Shown here: piece after piece, positions 1 to 60,081 of the stretch
Layout: every line of letters starts with the position of its first letter
Position numbering within the stretch: the stretch's first letter is position 1
NCBI GenBank assembly: GCA_001774555.1
Contig: MFAI01000018.1
Coordinates: 873 to 60,953 of the forward strand
From: Candidatus Collierbacteria bacterium RIFCSPLOWO2_01_FULL_50_23
GTDB lineage: Bacteria; Patescibacteriota; Microgenomatia; UBA1400; MFAQ01
DNA: 60,081 nt
Direction: 5' to 3'
The notes under the pieces: generated by a model
Databases searched by the model: none
The model's input: the letters and a program-made list of their open reading frames with translations, nothing else
Told to the model about the DNA's origin: nothing
Translations under genes and position numbers: made by a program

Positions 1-1609
1 CTGTCTCAATTCGCGATACTTTTTCACCCGTTTTGCCAAGTTCTCCAATCGCGATAATGCTCTTTCTTACATCTTCACCATCCTTAAGAACGGTGAGAGA
101 AACCGCCTGGGGCATCTTATTATCTGCAACATAGTCAGTATCCTCAAAAGGTGTATCTGCTAAAAATCTACCCCGCAAGGCACGTTCGTGATAAAGGCCT
201 TGTTTCAGCTTGTCCACTTGGTCACCTGTCAGAGGATCGTCGATTTTTGCTTCGACTCCCTTTACCGTTAAAGGAGATAAGGCAAGCCCCTTCAACTCAC
301 CAATATATCCCTTGATCTTTGCCAACCTCGGTTTCGATTCACCCTCAAGCGTAATGTAGATGCGTTTTACAGTTACCCCACCACTCAAAGTCTCTTCCCT
401 TTCGACAGCTCTCAAGTTTCCCTTAGTCTCATCATACTCAACCTCAGTTCCATCGTCTTTCTTGTAGATAATGGTACGGAAACCTTCGGTAAATACCCTA
501 GAGCAACCAACATAAATCCTTTTTGCCAAATTTGCAGCAGCATTTCTGGAGCCATCAAAAGAAAAATATCTATTCAAGTAATGGGTCCATGTAAATCTCG
601 CCTCCTCTTTGTAAGCTGCAAAAATTTGGTGAGCAATTGTATAAGCATCGTTTCCAAAACGTGTTCTAAGGTCATCTTCGACTAAGGTTCTGTTCACTTC
701 CGGGTAACCTGTATCGTAATAGTTTTTCTTCAAGCTTTGATTATTTTCTGGTCTTCTCGTATTTGGATTTATCTTAAACAACCGATATTTCTCAAATTCC
801 TTTTGCCAAGGCTGATCAAACTTTGGATCTTTTTCTCCCATTAATAATAAAATCGAGAACACCCTATCAATCTTTTGTGTAGTGAGTGCCTCCGCCCCCT
901 CTTCACCCAAACTATCGATTCCTCTAGCGACACCTCGAGCATCTACCCCTCTTAGCCATTTGTAGTGCGATCTTTCCAAGACGGGAACATTATTTGCCTT
1001 CATGTCATTTACGAAAGTCTCTGCCGCACTACTTCGATCCATGCCCTTCAGAGCACCTTCTTTTATTTCCGCCGCCCTCAACAAACACCGTAGCTCTATC
1101 TCAGCTTCTACGGCCGTTTTGACTTCATCCAATTTCGACCCCAGTTCCCGCGGAAAAAGATCTCTTGCAGCAAAACCCTTTTTGGGATCAAACCCCAACG
1201 AGGCTCCAACCTTATCGTAAACAGCCTTCAGGGTAAGATCGCCGGGACTGCTGGCAATACGAACTATCTCCCTAGCCCTCTTTCGGAAAAATAAACGGGC
1301 CTCTTTTTCACTTATTGGAACAGTCTCGGGTCCAGATGCCATTTCCGGCTCAGTAGTTATTTTTGCAAGGATAGAGTCTCTGGCCGCTTTTATCCTTCTA
1401 TATTCTTCGATTTCACCAGTGTCCATCGCTACCCTCAAGGCTGCTTCCGTTGCCTCCAATGCAAGCTTGTAAGCCTCCGGATCGTTCAGCTGTCCTGCCA
1501 TCTGAACCCTTGTTTCCCACTTTACACCGCCTCCGCCCGTCAAATCAGTTGGTGGCGCATATTCTATCCGCGGCTGAAAACCTCTTTGTTCTGGTCTCAA
1601 TTCAGGCAT
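1..1609 (-). CDS. large hypothetical protein, N-terminal ~536 codons (gene continues past the left edge)
   Basis: Absent from the ORF track because it has no stop in the window. Hand translation of the minus strand from ATG at 1609-1607 (MPELRPEQRGFQPRIEYAPPTDLTGGGGVKWETRVQMAGQLNDPEAYKLALEA...) stayed open through the ~410 nt checked codon by codon (1609 down to about 1081) and looked open on a quicker read to position 2. No family recognised. Confidence 0.55.
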   Translation of the reverse strand, partial: MPELRPEQRGFQPRIEYAPPTDLTGGGGVKWETRVQMAGQLNDPEAYKLALEATEAALRVAMDTGEIEEYRRIKAARDSILAKITTEPEMASGPETVPISEKEARLFFRKRAREIVRIASSPGDLTLKAVYDKVGASLGFDPKKGFAARDLFPRELGSKLDEVKTAVEAEIELRCLLRAAEIKEGALKGMDRSSAAETFVNDMKANNVPVLERSHYKWLRGVDARGVARGIDSLGEEGAEALTTQKIDRVFSILLLMGEKDPKFDQPWQKEFEKYRLFKINPNTRRPENNQSLKKNYYDTGYPEVNRTLVEDDLRTRFGNDAYTIAHQIFAAYKEEARFTWTHYLNRYFSFDGSRNAAANLAKRIYVGCSRVFTEGFRTIIYKKDDGTEVEYDETKGNLRAVEREETLSGGVTVKRIYITLEGESKPRLAKIKGYIGELKGLALSPLTVKGVEAKIDDPLTGDQVDKLKQGLYHERALRGRFLADTPFEDTDYVADNKMPQAVSLTVLKDGEDVRKSIIAIGELGKTGEKVSRIET

Positions 1610-1676
1610 GTTTTAGGCAGGAAAATAATAACCCATATTCTACGGCTAATTTTAGCACACCCCGACACCCGTCCGA

Positions 1677-2105
1677 TTATTCCTGCAAATCTTTCAAGGC
1701 CGCCGGTCTGATCGTCAGGCTTTTTACCCTCAATAACTCCTCATCGTAAGTAACCAGTTTGCAGCCTAGTTGTTTGGCTAAAAGTATATATTGGGCGTCG
1801 TAAGCCGTTAGGTCATATTTATTAACCAAAATCCCCAGTCGTTTCAAATCTGCTTTTTTCAAATCAACAAAAATAATCTTCGAATCCGCCAGCCTCCCTA
1901 AAATTTTTCTGAACACCACCATCTCTACTTTCTTTTTTCTCGCCAAAACATTGGCTATCTCCACTAGCATGAACAAAGGCGCATAGGCCTTAATTTCCCC
2001 CAGCTGAATTGCCTCCCAAACACCTTGAGACTCGGATACGGCCGTCTCGTCTTTCAATGGGAACCATTTGAGGGCAACACTGGCATCAACAATTAATTCA
2101 AGCAT
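1677..2105 (-). CDS. vapC: PIN-domain toxin (VapC family)
   Basis: 142 aa. N-terminus MLELIVDASVALKWF has the conserved acidic residue of PIN domains. The size is typical and it overlaps the upstream small antitoxin ORF by 8 nt. Confidence 0.8.
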   Translation of the reverse strand: MLELIVDASVALKWFPLKDETAVSESQGVWEAIQLGEIKAYAPLFMLVEIANVLARKKKVEMVVFRKILGRLADSKIIFVDLKKADLKRLGILVNKYDLTAYDAQYILLAKQLGCKLVTYDEELLRVKSLTIRPAALKDLQE

Positions 2106-2346
2106 TATCTCTGTCCCTATCCTCCCTAAGTGCCTTAACTAAATCAATTTGCAACCCAGATTTACCAACTTTGTCAAACAAAGCGAAGTCTCTCTTTATT
2201 TGTTCTTCGACCGAAAGATGTTTTTTGATAGGCTTGATTTTTTCCACGACCACCCTGCTCAAAGACTTTCGTTGTCTAAAAGCTTCGGCCCTCAACTCCT
2301 CGTGTAAGTCATAGGGAAAGGTAATTGTGGCTCTGACTGTTTGCAT
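2098..2346 (-). CDS. vapB: ribbon-helix-helix type antitoxin (VapB-like)
   Basis: TITFPYDLHEELRAEAFRQRKSLSRVVVEKI resembles an RHH/CopG N-terminus. The ORF track starts at 2367, but the predicted promoter overlaps that ATG, so the ATG at 2346 (MQTVRATITF) is preferred. Confidence 0.6.
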   Translation of the reverse strand: MQTVRATITFPYDLHEELRAEAFRQRKSLSRVVVEKIKPIKKHLSVEEQIKRDFALFDKVGKSGLQIDLVKALREDRDRDNA

Positions 2347-2354
2347 ATATTCAT

Positions 2355-2383
2355 ATATTATCACCATGGTGCACTGGTGTCAA
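2355..2383 (-). promoter_or_regulatory. sigma70-type promoter of vapBC (TTGACA-N17 with TG-TAATAT)
   Basis: Minus strand reads TTGACA (plus 2378-2383), a 17-nt spacer ending TGA, then TAATAT (plus 2355-2360). The -10 box ends 8 nt before the ATG at 2346. Confidence 0.5.
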
Positions 2384-2443
2384 TTAAGAACAACTTGGGA
2401 CTCCTGTAAAACAGAGGTCTAATTAGCTATACTTAAATCAGGA

Positions 2444-2483
2444 CCCGCCTGCAAAAGCTGTAGCTTTAGCTACTGCGGGCAGG
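2444..2483 (-). repeat. palindromic repeat element, copy A (intergenic, upstream of the T4SS-like cluster)
   Basis: Plus strand cccgcctgca-aaagctgtagctttagctac-tgcgggcagg. Its reverse complement is CCTGCCCGCA...TGCAGGCGGG, identical at both 10-nt termini to the copies at 17426 and 45460. Inner hairpin gtagc/gctac. Confidence 0.75.
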
Positions 2484-2506
2484 CCAATTACTCGGGTCTT
2501 ACTGCT

Positions 2507-3310
2507 ATGGCAATCGAACAGCACCCCATCCCCCAAGACGTCGCCGGCTACAAATTCCGTCTCATCGGCGAAATGACCGTCAAACAATTTATCTGGCTCG
2601 CCGGAGGTATCATTTTGGGCCTCATTACCTTCAGTCTCCCCCTACCTTTCTTCTTCAAATACCCGCTTACCGGTATCTTCGTCGCTCTGGGAGCCGGTAT
2701 CGCCTTCCTCCCCGTCGAAGGCCGCCCCATGGACAAATGGCTCATTGCCTTCATCAAATCTGTTTACTCACCCACCGAATATACCTGGCAAAAAAGCGAG
2801 GGGGTGCAAGGCCAACCTAGTGTCACCACCGCCAAAATTACGCCTCACGTCGTCGTTCCGGCGCCCGCAACTAGACCGGCGGCACCTGCTCCGGTAGTCA
2901 CCGTCGCTACTCCAACACCAATCGCTCCAACTCCGGTAGCTCCAACTCCACCGGTAGTCACCCCTGCAATTCCAACAGCTCCAAAACCCGTTGCCCCGAC
3001 TCCAGCCGCCCCCGCTCCCTCCGGTAATCTTCCTATTCCCTTTACCCCCACGACCCCCAATACGCTGGTCGGGATGACCCTCACCGCCGAGAGCAAGATT
3101 CTCGACGGTTGCCTTGTCGAGATCAAAAGCAACGGTGTCAGCATTCGCGCCACCAAAAGTAATCAGTTGGGCCAATTCCTCTTTGCCAAACCACTCGAAA
3201 ACGGGAACTTTCAGATCTTCACCGAGAAGACTGGCTATACTTTCGATACCTACTCGTTAACTCTTACCGGTCAGATCGTCAAACCATTACGACTCCAAGC
3301 CAAACCATGA
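2507..3310 (+). CDS. PrgI-family (VirB3-like) membrane protein with Pro-rich linker and C-terminal beta-sandwich (carboxypeptidase-regulatory-like) domain
   Basis: N-terminus HPIPQDVAGYKFRLIGEMTVKQFIWLAGGIILGLI plus two hydrophobic helices matches the PrgI pattern. Then comes a (A/T)P-rich stretch, then GMTLTAESKILDGCLVEIKSNGVSIRATKSNQLGQFLF...GNFQIFTEKTGY. Confidence 0.65.
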   Translation: MAIEQHPIPQDVAGYKFRLIGEMTVKQFIWLAGGIILGLITFSLPLPFFFKYPLTGIFVALGAGIAFLPVEGRPMDKWLIAFIKSVYSPTEYTWQKSEGVQGQPSVTTAKITPHVVVPAPATRPAAPAPVVTVATPTPIAPTPVAPTPPVVTPAIPTAPKPVAPTPAAPAPSGNLPIPFTPTTPNTLVGMTLTAESKILDGCLVEIKSNGVSIRATKSNQLGQFLFAKPLENGNFQIFTEKTGYTFDTYSLTLTGQIVKPLRLQAKP

Positions 3311-3684
3311 ACAACAAAAAACAACAAAAAATCACTGTAAAGGGTGTAGAGATCGTAACTTTTAAGAAAAATGAGTCCGATTTTATTTCTCTGACGGATA
3401 TCGCTAAATACAAGGGTGCCGCGGAAACAGACGATGTAATTAAAAACTGGATGAGAAATCGAAGCACTATCGAATTCCTAGGCCTGTGGGAAAAATTGAA
3501 CAATCCCAAATTTAAACCCGTCGAATTCGACGGGTTAAACGTTGCCTTACTCGGCATGACCGCCAAAGACTGGCGAGATAAAAACCCGAGCCCACAATCA
3601 ATGCGTTTAGTCCAACTCAACCAAGTTGCCATAATCCAAATGCAATCTTTACTAGACAGTAGTAGCGTGAAAAAATTGAAATGA
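3307..3684 (+). CDS. KilA-N domain protein, internally deleted or truncated remnant
   Basis: ISLTDIAKYK...VIKNWMRNRSTIEFLGLWEKLNNPKFKPVEFDG is the KilA-N N-terminal signature. It joins directly to LNVALLGMTAKDWRDKNP, which in full-length (~270 aa) relatives lies ~110 aa further on. ATGA overlaps at both ends. Confidence 0.65.
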   Translation: MNNKKQQKITVKGVEIVTFKKNESDFISLTDIAKYKGAAETDDVIKNWMRNRSTIEFLGLWEKLNNPKFKPVEFDGLNVALLGMTAKDWRDKNPSPQSMRLVQLNQVAIIQMQSLLDSSSVKKLK

Positions 3685-4379
3685 GTAACGTCAAGGCCAG
3701 CACCCAAGAACAGCTCGATATCTATACCATCAAGGACCATCTGGTCTATCTCAAGGACGGCTCGGTCGCCCTGGTGCTCCAAACCACCGCCATCAACTTT
3801 GGTCTCCTGTCTGACGAAGAACAGGATGCCACCATTTACTCCTACGCCGCCCTGATCAACTCCCTTTCCTTCCCTATTCAGATCCTTATCCGTTCCCAGA
3901 GAAAAGACGTTTCGGAGTATATCGAGCTCCTCGACGACCGGATTCAAAACGTCGCCTCCCAAAAGATCAAGGAAACCATCATCAGATACCGTCAGTTCAT
4001 CAAGAGTTTGGTAAAAGAAAACCGCGTTCTCGAAAAGCGTTTCTATGTCGTTGTTCCCTTTTCGACGATTGACCTTGGCATTACCACCGGCGCCTTCAAC
4101 CCCTTCGCCGTCGCGCCCCAGAAGCCTCCTTTCGATCTTAGCTACGTCGGGGAAAAAGCCATGCTCGCCCTCTATCCAAAGCGTGACCATCTCATCCGTC
4201 AATTCGCCCGCATCGGCCTGAAGGCCCGTCAACTGACCACCGCCGAATTGATCAGCCTCTTCTATAGCACCTACAACCCTGAGGCCAGCACTTACGCTTT
4301 TCAGCAGGCTCAGGAAAAAGAAGGTCAGGGAAAAACGATCGTCCAACCAAAACCGGAAATTAATTTACCAAAAAAATAA
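3681..4379 (+). CDS. hypothetical protein of the T4SS-like cluster (possible stand-alone VirB4 N-terminal-like domain)
   Basis: 232 aa, translationally coupled on both sides. The pattern NFGLLSDEEQDATIYSYAALINSLSFPIQILIRSQRKDVSEY resembles the N-domain of TraC/VirB4-type ATPases. No Walker motifs. Confidence 0.4.
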   Translation: MSNVKASTQEQLDIYTIKDHLVYLKDGSVALVLQTTAINFGLLSDEEQDATIYSYAALINSLSFPIQILIRSQRKDVSEYIELLDDRIQNVASQKIKETIIRYRQFIKSLVKENRVLEKRFYVVVPFSTIDLGITTGAFNPFAVAPQKPPFDLSYVGEKAMLALYPKRDHLIRQFARIGLKARQLTTAELISLFYSTYNPEASTYAFQQAQEKEGQGKTIVQPKPEINLPKK

Positions 4380-4380
4380 T

Positions 4381-7300
4381 ATGGCATTACCTTTTTTCAA
4401 CAAAAAATCAGCTGCGGCTCCTACCCCCCCCGCAGGCCACAATCCGCTTCCCACTTCTCCCGCCGGACAGATAGCTTCACCTATCCCCACCGGCCCTCTG
4501 ACCAACCACCCAACACCCTCCGGCAACTCAACTCCTGCTGAAATTACCAACATCCAAGATACTATCGCTCCTCCGGCAATTGAAGTCGACTTTTCAAGTC
4601 TGAAGATCGGCGACACTTATCTTCGCACTCTTTTTATCGTCGGTTATCCCCGCTATGTTTCCGCTAATTGGCTTTCTCCCCTCATCAACTTCAATCACTC
4701 CCTTGATATTGCTATGTACATTTATCCTACCGAAAGCAAGGGCACTCTCGACCAACTTCGTCGCAAAATTGCTGAAATGGAAGCTGAGATTAGCTCCGAT
4801 ATCCAACGGGGCCGTCTCCCTCAAGCGGCTACCCAGGCGGCTCTCGAAGACGCCAAATCACTACAAGAACAGCTCGTCAAAGGCATCGAGCGTTTCTTCC
4901 AATTCTCGCTTTACGTCACTATCGCCGCCGAGTCCATCAAGGAGTTAAATACCATCACCCAGCAAGTTCAAAGCACCCTCGGTTCGCTCCTCATCGTCGC
5001 CAAGGTCGCTTCCCTTTCCATGGAAGACGCTTTCAAGACCACGCTCCCTTACTGCAAGGACAAGCTCCTGATTACAAGAAATATGGATACCACTGCTCTC
5101 TCAACGACCTTTCCCTTTACTTCATCCGAGCTTTCCGATAACAAAGGCATTCTCTATGGCATCAACGCCCACAACGAATCTCTGGTTATTTTTGACCGTT
5201 TTTCACTAGAGAATGCGAATATGTTGGTTCTCGCAACTAGCGGAGCCGGGAAGTCTCTGGCCTATAGTGATGAAGTGTTTATCAAGAATGCGGCAAACGA
5301 GGTCAAGAGAGCCAAAATCGGTCCCCTAGTCGAAAAAATAATCCAACGAAAAGGTTCAATCAAACTGGAAAAAGATATTGAAGGTAATCTCTGTCCGGGA
5401 ATAAAGGTTTATTCGTTTGACCCAAAAACACTCAAGGGAGGTTGGTCTGCCGTTACGGTCGCCGCCCGCAAGAAATCACCCAAGAATCTATATCACTTCA
5501 CCACCAAGTCCGGCCGAGAAATTACCACCACTGCTGATCACAATCTTCTTACCCTCAAAGACACCAAAATCAATGTCTCAAAAGGGTCAGCGGCCAAAGT
5601 CGGCGATTATCTCCCCCTTCCCCGCCAGATTCTTGAATCAACCTCCTCTACTTCCAAACATTCGCTAGAATACTATTCTTTGCTTGGCTACTATACAGCA
5701 GAGGGTTGTCATACAACTAATAGTGTTCGTATTTCAGCCATGAATCCACAAATTATCAATCATGTTAAAAACCTCTGCGGTAAGCTGGATTATAATTTCT
5801 CTCTGTTATCAAACCATGGTCAAATTAAGGGGGTTTCGATCAGATCAAAATCTCTGATCAGGAAACTAAAGCTTGAAAAATGTGCCGGTAAAGCGGGAAC
5901 GAAGAGAGTACCCTCAATTCTATTTGCCGAAAAAAACGAGCTGAAAGCCGCCTACTTACGCTCATATTTTAGTGGTGATGGTTGCGTCGAACAACACGAA
6001 GTTACTTGCGTTACCAAATCAAAGGGTCTAGCCTCCGATCTCTCCTACCTCCTCTATAACTTTGGCATCATTGTTCGAATCCACCCCAAATTCAAAAAAG
6101 CCACCAACACTAAACACATTGGCGACATCTACTGCCAACTCACAATATCCGGCCAAGACAACCTCAAGAAATTTGCCAAACAAATTGGTTTCAACCTTGA
6201 TTACAAAAACCAGAAGCTCCAAAAACTACTCGGAAAAATTGGCAATCCCAATGCTGATATCATCCCAAACCTCCAAAAGTCCTTCAAAAAAATCTATTCG
6301 ACCCTCTATAACTCAAACAACAAGGCTCCCCAACGGCTGATTAACATCAAGGACGGTTTCTATAATCCCACTCCAAAGGAGCTCCTCAAGGTAATTGATG
6401 AGGTCAAACCGAGACTAAAAGAAATTGAGAACGAAGCTGAAAATATCTTTACTTTGCTCAAACTTCCTCAATGGCAAGACCTGGCTCTGGAAGGATCAGT
6501 CAAAAAATCACTAAACAAAAAGCTTTGGCAAAACCTTGGTCAAACCTGGCGCATTATGAAAAAACGCCAGGTCGCCCCCCAAATAAATACGGTTCTAAAA
6601 GTCTATGAAACTCTCCATGGGCCAGTATTTACAAAAGAACAAATATATGGAGCCATTAACCACTCTTTCAAGACCCTTGGTCTATCGCTTGGCGATTTTG
6701 ACAATACACTCTGGAACGCCGTCACCCAAACCAATGCCAACACTATTTATGATCGTGTCTACAAGGCAAGCCAGTATCTTTTAAGACAATATCTAAAATT
6801 GCAGGATAAAATTAAAAAAATAGAGGACATTCTTTCAGACATCTCCACACTTGCTAATTCAGACCTCTTCTGGGATCCAATCGAGAAAATCGAAAAAATC
6901 AAATCCCGTCATCCCCACGTATATGATCTGACCGTCAATAATCAGGTCTTTCTGACTGGTCATGGTGGAATGTTCGTTCACAACTCCTATTTTGTGAAGT
7001 TGGAGATCATGCGCGCATTGATGTTTGATACCGAAGCGATCGTCCTCGACCCCGAGAACGAGTACGAAATGATTGCAAAGGCTATTGGCGGTAATTACAT
7101 CAATTTTTCATCTTCTTCCCAGAATAAAGTTAATCCTTTCCAGATCGCCAACGTCAGCGACAGCACCGAGGATGAGATGGGCTACAAGTATCTCTTCCTC
7201 CAATCGCTCCTGAAGATTATGTTGGGTCAGATGTCTCCAACCGAGGATGCGACCCTAAATCGCGCCTTGGTCCTCACCTACCGCCAGAAAGGTATCACCG

Positions 7301-7995
7301 AAGATCCCTCAACCCATACCCTCGAGGCTCCCCGTATGGAAGATCTCTATCGCTCCCTCATTGGCATGGAAGATGAAAGCGCCAAAAATCTTTCCGCCCG
7401 CCTCGAAAAATATGTCATGGGTGCCGTCAAAGGCATCTTCGACCAACAAAGCAACATCTCCCTCGATAGCAAGGTCACCGTCTTCACCCTCCGCGAGCTC
7501 GCCGATGAGATCCGCCCTATTGTCATGTTCATCATTCTTGATTACGTCTGGACCAAGGTCAGAAAAGATCTCAAACGCCGGCTCCTCATTGTCGACGAGG
7601 CTTGGTATCTCATGCGCTACGAAGACTCAGCCAAGATCCTCCAGGGTTTTGTCAAGCGCGCCCGCAAGTATTATCTCGGCGTCACCGTCATTTCCCAAAA
7701 CGCCGACGATTTTCTGACATCTCCATATGGCAAAGCTATCGTCACCAATAGCGCCCTGCAGATGCTCTTCAAACAGTCTCCTGCTGCTGTTGATCAGGTG
7801 GCCGACGTCTTCTATCTTTCCCAGGGCGAAAAACACATGCTTCTCTCTGCCGGCGTCGGCGAGGGACTTTTCTTTGCCGGTCAAAACCACGTCGCTGTTC
7901 GAGTCATTTCTTCCCCCGATGAGCACGCACTCGCGACCAGCAAACCCACCGAAGTCATCGAACGTCAGAGACAGGCTTCCCCTGATAAACTATAG
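4381..7995 (+). CDS. virB4: VirB4/TrsE-like type IV secretion ATPase, interrupted by an intein (about 627 aa after splicing)
   Basis: Walker A is LATSGAGK|S...|SYFVKLE, split by the insert. Walker B is RRLLIVDEAWYL. The C-terminal FVKRARKYYLGVTVISQN is typical of VirB4/TraC ATPases. Confidence 0.85.
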   Translation: MALPFFNKKSAAAPTPPAGHNPLPTSPAGQIASPIPTGPLTNHPTPSGNSTPAEITNIQDTIAPPAIEVDFSSLKIGDTYLRTLFIVGYPRYVSANWLSPLINFNHSLDIAMYIYPTESKGTLDQLRRKIAEMEAEISSDIQRGRLPQAATQAALEDAKSLQEQLVKGIERFFQFSLYVTIAAESIKELNTITQQVQSTLGSLLIVAKVASLSMEDAFKTTLPYCKDKLLITRNMDTTALSTTFPFTSSELSDNKGILYGINAHNESLVIFDRFSLENANMLVLATSGAGKSLAYSDEVFIKNAANEVKRAKIGPLVEKIIQRKGSIKLEKDIEGNLCPGIKVYSFDPKTLKGGWSAVTVAARKKSPKNLYHFTTKSGREITTTADHNLLTLKDTKINVSKGSAAKVGDYLPLPRQILESTSSTSKHSLEYYSLLGYYTAEGCHTTNSVRISAMNPQIINHVKNLCGKLDYNFSLLSNHGQIKGVSIRSKSLIRKLKLEKCAGKAGTKRVPSILFAEKNELKAAYLRSYFSGDGCVEQHEVTCVTKSKGLASDLSYLLYNFGIIVRIHPKFKKATNTKHIGDIYCQLTISGQDNLKKFAKQIGFNLDYKNQKLQKLLGKIGNPNADIIPNLQKSFKKIYSTLYNSNNKAPQRLINIKDGFYNPTPKELLKVIDEVKPRLKEIENEAENIFTLLKLPQWQDLALEGSVKKSLNKKLWQNLGQTWRIMKKRQVAPQINTVLKVYETLHGPVFTKEQIYGAINHSFKTLGLSLGDFDNTLWNAVTQTNANTIYDRVYKASQYLLRQYLKLQDKIKKIEDILSDISTLANSDLFWDPIEKIEKIKSRHPHVYDLTVNNQVFLTGHGGMFVHNSYFVKLEIMRALMFDTEAIVLDPENEYEMIAKAIGGNYINFSSSSQNKVNPFQIANVSDSTEDEMGYKYLFLQSLLKIMLGQMSPTEDATLNRALVLTYRQKGITEDPSTHTLEAPRMEDLYRSLIGMEDESAKNLSARLEKYVMGAVKGIFDQQSNISLDSKVTVFTLRELADEIRPIVMFIILDYVWTKVRKDLKRRLLIVDEAWYLMRYEDSAKILQGFVKRARKYYLGVTVISQNADDFLTSPYGKAIVTNSALQMLFKQSPAAVDQVADVFYLSQGEKHMLLSAGVGEGLFFAGQNHVAVRVISSPDEHALATSKPTEVIERQRQASPDKL
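5254..6984 (+). mobile_element. large intein (577 aa) with LAGLIDADG homing-endonuclease domain, inserted in the Walker A P-loop
   Basis: Block A SLAYSDEVFI (Ser1), block B TTTADHNLLTL, LAGLIDADG motifs LLGYYTAEGC and LRSYFSGDGC, block F HVYDLTVNNQVFLTG, block G GMFVHN followed by +1 Ser. Removing it restores GAGKSYFVKLE. Confidence 0.85.
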
Positions 7996-7997
7996 CT

Positions 7998-10907
7998 ATG
8001 GCGCTTTCCTACGAAGATGTTGATCTAGTTCTTGCCACGGGCACAATTCTTGCCAACTTTCAGTCAGGCCACAAAGATCTCAGCCAAGCAGACCAAGAAA
8101 CTGCCCTCGCCTGCCAAAAATTAATTCTGGCCCTCATCGACGACCCCCGACTTATTAGTTTCAAGGATCTTTTCGAATTTACCAAAGGCGATCTTACCGC
8201 CTTTCTCTCCGAAATACCACCCTCCATCATGGGTGATGTAGCCGGAATCATTGAAAAAATCATTGCCAATGAACGCCTCCAAAAACAAATTAAAGAACTC
8301 CATGACTTTCTTATTGATTATCTGCTCAGAAGATACAGTGCCGATGAAAAGTTTTCCTGGAAGGATGTTATCCAAAAAGAGCGGGTACCTTTCGCAGAAT
8401 ATGCCCATTATGTCAATCTGGCAAGCGATTATGCCGCCTACCTCGCCCTCCGGGAAGAAGCCCGCCTACCTACCGAAGAGAGGTTGGAAGAAGAAAAAAC
8501 CAAGGAAGTCGAGGCCGCGGAACCAGAAGCGGAAATAGAGGAAACCAAAGAAATCCCAACTGCCGCTACTGCTGCCGTTCCAACCGCAGTTATCGCCGCC
8601 AACGTCAAACTGCTTCTCGCGGACAAAGAAGCCCAAGATGAAATCAACCGCCGGATTGATGAAAAACTCGCCAAAGAAAATATAGATACCAGAAATCTGA
8701 TCAAACGTCTGGTGGCCCTCCAGATCGTCCGCCGTACTGTCCTCGAAATTGCCAAAAACGCCAGTCAGAAAGACAACGCCGCTCTCGCCGAAATTAACCA
8801 GGAGGTAAATTCAAAACCGAAAGACGCACCCGAACCTCTAATTGCTGCCATCAGTCGGGATCTCATCAACTTCGTCCTTCCCCAGGTCGAAAAAGAGCAA
8901 AAAATTCAGATCACCGTAGAACAAAGGGGGGAAACCGTCAAAAATCTGGCTGATATTATTGTTGCTTCCGCCGCCATCGGCGAAATCGACGTCAAGGATG
9001 ATGTTCCCCTCCGTCTGGATATCAAAGATCCCGTCATCCGAGACCAAATAGTCCAGATTGCTCTCGCCGAAGCCGTTCCAGAGTTTAGTTCCCCCGTTGC
9101 TGATCTCCACCGTCAAGTCGAAGAAAAAGTCGTTCTGATCACCCCCACCCCCCGCTACGATCTCCCCGCTATGGTCCAAATCACACCGCAGATTGCCATT
9201 GCCAATCTTGAGACCATCATTCTGCCTCCTGTCACTCTCCCTCCGGTCACTTTTAACCTTCCCGCTCCCATCGAAGACAAGATCGAACAGGCTCAAATCA
9301 TTTCCGAAAAGTTTGTCACCGCCGTTATTCTTAATTCCAAAACCGAACAAGTGATGGATTCGCTTACCGGCAGCATTACTCAAACCCAGGGAAACCAACT
9401 CACCCAGATTCTTATTGGCGCCAATTTGCTCACCCGCGTTGCCTCGACACAAAAGGCCGAAACCGTAGCCACTGTCTACGAAAAACTAGCTCCCGTCAAC
9501 CCACTCGTCGCCCCTATCGCCATTCGCCTCCTCTCCATGGGCTACGATCAGAAAAAAGTCGATCAGGAAATTACCGTTCATCCTACCTCAAAACTGGCTC
9601 AGTTTTTCAGGGAACGTCCAAAAATCAAAGAACAGCTCGACCGAAGCCTTCATCATCTCGAAAATCCGAAAAATGAACTTGGACTGGAGATCTCTCCGCG
9701 ACTCCGTCAACAAGCTGCCCAGGCCGGAACTCCTCCGCCTCATCTCCCCGCCCCTACTCCTCCGGGAGCACTTTCAAACATTGGTAGACAAATTCAATCT
9801 GCCTCAAATCAGATATCCGGCTTTCTCCCGGGCCGCGCCGGCCGGATCTTCAACTTCATTACCCATCCATTTCAATCCATCCAGAGCTACATTGGCAGAC
9901 AGTTCGGAAACCGTATTGCCGCTCAATTTACCAATTTGATCGCTCAAAAATTTGTCAGCCGAATTGCTAATGAAACTCTCAAAAAAGGAGCCGAGTTTCT
10001 CCTCAAAGAAGGATTACAAAAAGGAGTTCAAAAATTAGGAGCCCTTGCCCTAGAAAAAATTGGTGCCACTGCCGTCGTTGCCGGTCTTTCTGCCGCTCTT
10101 GGCGTCAGCACTGCTGGCATTTCTCTCATCATTCAAGCCGCTTTGATGGTTGGCGCAGAAGTCGCTAAAAAAGTTTTTGGGCTCGTCAATGACATGGTTA
10201 CCAGTATCTATGGCAAACCTCTTGAGGCCCGTGACTTGCTGGCCGTGCCCCTACTTGCAGTCGCGGGAATTGGGGGGGTCCTGGGTAGCCTTGCCACCGT
10301 TACTGCCGTCGCCGCTTCTTCCGCCGCTATTATCATCATGGGTTCCACATTTGTTGGTTTTATTCTCTACATCACCGTGATCGGGATTGCTCCCGTCATC
10401 GCCGGTATTGCCCACCTCGAATCCGCCCAAGGCGCTCCCTATTCTGTCGTTTCCGGCGGAGTTGTCCCCGAAGGCTGTCCTTCCGGCTGGCCCCTGGCTT
10501 CAGGTTACGTTACCCAAGGTCCTCGCACTACCTCGACCCACCGAAATGTTGAGGCTATTGATGTTGGTGTTGGCCTCGGCACTCCCATCATCGCCACTCA
10601 TAATGGCCTGGGCCGCTACGATCCCAGTCTCGGCCCTTATGGAAACTTCGTCGACGTCTCCGGCACCTGTAATGGAATCGCTTTCACTACCCGCTACGCC
10701 CACATGGTTACCGGCGCCTTCTCTGGTGAAAAATTAGTCCAGAAAGGCGAGATCATCGGCTACGTCAATAGCACTGGCAACTCTACCGGCAACCATTTAC
10801 ACTATGAAATCAGAGGGGGAAATCTGGGAGATATCAACCAATTCCTCCCCAAACGCGTCGCTCCGGGCTGTATTGACTATGGCAACTGTCAAGTTAATCT
10901 ACCGTAA
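7998..10907 (+). CDS. large T4SS-associated membrane protein with C-terminal M23 (LytM-type) peptidase domain
   Basis: Charged or coiled N-terminal part, a polytopic hydrophobic block (GATAVVAGLSAALGVSTAGISLIIQAALMVG...IIIMGSTFVGFILYITVIGIAPVIAGIA), then AIDVGVGLGTPIIATHNG...YAHM...GNSTGNHLHYEIR. Confidence 0.7.
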   Translation: MALSYEDVDLVLATGTILANFQSGHKDLSQADQETALACQKLILALIDDPRLISFKDLFEFTKGDLTAFLSEIPPSIMGDVAGIIEKIIANERLQKQIKELHDFLIDYLLRRYSADEKFSWKDVIQKERVPFAEYAHYVNLASDYAAYLALREEARLPTEERLEEEKTKEVEAAEPEAEIEETKEIPTAATAAVPTAVIAANVKLLLADKEAQDEINRRIDEKLAKENIDTRNLIKRLVALQIVRRTVLEIAKNASQKDNAALAEINQEVNSKPKDAPEPLIAAISRDLINFVLPQVEKEQKIQITVEQRGETVKNLADIIVASAAIGEIDVKDDVPLRLDIKDPVIRDQIVQIALAEAVPEFSSPVADLHRQVEEKVVLITPTPRYDLPAMVQITPQIAIANLETIILPPVTLPPVTFNLPAPIEDKIEQAQIISEKFVTAVILNSKTEQVMDSLTGSITQTQGNQLTQILIGANLLTRVASTQKAETVATVYEKLAPVNPLVAPIAIRLLSMGYDQKKVDQEITVHPTSKLAQFFRERPKIKEQLDRSLHHLENPKNELGLEISPRLRQQAAQAGTPPPHLPAPTPPGALSNIGRQIQSASNQISGFLPGRAGRIFNFITHPFQSIQSYIGRQFGNRIAAQFTNLIAQKFVSRIANETLKKGAEFLLKEGLQKGVQKLGALALEKIGATAVVAGLSAALGVSTAGISLIIQAALMVGAEVAKKVFGLVNDMVTSIYGKPLEARDLLAVPLLAVAGIGGVLGSLATVTAVAASSAAIIIMGSTFVGFILYITVIGIAPVIAGIAHLESAQGAPYSVVSGGVVPEGCPSGWPLASGYVTQGPRTTSTHRNVEAIDVGVGLGTPIIATHNGLGRYDPSLGPYGNFVDVSGTCNGIAFTTRYAHMVTGAFSGEKLVQKGEIIGYVNSTGNSTGNHLHYEIRGGNLGDINQFLPKRVAPGCIDYGNCQVNLP

Positions 10908-10910
10908 ACT

Positions 10911-11939
10911 ATGAAAATTAAAACTCTCCTTTCGAAATACTGGCTCTTTATAATTCTTTTTCTACTCGCGCTAATTGGTGCCTATTTCTATTTCGCGGCT
11001 CCATCCGTAAAAGTTCCGGAAATAACCATCCCCAGGCCCACACCTGTGCCCACTAGCCCGGTTACTGCACTTCCCCCTATTAATACTGGTTTCAAGCCTG
11101 CTTCTCGTATCATTTGGCGTCTCGACACGCTTCCAATCCCGGAAACATTGTCTGTCATTCATGTCGCCGGGCCACTTGCAGATCCAAATACCTATTCTCC
11201 TCTCGCCAAGATGCTTGGAATCACTACTCAACCCGTAAAGCTCCCCAACCAACCGCTCTACACCTGGGTTTCCACAGATAACGCCGGTAGCTTCTACGTC
11301 AATCTCAGAGACAAAATAGCCTCCTACTCTCTTAATCAGGATCTCAAACCCATACCGACTACCGGTCAAAAAATTAATTCCGATATTCTAATTACCAATC
11401 TGATTAACCTGCTTACTCCCGTTCTCAATTTGTCGGAGAACTTTTCTCTTGTTCCGGGAGAAGTAAAATATCTCATTGTTGCGGATGAACGCTACGTTCC
11501 ATCAGTTCAAAGCCAAGCTACCTTTGCCGAAGTTAACCTCAACTACTCCTTCCGCAACTTCGCCCTCACCTATCGCGGTGTCCCCGCCGTCACTGCCCGC
11601 TACAGTCTCTATGGTCCGCTTGTCAGTTTGCGCCTTTTACTTCCCTTTTCTCAAATCAGTCTCAGCCCGGACTACGATCTCAAATCCTTAAGTCAGATCA
11701 AAGAAACACCCGCCGAAAATTTCGAAATAATTGCCGAGAGCGGCAGTCGTGCCTTTGAACTCTCGGACAAAGAAGAGGTGATGAATTCCATCACCATCAC
11801 TGGAGGCTACGTCGGCTATCTCACCAATCCTACCTCCTCCGCCGTTACTCCTTACGTTTTTCTCACCGGCACTAGCCAGTCAAAGACCTACGGCACTCTA
11901 AACATCACCCTCGCCACCCCCGCCCTCAAGCTCCAGTAG
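10911..11939 (+). CDS. hypothetical N-terminally anchored protein (last gene of the T4SS-like cluster)
   Basis: N-terminal TM helix YWLFIILFLLALIGAYFYF. Starts 4 nt after the preceding stop. No family recognised. Confidence 0.55.
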   Translation: MKIKTLLSKYWLFIILFLLALIGAYFYFAAPSVKVPEITIPRPTPVPTSPVTALPPINTGFKPASRIIWRLDTLPIPETLSVIHVAGPLADPNTYSPLAKMLGITTQPVKLPNQPLYTWVSTDNAGSFYVNLRDKIASYSLNQDLKPIPTTGQKINSDILITNLINLLTPVLNLSENFSLVPGEVKYLIVADERYVPSVQSQATFAEVNLNYSFRNFALTYRGVPAVTARYSLYGPLVSLRLLLPFSQISLSPDYDLKSLSQIKETPAENFEIIAESGSRAFELSDKEEVMNSITITGGYVGYLTNPTSSAVTPYVFLTGTSQSKTYGTLNITLATPALKLQ

Positions 11940-12870
11940 CCAATAGTGCCTCATGTTCTTGTGAAGCGACCTCTTCATCCATCTTGTTTGTCACTTTTAC
12001 CGCCACAAATACTTCAAACCCTGATAATGCTCCAAATCTGTTTGATCCATTAATAAACTCTGTTAGCTCAACATCATCAACTCCGGGTCTTCCGTTTCGA
12101 CTTCTATCCAAAGGGTCGACGATCTGGAAGACGATTTGCCCCGCCGCATCAACGTTGTATCCGATAATTGATTTTGCATGCTGGTTTCGAGAGAACACAA
12201 CCTTCTGGCCCTCAAAAATGGCGTTAAGCAACTCAACCACCGTTGGACGAAGAATCGCCGCCTCATATCTATACTTACCGAACTGCGGTTCAGTGTTCAG
12301 AATTTGGCATATTGTTACTGGTGTATGTGCACCAAAATACCCATCTTCGCTAATCGTCACTGGATTTCCTTCTCTCAAGAGAAGCTTTTTGATAATCCCG
12401 TCCTCCGTTGTGGCAGGGTTCTTTATTTTTAGACCGCAAGCGGTTAAACAATTAACGGTTGAGGCTACAATACAGGTCGAGAGCCTCCTTCCAAAAGTGA
12501 CTGCTCGTTCTCCAACATAGTTTTGGGCATGCGAGTATTTGGTTTCCCCCTCCAACATTTGAAAGGCCGCTCTTTCGTATATCTTCTCCACCTGTTTTTT
12601 CCAGCCTTCCCTTCTTATTCTGGCGGCTTGATCCACTCCGTCCGCACCCGACTCCGACCTGAACATCTCAACGGCGAGTACCGTCATTTCAGCCTCAAAC
12701 TCATCCTGAGTATCTGCCAATTCATTCCGCACCTTCTTAGCTAGCCTATGTGCAGATTCTCTTGCTCTCTCCTCCATCTCACTATGATCCTCCGGTTTCC
12801 CGATAATCACCTTATCCAGCGTATCGTCCGGTTTCAGCTCATTCTTATCCTTATCTTCAAGTCTGGTCAT
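11926..12870 (-). CDS. hypothetical protein, possible papain-fold (C39-like) cysteine peptidase
   Basis: Starts 5 nt after the dnaN stop. Candidate catalytic Cys in RRLSTCIVASTVNCLTACG and His/Asp in QHAKSIIGYNVDAAGQIVFQIVDP, in the usual order and spacing. Confidence 0.35.
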   Translation of the reverse strand: MTRLEDKDKNELKPDDTLDKVIIGKPEDHSEMEERARESAHRLAKKVRNELADTQDEFEAEMTVLAVEMFRSESGADGVDQAARIRREGWKKQVEKIYERAAFQMLEGETKYSHAQNYVGERAVTFGRRLSTCIVASTVNCLTACGLKIKNPATTEDGIIKKLLLREGNPVTISEDGYFGAHTPVTICQILNTEPQFGKYRYEAAILRPTVVELLNAIFEGQKVVFSRNQHAKSIIGYNVDAAGQIVFQIVDPLDRSRNGRPGVDDVELTEFINGSNRFGALSGFEVFVAVKVTNKMDEEVASQEHEALLATGA

Positions 12871-12875
12871 ATCTA

Positions 12876-13985
12876 CTAGTTCTGCGTTCTCACCGGCATG
12901 ATCACGTGCAGGAATTCACTTTTTGGGATCCGAAATACCGCCGGCTTTAACTCCCCTTCGGTTTCCATCGTCACTTTTTCACCTTTCACTACTCCCAGGT
13001 AATCCAATAAGTAACGGGCATTAAAAGCAATTTTAACCTCTTCTCCCTCCACCTCCGCTTCCAAAGAAGACTGACTCCCTCCAACCTGATCACTTTGAGC
13101 CGTCACGCTGATCCCATCCTGCTTGACCAGCAGCTTCACCACGTTTGCACTATCACGGGCAAACAAAGACGCTCGCTTCACCGCCTCCACCAAAGCTTCT
13201 TTCTCCAAAGTCACCGTTATTTTCTTTTCCGTCGGGATCACCTTACTGTAAGGCGGGAACTCCCCCGCGATCAACCGACTACTCATCTCCAGATCGTCGG
13301 CCGAAAAGACTACCTGCTGCTTATCTTTATCAAACTCGACAATCACCGACTTCATTGAGGGCGTGAGAACCCGCGTTAGCTCCATCAGCGCTCTCACCGG
13401 CAGGACAAACTTCTCGCCGGCTTCCACGCCCCCTGAGACCCCATTTTTCAGAGTATCTACCCCCACCCGATAACCGTCGGTTGCGACCAAGGTTGCTTTC
13501 TTCTCCGAAAAAACCCACAGTACTCCGGCCAGGATCGGTCGGGAGTCATCTTTGGCTGCCGCAATGCCGACCCTCTCCACTTTCTCCTGCAATTCTTCGA
13601 TTGATAGTTCCAGTCCCTTGCCGCGGGCTTTGGGCAAACTGGGAAACTCCTCGCTTCCCTGCCCGACCACCTCCGCTTTTACTTTTTCGCCCTTGATTAT
13701 CAAAGTTTGTTTTTCGCCCGTTAGTTCGATTACACCCACCGGCAGTGTCGCCACCAGATCAGAAAACAACTTTGCCGGAATCGCCATCTCACCTTCCTCC
13801 TCCACTTTTGCCCGCACTTTGACTTTGAATGATAGTTCCAAGTCTGTCGCTGAAATGACGAGCCCCTCCTTGCCCGCCTTAAGAAGAACCGTTGAGAGAA
13901 TCGGTAACTGCACCCGCGTGGATACTCCCCTCATCGCGATCGACAATCCTTTCTTTAAGTTTTCCGTCAAAATACTGACTTTCAT
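12876..13985 (-). CDS. dnaN: DNA polymerase III beta sliding clamp
   Basis: 369 aa. MKVSILTENLKKGLSIAMRGVSTRVQLPILSTVLLKAGKEGLVISATDLELS is a typical DnaN N-terminus. Located downstream of dnaA. Confidence 0.9.
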   Translation of the reverse strand: MKVSILTENLKKGLSIAMRGVSTRVQLPILSTVLLKAGKEGLVISATDLELSFKVKVRAKVEEEGEMAIPAKLFSDLVATLPVGVIELTGEKQTLIIKGEKVKAEVVGQGSEEFPSLPKARGKGLELSIEELQEKVERVGIAAAKDDSRPILAGVLWVFSEKKATLVATDGYRVGVDTLKNGVSGGVEAGEKFVLPVRALMELTRVLTPSMKSVIVEFDKDKQQVVFSADDLEMSSRLIAGEFPPYSKVIPTEKKITVTLEKEALVEAVKRASLFARDSANVVKLLVKQDGISVTAQSDQVGGSQSSLEAEVEGEEVKIAFNARYLLDYLGVVKGEKVTMETEGELKPAVFRIPKSEFLHVIMPVRTQN

Positions 13986-14248
13986 GCTCTTTCTTCTATT
14001 ACTTTATTCTTAATATTTAGTACTTAGTATTAATAGAGTCTGTAGATATGTTAACAACACGGCTGGTTCTTGCCTACCACCAATGTGTTTAAGTGATTAT
14101 TAATTGATTCTTCCATCTTTTATTACTGATTTCTGGGTTCCGGGCTTTCCAATTTTGTGCATTTCTAGACTATTATGTGGATTCTCTTGTGAATAATTAT
14201 TGCTAACTTTTCTGTTTCTTTGCTTTTTGTCCCCATTAATTAACATTT
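13986..14248. other. candidate oriC part 2 (dnaA-dnaN spacer: AT-rich unwinding region plus DnaA-box-like 9-mers)
   Basis: Very AT-rich stretch at 13990-14040. 9-mers tgtgtttaa (14084-14092, 7/9), tgtggattc (14176-14184, 7/9) and tgtgaataa (14188-14196, 8/9) compared with TGTGGATAA. Confidence 0.45.
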
Positions 14249-15631
14249 TTACAAATACATATCCTGACGCAGTTTCATGATCTTTTCGCGGACAGTCTGG
14301 TTTGATTCAAATTCACGTTTCATTTTTTCTTCCGCATGCATGATCGTCGTATGGTCGCGGCCGCCCATCAGCTCCCCTATCTTCGTCAGCTGCAGGCCGA
14401 GCTCGTCACGTAGTAGATAAATCGCCACGTGCCTTGCCTCGACCAGTTCGGCCTTTCGGCTTTTACCTACAATATCCTTATTCTTAAAGTCAAAGTGTTT
14501 TGCTACCAGGCTGATCAACTGAATTGGTCTGAGTTTCCTATTTTCCCTTTCGTGTTTTACTCCGACGATTTTTTCAACTAAAGCTTGATTTACCGCTCCC
14601 CCGGATAGACTCGCCTCATTAATAATTCGGACAAAAACGCCCTCCAGCTCGCGGGCATTGGTCATGACGTTGCTCGCGATCAGATTGATGATCTCGGGAG
14701 AGGCGTTCGCATGTAGTTCCACTGCCTTTTGTCGCAGGATCGCCACCCTCATCTCATAATCAGGCAGACCAATGTCTACCGGCAGCCCCCCCAAGAATCG
14801 GGAAGTCAACCTCTCTTCCAATTTCTCGATCTCCTGCGGCTTCCGGTCGGAGGTCATAATGATCGGCACGCCGTTGGAATAAAGTTGATTGAATGTATGA
14901 AAGAACTCCTCCTGACTCGCCTCCTTACCGGAGAAGAACTGGACGTCGTCGATCAGCAAAGCCCCCACTTCCCGATATTGTTTCTTGAAGGCGCCAACCG
15001 TTTTGGACCGGAGTGAATTGACGAGGTCGTTGGTAAATTGTTCGCTGGTGACACAGGTTACTTTTTTAAAGCCTTTTGAAACTAGAGCATGGCCGACCGC
15101 CTGCATCAGGTGAGTCTTCCCTACCCCCACCCCACCCCAAATAAATAATGGGTTATAGCGCACTCCCGGGTACTCAACCACTGCCTTGGCTGCGGCATAG
15201 GCTAGGTTGTTCGACCGGCCAACTACAAAGGAATCAAAGTTAAAACGTGGGAAAAGTCCTTTCGTTTCCGGCTGTTCGATTTTTCTTTCCTCGAACAAAC
15301 CAGTCTTGATTGTCTCGTTTTCTTCTTGCCTGCCGCCGCCTTGTCCTTCCGTAACACGGGCGGAGGAGGATCCGACGACCAAGGCGAGCTCCACTCTCTT
15401 CCCCAGCTGTTTTTCCAGAGCTTGTTTGATCTGACCGTAGTAGCGGGCATCAATTTGCTGTAAATGGAAAGCAGATGGGCTGGCGACCTCGACGATGACT
15501 CTTTCACTATCTATTTCGGTGATACCCTTGATAAAGCAGGGTCGGATCCAGTAGCTAAAAGTCGCGTTGCTCATCGCCACTTCCAGGTCGCCACAAACAC
15601 TTGTCCAGATTGCCGCTTCGTTGACTTGCAT
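14249..15631 (-). CDS. dnaA: chromosomal replication initiator DnaA
   Basis: AAA+ motifs GGVGVGKTHLMQAVG and LLIDDVQF. C-terminal DNA-binding region RKAELVEARHVAIYLLRDE...GGRDHTTIMHA. Start moved to ATG 15631 (MQVNEAAIW) because DnaA-box-like sites lie inside the longer ORF-track version. Confidence 0.9.
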   Translation of the reverse strand: MQVNEAAIWTSVCGDLEVAMSNATFSYWIRPCFIKGITEIDSERVIVEVASPSAFHLQQIDARYYGQIKQALEKQLGKRVELALVVGSSSARVTEGQGGGRQEENETIKTGLFEERKIEQPETKGLFPRFNFDSFVVGRSNNLAYAAAKAVVEYPGVRYNPLFIWGGVGVGKTHLMQAVGHALVSKGFKKVTCVTSEQFTNDLVNSLRSKTVGAFKKQYREVGALLIDDVQFFSGKEASQEEFFHTFNQLYSNGVPIIMTSDRKPQEIEKLEERLTSRFLGGLPVDIGLPDYEMRVAILRQKAVELHANASPEIINLIASNVMTNARELEGVFVRIINEASLSGGAVNQALVEKIVGVKHERENRKLRPIQLISLVAKHFDFKNKDIVGKSRKAELVEARHVAIYLLRDELGLQLTKIGELMGGRDHTTIMHAEEKMKREFESNQTVREKIMKLRQDMYL

Positions 15632-15652
15632 AACTACCCACGGTTTTACAAG

Positions 15653-15672
15653 TTTTCCACATTTTGTCCACC
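15653..15672. promoter_or_regulatory. two adjacent DnaA-box-like sites upstream of dnaA (candidate oriC part 1 or autoregulation)
   Basis: ttttccaca (15653-15661, 8/9) and ttgtccacc (15664-15672, 7/9) compared with TTATCCACA. Their starts are 11 nt apart. Confidence 0.45.
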
Positions 15673-15803
15673 CCCAATATACCCGAACAAAAAGAAAGTT
15701 TTGCGCCGTCAAGTCTATTTAAAATCTGCGATTGGATACAAAAAACCATCTCCATTGCCATTATGCTTTACCTTATGCCGGTTCGCGTGTAAAATATGAG
15801 GTT

Positions 15804-15941
15804 GTGCCAAAGAGAACTTATCAACCAAAAAAACTAAAACGTGCCCGAAAACATGGCTTCCGTGAGCGCATGGCTACCAAAACCGGCCGTCAGGTCCTGC
15901 AGCGCCGTCGTCTTCGTGGTCGCCACAAACTCGCCGCTTAA
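15804..15941 (+). CDS. rpmH: 50S ribosomal protein L34
   Basis: GTG start preceded by GAGG. (M)[44 protein letters not shown] is the canonical L34 sequence. Confidence 0.9.
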
Positions 15942-15961
15942 GCCGGATAATAGCATCATCG

Positions 15962-16297
15962 ATGTTAAGTAAAGCGAATCGACTTAGTCTCAAAACTGAT
16001 CGCTTTCGGATTGAAAGTGAGGGCGGAACCCTTTCCTCTTCGTTCTTTACCTTTCTGATCGCCCCTCGTGCTGACATTTCATCTCCTATCAGACTTACCG
16101 TTCTCGTAAGTAAAAAATTCTTGGTCAAAAGCAGCGATCGCCACCAGCTCAAGCGTCGTCTGACCGAAATTCTCCGTCTTAATCTTAGTAAGCTCCCGGG
16201 AGGCATAGATGTAATCCTTATTCCCAAAAGGAGTCTCCTGGGCGCGACGACTGACCAGATCCTGGCTGATCTTATCAAGATACTAAATACTCACTAA
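15962..16297 (+). CDS. rnpA: RNase P protein component
   Basis: 111 aa basic protein directly after rpmH, starting MLSKANRLSLKTDRF. Confidence 0.8.
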   Translation: MLSKANRLSLKTDRFRIESEGGTLSSSFFTFLIAPRADISSPIRLTVLVSKKFLVKSSDRHQLKRRLTEILRLNLSKLPGGIDVILIPKRSLLGATTDQILADLIKILNTH

Positions 16298-16301
16298 GTC
16301 T

Positions 16302-16601
16302 ATGTTTTTTCGCCTCTACCGGCGCTTTATCTCCCCCATTCAACACATTTTTGGACGGTCTTTGTTTGGTTCGTACTATGCCTGCCTTTTTTCCCCGACT
16401 TGCTCGGTCTACTTTGCTACAGCGGTGCGTAAGTATGGTATCATTCACGGAGGTTTACTGGGTTTTCGACGGCTTCTTCGCTGTCATCCTTTCTCGCACT
16501 CACCTCACCTCGACCCCGTACCCCTGCCTGCAAAAGCTTCCCGCCTAGCGGGATGCGGGCAGGTGAAATATCAAATCATAAATATTAACTTGAAATGTTG
16601 A
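16302..16601 (+). CDS. yidD: membrane protein insertion efficiency factor YidD, with a repeat-encoded C-terminal tail
   Basis: YRRFISP...CLFSPTCSVYFATAVRKYGIIHGGLLGFRRLLRCHPFS...DPVP matches the YidD core. The last ~25 codons run through repeat copy B. Confidence 0.8.
   Translation: MFFRLYRRFISPIQHIFGRSLFGSYYACLFSPTCSVYFATAVRKYGIIHGGLLGFRRLLRCHPFSHSPHLDPVPLPAKASRLAGCGQVKYQIININLKC
16523..16563 (-). repeat. palindromic repeat element, copy B (forms the yidD C-terminal tail, just upstream of yidC)
   Basis: Plus strand cctgcctgca-aaagcttcccgcctagcggga-tgcgggcagg. It shares gcctgcaaaagct and tgcgggcagg with copy A but has a different inner hairpin (tcccgc/gcggga). Confidence 0.75.
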
Positions 16602-17335
16602 ACTTTCTCACCGGCCCAATTACTTCTCTTCTGGTTTTTCTTTATGGCATCTCGGGGGAGAATCTCGGTCTTGCCATTATTCTTCTCACCGTCGTTATCC
16701 GCGGTGTTCTCGTCCCGGTTACTATCCCCTCACTTCGTTCAGCTAAAAAGATGCAGGAACTCAAACCTCATCTTGACAAACTCAAAGAAAAACACAAAGA
16801 CAAACAAAAACTTCAGCTCGCCCAGCTGGATCTCTACAAACAGCACGGCGTCAATCCTGCTGCCGGTTGTCTTCCTCAGGTTGCCCAACTTCTCGTTCTA
16901 ATTGCCCTCTATCAGGTATTTATCGATTTCATCAATACTGGCCAGTTCAACGGTCACTCCCTGAACCTAAATTTCTTTTGGCTCAACCTCGGCAAGCCAG
17001 ATCAATACTACATCTTGCCCATCCTCGCCGGACTGACTCAGTTGATCTTCTCATTCATGATGACCTCCGGTCTTGAGGGTCATCTCAAAGCACCAAAAAA
17101 TAAAAAAGAGAAACAAAAAGAAGAAGATAGTCTCGAGATGGCCCAGAGCATGTCCCAACAGATGCTTTACATCATGCCGGCCATGACTGTTATTATTGCC
17201 CTCAATTTTCCTTCCGGTCTTGCCCTCTACTGGGTCATTACCACTCTCTTTTCACTCGTTCAGCAGTATATAATCAGCGGACTAGGCGGCCTCAAACCGG
17301 TCCTGGCCAGACTACGCATTATCAAGTCAATATAA
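16595..17335 (+). CDS. yidC: YidC/Oxa1-family membrane insertase (short form)
   Basis: GLAIILLTVVIRGVLVPVTIPSLRSAKKMQELKPHLDKLKEKHKDKQKLQ...YKQHGVNPAAGCLPQVAQLLVLIALYQV. Sits in the conserved rnpA-yidD-yidC-jag order. Confidence 0.85.
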   Translation: MLNFLTGPITSLLVFLYGISGENLGLAIILLTVVIRGVLVPVTIPSLRSAKKMQELKPHLDKLKEKHKDKQKLQLAQLDLYKQHGVNPAAGCLPQVAQLLVLIALYQVFIDFINTGQFNGHSLNLNFFWLNLGKPDQYYILPILAGLTQLIFSFMMTSGLEGHLKAPKNKKEKQKEEDSLEMAQSMSQQMLYIMPAMTVIIALNFPSGLALYWVITTLFSLVQQYIISGLGGLKPVLARLRIIKSI

Positions 17336-17338
17336 ATT

Positions 17339-17839
17339 ATGGCGGAACTAAAAGCCCAAAAACTAGTCGAGAATGTTCTCTCTTTACTAGATCTCTCACC
17401 AGACCAATATACCGTTGAAATAGAACCTGCCCGCAGTGCTTCCAGCTCAGCTGATGCAGGCGGGGTCGAGGATGCAGTCAAAGTTGGCATTCAGCTTCCC
17501 GAAGACCAAACCGGCATTTACATCGGCCATCATGGCGAGGGTCTCACCGCTCTTCAGCTGCTTCTGTCTCTTATGATCAGCCAGCGCACCGGCGTCTGGT
17601 ACCGCGTCTCCGTCAATATCAATGACTATCAAGAACGCCGTGAGGACTCGCTCCGTCACCTAGCCGAAACCGCCGCCGAAAAAGCCTTGTCTCTGAACGA
17701 GGAAGTCGTTCTGGGAAATCTTTCCTCATATGAGCGACGAATCGTCCATCTACATTTGGAAAACCACCCCGATGTTACCACCGAATCTCGCGGCAACGCT
17801 CCCTTACGTCAGCTTCTCGTCATCCCCAAACTCAAATAG
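17339..17839 (+). CDS. jag: Jag/KhpB-like RNA-binding protein (KH + R3H)
   Basis: KH GxxG (IGHHGEGLTALQ) and an R3H-like C-terminus (SYERRIVHLHLENHPDVTTES). Located directly after yidC. Confidence 0.75.
   Translation: MAELKAQKLVENVLSLLDLSPDQYTVEIEPARSASSSADAGGVEDAVKVGIQLPEDQTGIYIGHHGEGLTALQLLLSLMISQRTGVWYRVSVNINDYQERREDSLRHLAETAAEKALSLNEEVVLGNLSSYERRIVHLHLENHPDVTTESRGNAPLRQLLVIPKLK
17426..17464 (+). repeat. palindromic repeat element, copy D (in frame inside jag)
   Basis: cctgcccgca-gtgcttccagctcagctga-tgcaggcggg with inner palindrome cagct/agctg. Translated as PARSASSSADAGG. Confidence 0.75.
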
Positions 17840-17859
17840 TCGGGGTACAATCTTCTGTA

Positions 17860-19074
17860 GTGCTCAAACGTCTGACCCTATTTTTGGTGATCTTTTCACT
17901 TCCCTTCCAGCTCGGCTATCATCTTTGGCTACCCGAAACATACGTCAAAAGCTTCAAGATTGACTATCTTGCTCCAACTCTTTATCTAACTGATATTTTT
18001 ATCTTGCTCTTTCTGGTTCTAAACTATCGTTTGATTATTTCAACCATCCGGAATTTCATCATCTCCTTTCCCGGCCGCTTGCTCATCGTCCTGATTATCT
18101 TGAATCTGTGGACTGCCTCGTTCAGCTTGATCACCGTTTTTGCATGGCTGAAACTGCTCGAATACCTTCTGCTGTTTATCGCTCTAAAAGGAACCAAAGA
18201 TCTAAAACGAATGGTCGTTCGCCCGTTTAGCATTTCCCTAGGCATTGTCATTCTTCTTGCGCTTACCCAATTCCTTTCCCAATCGTCTCTTGGGGGTATC
18301 TTTTATTATCTTGGCGAGCGGGAGATCACCCCACTGCTTTCCAATGTAGCCAAGATCAACCATACCATTCCCTTTCTGCCCTCACCAATAATGCGACCCT
18401 ACTCTACCTTTTCTCACCCAAACTCTCTGGCGGGTTATCTTCTAGTTTCTTTTGTTATTCTCTCCCTAACAATAAAAAAGAAATCTACCAAGTTTCTTCT
18501 CGCCCTGGTACTTATGCTCACATTTTCAAAAGCGGCGATTCTTTCCTTTGTCATCATTCAGGTTGTTAAAGTCAGTTTCGCCCGAAGCCTCATCATTAGT
18601 ATCCTCTTGTCTTTGGCGCCATTGGCCAAAGATATTATTGCTCTTCCTGCCTGGTTAGCTCAATCATTTACCGCCCGCCACTATTTACTTCTGCCCTCTC
18701 TGAATATGATCTCCGATCGTTGGATCATGGGAGTTGGACTCAGGCGTTTCATTCCCGCCTTCTCCGAAATCCTGCCTGCAAACCAGATTTCCTACACTAC
18801 TCTCCAGCCCGTCCACAACACATTCCTACTAATGCTGACAGAGCTGGGAGCCTTGGGGGTTATTATGGTCGTGCTAGTCTTTCGAACCCCCATTGCAAAT
18901 TTAATCAAAAGAAAAGAAACCCGCTCCTATCTGCTAGATCTTGCCGGAATAATCCTAATGACTGGATCTCTCGACCACTACTGGTGGACGTTACCCCAAA
19001 ACCAGCTTATAATCGTTCTCGCCTTCGCCCTAATAGCAAGACATCGAAATGAACTATCAAGAAATCATCATTAA
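17860..19074 (+). CDS. O-antigen ligase (Wzy_C)-like polytopic membrane protein
   Basis: GTG start, about 10 predicted TM segments. FSHPNSLAGYLL and QPVHNTFLLMLTELGALG are typical of this family. Confidence 0.65.
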   Translation: MLKRLTLFLVIFSLPFQLGYHLWLPETYVKSFKIDYLAPTLYLTDIFILLFLVLNYRLIISTIRNFIISFPGRLLIVLIILNLWTASFSLITVFAWLKLLEYLLLFIALKGTKDLKRMVVRPFSISLGIVILLALTQFLSQSSLGGIFYYLGEREITPLLSNVAKINHTIPFLPSPIMRPYSTFSHPNSLAGYLLVSFVILSLTIKKKSTKFLLALVLMLTFSKAAILSFVIIQVVKVSFARSLIISILLSLAPLAKDIIALPAWLAQSFTARHYLLLPSLNMISDRWIMGVGLRRFIPAFSEILPANQISYTTLQPVHNTFLLMLTELGALGVIMVVLVFRTPIANLIKRKETRSYLLDLAGIILMTGSLDHYWWTLPQNQLIIVLAFALIARHRNELSRNHH

Positions 19075-19489
19075 CACAGACGGTGGTGCCCGGGGGAATC
19101 CTGGTCCGGCCGCCGTCGGAATTGTTATTTCGGGAAAGAAAGAAGACTCCGACTATCTATTTGAACACTCCGAAACTATCGGTGACCAAACAAACAATAC
19201 CGCCGAGTATAAGGCTGTCATCATTGCCCTTCAGCTCATTGGCAAAAAAGACCTCACTACCGAAACCCTAACTTTTATTCTCGACTCGGAGCTGATCGTC
19301 CGCCAGATACTAGGCAAATACCGGGTCAAGGAGACACATCTTCAATCTCTCGTCAAAGAAGTCCATCTTCTCATCAAAGAACTGAAGGATAAAAACTTGC
19401 TAAAAGCTATCAACTTTAGACACGTCAGACGTCACGAGAATAAACGGGCTGACCAATTGGTCAACCAAGCGCTGGACTCCCTCAAATAA
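19049..19489 (+). CDS. rnhA: ribonuclease HI
   Basis: INTDGGARGNPGPAAVGIVI...NNTAEYKAVIIAL...LDSELIVRQI...HENKRADQLVNQA carries the DEDD residues. Confidence 0.85.
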   Translation: MNYQEIIINTDGGARGNPGPAAVGIVISGKKEDSDYLFEHSETIGDQTNNTAEYKAVIIALQLIGKKDLTTETLTFILDSELIVRQILGKYRVKETHLQSLVKEVHLLIKELKDKNLLKAINFRHVRRHENKRADQLVNQALDSLK

Positions 19490-19711
19490 ATTTTCAACCT
19501 GTCTCAACGCATTAGTCTAATCGCTGTGGATAACAGTGTTAAGGGATACGCATCAGATTTTCATGTGAGCCAGTAAGAACAAAAACATAAAAAATAAAAT
19601 GTAAAACGAAGCTGGAATAGAAAGAAAACAAGAAAGAAAAAAAGTAATAACAATGATAATGAGAAAACTATCAAAGATAACAGCTCATGTGATTGGTATA
19701 CTGAAATAAGA

Positions 19712-22444
19712 ATGCCTGCTTCAATTGCCACGATTTACCTTGCTGGAAACAACGAACCGCTGACGCAGGAAATTGATAAGTGTTTGGAAAAAAGTAACCT
19801 CAGGACGGAAAAAAATAAAACCAAAGATACCGACTATCGTCTTTTGGTCTACGATACTGACGCCTCTGTAGAAAACCTTGGGAAAATTATTCTCAACGAT
19901 CTGGACAGCCTGTCCGGATATACCGGCAAAGTATGTCTTGTCCTTGCTAGTTGTAGCGAAGAAGGGGATGGCGCTTCGGAAAAGCATCGCTCATTAGTTC
20001 AACCATACCTAAACGATAGAAAAAACAACCTTCGTCTGATCATCACCCGGGATTTGTACCAAACAAAAGAAGGGGAAGCTGTTGATTCGTTCGAAAACTG
20101 GCTCTGCCAGATTGGTAGTGAGGGAGAGGTTGAAGTTACTCCGGATGGCTCGGTCAAATTCCACCCCACCTCAACAGATGATCTCTGCGAATTGATTGTA
20201 AAAAGTCTCTTTATTACCAACACATCAGGAAAAGTCTTTGTCGGTGTGACGGAGGAAATAACCGACCTCGAAATCGCCTACCTTTTGAAACGGAGTCTTG
20301 AAAAGAAAAATAGCCAGCTTGAGATAAATCTAAGCAGTCGTGAAAAAAGAGAGTCGAATGGACTCATGGACGAGTCTATTCAAACTCAGGCATTAATGAA
20401 CTGGATCCCCAAGAATAGCTTTTCCGAAAATATTTCGAAAATACTTAGCCAGTGTTCTTTTCCGATAGATAAGGAAACCATCCCGGTTCCCAAAACTACC
20501 CTCAACAGATTAGAACCGCTTAAACCGCAGAAAAAAGAAAATCAGAAAAAAATGTTCGGGAAGATATTCGTGCTGCATGAGGTTCCAAGTCTACATGTCA
20601 AAGAAAAAAGAGCCCTTGCCAAAACTATCTTTATCGCGGCTTTGGCCGTGGCCGGCCTGGCAATTCTTCCATTTGTAATCAGCTTTATTGGCCTCTATTT
20701 TTCGACCACGGACACCTATCGTGCCTATCAGGAAATCAGAAACGGCAATGAAAAGAAAGCCAGGTCGACTTTGTCGCAAGCGGCATTTTATAATCGGCTG
20801 GCTACGGCCGGCTTTCGGTCGGTCATTCCGTTGGGAAACATCTTTGCCAAAGAGGCAATCAACTCGACAAACAATTATCTTCTAATACTCGGTCACGGGC
20901 AATCATTTCTCAACTCGGTTCTTGAAACTTACTCGTTGGGGGATCAGATCTACCGCGGCCTTCTTGGTAAACAAAGTGTGGATGCAAAGGCTACCACCGC
21001 GGCACTCAGGGTAAATCTGATCTCTATTTCAGAACGCCTCTCTCAAATTCAACTCCTTCTTGATCAAGTTAGACTGCCGTTCGGTTACGAAGAGCGTCTG
21101 AGCGGATCTGATATCAACCAGTCAATCAGTCTATTAAAGTCACAGGCGGTTTTGGCGCTTCCGATCTTGGATCTCGTCGAAAAAGTAGCCTCCAATCAAG
21201 CTCTGCAACGTTACCTAATTATCGTTCAGGATACCAATGAGCTTAGGCCAACAGGGGGATTTATCAGTACTTATGGAGTTCTCACTCTAGATCAAGGGAG
21301 GGTGATTGATTTTAAGGTCGATTCATCGCTTTCGCTCGACCGCCTTATCGAGGGAAAGATAGAGCCGCCGAGTATTGTCAAACAGCTTCTCGGGCAAACG
21401 AATTGGAGTTTTCATGATAGCAACCTGGATGCTGATTTTGGCAAGAGCGCCGAGCAAATGGCCTGGTTTTATCAAAGGTTTAAAAGCGTGACGGTCGACG
21501 GCGTTTTTGGTCTAAACTTGAATCTGCTTCGTTTTATACTTGGAGAGATCGGTTCCACGAAACTGGCTGACGGGCAAGACGTTTCAGCTGACAATATTTT
21601 TGTCTTAGCCAGCAATCCGACCGCCAGCAAGGGACTTGATGTTGTCACCGCCCTAACTCAAACTTTGGGCCAAAAATTGCTTGCCGGTGAAATCAACTTG
21701 GCCGCCCTTAGTCGAGCATTACTCAAAACAGTCGCCGCGAATGAGATCAATCTTTGGTTTAGCTCACCGTCCTTGGAGGCACTGGCTATAGCGGGGAATC
21801 TCGGCGGAGTTATAAACGGTGCAAACTGTCACCCCCAGCTTGCTTCGCTGGCGTGTCAGGCGGATACGATTTACTTCAATGAAAGTAATATGAGTGTTAA
21901 TAAGCTCAATTATTATCTCAAAAGGGCCCAAAACCTTGTGGCAGAGATTGGGGAAAACGGCCAGGTCAGTTACACCCTAAACTACGACTATTCCTATCCG
22001 GTCCCGGTGCCGACCAACTTCGGTCTGTTTTACAAAACCTATTATCAGTTGTATTTACCCCCATCCTCACAAAAAGTCAGTCTTACGCTCGATGGTCAGG
22101 TGTTGGATTCGGCGTCACTGATTCAGACAGCCACATCCAGCTTGACCAAAATAGAGTTCTCGGCCAGCCTCTCGACCAATCAGGCTCACCACCTCGAGGT
22201 CAAATTTATTTCCCCTTATCTTCTTGATCTCACGAAACAGTTCATCCCATATACCCTTGCCGTTCTCAAACAACCGGGGACGCTAAACAACCCCCTGACC
22301 ATTAAAATTCACTACCCAAAAAGTCTCGTTACTCGGAATATGACGGTGCCCCTCAAACAAACTTCGGCCCAAGAACTCGTTTTTCAAACCAATCAGACGA
22401 GCCAGGAAAACCTTGGCATCATTTTCAAAAATCAGGCATTATAG
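19712..22444 (+). CDS. DUF4012-domain membrane protein with N-terminal cytoplasmic domain
   Basis: TM helix near aa 300 (IFIAALAVAGLAILPFVISFIGLYF), followed by the signature NELRPTGGFISTYGVLTLDQGRV. Confidence 0.7.
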   Translation: MPASIATIYLAGNNEPLTQEIDKCLEKSNLRTEKNKTKDTDYRLLVYDTDASVENLGKIILNDLDSLSGYTGKVCLVLASCSEEGDGASEKHRSLVQPYLNDRKNNLRLIITRDLYQTKEGEAVDSFENWLCQIGSEGEVEVTPDGSVKFHPTSTDDLCELIVKSLFITNTSGKVFVGVTEEITDLEIAYLLKRSLEKKNSQLEINLSSREKRESNGLMDESIQTQALMNWIPKNSFSENISKILSQCSFPIDKETIPVPKTTLNRLEPLKPQKKENQKKMFGKIFVLHEVPSLHVKEKRALAKTIFIAALAVAGLAILPFVISFIGLYFSTTDTYRAYQEIRNGNEKKARSTLSQAAFYNRLATAGFRSVIPLGNIFAKEAINSTNNYLLILGHGQSFLNSVLETYSLGDQIYRGLLGKQSVDAKATTAALRVNLISISERLSQIQLLLDQVRLPFGYEERLSGSDINQSISLLKSQAVLALPILDLVEKVASNQALQRYLIIVQDTNELRPTGGFISTYGVLTLDQGRVIDFKVDSSLSLDRLIEGKIEPPSIVKQLLGQTNWSFHDSNLDADFGKSAEQMAWFYQRFKSVTVDGVFGLNLNLLRFILGEIGSTKLADGQDVSADNIFVLASNPTASKGLDVVTALTQTLGQKLLAGEINLAALSRALLKTVAANEINLWFSSPSLEALAIAGNLGGVINGANCHPQLASLACQADTIYFNESNMSVNKLNYYLKRAQNLVAEIGENGQVSYTLNYDYSYPVPVPTNFGLFYKTYYQLYLPPSSQKVSLTLDGQVLDSASLIQTATSSLTKIEFSASLSTNQAHHLEVKFISPYLLDLTKQFIPYTLAVLKQPGTLNNPLTIKIHYPKSLVTRNMTVPLKQTSAQELVFQTNQTSQENLGIIFKNQAL

Positions 22445-22477
22445 CCTCAATATCTCTTTCATGATAAAATAGCAGCC

Positions 22478-23179
22478 ATGGCGAAAATCACTTTATCGCT
22501 CGAACCACGGAAAATAACCGGCAAGAAGGTCAAAACTCTGAGAAAACAAGGGATCATCCCTGCCAATATTTTTGGTAACAAAGTAAAAAGCACGGCCGTC
22601 CAGGTCAGGGGGACTGTCTTTCGCCCCGTCTATGAACATGCCGGCGAAACCCAAGTTGTTTATATCAAGGTTGAGGGGGAGACCGAGGAACGCCCCGTCA
22701 TGTTCACCAATGTCCAGAAGGACCCAATAACCGATGAGGTCATCCATATCGATTTGCGTCAGGTCAACCTCAAGGAAAAGATCACCGCCAACGTCCCCGT
22801 TGAGATTATCGGTGAATCTCCGGCAGTTTCTGATTTTCAAGCTTCTCTTATTACCACTCTCGACGAGATCGAGGTCGAAGCCCTCCCCGCCGACCTGCCA
22901 GAAAATATAACCGTTGACGTCAGCAGCCTAAGGAATATCGGTGACGTCATCAAGGTCTCCGACCTTAAACTGGATCGTACGAAAATTGAGGTTCTCGATG
23001 ATCCGGACGCAGTTGTCATTTCAGTAGCACAGCAGCAAAAAGAGGAAGTTATTCCCGTCGAGCCCGTTGTTACCGAAATCATCGGCGAAGCCCCAGCTGA
23101 AGGGGGAGAGGTCAAGACTGAAGAAAGTAAAAAAGAAGAGGCTCCTGCAAAAGCACCGGCCAAAGCCCCTGTCAAATAA
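22478..23179 (+). CDS. rplY: 50S ribosomal protein L25/Ctc
   Basis: LEPRKITGKKVKTLRKQGIIPANIFG, then a two-domain Ctc-type protein with a Lys/Ala/Pro/Glu-rich tail. Confidence 0.85.
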   Translation: MAKITLSLEPRKITGKKVKTLRKQGIIPANIFGNKVKSTAVQVRGTVFRPVYEHAGETQVVYIKVEGETEERPVMFTNVQKDPITDEVIHIDLRQVNLKEKITANVPVEIIGESPAVSDFQASLITTLDEIEVEALPADLPENITVDVSSLRNIGDVIKVSDLKLDRTKIEVLDDPDAVVISVAQQQKEEVIPVEPVVTEIIGEAPAEGGEVKTEESKKEEAPAKAPAKAPVK

Positions 23180-23446
23180 TCAGTTCCGTAATTCCATTTC
23201 CGCCTGTTCGACCGCCTCGGACTTCACCGTCCTGGCTACCTCCATCAATTTTCCAAGTCTGTCTTCGACAGTTTCTGTTTTGATCTGGGGGAGTGTTGTT
23301 TGAGATCCTAGCACCGCACCTTGCTCTCCCGTTTTCAGGCTCATAATTCCGATTGCGACCAAGCCAAGAAGCAAAAGCGACGGCAGGAAATGGAGGAGCG
23401 ATAAATAGATCGGGGAAGTATATTTTTTCTGTCTGGCGCGCATCAC
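23180..23446 (-). CDS. small hypothetical membrane protein
   Basis: Starts 6 nt after the valS stop. Has one TM helix (LLHFLPSLLLLGLVAIGIM). The ATG at 23443 is also a possible start. Confidence 0.4.
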   Translation of the reverse strand: MMRARQKKYTSPIYLSLLHFLPSLLLLGLVAIGIMSLKTGEQGAVLGSQTTLPQIKTETVEDRLGKLMEVARTVKSEAVEQAEMELRN

Positions 23447-23452
23447 TTCATC

Positions 23453-25654
23453 TTAAGCATCAGGCCAGGTGCTTGCAAGCAGTAACCCATCTTTGATCAT
23501 ATTCTGCCAGATCGCCTCAGTTACGAAAGGAGTGAAAGGATGAAGTAGCTTCAAGAAGACTACAAACCCCCGCCTCAGTGCGTCACTTGAGAGCTCACAC
23601 GACTTGTTGTCTTCAATTGCTTTATCGCAAAACCAGTGCCAGAACTCATTGTAAACGGTCTCGGCGGCGAGGCCGATCTTCAAATTCTCTAGCTGGTCGG
23701 TAACGTCATGAATAACCTGCTTTAACTTCTGGTTGAACTCCTCGTCCATGGGTCCTGGTTTTTGATCTTGATTTACGGGTTCCATTACATATCTGGCCGC
23801 ATTCCAGATTTTGTTGGCCAGATTTCTCATCCCGCGAACCTTGCTTTCTCCTACGTTGCTATCACTACCCGGAGTGGTGCTCATCACCAACGCCATCCGC
23901 AGAGCATCGGCGCCGTATTTTTCTACCAAATCCAATGGGTTAACCACGTTCCCGATACTCTTACTCATCTTCCGTCCCTGTTCGTCCCGAATCAGGCCAT
24001 GAAGATAAACCCACTTGAAGGGCGTTTCTCCGGTCAGGTAGATCGACAGGAGCATCATTCTCATTATCCAGATGGTCAGAATGTCATAACCGCTTTCAAT
24101 CACGTTAGTAGGGTAGTAGTAGGAAAGATCGTCCGGCCTGTTTGTCGCCAGAGTTGCGACCGGCCACTGCCCCGAGGAGAACCAGGTATCAAAAGTATCG
24201 GTTTCCTGCAGGTAGTTGTCTCCCGGTTTGGTCTTTGACACGACAAACTCGGCCCCGATCGCGGGTCTGAGCGTTTGTAAACCCGCTTCAATTTCGGCGA
24301 GGCTATGTCCGCGTTCCATCATTTCTATGAGTGTACCCCTCACGAACTCGGAGGCTGTATTCAAAAAGCCTACCTCCATCGTTGGGTTCGCGGTCACGTC
24401 ATACCAGACCGGGATCCGGATGCCCCAAACGATCTGCCGGCTAATATTCCAATCTCTAATGTTCGTCAGCCAGTCGAGTAATATCTTATCGCGCCCTGCT
24501 CCCAACACGACAGTTTCGCCGGAATCTAGCGCTTTAATTGCTTTCGCGGCCAAAGTCTTGGTCTTTATGAAGAACTGAGCCAGGGGTAAGGGCTCAATGA
24601 TACTGTGACAGCGATAACAGGTGCCGACGTTATGAATATGTTCTTTGGTCTGTTCAACCAACCCAAGTGCGTCTAATTTCTCGATCACGGCTGTTCGTGC
24701 CGGCTCGACCTTCATTCCGGCAAACTCTCCGGCCGCCCCCGCCATCCGACCGGAAAAATCGATCGCCTGGATCAAAGGCAGGTTGTGACGCATTCCGGTT
24801 TCGTAGTCTGCCATGTCATGGGCTGGGGTAATTTTAACCGCGCCCGTACCGAACTCTTTTTCTACCATTGGGTCAGCGATGATCGGGATCAGCCTATTGG
24901 CCAGTGGTAAAATCACCATTTTGCCAACCAAGTGCTTGTAGCGCCCGTCCTCCGGATTCACTGCCACCGCCGTATCGCCGGGCATTGTTTCGGGTCGGGT
25001 TGTCGCGACTACGATCTCCCCGCCATCGGCCAGAGGATACTTGATGAAATACAATTTTCCGTTTTTTTCTTCGTGAATTACTTCTAGTTCGGAATAACTG
25101 GTGCCACACTTGACGCAGTAGTTCACCAAGCGCTCACCTCGGTAAACCAGGCCGTCACGGTGTAGCTTTTCGAAAGTCGTCAAGACGAACCCGACAATAT
25201 CACCGTCCAAAGTGAACTTGAACCGTCCCCAGTCCGCGCTTGCTCCAAGTCTCTTCATTTGTTGGACGGATACCCCGGAAAATTCGTTAACGTAATCAGA
25301 AATCATTTGATAAAGTGTTTTCCGGTCAAAGTCGTACCGGCTCTTGCCTTGTTTTGCCAATTTCTTTTCAAATACGAACTGGGTTTCGATGCCGGCGTGG
25401 TCTGTTCCCGGTAGCCAGAGAGTGGCGTCACCCTTCATTCGGTGGTAGCGGATTAGGATATCTTCGATGGTCACGAACATCGCGTGTCCAACGTGGAGCG
25501 GATCGCTGGCATTTGGCGGCGGCATGATAAGAGTGAACGGCCGTTTCCCGTCAGCCTTTGCGCGAGATGCCTCCGGTGCCGCAAAAGCACCACTCTTTTC
25601 CCAAGCGGAAATTATCTTATCCTCGTGCAGTTTGTGATCGTAGTTCTTATCCAT
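23453..25654 (-). CDS. valS: valyl-tRNA synthetase (short form without the long C-terminal coiled coil)
   Basis: PPPNASDPLHVGHA (HIGH) and RKMSKSIGN (KMSKS), plus CP1 editing-domain length. 733 aa. Confidence 0.9.
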   Translation of the reverse strand: MDKNYDHKLHEDKIISAWEKSGAFAAPEASRAKADGKRPFTLIMPPPNASDPLHVGHAMFVTIEDILIRYHRMKGDATLWLPGTDHAGIETQFVFEKKLAKQGKSRYDFDRKTLYQMISDYVNEFSGVSVQQMKRLGASADWGRFKFTLDGDIVGFVLTTFEKLHRDGLVYRGERLVNYCVKCGTSYSELEVIHEEKNGKLYFIKYPLADGGEIVVATTRPETMPGDTAVAVNPEDGRYKHLVGKMVILPLANRLIPIIADPMVEKEFGTGAVKITPAHDMADYETGMRHNLPLIQAIDFSGRMAGAAGEFAGMKVEPARTAVIEKLDALGLVEQTKEHIHNVGTCYRCHSIIEPLPLAQFFIKTKTLAAKAIKALDSGETVVLGAGRDKILLDWLTNIRDWNISRQIVWGIRIPVWYDVTANPTMEVGFLNTASEFVRGTLIEMMERGHSLAEIEAGLQTLRPAIGAEFVVSKTKPGDNYLQETDTFDTWFSSGQWPVATLATNRPDDLSYYYPTNVIESGYDILTIWIMRMMLLSIYLTGETPFKWVYLHGLIRDEQGRKMSKSIGNVVNPLDLVEKYGADALRMALVMSTTPGSDSNVGESKVRGMRNLANKIWNAARYVMEPVNQDQKPGPMDEEFNQKLKQVIHDVTDQLENLKIGLAAETVYNEFWHWFCDKAIEDNKSCELSSDALRRGFVVFLKLLHPFTPFVTEAIWQNMIKDGLLLASTWPDA

Positions 25655-25665
25655 TCTGCCTAATT

Positions 25666-26766
25666 TTACCCTACTTCCAATCCAGGATTAGGTCGCAGTT
25701 TCAGGGGGTCGATGTATGTGGGCCGCATCAAAGCACAGGCGGCGATCATGGCCGCGTTATCGGTGCAGTATTTCAAGTCCGGCAAATAAAACTCCAGACC
25801 AACCTTTTTCACCCCCGCAGCCAGTCCTTCTCTCAAGGTCGTGTTCGCGGCCACCCCTCCGGCCAGTAGTACCGCTTTTGGCGAAAAACGCTCGATTGCC
25901 AACATTGTTTTCTTGATCAAGACCTCTGCCACGGCCTGATTAAACTCGCGCGCCAAGGACTTGATCAATCCTGGCTCCCTACCCAACTTCTCTTTGTTTT
26001 CCTTCATCACGTCGATCAAGGCCGTCTTCAGTCCCGAAAAACTCATCTCCAAGTTATTCTCATGGATCATCGGTCTGGGCAATTTTAATTCCACTGGCAG
26101 TTCTAGTTCCGCCTCGGCGGCTGCCTTCGCCACCATTGGTCCTCCCGGGTAGGGGAAATCCATCGCTCGCGCCGCCTTGTCAAAGGCCTCACCGGCGGCG
26201 TCGTCACGGGTTCCGCCGACCCACTCCCAATCGGTCAGTGAACGCAACAAAATTAGATCAGTGTGTCCTCCGGAAACGATCAGCGCTACTGCAGGCAACT
26301 CAGGCGTGCTATTAGACACCCCCGAGATGGCCCGAAGGGATTCCTCGGGGGCGGTATCGTCCTTTCTCACAATCCAGTTCGCAAATAAGTGGGCGGCCAT
26401 ATGGTTCACGCGAATCAATGGTTTCTTCCAAGCCAAAGCCAGTGCCTTTGCTGTCTCCACTCCGATCAAGAGACTGCCGATCAGCCCAGGTCCCTCTGTC
26501 ACGGCGATGGCATCGATTTGATTAATCGCTATTTGAGATTTCTCAATTGCCTCCTCGATCACCGGAATGATCGCGGCGACCTGCTCCCGGGCTGCCACTT
26601 CCGGCACAATTCCGCCATATTTTGAAAGAATTTCGGCTGAACTCGCCTTCACGTCCGAAAGTATTTCAACACCTGCCTGGATAACGTCACCCTCGACCAT
26701 TGGGGATCTTCTCGCCACACTGGCACCCGTTTCGTCACACGTGGACTCGATAGCAAGAACGATCAT
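25666..26766 (-). CDS. tsaD: tRNA N6-adenosine threonylcarbamoyltransferase (Kae1/TsaD)
   Basis: MIVLAIESTCDETGASV, MAAHLFANW and LIVSGGHTDL are typical TsaD motifs. Confidence 0.85.
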   Translation of the reverse strand: MIVLAIESTCDETGASVARRSPMVEGDVIQAGVEILSDVKASSAEILSKYGGIVPEVAAREQVAAIIPVIEEAIEKSQIAINQIDAIAVTEGPGLIGSLLIGVETAKALALAWKKPLIRVNHMAAHLFANWIVRKDDTAPEESLRAISGVSNSTPELPAVALIVSGGHTDLILLRSLTDWEWVGGTRDDAAGEAFDKAARAMDFPYPGGPMVAKAAAEAELELPVELKLPRPMIHENNLEMSFSGLKTALIDVMKENKEKLGREPGLIKSLAREFNQAVAEVLIKKTMLAIERFSPKAVLLAGGVAANTTLREGLAAGVKKVGLEFYLPDLKYCTDNAAMIAACALMRPTYIDPLKLRPNPGLEVG

Positions 26767-26819
26767 TCTCTAATTGTACCTGAGGCTGTTGAATAACTAC
26801 CAAGACTGTCATCCTGAAT

Positions 26820-26848
26820 TTGCTTGATGACCCCATAGGAGTTATAAT
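26820..26848 (+). promoter_or_regulatory. sigma70-type promoter (TTGCTT-N17-TATAAT)
   Basis: ttgctt at 26820-26825, a 17-nt spacer, tataat at 26843-26848. Followed by a small hairpin tttcaa/ttgaaa and a strong SD (aaaggagg). Confidence 0.5.
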
Positions 26849-26899
26849 TTGTTTCAAGCAGATTGAAATTTACATAGTGCCGAAAAAAAGGAGGTCCCT

Positions 26900-27172
26900 A
26901 TGGACATCGGCATGATCTTGTACGACGACGACCCGAAAATGTTGTTTGACCAAAAGGTTACCCGCGCCGCAGATTACTACAAAAGCAAATACGGCGTAGT
27001 GCCCAATGTTTGTTTCGTTCACCCCAGCCTGTTGGGGTGCCCAGAAAAAATCATTGGGGAAGTCACGGTGCGTCGGTCTCGGATTGTGATGCCCAACCAC
27101 TTCTGGCTAGGCGTCGAAGAGATGGCTAAGCCCCTCAAGGCTCCGCCCCTTCGCCGCCCCAATCACAAATGA
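26900..27172 (+). CDS. small hypothetical protein (90 aa)
   Basis: AAAGGAGG lies 6 nt upstream of the ATG and a consensus promoter lies upstream. No family recognised. Confidence 0.55.
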   Translation: MDIGMILYDDDPKMLFDQKVTRAADYYKSKYGVVPNVCFVHPSLLGCPEKIIGEVTVRRSRIVMPNHFWLGVEEMAKPLKAPPLRRPNHK

Positions 27173-27176
27173 TCTG

Positions 27177-27208
27177 CACAAAACCTCCCCGCCCTTCGGG
27201 GCGGGGAG
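27177..27208 (-). terminator. GC-rich hairpin with UUCG/CGAA tetraloop between convergent genes
   Basis: Stem cctccccgccc / gggcggggagg (27183-27208) with loop ttcg. On the minus strand it is followed by TTTGTG, so it probably terminates the VanW-family gene and may act in both directions. Confidence 0.5.
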
Positions 27209-27217
27209 GCCCACTCC

Positions 27218-28990
27218 CTAGTTGCTGGCCAACTGTCCCGTTCCAACCAGGTAGATCGCCGCCCATGGCTGGTAGGTAGAGTAAAACGTTCGGTCCTGTA
27301 GCACCTCGCTTCCTCTGGCAACTTTGTAGTCAAATGAAACCCTTGCTCCGGGAGCACTCCAATCAACTTGTTGTTTCGTTCCCAACGGCAAGCTTGGGTC
27401 ATCTTGGTAGATCGTAGCTAGCGCCGGAGTTTGCGAATAGATCTTTGCCGGAGATATTGTCGTCACTCGGCCATCGCTAGTGCCGTAGATTTCGTATCGC
27501 ATCGAAAGATTTTTCGCGTCCACTTTAGTTTGGATCAGCAGATAACCGGGCGTATCGTTGATGAATTTCAAATCGGTACTTGGGAAGAACACGGTCGCGT
27601 CATAGCCAGGTCCCATATCCTGCTCGTAGTAACCCACCCTGTAAGCGTGGGCTTTTCTTTCGACGACTGGCAGTCCTGCGTTTAGGATAGCCCGGAAAAG
27701 CGTCGTCGACACTTGGCAAACCCCGCCGCCGTCCCCCAAAACAGTCCTTCCTTCTGAGATCACGTAAGCCTCACGGTAACCGGTTGATCGTGAGATATCG
27801 CCGATAGTTTGGCCCAGGGAAAATGTTTCTCCCGGAGCGACCAGTGCTCCGTTCAGCCTCGACGAAGCTAGTGTCAGGTTGTGAATCCGGTTCGGAATTG
27901 AATGGGCAAACTTGGAAGTACCGACTCCGACCAATATCTTTATACCCAGGTTGTTGATGTCTCCGGCCTTGATCTTCGGTTCGGTTGTTACTGTCGGTAT
28001 TTCTAGGTCAGTCACATTTCCCGCCTGGACCGTTTGGGCTAGTTTCAAAGCAAAGGTACCTTCGTCGAGCTTGATGCCGATGACCTCGGGAGAGAATTCA
28101 ACCACCCTGCCCTCAGCAAAGTTAAAGACGGCATTCTTTGCCTCAACTTCCACATTCGGCTTGACCAGTTTGGTGAGTCTATCGACTTCGTTACCGTTTA
28201 TCGAGGTCCTTGCCAGCCCGATCAGTTTGAAGATATCCTCAGGTGCCAGAACCAGAGCGTAGTCGCGATAAAATATCCGCAAATTCCTACCCTTCCATTT
28301 GCTTGCCGTTTCCAGAGCCTGGTTAACCATCGCGTTGTCGATCGCCGAGGACTCAACGCGCGTCAAGATCTCGATCTCGTGGTTCCCTGGCATCGTCAAC
28401 TTGCTGACGATGTCAGCAAGAAGCAGCTCCTCATCCACAGAAAGACCGTCGACCCCTGGCTCGATTCTGATTTCACCGCTCCAGTCAATCTTAATCTTTG
28501 GTGAGATGCTGTCTTGGTTGATACTGCCTGCCGCCCTTGCGATCATTCCGGAAAGTGCATCCGCATCGTAACTGATCGGCAGGTCAACCTGTTTCGGCTT
28601 GAAAAACATTCGCGTCCTCTCGTTTATTTTGTTTACCACGTTACCGCTTCTGCCGAGTCCCCAGGCCTGCTCCACCGCCCAGTCGAACTCGTACTTTTTT
28701 GAGACCGAGTTTGCGTCCGCGATGTCCTGACCCCGATAAAAAAGCTGCACACTGCTTGGATTGGCCAAAAACTCCATCTCTAGCCTTTTTTCGGCTGAAG
28801 CCTTGTCCATATTCGAAATGTCTACTCCGGAGACCAATACCCGCGGCAATATCACTGTCCGGTAGGCAAACTCATAAGCGACCACGATCACACTCGAAAC
28901 AAGAAAAAGAAAAGAAAAAAGTACACCTACCGTCAGTGCAAAATGATGGCCGACCTTGACGAGGGGATGGTGTTGCCTCATGAACTCCAT
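27218..28990 (-). CDS. VanW-family protein (N-terminal TM anchor)
   Basis: GGGVCQVSTTLFRAILNAGLPVVERKAHAYRVGYYE is the VanW signature. N-terminal TM helix. Confidence 0.8.
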   Translation of the reverse strand: MEFMRQHHPLVKVGHHFALTVGVLFSFLFLVSSVIVVAYEFAYRTVILPRVLVSGVDISNMDKASAEKRLEMEFLANPSSVQLFYRGQDIADANSVSKKYEFDWAVEQAWGLGRSGNVVNKINERTRMFFKPKQVDLPISYDADALSGMIARAAGSINQDSISPKIKIDWSGEIRIEPGVDGLSVDEELLLADIVSKLTMPGNHEIEILTRVESSAIDNAMVNQALETASKWKGRNLRIFYRDYALVLAPEDIFKLIGLARTSINGNEVDRLTKLVKPNVEVEAKNAVFNFAEGRVVEFSPEVIGIKLDEGTFALKLAQTVQAGNVTDLEIPTVTTEPKIKAGDINNLGIKILVGVGTSKFAHSIPNRIHNLTLASSRLNGALVAPGETFSLGQTIGDISRSTGYREAYVISEGRTVLGDGGGVCQVSTTLFRAILNAGLPVVERKAHAYRVGYYEQDMGPGYDATVFFPSTDLKFINDTPGYLLIQTKVDAKNLSMRYEIYGTSDGRVTTISPAKIYSQTPALATIYQDDPSLPLGTKQQVDWSAPGARVSFDYKVARGSEVLQDRTFYSTYQPWAAIYLVGTGQLASN

Positions 28991-29032
28991 CTTATCCTAT
29001 TGCTACGTATCCTTGGTATACTTAAATGAGCT

Positions 29033-30520
29033 ATGGCCAATGAATTTCCTCTACCCAGTCCATTTCCCGGTACCCAAATGCCGACCGACTCGGGAACCTT
29101 GCCCCCTCCAGAAGAAAACCCAGCTGTTCCACCGGCCTATCAGCCTCCCCAGCCCGCCGTTGCCCCCCAAATCAAAGGTTTTCACTTCAAGTTCATTGTT
29201 CCGGTAGCCATCGGCCTCGCGGTCATTGGTGTGATCATTTTTGTTGTCAGCCGTTTCCTGGCCGGTATAAAACCCACTTCCAAAAGCACCGACAAAGCTC
29301 AGGCAATCACCATCAACTACTGGGGACTATGGGAGACTTCGGCGATTATGAAACCGGTCATAGATGCCTTTGAGGCCGCCAACCCGGGCATCAAAGTCAA
29401 TTACCAGCTCCAGTCCCAACAGGACTATCAGGACCGGCTTCAAACCGCCATCGCCGGCACTACCGCCCCGGACGTTGCTCGGATTCATAGCACCTGGCTT
29501 CCTCTGTTTATCAAGAATCTACTGCCGGCCCCGGCCAATACCGTCTCCGCTACCGAAATCCAAACCAATTTCTACCCTGTCGTCGGCAACACCGTTCTGG
29601 TCAACGGCCAGGTCTTCGGCGTTCCAATGAACCTCGATGGTTTGGTGTTATTTATCAACACGAACATCCTTAGGCAAGCCAATTTATCAGCGCCGACCAA
29701 CTGGGTCGAGCTGTCCACTATCGCCAAAACACTCACCCTTCGGGATCAGGTCACCGGCAAGATCACCCGCGCCGGCGTCGCACTCGGAAATACGGTCAAC
29801 ATCCGTTTCTGGCCGGACATCGTTACCCTCATGATTCTTCAACGCGGACTTAATCCTCTCCAGCCCGACGACAGATTGATTGGTACAGATGTTTTACCTT
29901 TCTATGCTTCTTTTGCCCTCCCCGGCCAATACTGGGACGAAACCATGCCGGATTCTGTTGTTGCCTTTGCCAACGAAAAGGTTGCCGTCATTATTGCTCC
30001 GCTCTGGGTCGTTCCCGAAATTTCCGCCATCAACCCCGCACTTATCTGGCAAACCGCCCCAATTCCCCAGCTTCCAGACGTCGAGCCGGTCAACTGGGCC
30101 ACCATGTGGACTGAAATTGTCCCCAAGAACACACCCCATCCACAAGAGGCTTGGAAATTCGTTAGCTACTTAGCCTCCGCCAAGGCCCAACAGCTTCTTT
30201 TTGAATCCGCCATTAAAGAAAGAAACCTGGCCCAGATCCCGGCGAATAAGGCCGTCGCTCAAATCGCTTCCCAAAATCCCGTCAACGCCGCCCTGGTTCC
30301 AGGTCTGGCCAATGCCAAGACTTTTTATACGGCCACCCTCACCCACGACAACGAAACTGCCCTGAACTCTCGCCTGATCAAGTATCTTGAGGACGCCGTC
30401 AACTCCACCATCAAGAGACAAGACCCGGTAAAAATCGTCGAAACTCTCAATCTCGGTTTCAACCAGGTTCTTTCCCAATATCGTCTCGTTAACCCACTGC
30501 CGACCCCCACCGGTCAGTAG
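29033..30520 (+). CDS. extracellular solute-binding protein (ABC family 1), membrane-anchored, no permease or ATPase adjacent
   Basis: Pro-rich N-terminus and a TM helix, then ITINYWGLWETSAIMKPVIDAFEAANPGIKVNYQ...DVARIHSTWLP. Confidence 0.7.
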   Translation: MANEFPLPSPFPGTQMPTDSGTLPPPEENPAVPPAYQPPQPAVAPQIKGFHFKFIVPVAIGLAVIGVIIFVVSRFLAGIKPTSKSTDKAQAITINYWGLWETSAIMKPVIDAFEAANPGIKVNYQLQSQQDYQDRLQTAIAGTTAPDVARIHSTWLPLFIKNLLPAPANTVSATEIQTNFYPVVGNTVLVNGQVFGVPMNLDGLVLFINTNILRQANLSAPTNWVELSTIAKTLTLRDQVTGKITRAGVALGNTVNIRFWPDIVTLMILQRGLNPLQPDDRLIGTDVLPFYASFALPGQYWDETMPDSVVAFANEKVAVIIAPLWVVPEISAINPALIWQTAPIPQLPDVEPVNWATMWTEIVPKNTPHPQEAWKFVSYLASAKAQQLLFESAIKERNLAQIPANKAVAQIASQNPVNAALVPGLANAKTFYTATLTHDNETALNSRLIKYLEDAVNSTIKRQDPVKIVETLNLGFNQVLSQYRLVNPLPTPTGQ

Positions 30521-30521
30521 T

Positions 30522-31397
30522 ATGAGAAAACTGAAAGAGGCCGTAGTCCTCACCCAAAAGTACGCCGCCTATTTTCATGGCCATCTCACTGATGCAGATC
30601 TTCATCGCTGGTTGATTTCTGACAAAACTTATTCAACAGAAATCACCAAAAGGCTCTTTCCTCAAAAACCATCAAATCGCCCAAATTTCTCCGTGGCAAA
30701 ATTATCCCTGGCCAAAAAAGTTGTCAGACTCTTAACCTTGGTACCAACCGTGTCAACAATCGCCATTACCGGTTCACTAGCCGTTGGTAATGCCAAAGTC
30801 GACGATGATATTGACCTTATGGTTATCACCCGCCCTGATGCACTCTGGCTGACCCGACTCGTCGTCATCCCACTTCTTGGCCTTTTTTTCAAACGACGCC
30901 TGCCCGCCAAAATCGGGAAGTTTCAAGTGGGTCCAAATCAAATTAAGGACTCGGTCTGCATGAACCTTTGGCTGGATGAATCCGCCCTTCCTGTTCCTCC
31001 TGACAAGAGAAATCTCTACACTGCTCACGAAGTCCTCCAGGCCCTACCCCTCTTCGATCGGGGAGGTATCTATCGGAGGTTTATTCAGGCCAACACCTGG
31101 ACAAAAAAATACCTCGCCAACGCCTACCAAATTGCCCTCAAAAACGAGGGTGAAGATCGGTGGAGCAACGTAATTTTAGCGCCCACAGGGGTGCCGCCCC
31201 GTAACCGGGGAAGGCGTCGAGGACGCATAAAATTCATGTTGCGAACCGTAACAGCCTTGTTAAATATTGCAGCCTTCAAGCTTCAGTATCTCTACATGAA
31301 AAAACGCATTACCCACGAAACCATCTCTCTTCACGCTGCCTACTTCCACCCCCGCGATCTCTCGGTAAAACTTAGAGAACACCTTGGGATATACTAG
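30522..31397 (+). CDS. nucleotidyltransferase-fold (Pol-beta superfamily) protein
   Basis: The GS-x(n)-DxD motif is present as ITGSLAVGNAKVDDDIDLMVIT. Confidence 0.55.
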   Translation: MRKLKEAVVLTQKYAAYFHGHLTDADLHRWLISDKTYSTEITKRLFPQKPSNRPNFSVAKLSLAKKVVRLLTLVPTVSTIAITGSLAVGNAKVDDDIDLMVITRPDALWLTRLVVIPLLGLFFKRRLPAKIGKFQVGPNQIKDSVCMNLWLDESALPVPPDKRNLYTAHEVLQALPLFDRGGIYRRFIQANTWTKKYLANAYQIALKNEGEDRWSNVILAPTGVPPRNRGRRRGRIKFMLRTVTALLNIAAFKLQYLYMKKRITHETISLHAAYFHPRDLSVKLREHLGIY

Positions 31398-31402
31398 TAT
31401 CG

Positions 31403-32161
31403 ATGCAGCCTTCGCTTTTTATTACCTATATTTATCAGCCATTCTTTAATATTCTTGTTTTTATCTACTGGGCCCTCGGCCAAGCCGGTATTTCTGATAT
31501 GGGCATCGCCGTTATCATTTTCGCCGTCGTTGTCCAGATCATCCTGCTACCCCTAAACCTCTCCGCTGACCGCTCCGAGAAGGAAAAGGCAGCTATCGCC
31601 GCCAAAATCAAAGAGATCGAGCGGAAACATCGTTTTGATCCGGTTAAACTGCGCTCGGAAAGCAAGGAAGTTATGCGTAGCAACCCCGGTGCTGTGGTTG
31701 GCGAAACTATCAACATCATAATCCAGGTCATCATCGTTCTCATGCTCTATCGCATCTTCAAAACCGGGCTTGAGGGCGAGGATCTCCACCTGCTCTATTC
31801 CTTCATGCCCGAAATCAAGACCCCGATCAATTTGGTTTTCTTGGGTAAATTTGATCTTTCCCAAACCAATGGCACGCTCAACCTGATCCAATCCCTGTTG
31901 ATTTTTGCCATCGAGGCCCTTCACATGCTTTTCTCGCCCGATGCCACCAGTCGGCGTCAGTTCCTCCAACTGGCTATCTTCTTGCCCATTACCGCCTTTC
32001 TCGTCTTCATCTTTCTCCCCGCCGGCAAGAAGCTTTTCATTATCACCTCGCTTCTCTTCTCTATCTTTGTTTTGTTGATTAAGCAAGCCCTATTTTGGTA
32101 TCATACTCTTACAGGAGAGATCTCACCTCATTTAGAAGAGCAAAAGACCCCTACCTCCTAA
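31403..32161 (+). CDS. second YidC/Oxa1-family insertase paralogue
   Basis: IYQPFFNILVFIY...MGIAVIIFAVVVQIILLPLNLSADRSEKEKAAIAAKIKEIERKH...MRSNPGAVVGETINIIIQVIIVLMLYRIF follows the YidC core pattern. Confidence 0.65.
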   Translation: MQPSLFITYIYQPFFNILVFIYWALGQAGISDMGIAVIIFAVVVQIILLPLNLSADRSEKEKAAIAAKIKEIERKHRFDPVKLRSESKEVMRSNPGAVVGETINIIIQVIIVLMLYRIFKTGLEGEDLHLLYSFMPEIKTPINLVFLGKFDLSQTNGTLNLIQSLLIFAIEALHMLFSPDATSRRQFLQLAIFLPITAFLVFIFLPAGKKLFIITSLLFSIFVLLIKQALFWYHTLTGEISPHLEEQKTPTS

Positions 32162-32164
32162 AAT

Positions 32165-32773
32165 ATGGCTGATTTTGATAAACTAGTGGTTGGTTTTCTC
32201 GTGGACGAGGTTGTCGGAGGTTTCTTCATTTCCGTGCCCCCGGGGCACATCGCCTGTGTTTACGATCGAGGCTACGGCGTCTTGAAAAAAGTCTGGGGTC
32301 CCGGTCTCCATCTCAAGATCCCGTTCTGGCAGGTAGCCAAGCTCTTCAATGCCCAAATTCTCGAGTACACCATCCGCCACGGTTTCGATATCAACAACAA
32401 AGAGTCTTTGGGAGATGAGCCAATTTTAACCACGACCAAGGATGGTAAAAGCATCAGCATCGAGGGTTCGATTCTTCTCCGCATCGACAAAGCCAACGCT
32501 CCGGAGCTCTGGGAGAACATCGGCGACAACTTTATCAGCAAGGTCGTCCGTCCCTACAGCCGTTCCCGCATCAGCCATGTTCTTTCCGAAGTGAACAGCA
32601 AAGATATTCCTCACTCTCGTTCCGGCATCGAGGAGACCCTGAAGAACGAGCTCAACCAGCTCTTCGCAGACAAGGGAATTGTCGTCGAAGGCGTCCTTCT
32701 TTCCGAAGTCAAGATCCTCGAAAACACTGCTCAGACCGAACGCATCGTTTTTGCCGCTCCCGCCAAGGCATAA
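32165..32773 (+). CDS. SPFH/Band-7 (prohibitin-like) domain protein
   Basis: GHIACVYDRGYGVLKKVWGPGLHLKIPFWQVAKLFNAQILEYT. Confidence 0.7.
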   Translation: MADFDKLVVGFLVDEVVGGFFISVPPGHIACVYDRGYGVLKKVWGPGLHLKIPFWQVAKLFNAQILEYTIRHGFDINNKESLGDEPILTTTKDGKSISIEGSILLRIDKANAPELWENIGDNFISKVVRPYSRSRISHVLSEVNSKDIPHSRSGIEETLKNELNQLFADKGIVVEGVLLSEVKILENTAQTERIVFAAPAKA

Positions 32774-32790
32774 TCCTTTATACTTAACTC

Positions 32791-35616
32791 ATGCCCGAAA
32801 TCACCTCTCGTGCCGTCCTCGAAATTCGCCCCGCCAAGGACTCCCTCGTCACTTATGAGAATTTTGTCCACGTTTTGGCGTCCCTAAGGAATACTCTGAA
32901 AACCTCCCTCCTTCTTCGGCTCTTTGGCAAGCTCGATACTATTACTCTCGAGATGGCCAGCCTGAACCAGACGATCTACTTCGTCGTCACTTGTCCGGAA
33001 AAAATCGCCCCCCTGGTCAAAGCTCAGATTGCCGCTCAGTATCCTGACGCCATCATTACCCACATGAATGACTATATGGAGCCCTGGCTGACCCACGGTG
33101 CCCAGACCTTGACCCAGCTTTCTCTTGCCGCCCCCTATTATCTGCCCTTGAATACGATTGCCGGCAAGGCTCCGGACCCACTCTCGTCCATCCTCGGGGT
33201 CTTGGGAAAATTACCGGCCAATCAGGGTGGAATCATCCAGTTTTGTCTTTCGGCTGCTCCCGGTGGCTGGGCCAATTATGCCCGCGCCTTAGCCCACGAG
33301 GGCATCCAAACTGCCCCCGAGAAAAAAGAGGCTCACCCCCAAAAAGCGCTGATCGAGGGGAAGATCGCCTTGCCTGGGTTTAACGTCGACATCCGGGTCG
33401 CAGGTGTGGCCCCCGATCAGGCTCAAGCTGACCTGATCGTCATCCAAATAGCGACTTCCTTTGGTGTCTATTCTCTGGCCGAAGGCAACTCTCTTAAATC
33501 AAGAAAGAAGAAACTAAGTCTTGCCTCCAAAAACAAATTGACCAAAGCCATGATCAGCCGCTCCGCCGACTATACCCCGGCGCACCAGCATCTCAATCTC
33601 TTGGAAATTGCCTCTCTCTATCATTTCCCCAACGTTGATCTCATTGGACTTCGAAATATAGCCTGGGGGAAAACCTTAAAAGGGGAACCTCCTGGTAATC
33701 TCCCCGTCGCTGAAGGACTCACCGATGAAGAGAAATCCAAGATCAATTTCTTTGCCCGCACCGAGTACAAAAACCGGATGGCTATTTTCGGCATCAAGAA
33801 CGGAGAAGATCGCCGTCGTCACGTCTATATTCTTGGCAAATCCGGTACCGGAAAGTCTACCCTCATCGCCAATATGGCGATCGCGGACATCAGGAATCGA
33901 GCCGGCGTCGCCGTTATCGACCCTCATGGTGACCTCTCCGATATTCTGCTTGACTTCATCCCTAGTTACCGCGTCAACGATGTGGCCTATCTCGATCCGA
34001 GCACCAAAGATACTTCTTTCCACCTGAACCCACTGTTCGTCAAAAACCCCGAGCACCGTGAGCTGGTCGCCTCAGGTATCGTTGGTATCTTCTACAAACT
34101 TTATGGCAATTCCTGGGGCCCCCGTCTCGAATACTTACTGCGAAACGCCGTTCTCACTCTGGTTCAACGCCAGGGCAGTACTCTCGTTGACGTGATTCGA
34201 CTCCTCACCGATAAGAAATTCAGAGACAAGTTCCTCGAGACGGTTGACGACCCCGTCCTCGTCGACTTCTGGAAACTTGAGTACGATTCCTATACCGAGA
34301 AATTCCGAAACGAAGCGATCTCGCCTATCCTCAACAAGGTCGGCCAGTTCGTCACCAGTCCGACCATCAGAAATATCATCGCTCATCCCACCAACTCGGT
34401 CGACCTCGAGGAAATGATGAACGAAGGTAAGATCATCATCCTCAATCTCGCTCAGGGCAAGATCGGTGAGGATAACGCCGCCCTCTTGGGCGCCATGGTC
34501 ATCAGTCAACTCCAGATCGCCGCGATGAACCGCGTCAACATCGCCAAGGAGGATCGCCGTGATTTCTTCCTCTATGTTGACGAGTTCCAGAACTTTGCTA
34601 CTACCTCCTTTATCAAGATCCTTTCCGAGGCACGTAAATTCCGCCTCAACCTGATTCTGACCAATCAGTACACCGCCCAGCTTCCCGAAGATATCCAAAA
34701 AGCTATTTTTGGCAACGCCGGTACAATTGTTAGCTTCGTCGTTGGCGCCGATGACGCCAACCGGCTCATCGCCGAAACAGGCAAAACCTATACCCAGGAT
34801 GATCTCGTCAGTTTGGTCCGTTATCAAATTATCCTAAAACTCGCCATCGACGAATCCATTTCTCTTCCTTTCCCGGCTTACACTCTGGCTCTGCCTTTTA
34901 GCAAGAACCAGAACCGCGACAAGGTGCTTCGTGCCTCGTTCGAACGCTACTATAGAAAGCGGGATGCACCTGATACTTCCACTCTCACCTATGCCATTCC
35001 TGTTTCCGAGGCAAAACCTACTATCACCCCCCCTCCCGCACAATCCAATAAGGAAGTACCTCCGCCTCCGGTCGGGAGACCCGGCGAGCCCCTTACCATT
35101 CCAACCCTCGCCGAAATAGACCAAGCTCGCTTCGGGGGCTTTCGCCCCGAGGTCGTCGGTTGCTTGATAAACGACAAGAAAATTCTCTTTGTCTACCAAA
35201 AAAAGCATGATCTTTGGATGTTTCCTCAGGGAGGTGTCGAAAACAAAGAAGACCTCTTGGCTAGTGCAAATCGGGAGATGGGGGAGGAGTTGGGAGAGGA
35301 CTTCATCCATCACGCTAACGTCAACTTCACTTATGTTGCCACTGAAAAAGTCGAATTTCCCAAGGACAAGATTGGCGACCGTCCCATGAGGACCGACGAC
35401 GGCCAGTCGGTTGTCATGAAAGGGAAGAAGTATTACTTCCTCGCGACCCAAACCAACTCAGCAGAACTCAATCTCAAGTCTACTCAGTTTGATGACTACC
35501 GCTGGCTCACTTACGACGAGGCCATCAAACTTGTGAAAGAAAATAATACCGGCGGCCGCCTCCGCATCACCATCAAAGCCCTCAACACAATGAAGGGTGA
35601 AGGCCTGATCGACTAG
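32791..35616 (+). CDS. VirD4/TraD-like type IV coupling-protein ATPase fused to a C-terminal Nudix hydrolase domain
   Basis: Walker A YILGKSGTGKSTLIANM and Walker B FFLYVDEFQNF. RKFRLNLILTNQYTAQL...FGNAGTIVSF is typical of TrwB/TraD-type proteins. A Pro-rich linker follows, then the Nudix box GGVENKEDLLASANREMGEELGE (35230-35298). Confidence 0.75.
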   Translation: MPEITSRAVLEIRPAKDSLVTYENFVHVLASLRNTLKTSLLLRLFGKLDTITLEMASLNQTIYFVVTCPEKIAPLVKAQIAAQYPDAIITHMNDYMEPWLTHGAQTLTQLSLAAPYYLPLNTIAGKAPDPLSSILGVLGKLPANQGGIIQFCLSAAPGGWANYARALAHEGIQTAPEKKEAHPQKALIEGKIALPGFNVDIRVAGVAPDQAQADLIVIQIATSFGVYSLAEGNSLKSRKKKLSLASKNKLTKAMISRSADYTPAHQHLNLLEIASLYHFPNVDLIGLRNIAWGKTLKGEPPGNLPVAEGLTDEEKSKINFFARTEYKNRMAIFGIKNGEDRRRHVYILGKSGTGKSTLIANMAIADIRNRAGVAVIDPHGDLSDILLDFIPSYRVNDVAYLDPSTKDTSFHLNPLFVKNPEHRELVASGIVGIFYKLYGNSWGPRLEYLLRNAVLTLVQRQGSTLVDVIRLLTDKKFRDKFLETVDDPVLVDFWKLEYDSYTEKFRNEAISPILNKVGQFVTSPTIRNIIAHPTNSVDLEEMMNEGKIIILNLAQGKIGEDNAALLGAMVISQLQIAAMNRVNIAKEDRRDFFLYVDEFQNFATTSFIKILSEARKFRLNLILTNQYTAQLPEDIQKAIFGNAGTIVSFVVGADDANRLIAETGKTYTQDDLVSLVRYQIILKLAIDESISLPFPAYTLALPFSKNQNRDKVLRASFERYYRKRDAPDTSTLTYAIPVSEAKPTITPPPAQSNKEVPPPPVGRPGEPLTIPTLAEIDQARFGGFRPEVVGCLINDKKILFVYQKKHDLWMFPQGGVENKEDLLASANREMGEELGEDFIHHANVNFTYVATEKVEFPKDKIGDRPMRTDDGQSVVMKGKKYYFLATQTNSAELNLKSTQFDDYRWLTYDEAIKLVKENNTGGRLRITIKALNTMKGEGLID

Positions 35617-35640
35617 CTCGCTTGTGCTAAAGTTTATCTA

Positions 35641-35958
35641 ATGCCCCGCGCAAAGAAAAGCGAAGACCAACCCTGGCTGAGATATGTTGTTTTACCCATT
35701 CTCTTGATTCTTTTTGGGCTCGAAGCCAGCTACCTCTATCTTTCTCGGGTCAAAGCTCCTCCTGCCCCGGAATCTCCAACCATCACCTCGACCCCAACTC
35801 CTACCCCAACTCCTACCCCTCCGCCTTACAGTTGCCTCGAAGGCGGCTGGGTTAGCTGCATGCCAATGCTTTCGCCCGAGGGGGCCAGAAATTGCACTCC
35901 TGAAGCTCTGGCCTGGTTCAAAAATAATTGCCCCAACTTCGAGGGCATCGCCTACTAG
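35641..35958 (+). CDS. small membrane-anchored Cys-containing protein
   Basis: TM helix VVLPILLILFGLEASYLYL, a (TP)n linker, and a C-terminal domain with 4 Cys. Confidence 0.5.
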   Translation: MPRAKKSEDQPWLRYVVLPILLILFGLEASYLYLSRVKAPPAPESPTITSTPTPTPTPTPPPYSCLEGGWVSCMPMLSPEGARNCTPEALAWFKNNCPNFEGIAY

Positions 35959-35960
35959 AT

Positions 35961-35989
35961 TTGACAAAAAAACATTCTCGAGCGATACT
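35961..35989 (+). promoter_or_regulatory. sigma70-type promoter (TTGACA-N17-GATACT)
   Basis: ttgaca at 35961-35966 and gatact at 35984-35989. The ATG at 35999 lies only 9 nt after the -10 box. Confidence 0.5.
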
Positions 35990-35998
35990 CATCTGAGT

Positions 35999-36580
35999 AT
36001 GAAAAAATTCATCCTTTCCATTTCTGCCCTTGCCCTAGCCCTCGTCAGCCCGGTTTTTGCAGAGAACACCACCTCAGGAGCCACTGATCGTCAAATGAAG
36101 CGAGATGAGATCAGAGCTGACTTTCGTGCTAAGCTCGCCACTCTTCGCGATCAAAAGAAGAAAGCCATCCTCGAACGGCTGGATACCCGCATGAAAGAGC
36201 TTAACGCCAACCGTACCGCCACCATGCTTCGCCACCTTACCAAGATCGAGGAAACACTAAACAAAATCGAAACCCGCACCAACACCGTCGCCGCCCCCGG
36301 CAAAGACGTTGCCGTAGTTCGCGCGGCCATCACCAAAGCCCGCGACGCCATTGCCGCCGCCCGCACAGCGGTGAACGCTCAAGCCGCCAAAACCTACACC
36401 ATTGAGATCACCACCGAAGCCAACTTGGGTTCAGCAGCTTCCACGGTCCGCACCCAGCTGGCGAAGGACCTCCAGGCGGCTCATCAGATGGTCGTTACCG
36501 CCAGGAAAGCGGTCCGCGATGTTCTCGTTGCTCTTGGCAAGGTCGTCGGCGAAAAGTTAACAAATACCGTTGAAAAATAA
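35999..36580 (+). CDS. secreted alpha-helical protein
   Basis: Signal peptide MKKFILSISALALALVSPVFA. The ORF-track version (35714) is an upstream read-through across the preceding gene. Confidence 0.6.
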   Translation: MKKFILSISALALALVSPVFAENTTSGATDRQMKRDEIRADFRAKLATLRDQKKKAILERLDTRMKELNANRTATMLRHLTKIEETLNKIETRTNTVAAPGKDVAVVRAAITKARDAIAAARTAVNAQAAKTYTIEITTEANLGSAASTVRTQLAKDLQAAHQMVVTARKAVRDVLVALGKVVGEKLTNTVEK

Positions 36581-36581
36581 C

Positions 36582-36821
36582 ATGCAGATAAGAACCGTTA
36601 CCTTATTAGCTGTTTCGGCACTCCTCCTTGGTGCTTGTAGCTACACTGGTCCCGCCGCGACTACCACTAGCTCTCAGACAACGCCCCCGGCGGCAATTAC
36701 CACCGCTCCCACTTCAGGCTCGACCAACCTCAATGACCTAAATGCCGAATTGAATGCTACCATCGATGATGGGGGACAAACCGATCTCAACCAACTCCAA
36801 AAAGACGCCTCCGGTCTCTAA
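36582..36821 (+). CDS. small lipoprotein
   Basis: MQIRTVTLLAVSALLLGAC contains a lipobox (LLGAC). ATG at 36582, immediately after the preceding stop. Confidence 0.55.
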   Translation: MQIRTVTLLAVSALLLGACSYTGPAATTTSSQTTPPAAITTAPTSGSTNLNDLNAELNATIDDGGQTDLNQLQKDASGL

Positions 36822-36869
36822 GTGGCTCAACATTGATTTTCTGGAAAATAGTTTGGTATACTTCCAGCC

Positions 36870-37496
36870 ATGGCCAAAGAGACTTTCGAGCCTAGAAACG
36901 ACTCACTCGACACACTTCTGTTTACCATTCTTGATTACCTCCATTCGCTTCCTCCTGCCGAAAGGACAGCCGTTGTTGCCGGCATTTATTGCCAGAATAC
37001 CGGAAAGTTTTTTGTAGCCACCTCTTATCAGTTTCGCCACCCCGAAACCAATAAACTCATCTGGAGTCATGCCGAAGACCAAGTTTTGAGATTTCTTCCT
37101 AATGAATTAAAGGATCACCGTGGTCAGTTAATTGATCCAGAGGCCTATTCTTTCATTAGTTCTCTCAGTCCATGTACTCGGGGTAGTAGCACCCGCGCAC
37201 ATGTCTCCTGCACAGAATTATTAACTGGTGCCGGTTTGACAAGGGAGCATACTGGGAAAATTGATAACAATGCCGCTCGGACCAGACTTTATGAAGAACT
37301 GAGGTTTGTCGTCAGCCTGACCACCGAGCCGCTCCTTTTGGCTGTGTGTGATGATCTGTACAAATTTTTCATCCCCTTCAAGAAAAAAGGTTGGACCAAA
37401 AAAAGGACTATCGAGACCGCCCTCCGCCACCTTCCGAGCCAATTCTATCTTCAGATTCCTGACCTCACTAGATTCAAAAAAGGCAATCACTCTTAA
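36870..37496 (+). CDS. hypothetical protein with cytidine-deaminase-fold zinc motifs (divergent)
   Basis: SHAEDQVL (H-A-E), then about 30 aa later FISSLSPC-x11-CTELL (PC...C). The order and spacing resemble CDA/RibD-type deaminases, but the Cys-Cys spacer is unusually long. Confidence 0.4.
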   Translation: MAKETFEPRNDSLDTLLFTILDYLHSLPPAERTAVVAGIYCQNTGKFFVATSYQFRHPETNKLIWSHAEDQVLRFLPNELKDHRGQLIDPEAYSFISSLSPCTRGSSTRAHVSCTELLTGAGLTREHTGKIDNNAARTRLYEELRFVVSLTTEPLLLAVCDDLYKFFIPFKKKGWTKKRTIETALRHLPSQFYLQIPDLTRFKKGNHS

Positions 37497-37535
37497 TCAC
37501 CAGTTTTCTTAGCCCTTTGTGGTATATTACAGCGC

Positions 37536-38675
37536 ATGCCTAAGATCGAAAGACGCGAACGCATCAAGATAAATCTTTCTCCCAGAAATTCCTTTGACTT
37601 ATCCATGACGACCAATCGCCAGAAACACGGCTTGGCTGTCGTTGAGCCTGATAATTATGGTCATGACACGACGCCCGCCGCCCAAGATTTGCTCCGGACA
37701 GTTATGATTGCCCACCTCGTCGCCCCACACTTTCCCAGAATAATTGAAACCAATTTTGGCGTTGAGTTTTCGGAGTTTCTAACCAGATTCTATGATCACT
37801 ACGGCTATCAACCACCGAAGATCAAGCGGTCAATAGAACAAGTTGGTATTTCTTACGCCAAACCGACCGAGGAAAAAAGAAATACCGTCACCACTGCCAG
37901 TGCCCACTCTGGCGGTTTGGACTCTGTCTTCCGCCTTATCCGCTTTTTGGAAAGGGGAGAAGATATCGTTGCTGTTCATTTGAGAAATCTGAATGCCAAA
38001 GGTAACTTTGCCGAAGCGGCCGCCAGTCAAGAACAATGCCGAGCCTGGGGAATACCATATGAGCTAGTCAGATTAAAAAATAGTTCCGGTAATACCGGCT
38101 TTGAGGTAATGAAGACCCGAGATCTACTTCTGGCCCTCATTGTGGCCATAAGTACTCACCCCCGTAATGTCTCCAAGATAGTTATTGAAGGCGGCATGTC
38201 TGCCGATCCCACAGGCACTCAATTTAGTGAATATACCGGGGCTTGGGAAATGTTTAATCAGCTTCTTGCGGATGCCGGACTTAGTTCGCAGGTCGAGGGA
38301 ATTGATCCTGGTGACATTGAGACTGTAGGGGAGATCCTCCGGCTTGAGAAAAAACTCGGTCTCAGCATTTTGCCTCTGGTCCAAAATTGTTTTTCTGCTC
38401 CTTTTCAGGTCGGCGGCAACCGGAAAAAATGGGACCGAGTTACCCCAATTTTATCCAAAAATAGTCCGGAACAATGGTGTGGCAGCTGTCTTAAGTGTCG
38501 CCGAATGTCTTTGGGACGGATCTACTATCGGGATGACCGCCTAAGAAAAATGCCATCAAGAGAGATAACTGCTTTTGTTGCCGATACCTATGATTGGATG
38601 CGCAAATACCCCCGCCCCGAAATGATCTCTCAGAGTTTTCTCGATCATTTACATGCTCTCCAAGATCGGGTCTAG
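37536..38675 (+). CDS. QueC/ExsB-like PP-loop ATP pyrophosphatase with ~120-aa N-terminal extension
   Basis: PP-loop SGGLDS (37908-37925) and a C-terminal CGSCLKC cluster (38478-38498), as in QueC zinc sites. Confidence 0.55.
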   Translation: MPKIERRERIKINLSPRNSFDLSMTTNRQKHGLAVVEPDNYGHDTTPAAQDLLRTVMIAHLVAPHFPRIIETNFGVEFSEFLTRFYDHYGYQPPKIKRSIEQVGISYAKPTEEKRNTVTTASAHSGGLDSVFRLIRFLERGEDIVAVHLRNLNAKGNFAEAAASQEQCRAWGIPYELVRLKNSSGNTGFEVMKTRDLLLALIVAISTHPRNVSKIVIEGGMSADPTGTQFSEYTGAWEMFNQLLADAGLSSQVEGIDPGDIETVGEILRLEKKLGLSILPLVQNCFSAPFQVGGNRKKWDRVTPILSKNSPEQWCGSCLKCRRMSLGRIYYRDDRLRKMPSREITAFVADTYDWMRKYPRPEMISQSFLDHLHALQDRV

Positions 38676-38682
38676 CGAGCAC

Positions 38683-38711
38683 TTGACAAAAAACGTTGTT
38701 CTCGGTATAAA
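38683..38711 (+). promoter_or_regulatory. groESL promoter (TTGACA-N17-TATAAA)
   Basis: ttgaca at 38683-38688 and tataaa at 38706-38711. Confidence 0.55.
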
Positions 38712-38738
38712 ATAGCACCCGAACCATTTAAGTGCTAT
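38712..38738 (+). promoter_or_regulatory. degenerate CIRCE-like inverted repeat (possible HrcA operator)
   Basis: ATAGCACCC-N9-AAGTGCTAT compared with TTAGCACTC-N9-GAGTGCTAA. The perfect inverted-repeat core is ATAGCAC/GTGCTAT. It lies between the -10 box and groES. Confidence 0.5.
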
Positions 38739-38778
38739 CATACTCGTCTAGAGTGTTAAAAATTAACAAATTGAACCT

Positions 38779-40730
<1,952 letters not shown>

Positions 40731-40873
40731 AATCAAGGGTCGGACCTCTTGGCGTCAGCATACACCACAATGTCCAACGAACTAAGAGAGGTGATAGGTA
40801 TAGTTAAGACCAGATCTATTGACAAAAAAGATTTCCCGCGAGTCAAAAATCTAAAACTCCTAAAACCACCAAA

Positions 40874-41452
40874 ATGAAACTGAACTTCAGGTTGGGGAAA
40901 ATAGTCGATTACGCGCATAAAAAGGTAGACGTCTCTGTGGCAACCAGTAAATTTTTCAGCAAAAAATCTGCAAATAAACTACTAGAAAACAGCGTGGTCA
41001 GCGCCCTGTTCAACGAATGGTTGATTTTTGACTATCGAAATAAACTCGGGACAAGTATTATTGCCGAGTATTATCTAAAAAATCCGGACAGCCTTACCAA
41101 GGATCAACTAAAGCAGCTTGAACAGGTCGTTAAGACAGAAAGATATGAAGTCATGGAAGTTATAAGCATCACCCGAGACAAAGGGTTGTCCATCCGCATA
41201 GTCAGAACCGGTGAAATTCTATTTGTCGATGACTTGGCTGGTTCGCGTTCCGCGACGGTTCCAAGCCTCTTTTTCAATCGATTGGCAAAAACAGATGGCA
41301 AGTGGATATTCGTTGGCTGTGACAACGTCTCGTTTCCGACTAGGCTATCCGAAACAGCCAGAAAACATTTCGCCAAAATCCTAAACAAGGAAAAAAACAC
41401 TCCCAAGTTAGTTCTAGACGTTTTTGGCGATAGGTTTGTAAACAATGACTAG
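40874..41452 (+). CDS. hypothetical protein
   Basis: 192 aa with no SD. Lower-GC sequence. Overlaps the next gene by 8 nt. Confidence 0.5.
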   Translation: MKLNFRLGKIVDYAHKKVDVSVATSKFFSKKSANKLLENSVVSALFNEWLIFDYRNKLGTSIIAEYYLKNPDSLTKDQLKQLEQVVKTERYEVMEVISITRDKGLSIRIVRTGEILFVDDLAGSRSATVPSLFFNRLAKTDGKWIFVGCDNVSFPTRLSETARKHFAKILNKEKNTPKLVLDVFGDRFVNND

Positions 41453-42023
41453 TCAACCATTCTCCAAAGACCCAATTCTAAGCTCCTTGATCGAAAAACA
41501 TCAGCTCAAAGAATACTGGGGTGGCCAGAACAGTCTTTTTCTCAACCTGGTCGAGATCATCACCGGCCAGCAATTATCGATGAAGGTTGCTGATACCATT
41601 TTCAAGCGCTTCCTAGCCTTGTTTCCGGCCAAACCGGAGCCTGCCGACGTCCTGGAAGTTCCGGTTGAGAAGCTCCGCTCGGTCGGCCTCTCAAGCTCAA
41701 AAGCCAATTGCGTCAGAAATATAGCCCAGGCCGCCTCCACCGGCGCACTTCTCCTCGACCGATTTGAGAAATTTACGGACGAGGAAATAAAAAAAGAATT
41801 GATAAAAATAAAAGGCATCGGTCCTTGGTCCGCCGAAATGTTTCTGATGTTTTCCCTGAAACGCCCCGATGTTTTCTCGGTAGGGGACCTTGGTCTCCGG
41901 ACGGCGATCGAGAAGCTCTATGGCATCAAACGGGACAATCTCAAGAAAATCGAGGTCTTAAGCCAAAACTGGCGCCCCCACCGCACTCTTGCCAGCCGGC
42001 TCCTTTGGGCCAGTTTGGAGTAA
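41445..42023 (+). CDS. HhH-GPD DNA glycosylase (AlkA-like 3-methyladenine glycosylase II)
   Basis: IKGIGPWSAEMFLMFSLKRPDVFSVGDLGLRTAIEKLYG contains the HhH motif and the catalytic Asp region. Confidence 0.75.
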   Translation: MTSQPFSKDPILSSLIEKHQLKEYWGGQNSLFLNLVEIITGQQLSMKVADTIFKRFLALFPAKPEPADVLEVPVEKLRSVGLSSSKANCVRNIAQAASTGALLLDRFEKFTDEEIKKELIKIKGIGPWSAEMFLMFSLKRPDVFSVGDLGLRTAIEKLYGIKRDNLKKIEVLSQNWRPHRTLASRLLWASLE

Positions 42024-42033
42024 AATACAAGCC

Positions 42034-42735
42034 GTGAATACAAAAGAAGCCTTAAACCATAGCCTCGTTGCCTACGCCAGGAAGAATTTGTGGGGGAGCG
42101 GGATAACCACAGTACCTGAAGGATTCGAAGATGATCTCGCCCTTCTTCCGGGAGATGATCGTCAACTTGTCCACGTTCTTTTCGCCGCCGCTGCCACCTC
42201 TTGCCCCGTACCCGTCAGACTTGTCAAGGATCCTAAATATGGCCCAGACTACTTGGATGCTCGTTATACCGGTGTCAGCTTTTGGTTTCGCTATCTCAAG
42301 AAAGGGGTGCTCAAAAACACTTCATTTGGCGAGCCTGTTGACCTGACCGATTTGGGCGGCCGTGGGCCGGCACACGACGAGGGTTGGATTCCGGCAGGAC
42401 GAGAGTCTTGTCTCATCGGCCCCTCCACATACGAGAGCCACGTGCTTTCTCGCCAGATCATCGACATCATCAAGTTTTCAAAGAAATACGAACTCGATGT
42501 GGCCAAAGAAATGACCACCGCCCTCGATCTCATCGACGCCACTCCAAACGAACCGATTAGAGCCATTGCTTCCCTGGCTGTTTACATGCACGGACTTGGT
42601 TTTGGGCGGGCACACCTTCAGGATCGTCTTTTTGATGCCGGCTACCGCGACGAGACGCCGGAAAGATATTGGCGCCCGATTCTTGAGTATCTGAATATCC
42701 TCCTTCCGGATAGTCTGAAGTACAAATATGATTGA
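42034..42735 (+). CDS. hypothetical protein
   Basis: The GTG at 42034 is preferred, since the ORF-track ATG at 41989 overlaps the glycosylase. Overlaps the next gene by 8 nt. No family recognised. Confidence 0.5.
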   Translation: MNTKEALNHSLVAYARKNLWGSGITTVPEGFEDDLALLPGDDRQLVHVLFAAAATSCPVPVRLVKDPKYGPDYLDARYTGVSFWFRYLKKGVLKNTSFGEPVDLTDLGGRGPAHDEGWIPAGRESCLIGPSTYESHVLSRQIIDIIKFSKKYELDVAKEMTTALDLIDATPNEPIRAIASLAVYMHGLGFGRAHLQDRLFDAGYRDETPERYWRPILEYLNILLPDSLKYKYD

Positions 42736-43165
42736 CCTCCACCAAGTCCTCAAGGAAAAGAACGACCTCCTCGATCGCCGGCTGGCAGAGGCGAAATTCA
42801 CCCGCGACCACGCCGCTACTCCCACCGAAAGTCATTCGGACAAGACTCGCCAGAACGCCGAGCAACTTATGGACTCCCTAGGTGATGCTAAGAAGAAACT
42901 CCATCTCCTGGAAATCGAAGTCAACCGGACGCCTCCCCTTAATTCTCTTGCCACCGTCAACACCCTGGTCACCCTCCGCACTCCCCTGGGAACCAAGAAT
43001 TTTCTCCTCGTCCCCGAGGGCCTTGGTGGGCAAACTATCAATGATATTTTTCTGCTTTCCGTTGCCTCCCCGCTAGCCAAACTTTTCCTGGGTCAAAAAG
43101 TTGGATATATCTTCACTTTCAGCGGGGGAGCGCATCAAATCGTCTATTTGAACCAGAACGTCTAG
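42728..43165 (+). CDS. divergent GreA/GreB-family transcript cleavage factor-like protein
   Basis: N-terminal coiled coil with a tip segment TESHSDKTRQNAEQL (compare EHGDLSENAEY). The C-terminal LLSVASPLAKLFLGQKVGYIFTF matches the Gre C-domain pattern iS..SPlg.allGk.vGd. Confidence 0.55.
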   Translation: MIDLHQVLKEKNDLLDRRLAEAKFTRDHAATPTESHSDKTRQNAEQLMDSLGDAKKKLHLLEIEVNRTPPLNSLATVNTLVTLRTPLGTKNFLLVPEGLGGQTINDIFLLSVASPLAKLFLGQKVGYIFTFSGGAHQIVYLNQNV

Positions 43166-43713
43166 CCAGCTTTCTTTGCGACCAGAACTGTATAGCCCTT
43201 CGCCCTTTCGTGATATCTTTTCAACTTCGTTATCAAGACATCGTCTTCTTCCAACTCCGATAGACCTTTAAAGTCAACTGAAACCGAAAAATCGTCTTCA
43301 TCCGGAATCACCAGTTCCGAGTGTCCAGATTTAGAAAACAAATTTCCGATAGCTCTGATCAAAGTGTGATTTGTATGCGCGGTTACCAGACCGATCTCAC
43401 CCCCCTTTTTCTTGAATTCTTCCAATTCCTTACTCTGTGATTTTAACCACCTATAAATTTCATAAAGCGAGAAGCCGAGTATCGTCATATGCTTAGGTAA
43501 GCCAGAAAGGCTCTCTCCGAAGTTATGCTCTGGAACAAAATCAAGAAGGTCTGCCTTGTTTCCCTTGGCATCCCTGATCAAGCGGAAATCGAAACCGGTA
43601 TTTCCAACTTTCACTTTTGTCACAACACCCTCAACCAAGATCTCGATAGTGCCATCTATAGGGGTGGGTTCGAACACTTCCCCTGTTTCCTTAACCGTAA
43701 ATTCTTGGGCCAC
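43162..43713 (-). CDS. hypothetical protein
   Basis: 183 aa with a GTG start. Convergent with the Gre-like gene, sharing a 4-nt CTAG stop overlap. Confidence 0.45.
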   Translation of the reverse strand: MAQEFTVKETGEVFEPTPIDGTIEILVEGVVTKVKVGNTGFDFRLIRDAKGNKADLLDFVPEHNFGESLSGLPKHMTILGFSLYEIYRWLKSQSKELEEFKKKGGEIGLVTAHTNHTLIRAIGNLFSKSGHSELVIPDEDDFSVSVDFKGLSELEEDDVLITKLKRYHERAKGYTVLVAKKAG

Positions 43714-43733
43714 AGTTAATTATAACAACTAAT

Positions 43734-43762
43734 ATATCCACAAAAAAGGTCAGTTATCCACA
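43734..43762. promoter_or_regulatory. two DnaA-box sequences (one perfect) overlapping the putative promoter of the 43713 gene
   Basis: atatccaca (43734-43742, 8/9) and ttatccaca (43754-43762, 9/9). On the minus strand a TATAAT lies at plus 43719-43724. Confidence 0.45.
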
Positions 43763-43822
43763 CAGGATAAAGAATTGATGAACCAGCATTAATCGCCTGG
43801 GAATTGTCGATAAAGTTCTCGG

Positions 43823-44416
43823 TTAACGCAGGTGGGCGAGAGGGTTTCTTGAAACGCCATTTTTTCTGATCTCCAGGTGAAGGTGCGGCCCGGACGTGTA
43901 TCCGGTCATCCCCACCTCTCCCAGTTCGGTCTTTTCGGTCACCCCATCTCCTTCTTGCACGAACAGCTTACCCATGTGGGCATAGAGGGAAGTTAAGCCA
44001 TCCCCGTGATCGATAGTTATGCTCCGGCCATAGTTGAAACGGGAAATTGAGATCGCGACCACTCGACCGGCTTTTATTGGGTGGATCGCCGAACCCCGAG
44101 GGGCGGTGATATCCAATCCCGGATGTTCCGACCAATAGCGTTGAGAAATTCCGGTCATGGCCGGGAGGATAACGATTGGGCCGGTCGCGGCCGTTTCTAC
44201 GGTTAGGGGCAAGCTGGTTGGCTCCAAAGCCGAAACCGGCCTCTGTTTGGCTAAGGGATAAACTCCCAAAGCCAGGATTAGGCTGGACGCGGAAAGGAAA
44301 CCACCAAAGGCGACCTTGGCCTTTCTGGCTTCAAAAAACGGGCGTAATAGTTTGGAAATAGGGTTGCTGCTTACCCTAGTTCTGGGCAGCCATTTTTTTA
44401 TATCAATCATATCCAC
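43823..44416 (-). CDS. M23-family peptidase (membrane anchored)
   Basis: HPGLDITAPRGSAIHPIKAGRV and GYTSGPHLHLEIRKNG. Confidence 0.8.
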   Translation of the reverse strand: MDMIDIKKWLPRTRVSSNPISKLLRPFFEARKAKVAFGGFLSASSLILALGVYPLAKQRPVSALEPTSLPLTVETAATGPIVILPAMTGISQRYWSEHPGLDITAPRGSAIHPIKAGRVVAISISRFNYGRSITIDHGDGLTSLYAHMGKLFVQEGDGVTEKTELGEVGMTGYTSGPHLHLEIRKNGVSRNPLAHLR

Positions 44417-44554
44417 GGGTAAACCCGTGAGATTGTTTTTCTAGGCTGCCTCTTTCAGAAAGATACCGGCTACGGTGAGCTCTCTTATGAAAGGTTCGCC
44501 TAATAAAAAAGCCTGCAGGTTAATCTTTTGGGATTAGCTTTACAGACCGCGCAA

Positions 44555-44583
44555 ATCATACCAAATTACCCTATAAAAGTCAA
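44555..44583 (-). promoter_or_regulatory. strong sigma70-type promoter (TTGACT-N17 with TG-TATGAT) driving a ~130-nt leader of the M23 peptidase gene
   Basis: Minus strand: ttgact (plus 44578-44583), a 17-nt spacer ending tgg, then tatgat (plus 44555-44560). Confidence 0.55.
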
Positions 44584-44625
44584 GTTTGGACGCCCTCCCT
44601 GCGCCTGGCGTGCTATTATCAATTT

Positions 44626-45672
44626 GTGCTCAACCCTGACATTCTAAGAGGCAAAAACGTCCTCCTTCGTGCCGATCTGGACGTGCCTTTGGAGCAGGGG
44701 AAGGTGGTCAATGATTTCCGTCTCCGGGCTCTCCTGCCCACGCTCAGGCTGTGCCTCACCAACGCCCAAAGTACCCTTATCACCGGCCACCTTGGTCGTC
44801 CCGAGGCCAAATCGGAGGAATTTGGCCTCAAACCGGTACGAGAGTGGCTGGAAAAAGCGCTACATCGCTCTATTTACTTTATTGATTCGGGTTTTTCTCC
44901 AGGGGAGTGGGCAAGGGGAGAGTTCCCCCTAGCCATGCTCGACAACTTGCGCTTCGATCCGGGTGAGTTAAACAATAGTAGGGAATTCGCAAGGGAGTTA
45001 ACTCAAGGCAGCGATATTTATGTTTATGAGGCTTTTGCCAGTTACAACAGTGCCGCCAGCCTCCGAATAATACCCGAAATTATCCCCACCTATACCGGAC
45101 TTCAGTTCGACCGAGAGGTGGAGGAGTTGGAAAAAATCGTGAAAAGTCCTGTCGCACCAAGCCTTTTAGTCCTCTCCGGTGCCAAAGAGGACAAGGGAGA
45201 GTATGTGGATAACCTTGTGGATAAGTTTGACGAGATCTTGGTTGGAGGCAAACTAGCCAGCCACATTCAGCCTCAAACAAACGTCCTTCCCGCCAGCCTC
45301 ACCCCCGATGGTCTGGATATTGACGACGCCTCTGCCCGCCTTTTTTCCGAGAAAATTAAGGCTGCTAAGTCAGTAGTCATTAGCGGACCTTTGGGTAGGT
45401 TCGAGGATGGAATTCACATTGTGGGAACCAAAGCTATTTTTTCTGCAGCCGTCCACTCCCCTGCCCGCAATGCTTCGCATAGCGATGCAGGCGGGCCTGC
45501 CCGGGTCATCATCGGCGGCGGCGACACCCTGGCTGCCATTCCCGCCCTCGGCTTTGCCTACTCTGATTTTGATTTTGTCAGTACCGGGGGTGGCGCCATG
45601 CTTGAGTTCTTGGCTACGGGCACCCACCCCCTCCTTACCATTATCAGGAATCAAACCCATGCCGGTTCTTGA
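44626..45672 (+). CDS. pgk: phosphoglycerate kinase (short form)
   Basis: GTG start. GKNVLLRADLDVP...IIGGGDTLAA...STGGGAMLEFL. Confidence 0.85.
   Translation: MLNPDILRGKNVLLRADLDVPLEQGKVVNDFRLRALLPTLRLCLTNAQSTLITGHLGRPEAKSEEFGLKPVREWLEKALHRSIYFIDSGFSPGEWARGEFPLAMLDNLRFDPGELNNSREFARELTQGSDIYVYEAFASYNSAASLRIIPEIIPTYTGLQFDREVEELEKIVKSPVAPSLLVLSGAKEDKGEYVDNLVDKFDEILVGGKLASHIQPQTNVLPASLTPDGLDIDDASARLFSEKIKAAKSVVISGPLGRFEDGIHIVGTKAIFSAAVHSPARNASHSDAGGPARVIIGGGDTLAAIPALGFAYSDFDFVSTGGGAMLEFLATGTHPLLTIIRNQTHAGS
45460..45495 (+). repeat. palindromic repeat element, copy C (in frame inside pgk)
   Basis: cctgcccgca-atgcttcgcatagcga-tgcaggcggg, translated as PARNASHSDAGG. A second cctgcccg follows immediately at 45496-45503. 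Confidence 0.75.
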
Positions 45673-46306
45673 ACCCCCGGTCGATCTGGCTCGCTTCCCT
45701 ATCACCCATGGCTTTTGGGTGGACGAAACAAATAACCCTCTGTATCAGGGTTTTTATGATGTTTTTGCCGGCCACCACCCCGGCGTTGACTTCAATCTGC
45801 CCGAGGGGACTCCGATCAAGGCCGCTCTCCCCGGGATCGTCGTCAGAAAAGAGCTCCATTCGGGCATGGGTCACACCCTAGCCATCCGTTTTGGCAGTGT
45901 CTATGGCCTTTATACCCACCTCTCCCAAATTAGTGTTGAACTTGGTCAACTAATCCGGGCCAAACAACTGGTCGCCTACTCCGGCAACACCGGCTCTGCC
46001 ACCACTGGTCCCCATCTCCATTTTGAGCTCCGCGACCTTGCCAAACTCGCCCTAATAGAATCTGTCTTTGAGCCGGTTTTTGGCAAGGAGGTGGCAAGGT
46101 ACCAAGCCACCTTCACCTACACTACCAACAACGACAATACTACAAAAACCTTAGTCAGCCTTTCTCTCCGCTACTTTGGGGTCGAGTCCTACGCTTCCTT
46201 TATTCGGGAAAACAACCCACCCTTTGCAGCCTATTCTTTTGATGCCCCCCTCCCCGAGGGCGGGAGACTACTCATTCCTTCCCCAAAACTGGAAAAGGCA
46301 AGATGA
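45659..46306 (+). CDS. M23-family peptidase
   Basis: ATG at 45659 (MPVLEPP); the ORF-track N-terminal extension overlaps pgk. HHPGVDFNLPEGTPIKAALPGIV and GNTGSATTGPHLHFELR. Confidence 0.75.
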   Translation: MPVLEPPVDLARFPITHGFWVDETNNPLYQGFYDVFAGHHPGVDFNLPEGTPIKAALPGIVVRKELHSGMGHTLAIRFGSVYGLYTHLSQISVELGQLIRAKQLVAYSGNTGSATTGPHLHFELRDLAKLALIESVFEPVFGKEVARYQATFTYTTNNDNTTKTLVSLSLRYFGVESYASFIRENNPPFAAYSFDAPLPEGGRLLIPSPKLEKAR

Positions 46307-46325
46307 AAATTGTAAATTGAAAGTA

Positions 46326-47402
46326 ATGCCCAACTTTGCCATCAATGGTTTTGGTCGTATCGGTCGTTCTGCCGCCCGTGTCTGGCTCAAAAAGCACACC
46401 GGCGATATTGCTCTCGCCGCGATCAACACCTCCGGCTCCCTGCCCGCCTCCGGCTGGGCTCTGCTACTCAAATACGATACCGCCTACGGCGCCCTGCCTT
46501 ACCAAATTGAGGGCGAGGATCTCAAAAACCCCAAAGAAACCACCGACGCCGACCCCCTCATCGGTTACCTAAAGGTCACCACCGACACCGGCAATTTCAA
46601 GATCCCGGTTCTGGCAGAGCGCGACCCAAGCAAAATTCCCTGGGGGAGCTATCAGATCGACGTCGTCGCCGAGTGTACCGGACTATTCACTAGTCAGGAA
46701 CTGGCTTCTGGGCACATCAAGGCCGGGGCCAAAAATGTTGTTATCTCAGCACCCGTCAAAGGGAGTGGCGTCCCCACCGTCGTACTTGGTGTCAACGAAA
46801 CTGTTCTCAAGGAACACGCCAACGTAATTTCGATCCTCAGCAGCGCCTCCTGTACCACCAACAGTGTCGCCCCGGTCGCGGCCATCATGCACGCCAAAAT
46901 TGGCGTCAAAAAGGCCATGCTTATGACGGTTCATGGCTATACCGACGACCAAAACCTTCAGGACAACTCTCATCGGGACATGAGACGCGCCCGCGCCGCC
47001 GCCGCCAACATCGTCCCAACCGGTACCGGCGCCGCCATTTCCGCCACCGAAGCTGTCCCCGAACTCAAAGGTCTTTTTGATGGCTTGGCCCTGCGGGTCC
47101 CCGTCATTACCGGTTCGATCTCTGATTTTACCTTTGTCACCGCACGGGCCACTTCGGTCGAGGAAGTAAACGAAATGTTTATCGATGCCGCCAGGACCCC
47201 ACCCTTCGCCGGTATCCTTGCTGTGACGAACGAACCGCTAGTATCCTCGGATATCGTCGGTCGCTCCGAATCGGCCATTGTTGATCTCGGTCTCACTCGT
47301 GTCGTTGATGGCGACCTGGTCAAAGTCATGGCTTGGTACGACAACGAGTGGGGCTACAGCAACCGTCTCATCGAACAAATCATCAAAGTAACTGAGGGAT
47401 AA
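46326..47402 (+). CDS. gap: glyceraldehyde-3-phosphate dehydrogenase
   Basis: MPNFAINGFGRIGRSAARV and the active site SASCTTNSVAP...WYDNEWGYSNR. Start moved from the ORF-track 46176. Confidence 0.9.
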   Translation: MPNFAINGFGRIGRSAARVWLKKHTGDIALAAINTSGSLPASGWALLLKYDTAYGALPYQIEGEDLKNPKETTDADPLIGYLKVTTDTGNFKIPVLAERDPSKIPWGSYQIDVVAECTGLFTSQELASGHIKAGAKNVVISAPVKGSGVPTVVLGVNETVLKEHANVISILSSASCTTNSVAPVAAIMHAKIGVKKAMLMTVHGYTDDQNLQDNSHRDMRRARAAAANIVPTGTGAAISATEAVPELKGLFDGLALRVPVITGSISDFTFVTARATSVEEVNEMFIDAARTPPFAGILAVTNEPLVSSDIVGRSESAIVDLGLTRVVDGDLVKVMAWYDNEWGYSNRLIEQIIKVTEG

Positions 47403-47405
47403 AGG

Positions 47406-47477
47406 AGGCCGGAGCGGGAATCGAACCCGCGCATGGGAGTTTTGCAGACTCCTTCGTTTCCTCTTCGACATCCGGCC
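47406..47477 (-). tRNA. tRNA-Cys (GCA)
   Basis: Manual cloverleaf: acceptor GGCCGGA/TCCGGCC, D stem TCG/CGA, anticodon stem GGAGT/ACTCC with loop CTGCAAA, variable loop CATGC, T arm GCGGG-TTCGATT-CCCGC, discriminator U. CCA is not encoded. Confidence 0.9.
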
Positions 47478-47525
47478 AATCGAACCTTCATATTTTAGCA
47501 TCTATCTGGTACACTGAACCTGCTT

Positions 47526-48395
47526 ATGAAACTAGGGCGACTCATAGTTTTAGTTACCTCCTCCCTCCTTCTCGCCGGCTGTTCTTTGCCCTTTGGTCAA
47601 AAAAAAGCGGGCGTTCAAATTACCGCCAACCCCCAAGCCAGTGTTTTCATGGACGACAAATCTCTTGGTCAGACACCGGTTTATCAAAACGGCCTGAAGC
47701 CCGGCACCTACAACATCAAAATCACTGCCTCCGATACTACCCTGACTCCTTGGGAGGGCAAGGTTACCTTAAACCCCGGCGTTCTGACCGTCGTCGACCG
47801 CCAACTCGCAAGCGATCCCACCAAGGCCCATGGCTATACCCTTTCTTTTGAGGCCCTCACGAACAAGACTGCCGCCGAAGTTAATTTGATTAGTTTTCCG
47901 GATACCGTCTCGGTGATGGTAGATGGAGCTCCGGTTGGTTTTACCCCCTTCAAGAGCGATTCTGTTGTCAGCGGTGCCCACACCTTTACCCTCACCTCTC
48001 CCGGTTACCAGGATATGGTTGTCAAGGCATCGGTCCAGTCCGGCCACCGCTTGGTCGTCAATGCTCAGCTGGCCATGGCCAACGTAACTCCTACACCCCC
48101 TCCGCTCACCTCTCCTTCCGCTTCGGCCCCGGGACCTTCGGTTGATATCACTCCTCTACCCAAACAAGCCACCGACGCTGCCGTTTTGAAACCATATGTT
48201 GAAATATTACCAACTCCCGATAACAACCACCTCAAAGTCCGTTCAGAAAATGCTATTGGCAACAATATCATTGCCATCGTTAACACCGGTGACAAGTTCC
48301 CCTATTTCAAGACTCAGGATGGTTGGCACCAGATCGAATATCAAACGGGTAATAAGGGCTGGGTCAGTGCCACCTACGCAAGATTGGTGAATTAG
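47526..48395 (+). CDS. lipoprotein with PEGA-like repeats and C-terminal bacterial SH3 domain
   Basis: Lipobox LLAGCS, PEGA-like VFMDDKSLGQTPVYQNGLKPGTYNIKI, and a C-terminal SH3b-like segment LKVRSENAIGNNIIAIVNTGDKFPYFKTQDGWHQIEY..GWVSATY. Confidence 0.65.
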   Translation: MKLGRLIVLVTSSLLLAGCSLPFGQKKAGVQITANPQASVFMDDKSLGQTPVYQNGLKPGTYNIKITASDTTLTPWEGKVTLNPGVLTVVDRQLASDPTKAHGYTLSFEALTNKTAAEVNLISFPDTVSVMVDGAPVGFTPFKSDSVVSGAHTFTLTSPGYQDMVVKASVQSGHRLVVNAQLAMANVTPTPPPLTSPSASAPGPSVDITPLPKQATDAAVLKPYVEILPTPDNNHLKVRSENAIGNNIIAIVNTGDKFPYFKTQDGWHQIEYQTGNKGWVSATYARLVN

Positions 48396-49330
48396 TTTGC
48401 CCCGACGTAATAGAGTAACCCGACGACTAACCCCCCCCAAATTGCGGCGGTAAGAATGATTGGTTTATCCGAAAAGATTATTCTTTCCGGGCTTTCGCCC
48501 TCGTTCTTCTCATAAATAAGTTGCAGATATCTCATTACGCCGTAAATGACGAATGGAGTCGTGATCATCATCAGCTTTGCCGAAATTAGAGTTCTCGGTA
48601 GATCAGCCATGAAGGTCAGCACCTTTCCAGTGGGTATGATCGGTGGATGATTAAAAGAGAACAGGGCATAAGTCAGCCAGGTTGCCGTCGCGAACATGCT
48701 CGTATAAATGTCAAGTAAGGACTCTGTGTAGTGCTTCAGCGTTGCCCTCACCTGTCCCGCCCCGGCCGATGCCTTCAGTAGTGTCAGCTCACTTCGCCTT
48801 TTCCCGACCGCCAAAAACAATGAGGCAGAAACTACCGTCAGCAGGAACCAGACATCCATGTGCGCCCCGATCGCAAGTCCGCCGGCATAAACCCGTAAAA
48901 TATAACCCGACGCAATCGTGATGACGTCGATAATCGTGATTTTTTTCAGCCAAACCGTATAAAGGATCTGGATGACAAGGTATGTGACACAAGCCCAAAA
49001 GAAGAACATATTGATCATCGTGGCGTAATAGAGTGACGTCACCAATCCGACGGCCAAGGCAGATACGGCTACAGAGATAGGTAGCTTTCCTGAGGCAATT
49101 GGTCTCTTTTTCTTGAATGGGTGGAGCCTATCTGCCGGCAGATCAAGTAAGTCGTTAAAGATATAGACACTGCTGGCCAATACCGTGAAGATAATAACCG
49201 CCTGGGTCACGATCCAAAAGAAGCCATCATTAAAAAGCAAACCCGAGAAAGTTATCGGTGCAAACAGGGCAATGTTTTTCAGCCACTGTCGCGGTCGAGT
49301 TGTCTTGAAGAGCTGCCAAAGTATATCCAT
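48392..49330 (-). CDS. UbiA-family prenyltransferase, decaprenyl-phosphate phosphoribosyltransferase (DPPR synthase)-like
   Basis: RPRQWLKNIALFAP and IFNDLLDLPADRLHPFKKKRPIASGKL match the DPPR-synthase subfamily motif. Start placed at ATG 49330 (MDILWQ); the ORF-track extension overlaps the upstream gene. Confidence 0.7.
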   Translation of the reverse strand: MDILWQLFKTTRPRQWLKNIALFAPITFSGLLFNDGFFWIVTQAVIIFTVLASSVYIFNDLLDLPADRLHPFKKKRPIASGKLPISVAVSALAVGLVTSLYYATMINMFFFWACVTYLVIQILYTVWLKKITIIDVITIASGYILRVYAGGLAIGAHMDVWFLLTVVSASLFLAVGKRRSELTLLKASAGAGQVRATLKHYTESLLDIYTSMFATATWLTYALFSFNHPPIIPTGKVLTFMADLPRTLISAKLMMITTPFVIYGVMRYLQLIYEKNEGESPERIIFSDKPIILTAAIWGGLVVGLLYYVGAN

Positions 49331-50370
49331 AGAAGCAAACCGGCAATGACGACGGCTAAGCCTACTATAGCAAATAATTTCAATCTTGCCGTCAGATTCA
49401 GCGCGGCAACCCCCAAAAGAGCTGTAATAAGCCAGTAAAATATGGCGATCCTTCTTCTCCCCCAACCCAGATCAAGCAGTTTGTGGTGCAAATGACCCCG
49501 GTCGCCCCGGAAAGGTGACTTGCCGGAAAGCAACCTCCGGATGATCGTATAACCCGCATCGATCAGCGGCAAACCCAAAACCAAAATTGCCGTCCCCACC
49601 TTTGTTGTTGAGAGGATCGAAAGTACTGCCAACAGCAGTCCCGCCAAAGTTGTTGCCGAATAACCCGGCATTATTTTTTGTGGATAAAAATGAAAAACAG
49701 TTAAGCCCACAAACGCCCCGGACAGGCCGAAGGCCAGAATAGCCACCGGCCATTGAGTAATGTCCGCCGAGTAAGTCAACGACAGCACTCCGATGACGAA
49801 CGCAGCGATCGCGATCATCCCGCTCGCCTGGCCATCGACTCCGCTGGACCAGTTTATTGCATTCATCATAAATGGAATCCAGATCAGAGCAAAAAGATCT
49901 GACCAAATCCAAATTTGTCTTGTCTGTCCGAACAGATCAAAAGAAAGTCTCGGCTGGCTCAAATCCAGAATGCCGTGACTTAGGGGATTGGTGATATACG
50001 AGATACCAATGCCGCCCCCTACTATTATTAGGGCTGAAATAAAATTGAAAGCCAATCGGGGATAAGGTTTCATGTTGGCAATATCATCAATTAGGCCCAC
50101 AACCAGCGTTACCGTCATGGCCAACATGATTGCCACCAGGTGTTGGTCGGGTTTAAGTAGGAGCAGGATTGTGACCATCACCGCCAGGAAAATAGGAACC
50201 CCTCCGCCCTTGGGCACCGGGGCCTTGTGGACATGGGCCGGATGGGGCGATTTGGAGGAGTCGATTACAAAGCCCAGTTTGGTAAAAATAAGAATCGTCA
50301 GGGGTGTGACTAGCAACGAAACAATGAGTGAAATGACAAATGGGATGACCGTTAGGTTTGTTTGATCCAT
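49279..50370 (-). CDS. polyprenyl-phosphate HexNAc-1-phosphate transferase (GT4, WecA/MraY superfamily)
   Basis: PVPKGGGVPIF, GLIDDIANMKPYPRL and DRGHLHHKLLDLG (WecA-type rather than MraY-type). Confidence 0.7.
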   Translation of the reverse strand: MDQTNLTVIPFVISLIVSLLVTPLTILIFTKLGFVIDSSKSPHPAHVHKAPVPKGGGVPIFLAVMVTILLLLKPDQHLVAIMLAMTVTLVVGLIDDIANMKPYPRLAFNFISALIIVGGGIGISYITNPLSHGILDLSQPRLSFDLFGQTRQIWIWSDLFALIWIPFMMNAINWSSGVDGQASGMIAIAAFVIGVLSLTYSADITQWPVAILAFGLSGAFVGLTVFHFYPQKIMPGYSATTLAGLLLAVLSILSTTKVGTAILVLGLPLIDAGYTIIRRLLSGKSPFRGDRGHLHHKLLDLGWGRRRIAIFYWLITALLGVAALNLTARLKLFAIVGLAVVIAGLLLWIYFGSSSRQLDRDSG

Positions 50371-50373
50371 ACG

Positions 50374-50700
50374 TTAGATCATGATTGACAGCACCCGAAA
50401 GAAAGATGCCAGGTAAAGGATGATCAGTAACAACGAAGCCCCGGCGACCACCAAAGCCGCAACGCTGTCTTTCTTGTCCAATTTCTCTGAAACGAAATAA
50501 TTAACGGTCGAGATTGTCGTCAAAATCAAAAAACCAACACCGAACCAGAGTTTGGGAATCAGTTGAATTTCTCCCCAGGGCAAACTATAAAACCATGGCA
50601 TCTGTGGCGGCAGTTTGGTCCAGAAAAAGAAAAGGAACGATCCGCCTACCAAAATCAGGGCGATCTCGCAAACAAAGACTAGCGTCGACGTCTTCACCAA
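50374..50700 (-). CDS. small polytopic membrane protein
   Basis: 108 aa with 3-4 hydrophobic helices. Tightly packed in the glycan operon. Confidence 0.45.
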   Translation of the reverse strand: MVKTSTLVFVCEIALILVGGSFLFFFWTKLPPQMPWFYSLPWGEIQLIPKLWFGVGFLILTTISTVNYFVSEKLDKKDSVAALVVAGASLLLIILYLASFFRVLSIMI

Positions 50701-50728
50701 TGTATCTTAGCTTATTGCGCTCGGCGTT

Positions 50729-52210
50729 TCACTTTAACCGGAGGTAAACGGCGATGTCCCCGACTGTCTTTGTTAGAACGTAATTGTTGGCCAATATCCC
50801 CGATAGCTGAGAGAATTTCCCTTTTTCGCCTTTTACCACCAAAACGACTTTTGGGTTCTCTTTCATCAGTTTCTGTCCCACCTCCGCCTGAGCCGAAAAA
50901 TCGAGAACATGGTATGACACGGTGTATTTCACAGCCGGCTGTCTATTAGAGAGAACATAGATCGCCGGTTCAGTCCCCCAAATAAAAACCTTATCCTCTT
51001 TTCCCGTAGCCCTCTTGATATAGTCGCCTATTTTGTAGTTGCGCAAAACACCATCTCCCCAGTATTCATAATATTGATCCTTAGTTTTTCCACCGAAGAT
51101 ATATGAGACAAAGTTTTCATAATATGCCAGACTTTTGTAATACCAAAACCGATAACGGACAATTCCAAATACCAGTAAGCCGGAAATGAAAGCAGCAAAA
51201 ACCAACCGGTGGGCCGAGCGTTGAGTCGAAACCAAGCCAATCAACAACGCCATTGGGGGAACGACTTCCAGTAAGTAATGCGGATACGGCCTTCCGGAAA
51301 GAAACGCTCCAAAAGTTGCCGTTACGGCCCAAATGGCGACCAGGCCGAATTCATTGCCCAATTTTCTTCTGAAAATCCAAATTAACGAAAGCGCCAAGAT
51401 CATAATCATTCCCCGGGTTACCAGTCCCCCAGAAAACAACGGAGTGCCGCCTCCGCCACTCCAAGAAGACAAGTAGGGGACGTTTTGTAAGAAAACAGAC
51501 CTCAGATAAACGTCACCGACTCCCTTGAGGAAAAAATAAAAAACACTCGTGAGAATCGGAATGGCAAATCCGAATAATAATAGCCACAACCTCTTGTCAA
51601 AGATTTTTCCAAAGATTTCTTTGATTGACTTCGCTTGAAAAAACACCAAAAAGAAGGCTAGTCCAAAAAACTCAACTGCCGGAGGAGATTTGAATAATAC
51701 CGCAATCGACCATAATATTCCCGCCCACAAGTAAAGGATCGGACGCTGGGTCAGTTGACCCGTCTTTGACAGAAGCAAGTAAAGAGCCGCCGTCACCGGC
51801 ATGATCATAAAGATCTCTCCGTTCGCGATTTCTCCCTCCAGAAGCGGAATTGTTGAAAAGGCGGAAAAAAGAACTGTCGCCAGGATCACCCCCCATTTGT
51901 TTGAAATCAATTTTTTCGAGAGCCCCCAGATCAAAGCCACATTGACAAGATTCCAGATCATCAGTATGAACCGGAACCACATGACGTTGCCGGCGATTGC
52001 CGCAATCAGGTATATCAGCGGTGTCTTGTTGTCATAGATGTCCCGGTAGAGCAGTAAGCCCCTTCGGAGCCCCTGTCCGATCGTCAGATAGATATCTTCA
52101 TCAGCGTACCGGTTTGGTTCGAATAGTCCCGGCAGTCGTAGCAGTGCCACCGCACAAAGAATAGAAAGAAGCACCTCATGTTTTTCGATAAAAGAAAAGA
52201 TTCTTTTCAT
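50729..52210 (-). CDS. GT-C fold glycosyltransferase (GT39/ArnT-like)
   Basis: ADEDIYLTIGQGL...YDNKTPLIYLI is an N-terminal loop motif of ArnT/PMT-like enzymes. About 11 TM segments. The ATG at 52210 forms an ATGA overlap with the upstream stop. Confidence 0.65.
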   Translation of the reverse strand: MKRIFSFIEKHEVLLSILCAVALLRLPGLFEPNRYADEDIYLTIGQGLRRGLLLYRDIYDNKTPLIYLIAAIAGNVMWFRFILMIWNLVNVALIWGLSKKLISNKWGVILATVLFSAFSTIPLLEGEIANGEIFMIMPVTAALYLLLSKTGQLTQRPILYLWAGILWSIAVLFKSPPAVEFFGLAFFLVFFQAKSIKEIFGKIFDKRLWLLLFGFAIPILTSVFYFFLKGVGDVYLRSVFLQNVPYLSSWSGGGGTPLFSGGLVTRGMIMILALSLIWIFRRKLGNEFGLVAIWAVTATFGAFLSGRPYPHYLLEVVPPMALLIGLVSTQRSAHRLVFAAFISGLLVFGIVRYRFWYYKSLAYYENFVSYIFGGKTKDQYYEYWGDGVLRNYKIGDYIKRATGKEDKVFIWGTEPAIYVLSNRQPAVKYTVSYHVLDFSAQAEVGQKLMKENPKVVLVVKGEKGKFSQLSGILANNYVLTKTVGDIAVYLRLK

Positions 52211-53511
52211 TTTGTTTTTGTCCACCACACAAATCGTAATTCACCAAATTGCTTTACAAAGGTCATTTTATATCCCGGTAGTAATATTTCTTTTGGATCT
52301 TCACTGGCAATCAAACCAATTCGGGGCCGGTCAGGCAACTTATCGATTGTGTCCTCGGCAGTCATTTGTGCAGTCCCAACATAAAGCGGTAGTGGACCGT
52401 TGGGCGTATAAATAGGCGCCGGGATTCCATAGTATTTTGTTTCCCAAATATGGTGCGCCCCGCCATTCCAGTTTACGAGAAAATCGCCCGGCTTGATCTC
52501 CGTTTTTACAAAGGCAGCAAACTCCCGAAAGGGCCTTTTTGTAGGCCGGGTGAAGACATTCCAGGACGCATAACCGTAAAGAAGCAACAGTATCAGTCCG
52601 ACCCAAACAAACTGTTTTCGGGTCCCAGCCATCAGCAGGACACTACTCCCCACCGCCGCAGATAACAAATATCGATCGTAAAAAATTGGGGTGACCACTT
52701 TCGAGAGAAAATATGAAAAAAATATCGGCGCTGAAAAAACAAGCAGTAGCCCCAGCCAGTCTTTGTAAACTCTGCGCCAATCTTTCGTCAATAGCAACAT
52801 CGCCGCCAAGACACCGGCAATTGGTTGCCACCATATGATTACCCCGCCAGTGGAAAAACGCCAGAGGAGGTACAAAAGGTCATCGGGTTTAGGTTCGGAA
52901 AGCCAGAAGCCGCTCCCACGCACCCGCTGGATCTGTAGATACATCGGGTAGAGCCAAAAGGAGTATCCGAAAATTATCCATAAAAAAGGAGAAAGCTGCC
53001 GTAGCCACATCTTTGGTTTGCGCCAGGAAAATTCAGAAATCATAAACCAGATCCCTTGGGCCAGGATGGTGAAGATGGCAAAGTGATGCGTGTATAAGGA
53101 GGCCAAAGCAAAAATGATATACCAAGACCATTTTTTGCTGATAAAGAAATAGGTCGAGGCTGTGACAGTAAAGGTCAGCAGGGCATACATTCTCCACTCA
53201 AAGGCAAAAGTCAGCAAGAAAGGAGAAAGGAAAGTCAGGCCACCGGCGATCAGGCCCGTAATCTTTTCTTTGCTGATCCGGTAAACAATCAGGCCCGCAA
53301 ACACTGCCGCCCCGAGCATTAAAAGTAGCGTCAAAGACCGTAGTGCTACCTCGGAAGATCCGAACAAACGTACCCAGGCGTATCCCACAAGATAAAAAAG
53401 CGGTGGAGCCGTGTCCTTCATTACCACCGTCAGCATCGAAAGTAAGTCTTTCTGGACCGCCAGCGCCGAAAAAGCTTCATCCCCCCACAAACTTTCCGTC
53501 ATGAGATTCAT
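52207..53511 (-). CDS. GT-C fold glycosyltransferase (GT39/ArnT-like), second copy
   Basis: SLWGDEAFSALAV...KDTAPPLFYLVGYAWVRLFG. Start placed at ATG 53511 (MNLMTESLWGDE). Confidence 0.65.
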   Translation of the reverse strand: MNLMTESLWGDEAFSALAVQKDLLSMLTVVMKDTAPPLFYLVGYAWVRLFGSSEVALRSLTLLLMLGAAVFAGLIVYRISKEKITGLIAGGLTFLSPFLLTFAFEWRMYALLTFTVTASTYFFISKKWSWYIIFALASLYTHHFAIFTILAQGIWFMISEFSWRKPKMWLRQLSPFLWIIFGYSFWLYPMYLQIQRVRGSGFWLSEPKPDDLLYLLWRFSTGGVIIWWQPIAGVLAAMLLLTKDWRRVYKDWLGLLLVFSAPIFFSYFLSKVVTPIFYDRYLLSAAVGSSVLLMAGTRKQFVWVGLILLLLYGYASWNVFTRPTKRPFREFAAFVKTEIKPGDFLVNWNGGAHHIWETKYYGIPAPIYTPNGPLPLYVGTAQMTAEDTIDKLPDRPRIGLIASEDPKEILLPGYKMTFVKQFGELRFVWWTKTK

Positions 53512-53555
53512 TAATTCATCATAACATTCAGCGCATTTCGTGGTTAAATAAAGCT

Positions 53556-55340
53556 GTGAAGCGAAAATCGGATCTTCTTCGTGTTTTTCAGCTGGCCCGC
53601 CCCTTTTGGGGACGGATTTTTGGCATCTCAATTTTGATTGTCATGCTCTCCGGGCTAAACCAGATCTATCCCCTGATCAACCGTTCTCTGATCGATCTTA
53701 TCTCCTCCGGTGATACCAAGTTCTTTCTTTTTGGAAAGCCCACCTTTATCAACTTGATCGTTCTCTTGTTTATCATCAAAATTCTCTCAACCATCGTCAA
53801 CCGAACCTCGGTTTATGCCAGCAACATTCTCGGCTACCGGCTTCTCCATCATCTGCGCGAAGTTGGTTACCGGCATTTGCTATCGCTTTCTATTCCATAT
53901 TTCAACAAGAATACCTCGGGTAAAGTCATGAACAAATTAGCCCGCGGCACCGATGGCATTAGGGGCATCATTAGTAATCTCGGCATCAACTTTCTTCCCG
54001 GAGCGGTCACTGCCATTATCGCCATATTTGTGGTTAGTTCGATCAACTGGCCGATCGGCCTGGCCACCGCCTCAATGTTCGTTCCGTTTTTCTTCCTCCG
54101 CCTCGTTCGTTTTCAGAAATTGAGTAAGCTCGAGAAAAAACAGAATCGGATCTGGGATCGGGAATATAGCCACTTTTGGGAAGTCGTCAGCAATATTCGT
54201 CTGGTAAAAACTTTTGCTACCGAAAGATATGAAATAAACAAGCTCCGCGAGGTTTCCGCGAGATTGACGAAAAATAAGTTCCGGATGGAAAGGATTGGTA
54301 ATGAAGGAACTTCAGCTGACATTCTGGTCGATCTTTGGACCGTGTCTATCTACACCTATATCTTTTATCTCGGCTTTTCTCATCAATTCACCATCGGTGT
54401 CGTGGTTCTTTTGGTTTCTTACGTTGAAATGATCAAACAGCCTCTTTGGAACTTAAGCTGGATATTTTGGGAGGTCAAGTACACCATGATCGGCATTCGC
54501 GACTACTTCAAGATCCTCGATGCAAGATCAGACCTTGTTGAGATCAATCAGCCGATCACGCCGGCTTCCACTCGGGGCAGGGTTGAATTCGAAAAGGTTT
54601 GGTTCAAGTATCCCGAAAAAAGCGGCCAGGACGTTTTCCACGGGATTAGTTTTGTTGTCGAACCGGGGAAAATCTTGGCTTTGGTCGGTAAATCCGGTGT
54701 TGGAAAGACGACCATCGCTCATTTGATGGTTCGTTTTTTTGATCCTGACAAGGGGAGGATTCTTATTGATGGGGTCGACCTCCGCGACCTCTCTTTTGAT
54801 TATCTCCATCACACCACAGGGCTGGTCATGCAGGAAAGTCACCTCTTTGATGAGACCATCGTCGAGAACCTTCGTTATGGGAAACCGGGAGCCACCCGTG
54901 AAGAAATGGAGATTGCCTGCCGCGTTGCCCACGCCGATGAATTCATCAGGAAGTTTCCCAAGGGTATTGATACCGTCATAGGTGAACGCGGCGTCCGCCT
55001 CTCCGGTGGCCAGCGCCAGCGTCTTTCGATCGCGAGGACTATTTTGAAAAACCCCAAGGTTTTGATTCTCGATGAGGCCACTAGCGCTCTCGATTCCCAT
55101 TCGGAAATGCTGGTCCAGGACGCGCTCTGGAAGTTGATCCAGGGCCGGACCACGATCATCATCGCCCACCGTCTTTCTACGGTTCAAAAAGCTGACGAAA
55201 TCATTGTTCTCGACGAAAAGAAAATCAGGGAAAAGGGTACCCATAACGAACTGATCAAAGAGCATGGTATCTATGCCTCTCTTCATCTGATCCAAGCCGG
55301 CCAACTGCACAAATTGAAGAGGTGGGATCTGATCGGCTAA
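53556..55340 (+). CDS. ABC exporter, fused permease-ATPase (MsbA-like)
   Basis: GTG start and six N-terminal TM segments. GKSGVGKTT, LSGGQRQRLSIARTIL and VLILDEATSALD. Confidence 0.85.
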   Translation: MKRKSDLLRVFQLARPFWGRIFGISILIVMLSGLNQIYPLINRSLIDLISSGDTKFFLFGKPTFINLIVLLFIIKILSTIVNRTSVYASNILGYRLLHHLREVGYRHLLSLSIPYFNKNTSGKVMNKLARGTDGIRGIISNLGINFLPGAVTAIIAIFVVSSINWPIGLATASMFVPFFFLRLVRFQKLSKLEKKQNRIWDREYSHFWEVVSNIRLVKTFATERYEINKLREVSARLTKNKFRMERIGNEGTSADILVDLWTVSIYTYIFYLGFSHQFTIGVVVLLVSYVEMIKQPLWNLSWIFWEVKYTMIGIRDYFKILDARSDLVEINQPITPASTRGRVEFEKVWFKYPEKSGQDVFHGISFVVEPGKILALVGKSGVGKTTIAHLMVRFFDPDKGRILIDGVDLRDLSFDYLHHTTGLVMQESHLFDETIVENLRYGKPGATREEMEIACRVAHADEFIRKFPKGIDTVIGERGVRLSGGQRQRLSIARTILKNPKVLILDEATSALDSHSEMLVQDALWKLIQGRTTIIIAHRLSTVQKADEIIVLDEKKIREKGTHNELIKEHGIYASLHLIQAGQLHKLKRWDLIG

Positions 55341-56836
55341 ACCTTTTCCGTAGTCCGGTACTCGATGTAGCGCCCCATCATTAGCCGGGTATGGGCATCC
55401 AATCCGGGTAGGGCGGTAAAAAAGAAACCGACGATCGGAAGCAGGACGAATTCGAATGGAGAAAGAATCTTCCTCCATAGTGGCACACCTGCGATTTTTG
55501 GTTTCGACCGCCAGTCGACGAAAATCACCACCAATAGGCTGACCATGCTTACCGTGAGAATCGCCGAAGATACTTGAGGTAGGGTTTTCCCGATTACGGT
55601 TCTGCTAAAGTTTTCATTCAGTAGCGGTGGCAGGGTTGCCCCGAGAGTTAGGATAAACCAGTTCACCGGCCAGAGAAAATGGTCTTCCAGAACCTTGAGT
55701 ACTCTGATCGTCTTGTCCCAAAAAGGCGCTTTGGTGTCCAGGATATATTGCTTGATAATATAGGCATCATCGGAAGCACCCCAGGCCCATCGTTTGACCT
55801 GCTCGTAGGTATTTACGAAAGTTTTCCAAAAACCAATTGATTCCGCCGCGTCCGCCAGTATCGGTAGGAAAACAGGCTCGACCTCGACCTCGCCACCAGT
55901 TTTGAAATAAGCTTTGAAAAAAATGCGGTAGTCTTCGGGAATGACATCGGCATCCCAGCCTCCGATTTCAGAAAGCAGATGCCAACTTAGGGTATAAGTG
56001 GAGAAGTTGATCAGTCTGTCTGGCCGCATCAATAGTCCCATGTAGACCACGCTGGCAACTCGGTTGAAGACCCGCATTGGCCAGGCGATCTTGTCGATGT
56101 TGTTGTAAAACATGATTGCCCCCTGCCAAATCCGTCGGTATCTTGCCGGATTGTCCAGAAACTTGAAGGTGATCGCCGCGAAATGATTTGGGTGAAACAC
56201 AACGTCTGCATCCGCAGAGGAAACCGTCAGCATCTCCGGATTCCAGTTTTTATGTTTCTTAATTTCAACTGCGAGTTGACTCGCCCCCCAGGCCGAGTTT
56301 GAAGATTTCCCCACTACCTCACCCGTTAAACCAGAAGGATGGTGGGTAAACATCAGCTTGGCAAACACCCCGGAAAACTTTTCGCGCAACATTTTTTCTA
56401 TTTGGCGGTTAGCATCTTTCCCCGCCCTTGTCTCGAAAGCGACCACGGGGATGATTTGTTTTGCACCTAGTGTTTGATTCGCTAGTGCGCTGAGCGTTCT
56501 TGCCAGGATCATCCCCGGTTCTTTGTAATTTGGGATAATCACCGCGTGGTAAACTTTTTTCCAATCGGGGAAACCGGCCGCGTCCCCCATCCAGTCATAG
56601 GTCTCGTTCGCCCGAATCCGAAAATGGGCCAAAAGTGACAAGCCAGCCAGAGCCAGGGATCGGTAAAGCCAGTAGACGTCAAAAGCGATGATATAGTAAG
56701 CCACTGCCAGGGGAGTCAAAAATGATCCCCAGACCGGGAAAAGGATCAAGCTCCAGCTCATGAAACCAGGTAAAATCTCCAAAGCTCTCTGGGAAAAGCG
56801 GGGATATCGCTTGATCAGCCAGCGAAGAATAAACAT
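55337..56836 (-). CDS. membrane-integrated processive family-2 glycosyltransferase (synthase-like)
   Basis: VIIPNYKEPGMILARTLSALANQT, SADADVV (DxD-like) and EQVKRWAWG (QxxRW), with flanking TM segments. Confidence 0.65.
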   Translation of the reverse strand: MFILRWLIKRYPRFSQRALEILPGFMSWSLILFPVWGSFLTPLAVAYYIIAFDVYWLYRSLALAGLSLLAHFRIRANETYDWMGDAAGFPDWKKVYHAVIIPNYKEPGMILARTLSALANQTLGAKQIIPVVAFETRAGKDANRQIEKMLREKFSGVFAKLMFTHHPSGLTGEVVGKSSNSAWGASQLAVEIKKHKNWNPEMLTVSSADADVVFHPNHFAAITFKFLDNPARYRRIWQGAIMFYNNIDKIAWPMRVFNRVASVVYMGLLMRPDRLINFSTYTLSWHLLSEIGGWDADVIPEDYRIFFKAYFKTGGEVEVEPVFLPILADAAESIGFWKTFVNTYEQVKRWAWGASDDAYIIKQYILDTKAPFWDKTIRVLKVLEDHFLWPVNWFILTLGATLPPLLNENFSRTVIGKTLPQVSSAILTVSMVSLLVVIFVDWRSKPKIAGVPLWRKILSPFEFVLLPIVGFFFTALPGLDAHTRLMMGRYIEYRTTEKV

Positions 56837-57624
56837 TCTGCGTTTTCAGTTGTTTGATTAATTAAAGTCTCGGGATCGATTCCTAGCAATTTTGCGATGT
56901 ATTCGACCAGTATTGTAACATTTATAGGCTCGTTTAAGCTACCACGGACCGGTTCCGGAGCCAAATAAGGCGAATCGGTCTCCAAAAGTAGCTTGTCGAG
57001 GGGCACTTTTTGAATAAGCTCCCGCAAGTCCCCGGCCGATTTGTAGGTAATGTTACCGCAAAAGCTGACACAAAATCCCTTCTTGAGGACCAGCTCCAGA
57101 AGCAGGTCGCTTCCTGCCCAGCAATGGAGTTGCCCCCTGGGCAGCCTCTCCATCTGCGTTAGGACCTGTGTCATTTCTGTTTCCGCTCCTCTCATGTGAA
57201 TTACCACCGGCAATACTAGCTCCATCGCCAGTTCCAGTTGCTCCTGGAAGAGTCTCATCTGGATCTCCCGACTCCTTCTTTCTTTGTCATAATAGAAGTC
57301 CAGTCCTATCTCTCCAATTCCGATCACCTTGCTTGACGACTCGGCCAGCTCCCGCAGTCGGTTTGTCCAATCTCCACCCGCTGCCAACCACTCATCGCGG
57401 TACTCCGGAGTTGTTTCACCCACCAAAACTTCCGGGTGTATTCCTACCATTGCCCAAACACCTTCGTGTTTGAGCGCAATCTCAATCGCCTTTTTGCCAT
57501 CGAGAAGGCCGCCCGTCGGCACCAATATTTTCTCCACACCGGCTTTCCTGGCCCGGGAAATTACCTCACTGACCTGATTAACCAGTTTTTTATCGGTCAG
57601 ATGGCAATGCGTATCAATCAACAT
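56815..57624 (-). CDS. tatD: TatD-family metal-dependent hydrolase
   Basis: MLIDTHCHL...IGEIGLDFYY...LPVVIHMR...LLETDSPYL. Confidence 0.85.
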   Translation of the reverse strand: MLIDTHCHLTDKKLVNQVSEVISRARKAGVEKILVPTGGLLDGKKAIEIALKHEGVWAMVGIHPEVLVGETTPEYRDEWLAAGGDWTNRLRELAESSSKVIGIGEIGLDFYYDKERRSREIQMRLFQEQLELAMELVLPVVIHMRGAETEMTQVLTQMERLPRGQLHCWAGSDLLLELVLKKGFCVSFCGNITYKSAGDLRELIQKVPLDKLLLETDSPYLAPEPVRGSLNEPINVTILVEYIAKLLGIDPETLINQTTENAECLFFAG

Positions 57625-57635
57625 ATTAAACGAGC

Positions 57636-57672
57636 CACTCCCGAGGTGGTCCGAAGGAATTCCTCGGGAGTG
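57636..57672 (-). promoter_or_regulatory. perfect 11-bp hairpin in the tatD 5' leader that contains the only SD-like sequence
   Basis: cactcccgagg (57636-57646) pairs with cctcgggagtg (57662-57672), with a 15-nt loop. On the mRNA the GGGAG lies about 14 nt before the ATG, inside the 3' arm. Confidence 0.45.
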
Positions 57673-57707
57673 ACAATACTTTAAGTATAATCTTATCGCT
57701 GGCGTCG

Positions 57708-57734
57708 AGAAAACCTCGGCCTCTCAGGCCGAGG
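57708..57734 (-). terminator. intrinsic terminator-like hairpin (second of a tandem pair after metG)
   Basis: Stem cctcggcc/ggccgagg with loop tctca. On the minus strand it is followed by TTTTCT. Confidence 0.55.
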
Positions 57735-57771
57735 ATGAAAGACGCACTAAGGATATTTCTTCCTTGGCGAG

Positions 57772-57796
57772 AAACCCACGGCCTTTCAGGCCGGGG
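57772..57796 (-). terminator. terminator-like hairpin (first after the metG stop), paralogous to 57708-57734
   Basis: Stem cccacggcc/ggccgggg with one mismatch, loop tttca, and a weak T run (TTTC). The flank gagaaacc is shared with the other copy. Confidence 0.4.
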
Positions 57797-57816
57797 AGTT
57801 TCATCTATGTCCCAGG

Positions 57817-59229
57817 TTATTTTAGGCGGGGGAAAAGGATCTCAGATTTCTTTATCGTTGGTCCGGCAAAAGTTTTCAGAATTTTTCCTGCAGTTTCCGG
57901 CAAGAACGGCTGTAAATCAGTTCCTATTTGTCTGAGTCGGTCGACCAAATCGATCAGGGCGACTTTTTGCTTATCTCCGGTTAGTTTCCAAACTTGTTTT
58001 TCGTTGATCACGGTGTCCGTTTTTTTGATATCTTCCCAAATCAAGGTCATAGCCTCGTCAAAAGTCCAGCCATACGTCATTGTTACCACCTGATCACTAA
58101 CTTTCATATCCTTTTCTTCTACCGCCAGGCCGGCATTTTCGACCATCGTCGAAACCCTGGCCACCAGATTGCCCAGGCCATTTGCCAAATCGGCGTTATA
58201 AGCCTCCTCAAACTTTTCAGCGGTGATATCACTGTCTTCAAAAGAAGAGAACTTGGCCAAGATGTAGTACCTTACCGCCTCAGTCCCATACTTTTCGACG
58301 TACTCGATCGGGTCGATCACATTCCCCAGACTCTTACTCATCTTCTGGCCCCCTGAATTGATGAAGCCCTCAACAAAAACCTGCTTCGAAGTTGGCAAGC
58401 CGGCACTCATCAGCATTGCCTGCCACATCGCCGTCTGCTGGCGTAAGTTGTCCTTGCCGGCAATCTGTATTCCCGGCCACCATTCCCCAAACTTTTTTTC
58501 GTCTTCAGGCCAGCCAAGTGCCGAAATATAGCTAGTCAAAGCGTCGAACCAAACATATTCAACGTGATCGGGGTCATCTGGAACGTCCACCCCCCAAGGC
58601 ATCCTCGTCTTCAGGCGGGAGATTGAGAAGTCAGTAAGACTCTTAGCCACAAATTCTTTGATTTCCTCTTGACGGAAACGCGGCACTATAAAGTCTGGCT
58701 GGCTATCATACAAATCAATCAACCATCTCTGGTATTTTGAGAAACGGAAGAAGTAGTTTTCCTCGTCTCGAATTTCCAGCTCCATTTTTGGGTGAAGCGG
58801 ACATTTGCCCCCGACCAACTCCGAATCCGTTTTTTCCAATTCACAACCAATGCAATATTTCATCTGGTACTTCGTTTTGTAGATATCGCCATTGGCCTTG
58901 CACCTTCTCCAGATTTCCTGTGCCGCCTTGATATGGTGTTCATCGGTAGTTCTGATGAAATTGTCATAGCTCAGATTCAAAGCCTTTTTTAAAAGCTCAA
59001 ATTTCGCTGCCCACTCATCGACATAATTCTGTGGCGTCTGATTTGCCTTCAACGCTTCCTGATAAATTTTTTGTCCGTGTTCATCCGTTCCTGTATTAAA
59101 AAAGACTTCATCTCCGATCAGGCGGTGTACTCGCGCCATTGCATCAGCTCGGACGATCTCCATCGCGAAACCGATGTGCGGAGATGAATTCACATAAGGC
59201 AAGGTGGTCGTGATATAAAACTTCCCCAT
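57817..59229 (-). CDS. metG: methionyl-tRNA synthetase (minimal form, no C-terminal tRNA-binding domain)
   Basis: FYITTTLPYVNSSPHIGFA (HIGH), KMSKSLGN, and the zinc knuckle CIGCE...GGKCPLH. Confidence 0.9.
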   Translation of the reverse strand: MGKFYITTTLPYVNSSPHIGFAMEIVRADAMARVHRLIGDEVFFNTGTDEHGQKIYQEALKANQTPQNYVDEWAAKFELLKKALNLSYDNFIRTTDEHHIKAAQEIWRRCKANGDIYKTKYQMKYCIGCELEKTDSELVGGKCPLHPKMELEIRDEENYFFRFSKYQRWLIDLYDSQPDFIVPRFRQEEIKEFVAKSLTDFSISRLKTRMPWGVDVPDDPDHVEYVWFDALTSYISALGWPEDEKKFGEWWPGIQIAGKDNLRQQTAMWQAMLMSAGLPTSKQVFVEGFINSGGQKMSKSLGNVIDPIEYVEKYGTEAVRYYILAKFSSFEDSDITAEKFEEAYNADLANGLGNLVARVSTMVENAGLAVEEKDMKVSDQVVTMTYGWTFDEAMTLIWEDIKKTDTVINEKQVWKLTGDKQKVALIDLVDRLRQIGTDLQPFLPETAGKILKTFAGPTIKKSEILFPRLK

Positions 59230-59230
59230 A

Positions 59231-59572
59231 CTACGAAGAATATTCTACTTGTAATTTCTCCTCGTCGTACTGCAACTCTCCTAATTGTTTCTGGATGTTT
59301 TTCATGGCCGCAGCTAAATGTGGTTTTTGGGAAAAGTCAGGTTGATTGGCGAGTTCCGCCCAGTGAACCCTTAGGTGCCTAGTCCTGTTTTTCAGTCCTT
59401 GCCTGATCATCTCCCACTGGATATGACGACTAAGCGAATGCCACTCCGGGAAAGTCGCCAAAAAATCAGGGTCATATTCGCCCAGATCAATCGCTTTTTG
59501 GAGCGTCATTACCGGCGGAACCGGATTTGCCGCTCCTCCTCCAATAAATTCGCCGCCATCTTCAAACCCCAT
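59231..59572 (-). CDS. hypothetical protein
   Basis: 113 aa. Its stop lies 1 nt before the metG start, so it is probably co-transcribed. Confidence 0.5.
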   Translation of the reverse strand: MGFEDGGEFIGGGAANPVPPVMTLQKAIDLGEYDPDFLATFPEWHSLSRHIQWEMIRQGLKNRTRHLRVHWAELANQPDFSQKPHLAAAMKNIQKQLGELQYDEEKLQVEYSS

Positions 59573-59602
59573 GGCCCAATTTTAACATCGAACTGATTCT
59601 CT

Positions 59603-59640
59603 AAAAAAAAACCCCCTCAGAGATTGCTCTCATCGAGGGT
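59603..59640 (-). terminator. rho-independent terminator
   Basis: Minus strand CCCTCgatgAGAGcaatCTCTGAGGGGG followed by T9. It lies downstream of the 59657-59926 gene. Confidence 0.7.
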
Positions 59641-59656
59641 CGGTAGCGGGGCGAAA

Positions 59657-59926
59657 TTAAAGCTGTTGGTCAATCTGGGCCAAGTAAAGGATTAGGCCCA
59701 CCGCGACAACCACTGCCCAAATTGCGCCCCATGCAAAATAAGCAGCAACCGCCCCAGCGACGATCACAGCTACGCCCGAGCCGATCTTAAAGATCAACAT
59801 GGACCAGCCGCAGTTTTTAGCAGCGGGGATGAACAGCCAGATGACAAAAATAGCCACTGGCCAGAACCATCCCCACGCAAACCCCATGGCAACTAGTGCC
59901 ACGATTTGTAGCGCCCTGCTCAACAT
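59657..59926 (-). CDS. small membrane protein (3 TM)
   Basis: Strong SD (TAAGGAGGTG) 6 nt before the ATG. 89 aa, highly hydrophobic and Trp-rich. Confidence 0.6.
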   Translation of the reverse strand: MLSRALQIVALVAMGFAWGWFWPVAIFVIWLFIPAAKNCGWSMLIFKIGSGVAVIVAGAVAAYFAWGAIWAVVVAVGLILYLAQIDQQL

Positions 59927-60081
59927 GTCACACCTCCTTAGTGTGCGAATCGATCTGTTTGAGATCTGGGGAATACTACCACATCAAGCCGCAATAATCA
60001 AGCTATGGGGTAGAGGCCGTTGAATAACATCTTTTGTCTGTCATTCCCGACCTGATCGGGAATCTATATAGATTCCCACTT

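Follow-up and report, generated by a model that had tools for sequence, protein, structure and literature searches.

Four short palindromic sequences are dispersed over the 60,081-nt stretch of DNA analysed here (the window). In the reading that we consider probable, if far from settled, they are miniature palindromic insertion elements of a single family, which is selfish or at most neutral and whose members are handled in trans as DNA hairpins. The family is seemingly undescribed. From the comparison of sequences alone, copies are shown to have been gained or lost between close relatives, to have undergone tandem duplication and to be nested within one another. Their selfish or at best neutral nature is inferred.

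Results

Four copies of one palindrome in the window

A preliminary description of this DNA had listed four elements of near-identical ends, and all of them were read at the positions it gave:

Copy A: 2444..2483, canonical orientation on the (-) strand, 40 nt, CCCGCCTGCAAAAGCTGTAGCTTTAGCTACTGCGGGCAGG; 31.4 bits with the covariance model.
Copy B: 16523..16563, (-) strand, 41 nt, CCTGCCTGCAAAAGCTTCCCGCCTAGCGGGATGCGGGCAGG; 27.2 bits on the (-) strand versus 12.7 on the (+) strand.
Copy C: 17426..17464, (+) strand, 39 nt, CCTGCCCGCAGTGCTTCCAGCTCAGCTGATGCAGGCGGG; 42.2 bits with the covariance model.
Copy D: 45460..45495, (+) strand, 36 nt, CCTGCCCGCAATGCTTCGCATAGCGATGCAGGCGGG; 63.4 bits with the covariance model.

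A fuzzy regular-expression search with the pattern CCTGCCCGCA-N16-21-TGCAGGCRGG returned exactly four copies in the 60-kb window. The covariance model, run with filters off, recovered the same four and no others; weak model matches at 24738-24782 and 27188-27205 were rejected as family members. Both termini match at 10 of 10 positions in A, C and D, and B is one base off, reading TGCAGGCAGG on its canonical strand, just as had been reported. The scores per strand also uphold the grouping by orientation, A and B against C and D. Only about 0.1 occurrences of each exact 10-mer are expected in 2 x 60 kb, so that four paired occurrences lie far beyond chance, and the initial judgement that chance recurrence is implausible stands. 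The interiors differ among A-D, as noted at the outset, but they are not unique: they belong to widely shared subfamilies. Copy D is the exact commonest 36-mer of the family and is found in several phyla.

Two overlapping hairpins on a strand-symmetric plan

Members of the family measure 32-43 nt, with a mode of 36 nt; among the copies listed, 63 are 36 nt long, 21 are 39, 17 are 32 and 9 are 33. The terminal stem, CCTGCCCGCA...TGCAGGCGGG, is an imperfect helix of 10 bp that always keeps a T.G opposition at 3.34 and a C.A opposition at 7.30. The ends are thus not exact complements, and the two strands are distinguishable.

The small inner hairpins of the preliminary description are present as it described them, but the interior holds two overlapping, mutually exclusive hairpins of 4-6 bp and not one. 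In hairpin 1, positions 11-14 pair with 18-21; in hairpin 2, positions 16-19 pair with 23-26. Across 42 distinct 36-mers, pair 11-21 occurs as AU (16), UA (10) or GC (7) and pair 16-26 as AU (17), UA (10), GC (3) or GU (5). Both hairpins beat 500 of 500 shuffles and all slid controls. A single long continuous hairpin was rejected as the conserved fold, since pairs 11-26 and 16-21 fail. A check for covariation in the inner stem, suggested earlier, thus yielded covarying pairs, and with them altered residues: in the usual frame the covarying positions are non-synonymous (N/S/I, S/T/A and D/V/A). Because pairing is kept while residues change, the constraint acts on base pairing and not on the peptide. 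Covariation in the outer stem was outside the reach of this sample, which was gathered with a search pattern of fixed termini.

Read on the reverse strand, the order is again terminus, 5 nt, 4-bp hairpin, terminus, and the two-hairpin layout implies one common fold for both DNA strands. It is owing to the strand-symmetric plan that A and B resemble C and D with the terminal T and C swapped. The predicted folds are stable, with z-scores of -1.1 to -4.4.

Host loci of the four copies and empty sites in relatives

Proteins identical to those of the window occur on Rifle aquifer metagenome contigs and in GCA_001776225.1, and the closest named phosphoglycerate kinase (PGK) is that of Candidatus Collierbacteria (Patescibacteria/CPR). 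Copies B and C are identical in 10 of 10 assemblies, drawn from 21 contigs with the same Jag protein (ENA, JGI, NCBI, Logan).

Copy A is intergenic. It lies in a divergent region of 139 nt, with 23 nt between it and the start codon (ATG at 2507) of a PrgI-like gene downstream, the first of a T4SS-like cluster; a divergent PIN/antitoxin-like pair flanks it on the other side. It is unchanged in four other assemblies of the same organism. The other three copies do sit in conserved genes, as the preliminary description had stated, with the correction that copy B is not internal to its gene but leads to read-through at the C-terminus:

yidD (PF01809): 16302..16601, (+) strand; 3' end extended by copy B.
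jag/khpB-like gene: 17339..17839, (+) strand; weak match to KH_KhpA-B, and R3H.
pgk (PF00162): 44626..45672, (+) strand.
CCTGCCCG: 45496..45503, (+) strand; directly 3' of copy D, where it repeats 8 nt of the element's 5' end in direct orientation.

At the 3' end of yidD, copy B occupies the position of the relatives' stop codon. The open reading frame is thereby extended, and YidD gains a tail of 25 residues that ends at 16601. In the closest relatives (L147-L151 and L156) yidD stops right after ...DPVP, without an element. Two more distant relatives, L152 and L153, carry a different 40-mer at the same point; it is of the copy-A subtype and belongs to the same subfamily as copy A, the sole difference between the two being an AT/TA swap that is compensated within the inner stem.

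Copy C stands in phase 0, starting at codon position 1, in a Jag/KhpB-like gene with KH and R3H domains, where it encodes PARSASSSADAGG. Exactly these 39 nt are lacking in all seven relatives that cover the stretch (80-86% YidC identity), and comparison of the seven revealed no duplication of flanking bases at the site.

Copy D, likewise in phase 0 from codon position 1, encodes PARNASHSDAGG, residues 279-290 of PGK; a peptide that spans the insert is, for example, NASHSDAGGPAR. The 36 nt are absent from most Collierbacteria homologues, which read ...SS-PARVIIGGGDT uninterrupted. At the empty site of L132 the DNA reads TCC and then CCCGCCCGA; in the window, the 36-mer precedes CCTGCCCGG. The CCTGCCCG that follows copy D is native pgk sequence (Pro-Ala-Arg codons), and the relatives' empty site has CCCGCCCG or CCTGCCCG. 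Two abutting tandem copies are found in pgk of a strain whose PGK is otherwise identical (L130/L131), and an unrelated 30-nt hairpin occupies exactly the insertion point of copy D in L133/L134. The 8-nt repeat beside copy D offers a slippage route to the polymorphism of one and two copies; the tandem pgk copy is explicable in this way without transposition, a point against mobility. For the window's PGK, AlphaFold gave a model with a mean pLDDT of 83.6 and values below 50 at residues 284-289. The insert is accordingly predicted, by this model, to be a low-confidence, disordered loop between helix 266-276 and strand 293-297, the latter leading to the GGGD motif.

The empty sites in jag, pgk and yidD of close relatives show the copies to be insertions. 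Empty sites were verified at these three loci only. Movement has not been observed, only presence and absence, and this too speaks against the mobility view.

Flanking sequences and the mode of spread

By what route does so short an element spread? The main rival to a factor acting in trans accepts the same insertional element but dispenses with an enzyme. Local repeats or microhomology would seed the spread, and the palindrome would be copied by replication slippage, by template switching or by short-patch gene conversion from one palindrome to another; such a route has been discussed for mitochondrial GC clusters. We hold this to be possible, though we do not expect it to prove right.

The genes nearby agree with such a route, no transposase having been found near the copies. 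The Pfam lists for the annotated part of the window (~47 kb) contain no transposase or nuclease. From within 3 kb of copies, 148 ORFs were taken; they are housekeeping genes, and none of the 25 commonest Pfam families listed for them is enriched. A RAYT/IS200-like gene is absent both from the ~47 kb and from these 25 families. For the view that a trans-acting factor is at work, the lack of an identified mobilising gene near the copies is a difficulty.

The insertion sites point in the same direction. Exactly 39 and 36 nt are inserted in jag and pgk; the verified empty sites are without target-site duplication, and no dinucleotide or trinucleotide duplication was seen at the element ends. The pgk site, with its 8-nt identity to the element's 5' end, has been struck repeatedly (one copy, two copies, the 30-nt hairpin), and the variant at the yidD stop-codon site changes from lineage to lineage. 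Direct repeats in the flanks are enriched, reaching at least 9 nt in 9.5% of copies versus 0.5% of random sites, with a sharp peak at 7 nt (at least 6 of 7 matches in 9.5% of copies versus 0.17% of random sites). No more than about 10% of copies have this 7-nt repeat, mostly in imperfect form, and several copies in ORFs have heptamer-periodic flanks. The peak is left unexplained, since the frame would be lost if 7 nt had really been duplicated.

Against an enzyme-free route stands the rarity of homology between flank and terminus. It amounts to 4 nt or more in only 2 of 127 copies, so that general microhomology was rejected and most insertions would have nothing from which template switching could be primed. 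In jag, the element was inserted cleanly and without repeats. Moreover, the route leaves unaccounted for both the identical 36-mers in distant phyla (see below) and the conserved T.G and C.A oppositions that distinguish the strands. We retain the insertion element handled in trans as the preferred reading.

Preferences for the site of insertion are slight, and the lack of a strong target motif, like that of a target-site duplication, weighs against this reading. A occupies position -1 in 63 of 126 copies and T in 8, a weak preference, and A is disfavoured at +1. Eight of 126 copies fall in the loop of a larger flanking hairpin, where about 1.5 would be expected; with only these eight, a preference for such loops was rejected. 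Copies occur inside copies in the opposite orientation (L104, L030). Copies B and C also have opposite orientations, at a distance of 0.9 kb, so that replication direction does not dictate orientation here and is unlikely to set it. Insertion into structured RNA genes was not seen among 20 non-coding loci, in which copies are only near tRNAs; an apparent insertion into a tRNA D-loop in L078 was rejected, the locus consisting of a 5' tRNA fragment beside a GIY-YIG gene.

Copies within genes obey a length rule

Of 130 copies listed, 49 (about 38%) lie within stop-free spans of at least 200 codons. Their length is divisible by 3 in 46 cases (34 of 34 in low-GC loci), compared with 25 of 50 copies in non-coding DNA. 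The sense strand is used by 40 of the 49, and 38 stand in phases 0 and 2, the sense frames that are stop-free in the consensus. Between co-directional genes, intergenic copies of the same and the opposite orientation number 18:9. Set against this intergenic ratio, the frame and strand counts in ORFs make selection on the translated product the best explanation for most of the bias in orientation. From the length rule we infer that copies in ORFs are simply translated.

These copies typically read PARNASHSDAGG; LPAMLRIAMQAG is the other short polar loop. Their hosts include ATP synthase gamma, three Mur ligases, several aminoacyl-tRNA synthetases, ribonucleotide reductase and SecA, as well as TsaD, SMC, LepA, S1, GrpE, UvrC and pgk. 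A single Saccharibacteria contig has one in-frame copy each in S9 (rpsI), RpoA (rpoA), S11 (rpsK) and IF1 (infA), all within 4 kb, placed in tails, in an inter-domain linker (RpoA) or in a loop.

A motif conserved in amino acids with freely varying nucleotides would have refuted the preliminary description. It is the nucleotides that are conserved, in different reading frames or in non-coding DNA. The empty sites, the covariation and the use of several frames together support its proposal of a mobile or recombinogenic hairpin element as opposed to a protein motif. Its alternative of a structured RNA module is not favoured.

In that alternative the copies would work at the RNA level, for instance to stabilise the mRNA, to mark a processing site or to act as an attenuator, and selection on the host would keep them. 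It can draw on the compensatory changes that keep two inner stems, on the stability of the predicted folds, on a sense excess that extends to intergenic copies, and on the location of some copies a few tens of nt from tRNA genes. Yet both strands have the same architecture, so that the pairing constraint is equally a property of the DNA. The set of copies varies between close relatives, and the positions taken up in essential ORFs, themselves unrelated to one another, are arbitrary; A and B run antisense to the genes around them; no Rfam family matches; and the rule of lengths divisible by 3 indicates that the copies in ORFs are simply translated. We regard such a role as improbable, and, like the host DNA site considered below, as less likely than the enzyme-free route.

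Identical copies in distant phyla and on viral contigs

One genome per species was scanned with the pattern CCTGCCCGCA-N12-26-TGCAGGCRGG, termini fixed. Further copies, which the preliminary description had proposed to seek in relatives, were found there in number and in other phyla too. The scan gave at least 119 loci. In about 105 the interior is homologous as well; some 14 look like chance matches in GC-rich genomes. By label, the 105 are distributed as follows:

Patescibacteria: at least 55 loci (Nomura-, Pacei-, Sacchari-, Berkel-, Moran- and Falkowbacteria, many Microgenomates).
Verrucomicrobiota, Kiritimatiellia and Lentisphaerae: at least 29 loci.
Bins labelled Gammaproteobacteria or Pseudomonadales: at least 15 loci.
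Other or unlabelled: at least 6 loci.

Many or most of the hosts are metagenome bins with unverified labels. The gammaproteobacterial labels are doubtful, and one locus so labelled encodes a short alanyl-tRNA synthetase of 627 residues. One of the Verrucomicrobiota loci (L097) comes from a single-cell genome. In IMG/VR, 12 stretches from 11 contigs match, and 10 of these putative viral contigs have a family-like interior; one viral contig carries phage portal and Mu-F genes, and one contig of 30 kb has four copies. The density of four copies in 60 kb seen here compares with roughly one additional copy for every 85 kb at the other loci. The exact 36-mer of copy D recurs in Daviesbacteria, Nomurabacteria, Staskawiczbacteria, Kiritimatiellia, Verrucomicrobia and one viral contig. 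Identical 36-mers across phyla are hard to understand for a pure parasite, unless a shared vector or machinery exists.

No real match was obtained in collections of cultured phages and plasmids. When the whole window was searched against Rfam at gathering thresholds, one tRNA was the only match. At permissive E-values around copy D, CRISPR-DR28 reached 12.8 bits (cut-off 35) and COG2908 RNA 10.8 bits (cut-off 58.7), both with E above 1. Full-text literature searches gave no description of such palindromic elements in CPR or Verrucomicrobia, an absence that is no proof that the family is undescribed; what matched the 10-mers look like incidental oligonucleotides in unrelated papers.

Could the copies be sites that serve the host or an invader as DNA, either an uptake signal in competence or the binding or cleavage site of a conserved DNA-binding protein? 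The extreme constancy of the sequence across phyla, the conserved and asymmetric mismatches and the copies on viral contigs would suit this idea, and the uptake sequences of Neisseria and Haemophilus are likewise found inside genes, with frame preferences. Known uptake sequences, however, arise by point mutation and recombination and not as 36-nt insertions, whereas here the insertions are clean; the density of four in 60 kb is modest, and no candidate binding protein is known. We give this idea very little credence. A conserved peptide motif, chance recurrence and an artefact of sequencing or assembly are excluded: although a phase-0 peptide, PAR..S.AGG, recurs in many proteins, the same DNA stands in two frames (0 and +1), antisense and in non-coding DNA, and its variable positions alter amino acids yet keep base pairs; about 0.1 occurrences per exact 10-mer are expected by chance in the window; and an artefact can neither yield the length rule in ORFs nor be squared with the identity of B and C across 10 assemblies.

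Discussion

A miniature insertion element handled in trans would account for these observations in the following way. Propagation would be at the DNA level, in the likeliest case through a single-stranded hairpin or a cruciform, and this structure would be recognised by a factor supplied in trans and not encoded beside the copies. Selection would act as a filter, the survivors in genes being copies with a length divisible by 3 that present a stop-free frame in the sense orientation. Translation of such survivors would add to the protein, even to an essential one, a short loop that is polar and disordered (PARNASHSDAGG or LPAMLRIAMQAG) and that lies in a tail, a linker or a surface loop. In the window, the outcome would be one intergenic copy, a C-terminal extension of YidD, a loop of 13 residues in Jag and one of 12 residues in PGK.

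A bolder version of this scheme is no more than a tentative suggestion. The hairpin may be the substrate of an as yet unidentified, horizontally transferred, perhaps phage-borne, insertion machinery that writes a defined hairpin into DNA and leaves no target duplication, and it would then be the smallest mobile DNA unit known. If so, that machinery is active across Patescibacteria and PVC lineages and continuously adds loops to essential proteins.

What would follow if the family is upheld? It would be a bacterial counterpart of the Rickettsia palindromic elements and of mitochondrial GC clusters, at a length of only about 36 nt, and its identical sequence is common to very distant, largely uncultured phyla. 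One selfish cassette would have altered, time and again, central proteins of ultra-small bacteria (RNA polymerase alpha, ribosomal proteins, IF1, PGK, SecA), which bears on annotation, alignment and phylogenomics of the host groups. The element could also serve as a marker for recent DNA exchange among these groups and their viruses. The combination of no transposase, no target duplication, two covarying hairpins and strand symmetry is unexplained by known transposition pathways. Time-series metagenomes and metaproteomes from the Rifle aquifer could address the question.

Comparison with known palindromic and mobile elements

The likeness to REP elements and to Rickettsia palindromic elements (RPE) that the preliminary description had remarked on is supported, as is its view that the family is not one of those described. 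The RPE of Ogata et al. 2000 are reportedly about 100-150 nt long and confined to Rickettsia. Like them, the present elements are dispersed palindromes that lie in frame in unrelated, often essential genes as well as in intergenic DNA, are, by inference, translated as extra surface segments, have no transposase of their own and inhabit the small genomes of host-dependent bacteria. Unlike them, they measure 32-43 nt, share no sequence similarity with RPE and are found in Patescibacteria, the PVC group and viral contigs.

GC clusters of yeast and fungal mitochondria (e.g. GC42) are mostly intergenic, with AG or TAG as putative target duplication; they turn over rapidly between strains, form tandem or merged units and conserve stems over loops, by a mechanism that is unresolved (PMC4478555). 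The resemblance extends to palindromes of 30-50 nt that are GC-rich in often AT-rich genomes, to interspecies transfer and to occasional occurrence in genes. The differences are that no duplication is seen at the verified sites, that 38% of copies lie in ORFs and that the hosts are bacteria and phages, not organelles. The 'byp' elements of Magnusiomyces mitochondria are related to GC clusters and are skipped by the ribosome, whereas the rule of lengths divisible by 3 indicates plain translation of the element studied here.

REP and REPIN sequences are extragenic and usually tagged with GTAG or CGTC; each is limited to one species or genus, where it occurs together with a REP-flanked RAYT (Y1 HUH) gene (PMC3116915, PMC3733652). 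With these our family shares imperfect palindromes of 20-40 nt in many copies, a non-autonomous nature, conserved stem imperfections and the supposed action as single-stranded DNA hairpins. It departs from them in its ends, which are CCTG... and ...CGGG without GTAG or CGTC, in its heavy occupancy of genes and in its distribution across phyla. The small dispersed repeats (SDR) of Nostoc and other cyanobacteria, of Elhai et al. 2008, are said to measure 21-27 nt and to have no known enzyme; to our knowledge they are mainly intergenic and have not been reported across phyla. They too are very small hairpin-related repeats, inserted in contiguous sequence and nested, but with different sequences and in different hosts.

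Other classes are more remote. In contrast to a MITE, the element has no fixed-length target-site duplication and no known cognate IS; unlike CRISPR repeats, its copies are solitary or abutting, with no spacers. Integron attC sites differ by their GTTRRRY/RYYYAAC cores, absent here, and by a length of 57-141 nt as against 32-43 nt, and the present copies lie inside housekeeping genes. No Rfam family scores at its gathering threshold. A conserved protein motif, finally, would not keep its nucleotides through several frames, antisense and non-coding DNA. Since RPE, GC clusters and REP/REPIN each have defining features that do not fit, the four copies in the window and their relatives appear to represent a seemingly undescribed family of miniature palindromic insertions.

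In-frame copies of the element and other short insertions

Four in-frame copies of the element lie within 4 kb in a single Saccharibacteria locus, one each in the genes for the ribosomal proteins S9 and S11, for RpoA (in its inter-domain linker) and for IF1. The same locus carries a fifth, diverged copy at 2089-2124.

L027:676-5047, four in-frame copies; from a Saccharibacteria MAG, CAYJQS010000014.1

Is the element the only small palindrome to have entered such genes? In an alignment of PGK homologues (A1), two pgk genes of other Collierbacteria carry a 30-nt hairpin that is unlike the element (CCTGCCCGCCGAAGCCTTGGCGTAAGAAGG and CCTGTCCGCCGTAGCCTTGGCGAAGGCGGG), at the exact site occupied in the window pgk by copy D, the 36-nt in-frame copy.

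L133:1372-2400, pgk with the 30-nt hairpin, other Collierbacteria
L134:1501-2538, pgk with the 30-nt hairpin, other Collierbacteria

The alignment also contains short lineage-specific inserts of other kinds (SPSELVERGAES, LAAGGTEAKS and AGLPAGRQ). Together with the 30-nt hairpin, these inserts may represent additional families of small palindromic insertions. The window pgk itself contains a perfect 10-bp palindrome (GAGGCCAAAT...ATTTGGCCTC) at 44803-44829, in the region where PGKs of other Collierbacteria have extra residues.

Flanking repeats and nested copies

Direct repeats of 7 nt adjoining the element are in sharp excess across the family. At some of the copies in open reading frames (loci L101, L109, L113 and L119), the flanking DNA has a 7-nt periodicity on both sides, as in TTAGAAG TTAGAAG, element, TAAGAAG TTAGAAA. 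Copies also occur within copies, in opposite orientation (L104:259-330 and L030:3657-3740), and in L104 this nesting reaches three levels, always at the same internal position. In an Ignavibacteria MAG (L083:1755-1892), 3.2 tandem units of 43 nt have the same termini as the element (CCTGCCCGCA...TGCAGGCGGG) around a non-palindromic interior; these units may be a distant relative of the element or a coincidence.

Host assignment and a tRNA fragment

Fifteen element-bearing loci, all AT-rich, belong to bins that carry the label Gammaproteobacteria or Pseudomonadales. One of those labelled 'uncultured Gammaproteobacteria' encodes a short alanyl-tRNA synthetase of 627 aa (L049:4016-5896). Because of this gene and the AT-richness of the loci, the labels may be wrong. 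In a Curtissbacteria locus (L078:7425-7500), a copy splits the apparent acceptor and D-arm of a tRNA. The remainder of the tRNA is absent and a GIY-YIG nuclease gene comes next; the sequence is a fragment of a tRNA rather than a functional tRNA that has been interrupted.

Other features of the window

Within the T4SS-like cluster, the VirB4/TraC-like ATPase (4381-7995) harbours an intein that includes a LAGLIDADG endonuclease domain, as indicated by Pfam hits to an identical gene found in other assemblies. Two convergent genes are separated at 27184-27209 by a GC-rich hairpin with a perfect 11-bp stem and a TTCG loop (CCTCCCCGCCC TTCG GGGCGGGGAGG), which resembles a bidirectional terminator and does not belong to the element family. 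A second gene of the YidC/60KD_IMP family (252 aa, 31403-32161) lies 15 kb from the yidD-adjacent yidC. GC skew is negative throughout the whole window, with no switch; the gene order at 12876-16297, with minus-strand dnaN and dnaA followed by plus-strand rpmH, rnpA, yidD, yidC and jag, is that of the usual replication origin neighbourhood.

Follow-up and report, generated by a model that had tools for sequence, protein, structure and literature searches.

How can a secretion ATPase work when 577 additional amino acids are lodged in its nucleotide-binding P-loop? The question is raised by an open reading frame of the 60,081-nucleotide window, that is, the whole stretch of DNA analysed here. 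In the initial annotation the insert was described as a LAGLIDADG intein at positions 5254-6984 that separates the Walker A lysine and serine of a VirB4-type ATPase; the coordinates proved exact, and HMM, PDB and Foldseek matches agree with this assignment. We consider it very likely that a class-1 intein with a LAGLIDADG endonuclease occupies GAGK/S (the slash marks the insertion point) of a VirB4-like ATPase of the chromosomal T4SS in a Microgenomates/Collierbacteria-like Patescibacterium, an ultra-small bacterium, that it splices and that it probably homes. The class-1 reading is based on architecture, homology, predicted fold, residue conservation and empty-site alleles, and from it we infer splicing, endonuclease activity and homing.

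The interrupted ATPase gene and its genomic context

The host gene and its neighbors comprise the following features.

2507..4379, plus strand: upstream T4SS gene block of the operon
2507-3310, plus strand: PrgI (VirB3-like), upstream in the same operon (Pfam PrgI)
3307-3684, plus strand: ORF with KilA-N, inserted among the upstream T4SS genes (Pfam KilA-N)
3681-4379, plus strand: TraC-like gene, upstream in the same operon (the syntenic orthologue in locus L001 carries PF26593 TraC-like)
4381..7995, plus strand: intein-interrupted gene of the VirB4-like ATPase precursor, 1204 aa, 134.8 kDa (ORF list, NCBIfam, Pfam)
4381..5253, plus strand: N-extein, 291 aa (end-to-end alignment with intein-free orthologues)
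5239-5253, plus strand: first part of Walker A, SGAGK, at the end of the N-extein
6985..7995, plus strand: C-extein, 336 aa plus stop; its first residue, Ser+1, completes Walker A (P-loop_TraG and AAA_10 matches)
7582-7605, plus strand: Walker B LLIVDEAW (aa 1068-1075), in the C-extein
7998..10907, plus strand: protein of 969 aa encoded downstream, M23 peptidase domain at its C-terminus (Pfam PF01551, E 9e-15; gene order identical in L001)

With the intein left in, the host protein scores 339.7 bits against NCBIfam NF045971 conju_CD1110 (cut-off 325), and its ORF matches the Pfam families P-loop_TraG, AAA_10 and CagE_TrbE_VirB. The score of 101 bits against TIGR00929 VirB4_CagE is far under the cut-off of 643, which assigns the protein to the monoderm branch and not to the classical diderm VirB4. 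Judged by these profiles, the host is a VirB4-like conjugal transfer ATPase of the CD1110 family and of the MPF-FATA-like monoderm type. Both Walker A (GAGKS, after in-silico splicing) and Walker B are present.

The immediate neighbors of virB4 are T4SS genes on both sides, with PrgI and the TraC-like gene upstream and the M23 peptidase gene downstream; the product of the latter is a candidate cell-wall hydrolase of the system. In the intein-free locus L001 the genes follow the same order as in the window, namely PrgI, TraC-like, VirB4, M23, dnaN and dnaA. The dnaN-dnaA neighborhood agrees with the description of Patescibacteria in PMC12102498, according to which their T4SS are widespread, chromosomal and adjoin replication origin genes. 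In the one system tested, in Saccharimonadia, the T4SS and homologues of this ATPase proved necessary for epibiotic growth (PMC12102498). At the window start, positions 1-1650 were considered as possibly non-coding, and this was rejected in favor of a minus-strand ORF of 537 or more aa that runs off the window.

Architecture and splicing residues of the insert

The translation of 5254-6984, which lies within ORF 4381-7995, starts with SLAYSDEVFI and ends with GMFVHN; it lies between LATSGAGK and SYFVKLEIMRAL, so that the insertion point falls in frame between Lys and Ser of Walker A. The following parts were delineated.

5254..6984, plus strand: intein, 577 aa, 65.2 kDa (PF14890, PF14528, TIGR01445, PDB sequence matches, AF2 and Foldseek)
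5254..5658, plus strand: N-terminal Hint (splicing) segment with blocks A and B, beta-rich in the model
5254-5292, plus strand: block A with Ser1
5512-5553, plus strand: block B, GREITTTADHNLLT, with T93-x-x-H96 (TADH)
5659..6258, plus strand: LAGLIDADG homing-endonuclease domain (PF14528 LAGLIDADG_3; Foldseek I-DmoI and I-Tsp061I)
5680-5706, plus strand: LAGLIDADG motif 1, LLGYYTAEG, catalytic Glu150
5956-5982, plus strand: LAGLIDADG motif 2, LRSYFSGDG, catalytic Asp242
6259..6858, plus strand: all-alpha accessory domain of about 200 aa (intein aa ~336-535), family-specific, placed after the endonuclease domain and ahead of the C-terminal Hint segment
6859..6984, plus strand: C-terminal Hint segment with blocks F and G
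6916-6954, plus strand: block F, HVYDLTVNNQVFL, with D558
6958-6984, plus strand: block G, GHGGMFVHN, with H576 and N577, followed by Ser+1

All splicing blocks (A, B, F and G) and the two LAGLIDADG motifs claimed at the outset were thus located in the translation. A search with intein and Hint profiles, which the initial annotation had proposed, gave scores over the cut-off for Pfam PF14890 Intein_splicing (68.2 bits versus 35.8, E 9e-19), PF14528 LAGLIDADG_3 (76 bits versus 22.5, E 3e-21) and NCBIfam TIGR01445 intein_Nterm (41.9 bits versus 24.5); such matches are far beyond chance. The AF2 model of the intein has pLDDT 92.9 and pTM 0.86, and Foldseek matches it to I-DmoI and I-Tsp061I, among others, in keeping with the alpha-beta-beta-alpha-beta-beta-alpha pseudo-dimer fold of double-motif LAGLIDADG enzymes. 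No further inteins were detected in the window by phmmer and by hmmsearch with the family profile.

Public data contain at least 120 clusters of relatives (at 90% identity) with the same architecture, from Patescibacteria (Microgenomates) in many samples. All 120 of the relatives compared share T93, H96, D558, H576 and N577. Position 1 of the intein is filled by Ser in 110 of them, as in the window copy, and by Cys in six or Thr in four. Both LAGLIDADG motifs end in an acidic residue; E150 is retained in 118 and D242 in 119 of the 120 relatives. These sequence characters are those of a canonical class-1 intein that houses a LAGLIDADG homing endonuclease; the element is real and probably active.

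The established class-1 splicing pathway suggests the following order of events. The 135-kDa precursor would be translated with a broken P-loop. An N-O acyl shift at Ser1, assisted by Thr93 and His96 of block B, would form an ester, which Ser+1 would attack. Cyclisation of Asn577, assisted by His576 and by Asp558 of block F, would then free the 65-kDa intein, and after an O-N shift the ATPase, now of 70 kDa, would have its GAGKS P-loop intact. In-silico removal of the insert restores GAGKS and leaves a product of 627 aa (69.6 kDa). The ATPase with the split P-loop should need splicing to function. Once freed, the intein probably acts as a site-specific endonuclease: it would cleave virB4 alleles that lack it at their P-loop codons, and repair would copy it into them (homing).

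Empty sites, inheritance and mobility

Comparison with intein-free VirB4 alleles of relatives, also proposed in the initial annotation, revealed the site to be empty exactly as predicted. The intein-free orthologues read LATSGAGKSYFVKLE, identical to the predicted spliced junction, which upholds the earlier claim that excision restores GAGKS. Those with 84-92% identity have LATSGAGKSYFVKLEI at this place, and the intein boundaries are exact. The only observation that would favor reading the 577 aa as a structural insertion peculiar to this lineage, or as an artefact of assembly or a frameshift in VirB4, is the unusual helical region. All intein HMMs are over threshold, structural comparison finds both the Hint and the LAGLIDADG fold, and the architecture recurs in independent clusters. 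We regard the idea that the 577 aa are no intein as almost certainly wrong; it is refuted by the profile and fold matches together with the alleles whose empty site is exact.

The insert is richer in A/T and in Lys and Asn than its flanks, as noted initially: its GC content is 41.8%, versus 50.1% and 51.2% in the two exteins, its GC3 is 0.445 versus 0.53 and 0.63, and Lys and Asn make up 12.1% and 6.9% of its residues, versus 5.6% and 4.3%. The low GC3 could reflect composition or codon-usage effects instead of foreign origin. The intein is present in two of the 80 closest species-representative genomes, and the site is empty in the other 78. Identity between exteins with and without it reaches 99.5% (P0002 and P0131), and since its presence differs between 99%-identical exteins, gain or loss is recent. 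Some relatives carry the insertion at a second site, FGK/SGGGKS, five codons upstream. A tblastn search of 72,556 plasmids found no plasmid-borne close relatives of the intein; three distant matches (23-24% identity) came from Streptomyces and Halorussus, none within VirB4.

The earlier suggestion of horizontal arrival can be retained in part. The presence/absence polymorphism and the composition fit horizontal mobility. However, intein and extein divergence are correlated (Spearman 0.60), which points to largely vertical inheritance with recurrent gain and loss and not to a single recent import. Every intein domain is under purifying selection relative to L003 (dN/dS 0.03-0.09, rough figures because dS in this comparison is saturated at 1.0-3.5). 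The dS of the intein against L003 is 2.0 and that of the extein 1.05, a hint of partly separate histories, but with dS saturated we do not rely on it.

The same correlation could be explained by an intein that still splices but has a dead endonuclease, an immobile, vertically inherited relic heading for loss. Internal deletions in rare relatives, of the endonuclease domain in P0005 and of the helical domain in P0011, show that some copies of the family are not intact and lend this explanation further support. Nevertheless, the acidic residues of both LAGLIDADG motifs are kept in the window copy and in nearly all relatives, dN/dS is lower in the endonuclease domain than in any other segment compared (about 0.03 versus L003, as rough as the other values), and nearly identical exteins differ in intein presence. 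Such a relic is therefore unlikely, and we favor an intein with a working endonuclease.

The helical accessory domain

The initial annotation had placed a helical region of about 250 aa before block F. The region is real and all helix in the model (pLDDT 96.1, about 12 helices); its length is about 200 aa. It is basic (pI 9.6), contains motifs conserved among relatives and has a dN/dS of about 0.09 versus L003, subject to the same saturation of dS. It had no match in Pfam, and a search of NCBIfam with the domain alone gave only noise (E 0.04) and no RFC match. No structural match was found by Foldseek in PDB (best E 0.3, TM 0.24) or in BFVD (best E 0.37). A phmmer search of 1.84 billion proteins with the domain retrieved 12 representative clusters, and all those checked for architecture belong to this intein family. 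The domain thus seems to have no sequence or structural relative outside it.

Its position, pI and conservation lead us to guess that the domain most plausibly adds DNA contacts. A bolder proposal is that it constitutes a new intein module, either a DNA-target-recognition module that gives the endonuclease its P-loop specificity or, more speculatively, a sensor on which splicing and T4SS activation would depend. The upstream insertion site would then be a retargeting record, left when the helical module redirected the intein to a similar sequence next to the original site. We consider this proposal distinctly improbable.

If the domain were a sensor, splicing would be conditional, and hence also the activation of the Patescibacterial T4SS; the intein, still able to splice, might then persist as a post-translational switch that leaves the P-loop broken until some condition permits splicing. 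In favor of this, the interrupted P-loop is the catalytic one of an ATPase with homologues that Saccharimonadia need for epibiotic growth (PMC12102498), the helical domain is conserved under purifying selection and has no known function, and in the view of Novikova et al. selection may keep inteins in P-loops (PMC4760082). However, the absence of the intein from 78/80 related species and from near-identical strains indicates that it is dispensable. Moreover, both junction nucleophiles are Ser, which makes the known Cys-based redox switches inapplicable, and the endonuclease catalytic residues are conserved, as expected of a selfish mobile element. A retained switch is thus highly improbable, and a splicing, probably homing intein remains our preferred explanation.

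Novelty and significance

The intein of the window is of an ordinary type, its site is a classic one, and its host protein had already been listed as an intein carrier. The initial annotation suggested that inteins in T4SS VirB4 ATPases had not been described; this does not hold, as VirB4 (COG3451) is listed with five inteins, from Firmicutes and Proteobacteria (PMC4760082, Table 3). Nor is the window copy a novelty, given the many clusters that share its architecture. Some of these relatives are annotated as intein/homing endonuclease and others only as "LAGLIDADG family homing endonuclease", names that hide the VirB4 identity of the latter; the intein-bearing virB4 alleles are about twice the normal gene length. 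Our search of the literature on inteins in CPR/Patescibacteria found nothing on VirB4, and the survey of Patescibacterial VirB4 in PMC12102498 does not mention inteins. In the literature searched, we found no description of an intein in the chromosomal T4SS of Patescibacteria, of the helical domain or of the second site five codons upstream.

The importance of the finding is modest, and the understanding of inteins or T4SS is unchanged by it. The family nevertheless offers a large natural data set on the homing cycle in uncultured bacteria, with its 120 or more clusters, nearly identical alleles that differ in intein presence, two adjacent sites and Ser, Cys or Thr at position 1. An intein with Ser1 and Ser+1 and an uncharacterised helical domain may also be of interest to intein or meganuclease engineers.

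Comparison with known inteins

The Hint plus LAGLIDADG architecture and fold are shared with TliVMA (7qss), PI-PfuI (1dq3), PI-PkoII (2cw7) and PI-SceI (1vde). In the Foldseek search with the intein model, TliVMA (E 2e-21), PI-PfuI (4e-19) and PI-PkoII (2e-18) were followed by PI-SceI and I-DmoI, with E-values ranging to 1e-9. Identity to these four inteins is just 13-21%, and the query-normalised TM-score is about 0.5, owing to the helical domain, which has no counterpart in these structures. The PDB sequence matches include PI-PkoII (E 4e-17), TFIIB mini-inteins, CDC21-1 and Mja KlbA (2jmz, E 4e-6), the last being a mini-intein that, unlike the window copy, has no endonuclease.

The initial annotation called P-loops classic intein sites, in agreement with the known hot spots DnaB-b, MCM-a and RFC-S a (Novikova et al. 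2016, PMC4760082). The inteins at site a of the archaeal RFC small subunit, site b of DnaB and site a of MCM are likewise LAGLIDADG class-1 elements inserted in Walker A before a +1 nucleophile. Furthermore, aa 282-869 of the window protein match the NCBIfam RFC small-subunit model PRK04132.1-2 (E 4e-31), from 10 residues before the intein to one after it, which suggests an insertion point analogous to that in RFC. The host families of these P-loop inteins are unrelated to that of the window, which belongs to the VirB4/HerA-FtsK superfamily.

The archaeal VirB11/KlbA inteins reside in the partner secretion ATPase of VirB4; 21 inteins are listed for archaeal VirB11 (PMC4760082, Table 3). Finally, the VirB4 inteins of Firmicutes and Proteobacteria occupy the same host family, COG3451, whereas the intein of the window is found in Patescibacteria, in a chromosomal T4SS beside the replication origin genes.

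Identification of the VirB4 intein

Translation of the precursor reading frame (4381-7995, forward strand, 1204 aa) places exactly 577 aa at positions 5254-6984, from the N-terminus SLAYSDEVFI to the C-terminus GMFVHN, in full agreement with the initial annotation; the insert stands between ...NANMLVLATSGAGK and SYFVKLEIMRAL. All the splicing blocks and both LAGLIDADG motifs named there were located in the insert, and are listed here with Walker B of the C-extein:

5254-5292, forward: block A with Ser1, SLAYSDEVFIKNA
5512-5553, forward: block B (T93-x-x-H96), GREITTTADHNLLT
5680-5706, forward: LAGLIDADG motif 1, LLGYYTAEG
5956-5982, forward: LAGLIDADG motif 2, LRSYFSGDG
6916-6954, forward: block F, HVYDLTVNNQVFL
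6958-6984, forward: block G, GHGGMFVHN, with Ser+1 next
7582-7605, forward: Walker B of the host ATPase, LLIVDEAW

The assignment as an intein is correct. The profile check proposed for it was passed at every model, namely Pfam Intein_splicing (68 bits, cut-off 35.8), LAGLIDADG_3 (76 bits, cut-off 22.5), and TIGR01445 intein_Nterm, and the solved inteins matched by sequence include PI-PkoII, TFIIB mini-inteins, CDC21-1, KlbA, and a V-ATPase intein. The AlphaFold2 model, computed from 59 family members (pLDDT 92.9, pTM 0.86), was compared with PDB by Foldseek; the top matches are the endonuclease-bearing inteins TliVMA (7qss, E 2e-21), PI-PfuI (4e-19), and PI-PkoII (2e-18), followed by PI-SceI and then by mini-inteins and the free LAGLIDADG enzymes I-DmoI and I-Tsp061I. 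These matches to intein profiles and solved intein folds exclude a conserved structural insertion without Hint-fold homology. The suggested enrichment of the insert in A/T and in Lys and Asn is reflected in its GC content (41.8% vs 50.1% and 51.2% in the exteins, and 49% in the window), GC3 (0.445 vs 0.53 and 0.63), Lys (12.1% vs 5.6%), and Asn (6.9% vs 4.3%).

The extra helical region exists as described, with a length nearer 200 aa than the proposed ~250 aa (intein residues ~336-535). It forms ~12 helices in the model, reaches a pLDDT of 96.1 when modelled by itself, is basic (pI 9.6), and carries family-wide motifs including NTNxDxIPxL, LWxxLGxSW, and LAxSDLFWDPI. No match was found in Pfam and NCBIfam, or by Foldseek in PDB (best E 0.3) and BFVD. 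A phmmer search of 1.84 billion representative proteins retrieved 12 clusters, and all of those with checkable architecture belong to the VirB4 intein's own family, including P0250, a protein from the representative library. Because the domain is basic and lies after the endonuclease, just ahead of the C-terminal Hint segment, the most plausible guess is a role in extra DNA recognition.

Host ATPase and genomic context

Even with the insert in place, the precursor scores 339.7 bits against the NCBIfam equivalog cut-off of 325 for the VirB4-like conjugal transfer ATPase CD1110 family. The host spliced in silico matches P-loop_TraG (E 9e-28), AAA_10, DUF87, and CagE_TrbE_VirB, and its Walker A reads GAGKS, the P-loop that excision had been expected to restore. 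Genes for PrgI (VirB3-like) and a TraC-like protein lie upstream, and the gene for an M23-peptidase-domain protein of 969 aa lies downstream, then dnaN and dnaA; the system is a chromosomal, origin-proximal, monoderm-type T4SS as in Patescibacteria (PMC12102498). The closest named relatives belong to Candidatus Collierbacteria and other Microgenomates.

Gene order in the intein-free locus L001 is identical to that of the window. Between the PrgI and TraC-like genes, with a 4-nt overlap with each, lies a 125-aa ORF (3307-3684, forward, low GC of ~40-42%) in which Pfam recognises part of a KilA-N domain (E 5e-8). L001 and L002, which are syntenic and intein-free, have no counterpart of it, which suggests that it is another small mobile insertion in this operon. 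A 314-aa ORF (11926-12870, reverse) between a 342-aa T4SS-adjacent gene and dnaN has no Pfam match, and no gene occupies this position in L001. Immediately upstream of the operon, two small overlapping ORFs (1677-2367, reverse; 142 and 89 aa) resemble by eye a PIN/VapC toxin and antitoxin, and L001 has other genes there. The start of the window was rejected as an ORF-free non-coding region, as an ORF of 537+ aa occupies 1-1612 (reverse) and extends past the window edge.

Predicted splicing and homing

The VirB4 intein is very likely functional. Splicing would follow the standard class-1 pathway, with an N-O acyl shift at Ser1, transesterification by Ser+1, cyclisation of Asn577, and ligation completed by an O-N shift, to yield a spliced ATPase of 69.6 kDa and release an intein of 65.2 kDa (computed masses). 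Since the P-loop is split in the unspliced precursor, productive ATP binding should fail, and T4SS function should depend on splicing. The free intein would presumably cleave empty virB4 P-loop sites and then be copied in via repair.

Distribution and evolution of the intein

In the whole-protein search, all of the best 120 clusters at 90% identity (of at least 120 in total) share the same architecture. These relatives (1016-1429 aa, inteins of 492-668 aa) come from ENA, NCBI, JGI, and Logan assemblies and carry names including Collier-, Woese-, Gottesman-, Davies-, Shapiro-, and Chisholmbacteria; the annotation 'intein/homing endonuclease' or 'LAGLIDADG family homing endonuclease' is attached to several of them. 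All 120 have the same splicing residues (T93, H96, D558, H576, and N577), and the endonuclease acidic residues are retained in 118/120 and 119/120. Residue 1 is Ser in 110 inteins, Cys in six (P0041, P0058, P0063, P0071, P0082, P0088), and Thr, which is unusual at this position, in four (P0060, P0065, P0067, P0108). Many contigs encoding this Patescibacteria-type VirB4 (loci L007, L010, L014, L021, and others) bear the record titles 'uncultured Pseudomonadales', 'uncultured Gammaproteobacteria', or 'Candidatus Methanoperedens', which probably reflects mislabelling or mis-binning of these MAGs in public records. No close relative of the intein was found among 72,556 plasmids.

The spliced-extein query retrieved intein-free orthologues (566-681 aa, at most 92% identity), which read LATSGAGKSYFVKLEI across the insertion site; this is exactly the junction predicted for the ligated product. 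Of the 80 nearest species representatives in GTDB r232, 78 have the empty site; the intein is present in the other two, L009 (a Collierbacteria genome) and L010. Near-identical exteins with and without the intein (P0002/P0131, 99.5%; P0003/P0129, 99.1%; P0007/P0146, 99.2%) point to its recent gain or loss. Inteins that are more alike also tend to have more similar exteins (Spearman 0.60 for pairwise identities), so descent within lineages is largely vertical, interrupted by gain and loss. Relative to L003, the closest relative with DNA available, dN/dS is 0.045 for Hint-N, 0.03 for the endonuclease, 0.09 for the helical domain, and 0.04 for Hint-C, indicative of purifying selection on all four segments, with ratios that are approximate because dS is saturated. 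Two relatives have internal deletions, P0005 of endonuclease residues 146-211 and P0011 of helical residues 420-504, and such occasional decay is a prediction of the homing cycle. Taken together, recent gain or loss, mostly vertical descent, purifying selection, and occasional deletions are the hallmarks of a selfish, still-cycling intein.

A different insertion site is observed in 14 of the 120 relatives (P0062, P0089, P0092, P0095, P0100, P0102, P0106, P0109-P0111, P0114, P0115, P0119, P0120), all with a GKSGxGKS loop in the host. Here the intein lies five codons upstream, between FGK and SGGGKS, so that the first GKS of the duplicated GKS-Gx-GKS loop is interrupted and the Walker A Lys and Ser remain adjacent. 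The nearest relatives of these inteins (50-58% identity) occupy the usual site in hosts with the same duplicated loop, which suggests a move to the adjacent look-alike site. P0250 (1196 aa) carries an intein of the type found in the window, with the helical domain (26% identity) also present, between GSGK and S of a different HerA/DUF87/AAA_10-like ATPase in which just ~73 aa precede the P-loop; the family has therefore moved among the P-loops of ATPases that are related yet distinct.

Comparison with known inteins

No paper on inteins in Patescibacterial VirB4 emerged from our literature search, and a dedicated 2025 survey of Patescibacteria T4SS (PMC12102498) nowhere mentions intein, LAGLIDADG, or homing. 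This silence of the T4SS literature, the uncharacterised helical domain, and the second insertion site in relatives with the GKSGxGKS loop are of modest added interest. At the family level, the premise that inteins had not been described in T4SS VirB4 is wrong, since the hosts listed by Novikova et al. (2016) include VirB4 (5 inteins, Firmicutes and Proteobacteria), along with archaeal VirB11 (21 inteins) (PMC4760082). P-loops in general are established intein hot spots, as at sites DnaB-b, MCM-a, and RFC-S a (PMC4760082). The VirB4 intein is a known kind of element at a classic site, in a host family already listed, and is abundant in public data.

Follow-up and report, generated by a model that had tools for sequence, protein, structure and literature searches.

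A 36-nt hairpin repeat inserted in frame in the phosphoglycerate kinase gene of a Collierbacteria genome

Results

The phosphoglycerate kinase gene (pgk) of this Collierbacteria genome carries a copy of a dispersed family of 33–42-nt hairpin elements, which was inserted in frame beside look-alike Pro-Ala-Arg codons and is probably prone to slippage and translated in a tolerated loop of the enzyme. We assign this reading, taken as a whole, a probability of roughly three in four. The features on which it draws lie in the window, the whole stretch of 60,081 nucleotides that was analysed:

44626–45672, forward strand: pgk (phosphoglycerate kinase), an intact open reading frame of 348 amino acids, identified by PF00162, solved PGK structures and the AF2 fold
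45460–45495, forward strand: 36-nt hairpin element in pgk, matched exactly; residues 279–290, peptide PARNASHSDAGG
45460–45467, forward strand: first CCTGCCCG, the constant 5' terminus of the element
45496–45503, forward strand: second CCTGCCCG, native Pro-Ala-Arg codons (residues 291–293), a direct repeat of the first 8 nt of the element
45514–45525, forward strand: codons of the GGGD nucleotide-binding motif, residues 297–300
17426–17464, forward strand: family copy in KhpB/Jag, 39 nt, in frame, PARSASSSADAGG
2444–2483, reverse strand: family copy outside long open reading frames, 40 nt
16523–16563, reverse strand: family copy outside long open reading frames, 41 nt

An extra 12 codons in an otherwise ordinary Pgk

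The gene product is a full-length PGK domain with a two-domain fold. PF00162 was found on all Pgk homologues, the Collierbacteria Pgk among them; the protein matched the solved structure 1vpe at E=6e-46, and its AF2 model aligned with PGK structures at a TM score of 0.76–0.81. Both the GGGD and the STGGGA motifs are invariant or nearly so (in the Pgk alignment Gly297, Gly298 and Gly299 are invariant and Asp300 nearly invariant). The element, CCTGCCCGCAATGCTTCGCATAGCGATGCAGGCGGG, is in frame and encodes 12 residues. A previous sequence-only reading had proposed that these extra codons correspond exactly to the 36-nt element and enlarge the spacing between the preceding helix and GGGD. Position, frame and sequence were all confirmed, and the distance from the T-K of that helix to GGGD is 27 residues here versus the canonical 15 in 91 of ~110 database Pgk proteins. 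The second CCTGCCCG, which the same reading had located directly behind the element, is indeed there, and because it adjoins the 3' end of the element, Pro-Ala-Arg is encoded twice.

The sequence-only reading had also called for a Pgk alignment and a search for empty sites, and both returned relatives without the insert: the 12 residues are missing from the pgk of 15 out of 15 relatives and from the ~110 database proteins. In same-genus relatives the empty site reads TCC CCC GCC CG(G/A) GT, that is, CC(C/T)GCCCG is present a single time. Judged from these alignments, the 12 codons are a lineage-specific insertion of a repeat element, of exactly 36 nt, in frame and directly beside the native Pro-Ala-Arg codons. 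An insert-free allele of the same species was not found in the 90% Pgk cluster, which holds 348-aa and 360-aa members only, and a metagenome scan for the empty site of the species gave 0 matches, as did the filled-site control. The precise insert-free junction would read CACTCC-CCTGCCCGG-GTC, and the Pgk peptide without the insert would span ...AAVHSPARVIIGGGD.

A dispersed family with constrained length and frame

In the ~750-kb genome the family counts about 23 copies of 33–42 nt with the termini CCTGCCCGCA...TGCAGGCGGG. The exact 36-mer occurs once in the window (allowing up to 3 mismatches), while the genome holds four more close copies, identical in the RuvX gene and near-identical in TopA, in a GH18-like gene and upstream of a C36 ORF. 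The other family members of the window share the termini only and have a different inner hairpin. Its previously proposed copies A and B were rejected as close matches to the 36-mer (none at ≤3 or ≤10 mismatches), and the 36-nt D10 repeats at 26314 and 57633 were set aside as an unrelated three-copy hairpin family.

Copies within long open reading frames (10–11) are all 33, 36 or 39 nt in length, and 3 of the 12 outside have a length divisible by three. Five of the six frames are open, yet the close 36-nt copies are all in the same one. Of 124 copies in other genomes, 69% have a length that is a multiple of three, and 30 of the 58 that lie in open reading frames use the PAR...AGG frame. Presence or absence of the insert varies within 90% clusters at KhpB, GH18, Rho and TopA; the KhpB site is empty in genus relatives, and insert-free proteins of 153 amino acids share its 90% cluster. 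The family termini, and even the exact 36-mer, recur across many classes of Patescibacteria, and also in MAGs labelled Verrucomicrobiota/Kiritimatiellia and Gammaproteobacteria. With one match in 2.9 million viral contigs, nothing points to a phage vector. The 14-mer and the insert peptides were not found in the literature searched.

Structurally, the element is an imperfect palindrome with conserved asymmetric mismatches (T.G and C.A). Covariation supports the pairs 11–14/18–21 and 16–19/23–26, with at most 3 of 500 shuffles reaching the observed score; simple dyad pairing of the element found no such support (251 of 500 shuffles). As far as covariation can tell, small hairpins on both DNA strands are thus supported.

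Copy-number variation at the pgk site

The 348-aa one-copy allele is found on 7+1 contigs and a 360-aa two-copy allele, a perfect tandem, on 4+1 contigs, both from independent ENA, JGI and NCBI metagenome assemblies. Assemblies of the source samples include ERZ4903055, ERZ4903125, ERZ4903137 and ERZ27254767. Their flanks are 99.6–100% identical (99.9–100% for L065, 99.6–99.9% for L066), and in the two-copy strains the native 8-mer comes after two full tandem units. Other Collierbacteria carry, at exactly the same site and again followed by the native Pro-Ala-Arg codons, an insert of 30 nt (CCTGCCCGC...GGAGGG) or of 18 nt (TCTACCCGCCGTGGTGGG). The phylogeny indicates at least four gain or loss events, and an insert-bearing Pgk (P0025) is sister to an insert-free one (P0024) with an SH-aLRT of 99. 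The pgk site is unstable, given a count that goes from two tandem copies in sister strains to none in related species. Zero, one or two copies together with the 30-nt and 18-nt derivatives fit, we infer, a course of gain, tandem amplification, internal decay and precise loss; the recurrent inserts could also go back to a single ancient insertion that later underwent turnover and loss, and not to a hotspot.

Coding tandem repeats (VNTRs) change by slipped-strand mispairing. The pgk locus resembles such a repeat, or a contingency locus, in that in the assemblies the 36-nt unit stands once or twice in otherwise near-identical alleles, with a direct repeat at its borders. It differs in that the unit is a dispersed element with an identical copy in another gene, not a locally derived one, and in that the host is a core metabolic enzyme and not a surface protein.

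Variable copy number between near-identical strains, occupation of the pgk site in several lineages and conservation of the exact 36-mer in distant phyla could be taken to mean that the insert is kept for the benefit of the host, either as a functional surface loop or as a copy-number-variable hairpin tuning translation or mRNA stability of the operon, which would make it a contingency locus and not selfish DNA. (The operon in that reading consists of pgk, the M23 peptidase gene and gap.) We consider this unlikely, however, as copies of the element are found in proteins with no relation to one another and also between genes, and the closest species lack both the insert and any compensating change. 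Moreover, the peptide is predicted to be disordered, the covariation maintains nucleic-acid hairpins on both strands and not the peptide, and decayed 18-nt stumps are tolerated.

The flanking 8-nt repeat

The sequence-only reading had regarded the second 8-mer as a possible target-site duplication or a footprint of the insertion mechanism. One part of this holds: the empty site contains a single CC(C/T)GCCCG, so that in formal terms an 8-nt repeat of the target stands on both sides of the insert. On the other hand, the same 8-mer starts the element at all other sites, and the other copies lack a 3' duplicate. CCTGCCCG is the invariant 5' end of family copies elsewhere too, all of which begin with CCTGCCCGCA or a variant with 1–2 mismatches. 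A full 8/8 match in the 3' flank was seen in 1 of the 124 family copies in other genomes, in a tandem pair; the 3' flank matched the element start at a mean of 1.6–2.0 of 8 positions, equal to controls, and the flanks of 124 and 28 other copies were no closer to the element end than controls. At RuvX, where the copy is identical to that of pgk at 36/36 positions and the empty site is TTT|CCCGCTCAC, the 3' flank CTCGCCCA agrees at only 5 of 8. At KhpB the empty site, GAA|GGC, is free of the motif and the whole 39 nt, including CCTGCCCGCA, were added.

With no 3' duplicate at other copies and just 5 of 8 at RuvX, a staggered-cut duplication is not the rule. CCTGCCCG is found 70 times when both strands of the 750-kb genome are counted, with many of these matches inside elements, which puts the chance of an 8/8 match right after one of ~24 copies at ~1e-3. 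The previous reading had stated that a flanking duplicate present without the element would count against it, and this is the case insofar as the motif is present a single time in the empty sites. The second 8-mer is native pgk sequence that mimics the element end and is also the start of a further tandem unit. Native CCYGCCCG being the same as the first 8 nt of the element, the pgk locus is best described as 1.22 tandem units, with a hairpin between the two copies of an 8-nt direct repeat.

Taken alone, pgk would suit a classical transposition, in which a 28-nt element (CAATGC...GGCGGG) enters by staggered cuts with an 8-bp duplication of the target CCTGCCCG, since a single 8-mer in the empty site becomes two identical ones around 28 nt in the filled site. 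The rest of the family, however, already largely refutes this: CCTGCCCG(CA) starts every copy, most sites have an unrelated 3' flank, KhpB gained its full 39 nt at a site without the motif, and a fresh duplication would be identical to its target, not alike at 5 of 8 positions as at RuvX. The frame, besides, would shift wherever the duplication differed in length. We therefore hold this alternative to be quite improbable. MITEs have terminal inverted repeats and, at every copy, a target-site duplication of fixed length; here inverted termini are present, but a flanking direct repeat is found at pgk only, and the family does not qualify as a MITE.

Consequences for the protein

In the AF2 model the insert forms a loop between a helix that ends at residue 276 and the strand 293–297 leading into GGGD, with a pLDDT below 50 at residues 281–289 inside a confident PGK fold. 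The 12-residue peptide is hydrophilic and rich in Ala, Ser and Gly. That the insert occupies a tolerated loop, as had been suggested from sequence, agrees with this mapping, which predicts a disordered loop in an otherwise normal PGK fold. Because strand 293–297 feeds the GGGD loop, the insert would lie at the strand end far from the catalytic cleft, and the model suggests that Pgk stays functional with it. Frame and length statistics further suggest that the insert is translated and not removed. The predicted tryptic peptide covering it is NASHSDAGGPAR.

Mitochondrial GC clusters in yeast and byps in Magnusiomyces are short GC-rich mobile hairpins in coding genes; the ribosome reportedly skips byps, whose length is not bound to multiples of three. 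The pgk copy is flanked by matching codons, as byps are, and these would serve as take-off and landing codons around a stable hairpin; removing 36 nt in any repeat register would, moreover, restore the ancestral sequence exactly. The insert might accordingly be absent from the mature protein, through a ribosomal hop between the matching CCT-GCC-CG over the hairpin (in the style of T4 gene 60 or mitochondrial byps) or through excision of the 36 nt from the mRNA. Neither would need an open frame, yet all copies in open reading frames of this genome are 33, 36 or 39 nt and free of stops, and most use one frame that gives a hydrophilic peptide. This constraint on length and frame, in which the family differs from byps, indicates read-through translation. 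Most other in-gene copies also lack matching flanking codons, and an Rfam search of the element gave no meaningful match and no intron or ribozyme, all of which makes bypass or excision very unlikely indeed.

An assembly or sequencing artefact (chimeric read, adapter or collapsed repeat) has a negligible probability: short tandem repeats can be mis-assembled and the alleles are known from assemblies, but the one-copy and two-copy alleles each recur across independent assemblies, the assemblers' k=141 exceeds the length of the 80-nt array, compensatory substitutions are seen in copies elsewhere, and the copies are in frame.

Possible routes of spread

For the in-frame hairpin insertion that we favour, the covariation of hairpins on both strands would be consistent with a single-stranded or cruciform DNA intermediate, and a hairpin inside an 8-nt direct repeat would promote slippage at the pgk site during replication or repair. 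Two routes of spread may be envisaged: mobilization in trans by IS200/IS605-type Y1 (HUH) transposases, or microhomology-templated copying from another family copy. The genome has three IS200-type Y1_Tnp genes, at C36:36186–36551, C24:6163–6492 and C27:3026–3256, which look like ordinary TnpA, and neither family copies nor similarity to the family were found within 1 kb of them. Insertion of the IS608 kind, 3' of a fixed target and without duplication, was rejected: the 3' flanks have no motif in common in either orientation, and KhpB gains the entire element with its 5' terminus.

Homology-assisted capture is favoured at pgk and RuvX, since both identical copies sit directly 5' of native CCCGCYC. 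It may be special to these two genes or coincidental, because the likeness between target and element end is not general and is absent at KhpB. A bolder and rather doubtful proposal is that these hairpins spread and leave without a dedicated transposase: the CCTGCCCG end would pair with look-alike Pro-Ala-Arg codons, template switching would copy the element in from another family copy and the 8-nt repeat would then let it slip out, leaving 0, 1 or 2 copies, with the Ser-Pro-Ala-Arg of pgk as a recurrent landing pad. If this were true, essential CPR genes would undergo reversible in-frame indels.

Discussion

A streamlined CPR genome of 750 kb would here tolerate selfish or semi-selfish DNA within a core glycolytic enzyme, and in-frame hairpin elements can be 3–4 times smaller than the classic Rickettsia examples. 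At one codon boundary pgk offers a natural series (empty, one copy, two in tandem, and stumps of 30 and 18 nt) in which the ways such elements are gained, amplified, degraded and lost can be tested directly. Hairpin elements of this kind inflate apparent protein divergence, give strain-level length polymorphism in marker genes of uncultivated bacteria and mark insertion-tolerant loops.

Two known bacterial systems invite comparison. REP sequences are extragenic, bear a GTAG or CGTC tag and go with RAYT (Y1/HUH) transposases (Di Nocera et al. 2013, PMC3733652). The present family is similar in being a 20–40-nt imperfect palindrome, dispersed in tens of copies in a genome with Y1 genes. It differs in that it starts with CCTGCC, its CCTGCCCGCA/TGCAGGCGGG termini being without a GTAG or CGTC tag, and in that its location is not extragenic, about half of the copies lying inside genes.

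The closest known system is RPE, palindromic elements of ~100–150 bp in Rickettsia (Ogata et al. 2000 and 2002, as summarised in PMC10969869), which are much larger than the pgk element. The two have in common: palindromic repeats in frame in unrelated housekeeping genes of a small reduced genome, a conserved frame, an extra peptide compatible with the host fold, and presence or absence between relatives. The element thus works like RPE in its in-frame palindromic insertion but is not a member, being 36 nt long (33–42 nt for the family), without sequence relationship to RPE and hosted by Collierbacteria. RPE families are not known outside Rickettsia, whereas the termini described here extend across Patescibacteria classes and MAGs of other phyla. 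A further difference is the tandem copy-number polymorphism of the pgk copy.

An in-frame insertion in pgk

The observation of an in-frame repeat followed by a second 8-mer in pgk was confirmed. The 36-nt element (CCTGCCCGCAATGCTTCGCATAGCGATGCAGGCGGG) occupies positions 45460-45495 of the window and is directly followed on its 3' side by a second CCTGCCCG (45496-45503). It lies in frame inside a 348-aa ORF (44626-45672) identified as phosphoglycerate kinase by PF00162 and by Candidatus Collierbacteria Pgk homologues; the window protein matches Thermotoga PGK 1vpe with E=6e-46, and its AlphaFold2 model aligns to solved PGKs with TM scores of 0.76-0.81. Residues 279-290 are the element-encoded PARNASHSDAGG, residues 291-293 a second Pro-Ala-Arg, and residues 297-300 the GGGD motif.

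The proposal, made from the sequence, that these 12 codons were inserted is borne out by the relatives. When pgk from 5 same-genus and 10 same-family genomes was aligned, the 12 extra residues appeared in the window protein only and in none of the 15 relatives, and the window gene is exactly 36 nt longer than the same-genus sites without the element (empty sites), which read TCC CCC GCC CG(G/A) GT(C/G), with the variants CTC GCC CGG and TCC GCT CGA. Native pgk therefore has one Pro/Ser/Leu-Ala-Arg, with codons resembling CCTGCCCG. Spacing agrees: 15 residues separate the helix from GGGD in 91 of about 110 database Pgk proteins with recognisable motifs, the canonical distance, against 27 in the window Pgk.

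Two other lineage-specific pgk indels, neither of the CCTGCCCG family, occur in relatives (loci L007 of genome G005 and L009 of genome G003): a 42-nt quasi-duplication after GHLGRP (EAKSEQFS-PSELVERGAESQFS) and a 27-nt insert encoding LSGELGRMP. Downstream in the window, the pgk stop overlaps the start of an M23 peptidase gene by 14 nt (45659-45672; 4070-4083 of locus L065). The next gene is gap, and all three appear to form a single operon.

A length-polymorphic tandem array

The 90%-identity cluster of the window Pgk holds four sequences, two of 348 aa, as in the window, and two of 360 aa that read ...VHS-PARNASHSDAGG-PARNASHSDAGG-PAR-VIIGGGD; none is of the empty, 336-aa form. Metagenome scans matched neither the empty site nor, as a control, the filled one, and so have no bearing on an empty-site allele. 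The DNA of two 360-aa contigs (ENA ERZ4903055 and ERZ4903137) contains two perfect 36-nt units and then the same CCTGCCCG, within flanks 99.6-100% identical to the window across 3.5-7 kb. Among ENA, JGI and NCBI assemblies, 7+1 contigs have the one-copy allele and 4+1 the two-copy allele. Recurrence across independent assemblies is the strongest argument against the insert being an artefact, and mis-assembly is unlikely for an array whose 80 nt fall short of the k-mer length used in assembly. The pgk locus is thus a length-polymorphic tandem array, new here, with 1.22 units in the window and 2.22 in sister strains. A hairpin with an 8-nt direct repeat on either side is a textbook case of sequence that slipped-strand mispairing can expand or shrink, and at pgk such events would add or remove 36-nt units.

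A dispersed repeat family

Within the window there is no further exact copy of the element. Across the 750 kb (37 contigs) of the genome, the RuvX/YqgF gene contains an identical copy, and near-identical ones are found in TopA, a GH18-like gene and the region upstream of a contig C36 ORF. Looser criteria yielded about 23 family members of 33-42 nt with termini CCTGCCCGCA...TGCAGGCGGG and variable inner hairpins. Besides the pgk copy, the window carries:

2444-2483, minus strand, 40-nt family copy outside long ORFs
16523-16563, minus strand, 41-nt family copy outside long ORFs
17426-17464, plus strand, 39-nt family copy in frame in KhpB/Jag (PARSASSSADAGG)

Copies within long ORFs measure 33, 36 or 39 nt in 10-11 of 10-11 cases, against a multiple of three in only 3 of 12 copies outside ORFs. 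Their hosts are TopA, RuvX, Rho, KhpB/Jag, Pgk, GH18, Pol IV, RF1, a pilin-like gene and a 133-aa unknown (144-aa stop-to-stop ORF), with a doubtful eleventh in a 594-aa ORF on contig C37, whose 33-nt copy has 3 mismatches. Five of the six element frames are open, and all close 36-nt copies use a single one, PARNA(S/T)HS(D/V)AG(G/R). This strict multiple-of-three length and frame bias form the strongest argument against removal of the pgk insert by translational bypass or RNA excision.

Copy number among relatives is patchy, with 13 exact-termini copies in the window's genome, 11 in one congener and 0 in the closest congener. A scan of one genome per species returned at least 119 loci with the family termini, labelled as many Patescibacteria classes and as Verrucomicrobiota, Kiritimatiellia, Lentisphaerae and Gammaproteobacteria MAGs, binning errors being possible. 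The 124 copies at these loci are multiples of three in 69% of cases, and the PAR...AGG frame is used by 30 of 58 in-ORF copies. The exact 36-mer recurs seven times in other genomes (L083, L092, L103, L112, L122, L149, L174), in MAGs labelled Daviesbacteria, Nomurabacteria, Staskawiczbacteria, Kiritimatiellia, Verrucomicrobia and Gammaproteobacteria, a pattern that horizontal spread, strong constraint or binning errors might explain. Either variant of it was found in 1 viral contig among 2.9 million (L198, IMGVR_UViG_3300028581_001365, 5081-5116). Two to three 43-nt copies stand in direct tandem in an Ignavibacteria MAG (L134, 1806-1891), and at locus L180 a termini-only 20-nt stump (CCTGCCCGCATGCAGGCGGG) adjoins a full 40-nt copy.

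Another GC-rich hairpin repeat, CCCGAG(A/G)TGG(C/T)CCGAAGG(G/A)ATTCCTCGGG, occurs three times in the genome (window 26314-26349 and 57633-57668, and contig C9 at 26984) and has no sequence relation to the pgk element.

Origin of the second 8-mer

The sequence-only reading suggested that the second 8-mer could be a target-site duplication or a footprint of insertion. The count behind this stands: CCTGCCCG occurs once at empty pgk sites and twice in the window, which is formally what a duplication would give. However, the 8-mer is the invariant 5' end of every family copy, and other copies lack it on the 3' side; in other genomes the mean match of the 3' flank is 2.0/8 over 124 copies and 1.6/8 over 28 in-frame copies, equal to controls. 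At KhpB the empty site reads GAA-GGC, where the motif is absent and the whole 39 nt, including CCTGCCCGCA, were added. The RuvX copy, equally young as it is identical to the pgk copy at 36/36 positions, is followed by CTCGCCCA, a match of 5/8 only. A true target-site duplication from transposition by staggered cuts is therefore unlikely at pgk.

The RuvX empty site of the closest congener reads TTT-CCCGCTCAC, where native Pro-Ala codons again resemble the 5' end of the element. Both identical copies, presumably the most recent ones, thus stand directly 5' of native CCCGCYC. In our reading the second 8-mer belongs to native pgk and mimics the element's end; it is probably relevant to the element's capture at this site and, judging from the other flanks, no general footprint of the family. 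The duplication reading is accordingly replaced by an element-mimicking native target that now bounds a tandem unit probably prone to slippage; the repeat leaves the exact insertion point ambiguous over the 8 nt.

Effect on the Pgk protein

The AlphaFold2 model (mean pLDDT 83.8, pTM 0.86) places the insert after helix 263-276 and before strand 293-297, the strand leading to GGGD, and residues 281-289, within the insert, form the sole internal segment with pLDDT below 50. The equivalent region of solved PGKs, aligned to 1vpe and 1php, is a short helix-strand turn. The earlier suggestion of a tolerated surface loop is thus supported by the model. In Rossmann-type folds the strand usually starts on the side away from the nucleotide-binding loop, so the insert should be far from the catalytic cleft. 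We argue that it is translated and tolerated, because the ORF is intact, the motifs are conserved, the family is constrained in length and frame, and one- and two-copy alleles persist in several samples. A rival, less likely reading makes the insert a host-beneficial loop or a regulatory hairpin.

Nucleic-acid structure and mobilisation

The hairpin predicted for the 36 nt reaches about -22 kcal/mol, with a z-score of -1.1 against shuffles, unremarkable in such a GC-rich context. Covariation was assessed in 33 distinct 36-nt copies with the termini fixed, using shuffle controls, which exaggerate significance when sequences are related. In these copies no covariation was seen for the simple dyad pairing (11-26, 16-21), where 251 of 500 shuffles did as well. 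For hairpin 11-14/18-21 the score was reached by at most 3 of 500 shuffles (double-sided changes, 1/500), and for hairpin 16-19/23-26 by 0 of 500. These hairpins overlap, have 4 bp each, and vary as A-U, U-A and G-C at pairs 11-21 and 16-26. The first is the opposite-strand mirror image of the second, so the same fold is possible on each strand, a hint that selection may act on a DNA structure, either a cruciform or single strands of both polarities, and not on mRNA.

IS200/IS605-type Y1 (HUH) transposases act on single-stranded DNA hairpins. Of the three homologues that the genome encodes (PF01797, 77-97 bits), one lies at a contig end and another looks truncated; all are outside the window:

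Contig C36, 36186-36551, Y1 transposase homologue
Contig C24, 6163-6492, Y1 transposase homologue
Contig C27, 3026-3256, Y1 transposase homologue

These three genes have neither flanking family copies nor similarity to the family. Nor do the sites and flanks examined fit an IS608-like model, in which a fixed target would lie 5' of the element and would not be duplicated. An alternative to a transposase, which only the pgk and RuvX flanks suggest, would be microhomology-templated copying from another copy.

The functionally closest known system is that of the Rickettsia palindromic elements, in-frame, translated, palindromic selfish repeats within housekeeping genes (PMC10969869). The family is not a member of it, being three to four times shorter, unrelated in sequence, spread across phyla and here tandemly amplified. 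With REPs it shares size and palindromy, but it lacks their GTAG or CGTC tags and is not confined to extragenic sites. Neither the 14-mer nor the peptides turned up in the literature searched.

Turnover at other copies and at the same pgk site

Other hosts also vary in length within 90% clusters: KhpB (166 aa against an insert-free 153 aa), GH18 (413 against 401 aa, the shorter allele coming from ERZ4903055, the assembly with two pgk copies), Rho (419 against 406/407 aa, with a 411-aa form bearing an SVVGG stump at the site) and TopA. In the Rho comparison (L059, contig C5 of genome G003, and proteins P0137-P0151), one congener also has the 39-nt insert (PARSAYSTAVAGG) and four others lack it. 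The empty GH18-like allele L196, from within the species, differs from the filled one (contig C34, 16546-16581) also in the 13 nt just upstream (ATIQR against MEAAR). TopA alleles (L197, JGI 3300002502, against contig C5, 10561-10596) are near-identical apart from a composite change, in which about 69 nt are extra, an inverted partial terminus GGCGGACAGG among them, and about 21 nt are absent. As the 13-60 nt adjoining the element differ between filled and empty alleles at GH18 and TopA, either insertion goes along with sequence turnover nearby or these are old alleles that recombine.

Other lineages, too, have inserts at this very site of pgk. Collierbacteria Pgk proteins P0010 and P0025 carry PARRSLGV(R/G)(R/G), encoded by a 30-nt insert (CCTGCCCGCCGAAGCCTTGGCGTAGGAGGG) at a codon boundary identical to the window's and followed by native CC(C/T)GCCCGG, while P0009 and P0018 hold an 18-nt stump, TCTA(C/T)CCGCCGTGGTGGG, essentially just the two termini. 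On a Pgk tree computed without the insert columns, insert-bearing proteins are scattered, and well-supported branches require at least 4 changes. P0025 is sister to insert-free P0024 (SH-aLRT 99), with P0010, bearing the same 30-nt insert, outside the pair, which points to precise loss. The recurrent inserts reflect either a landing hotspot or one ancient insertion followed by turnover and repeated precise loss.
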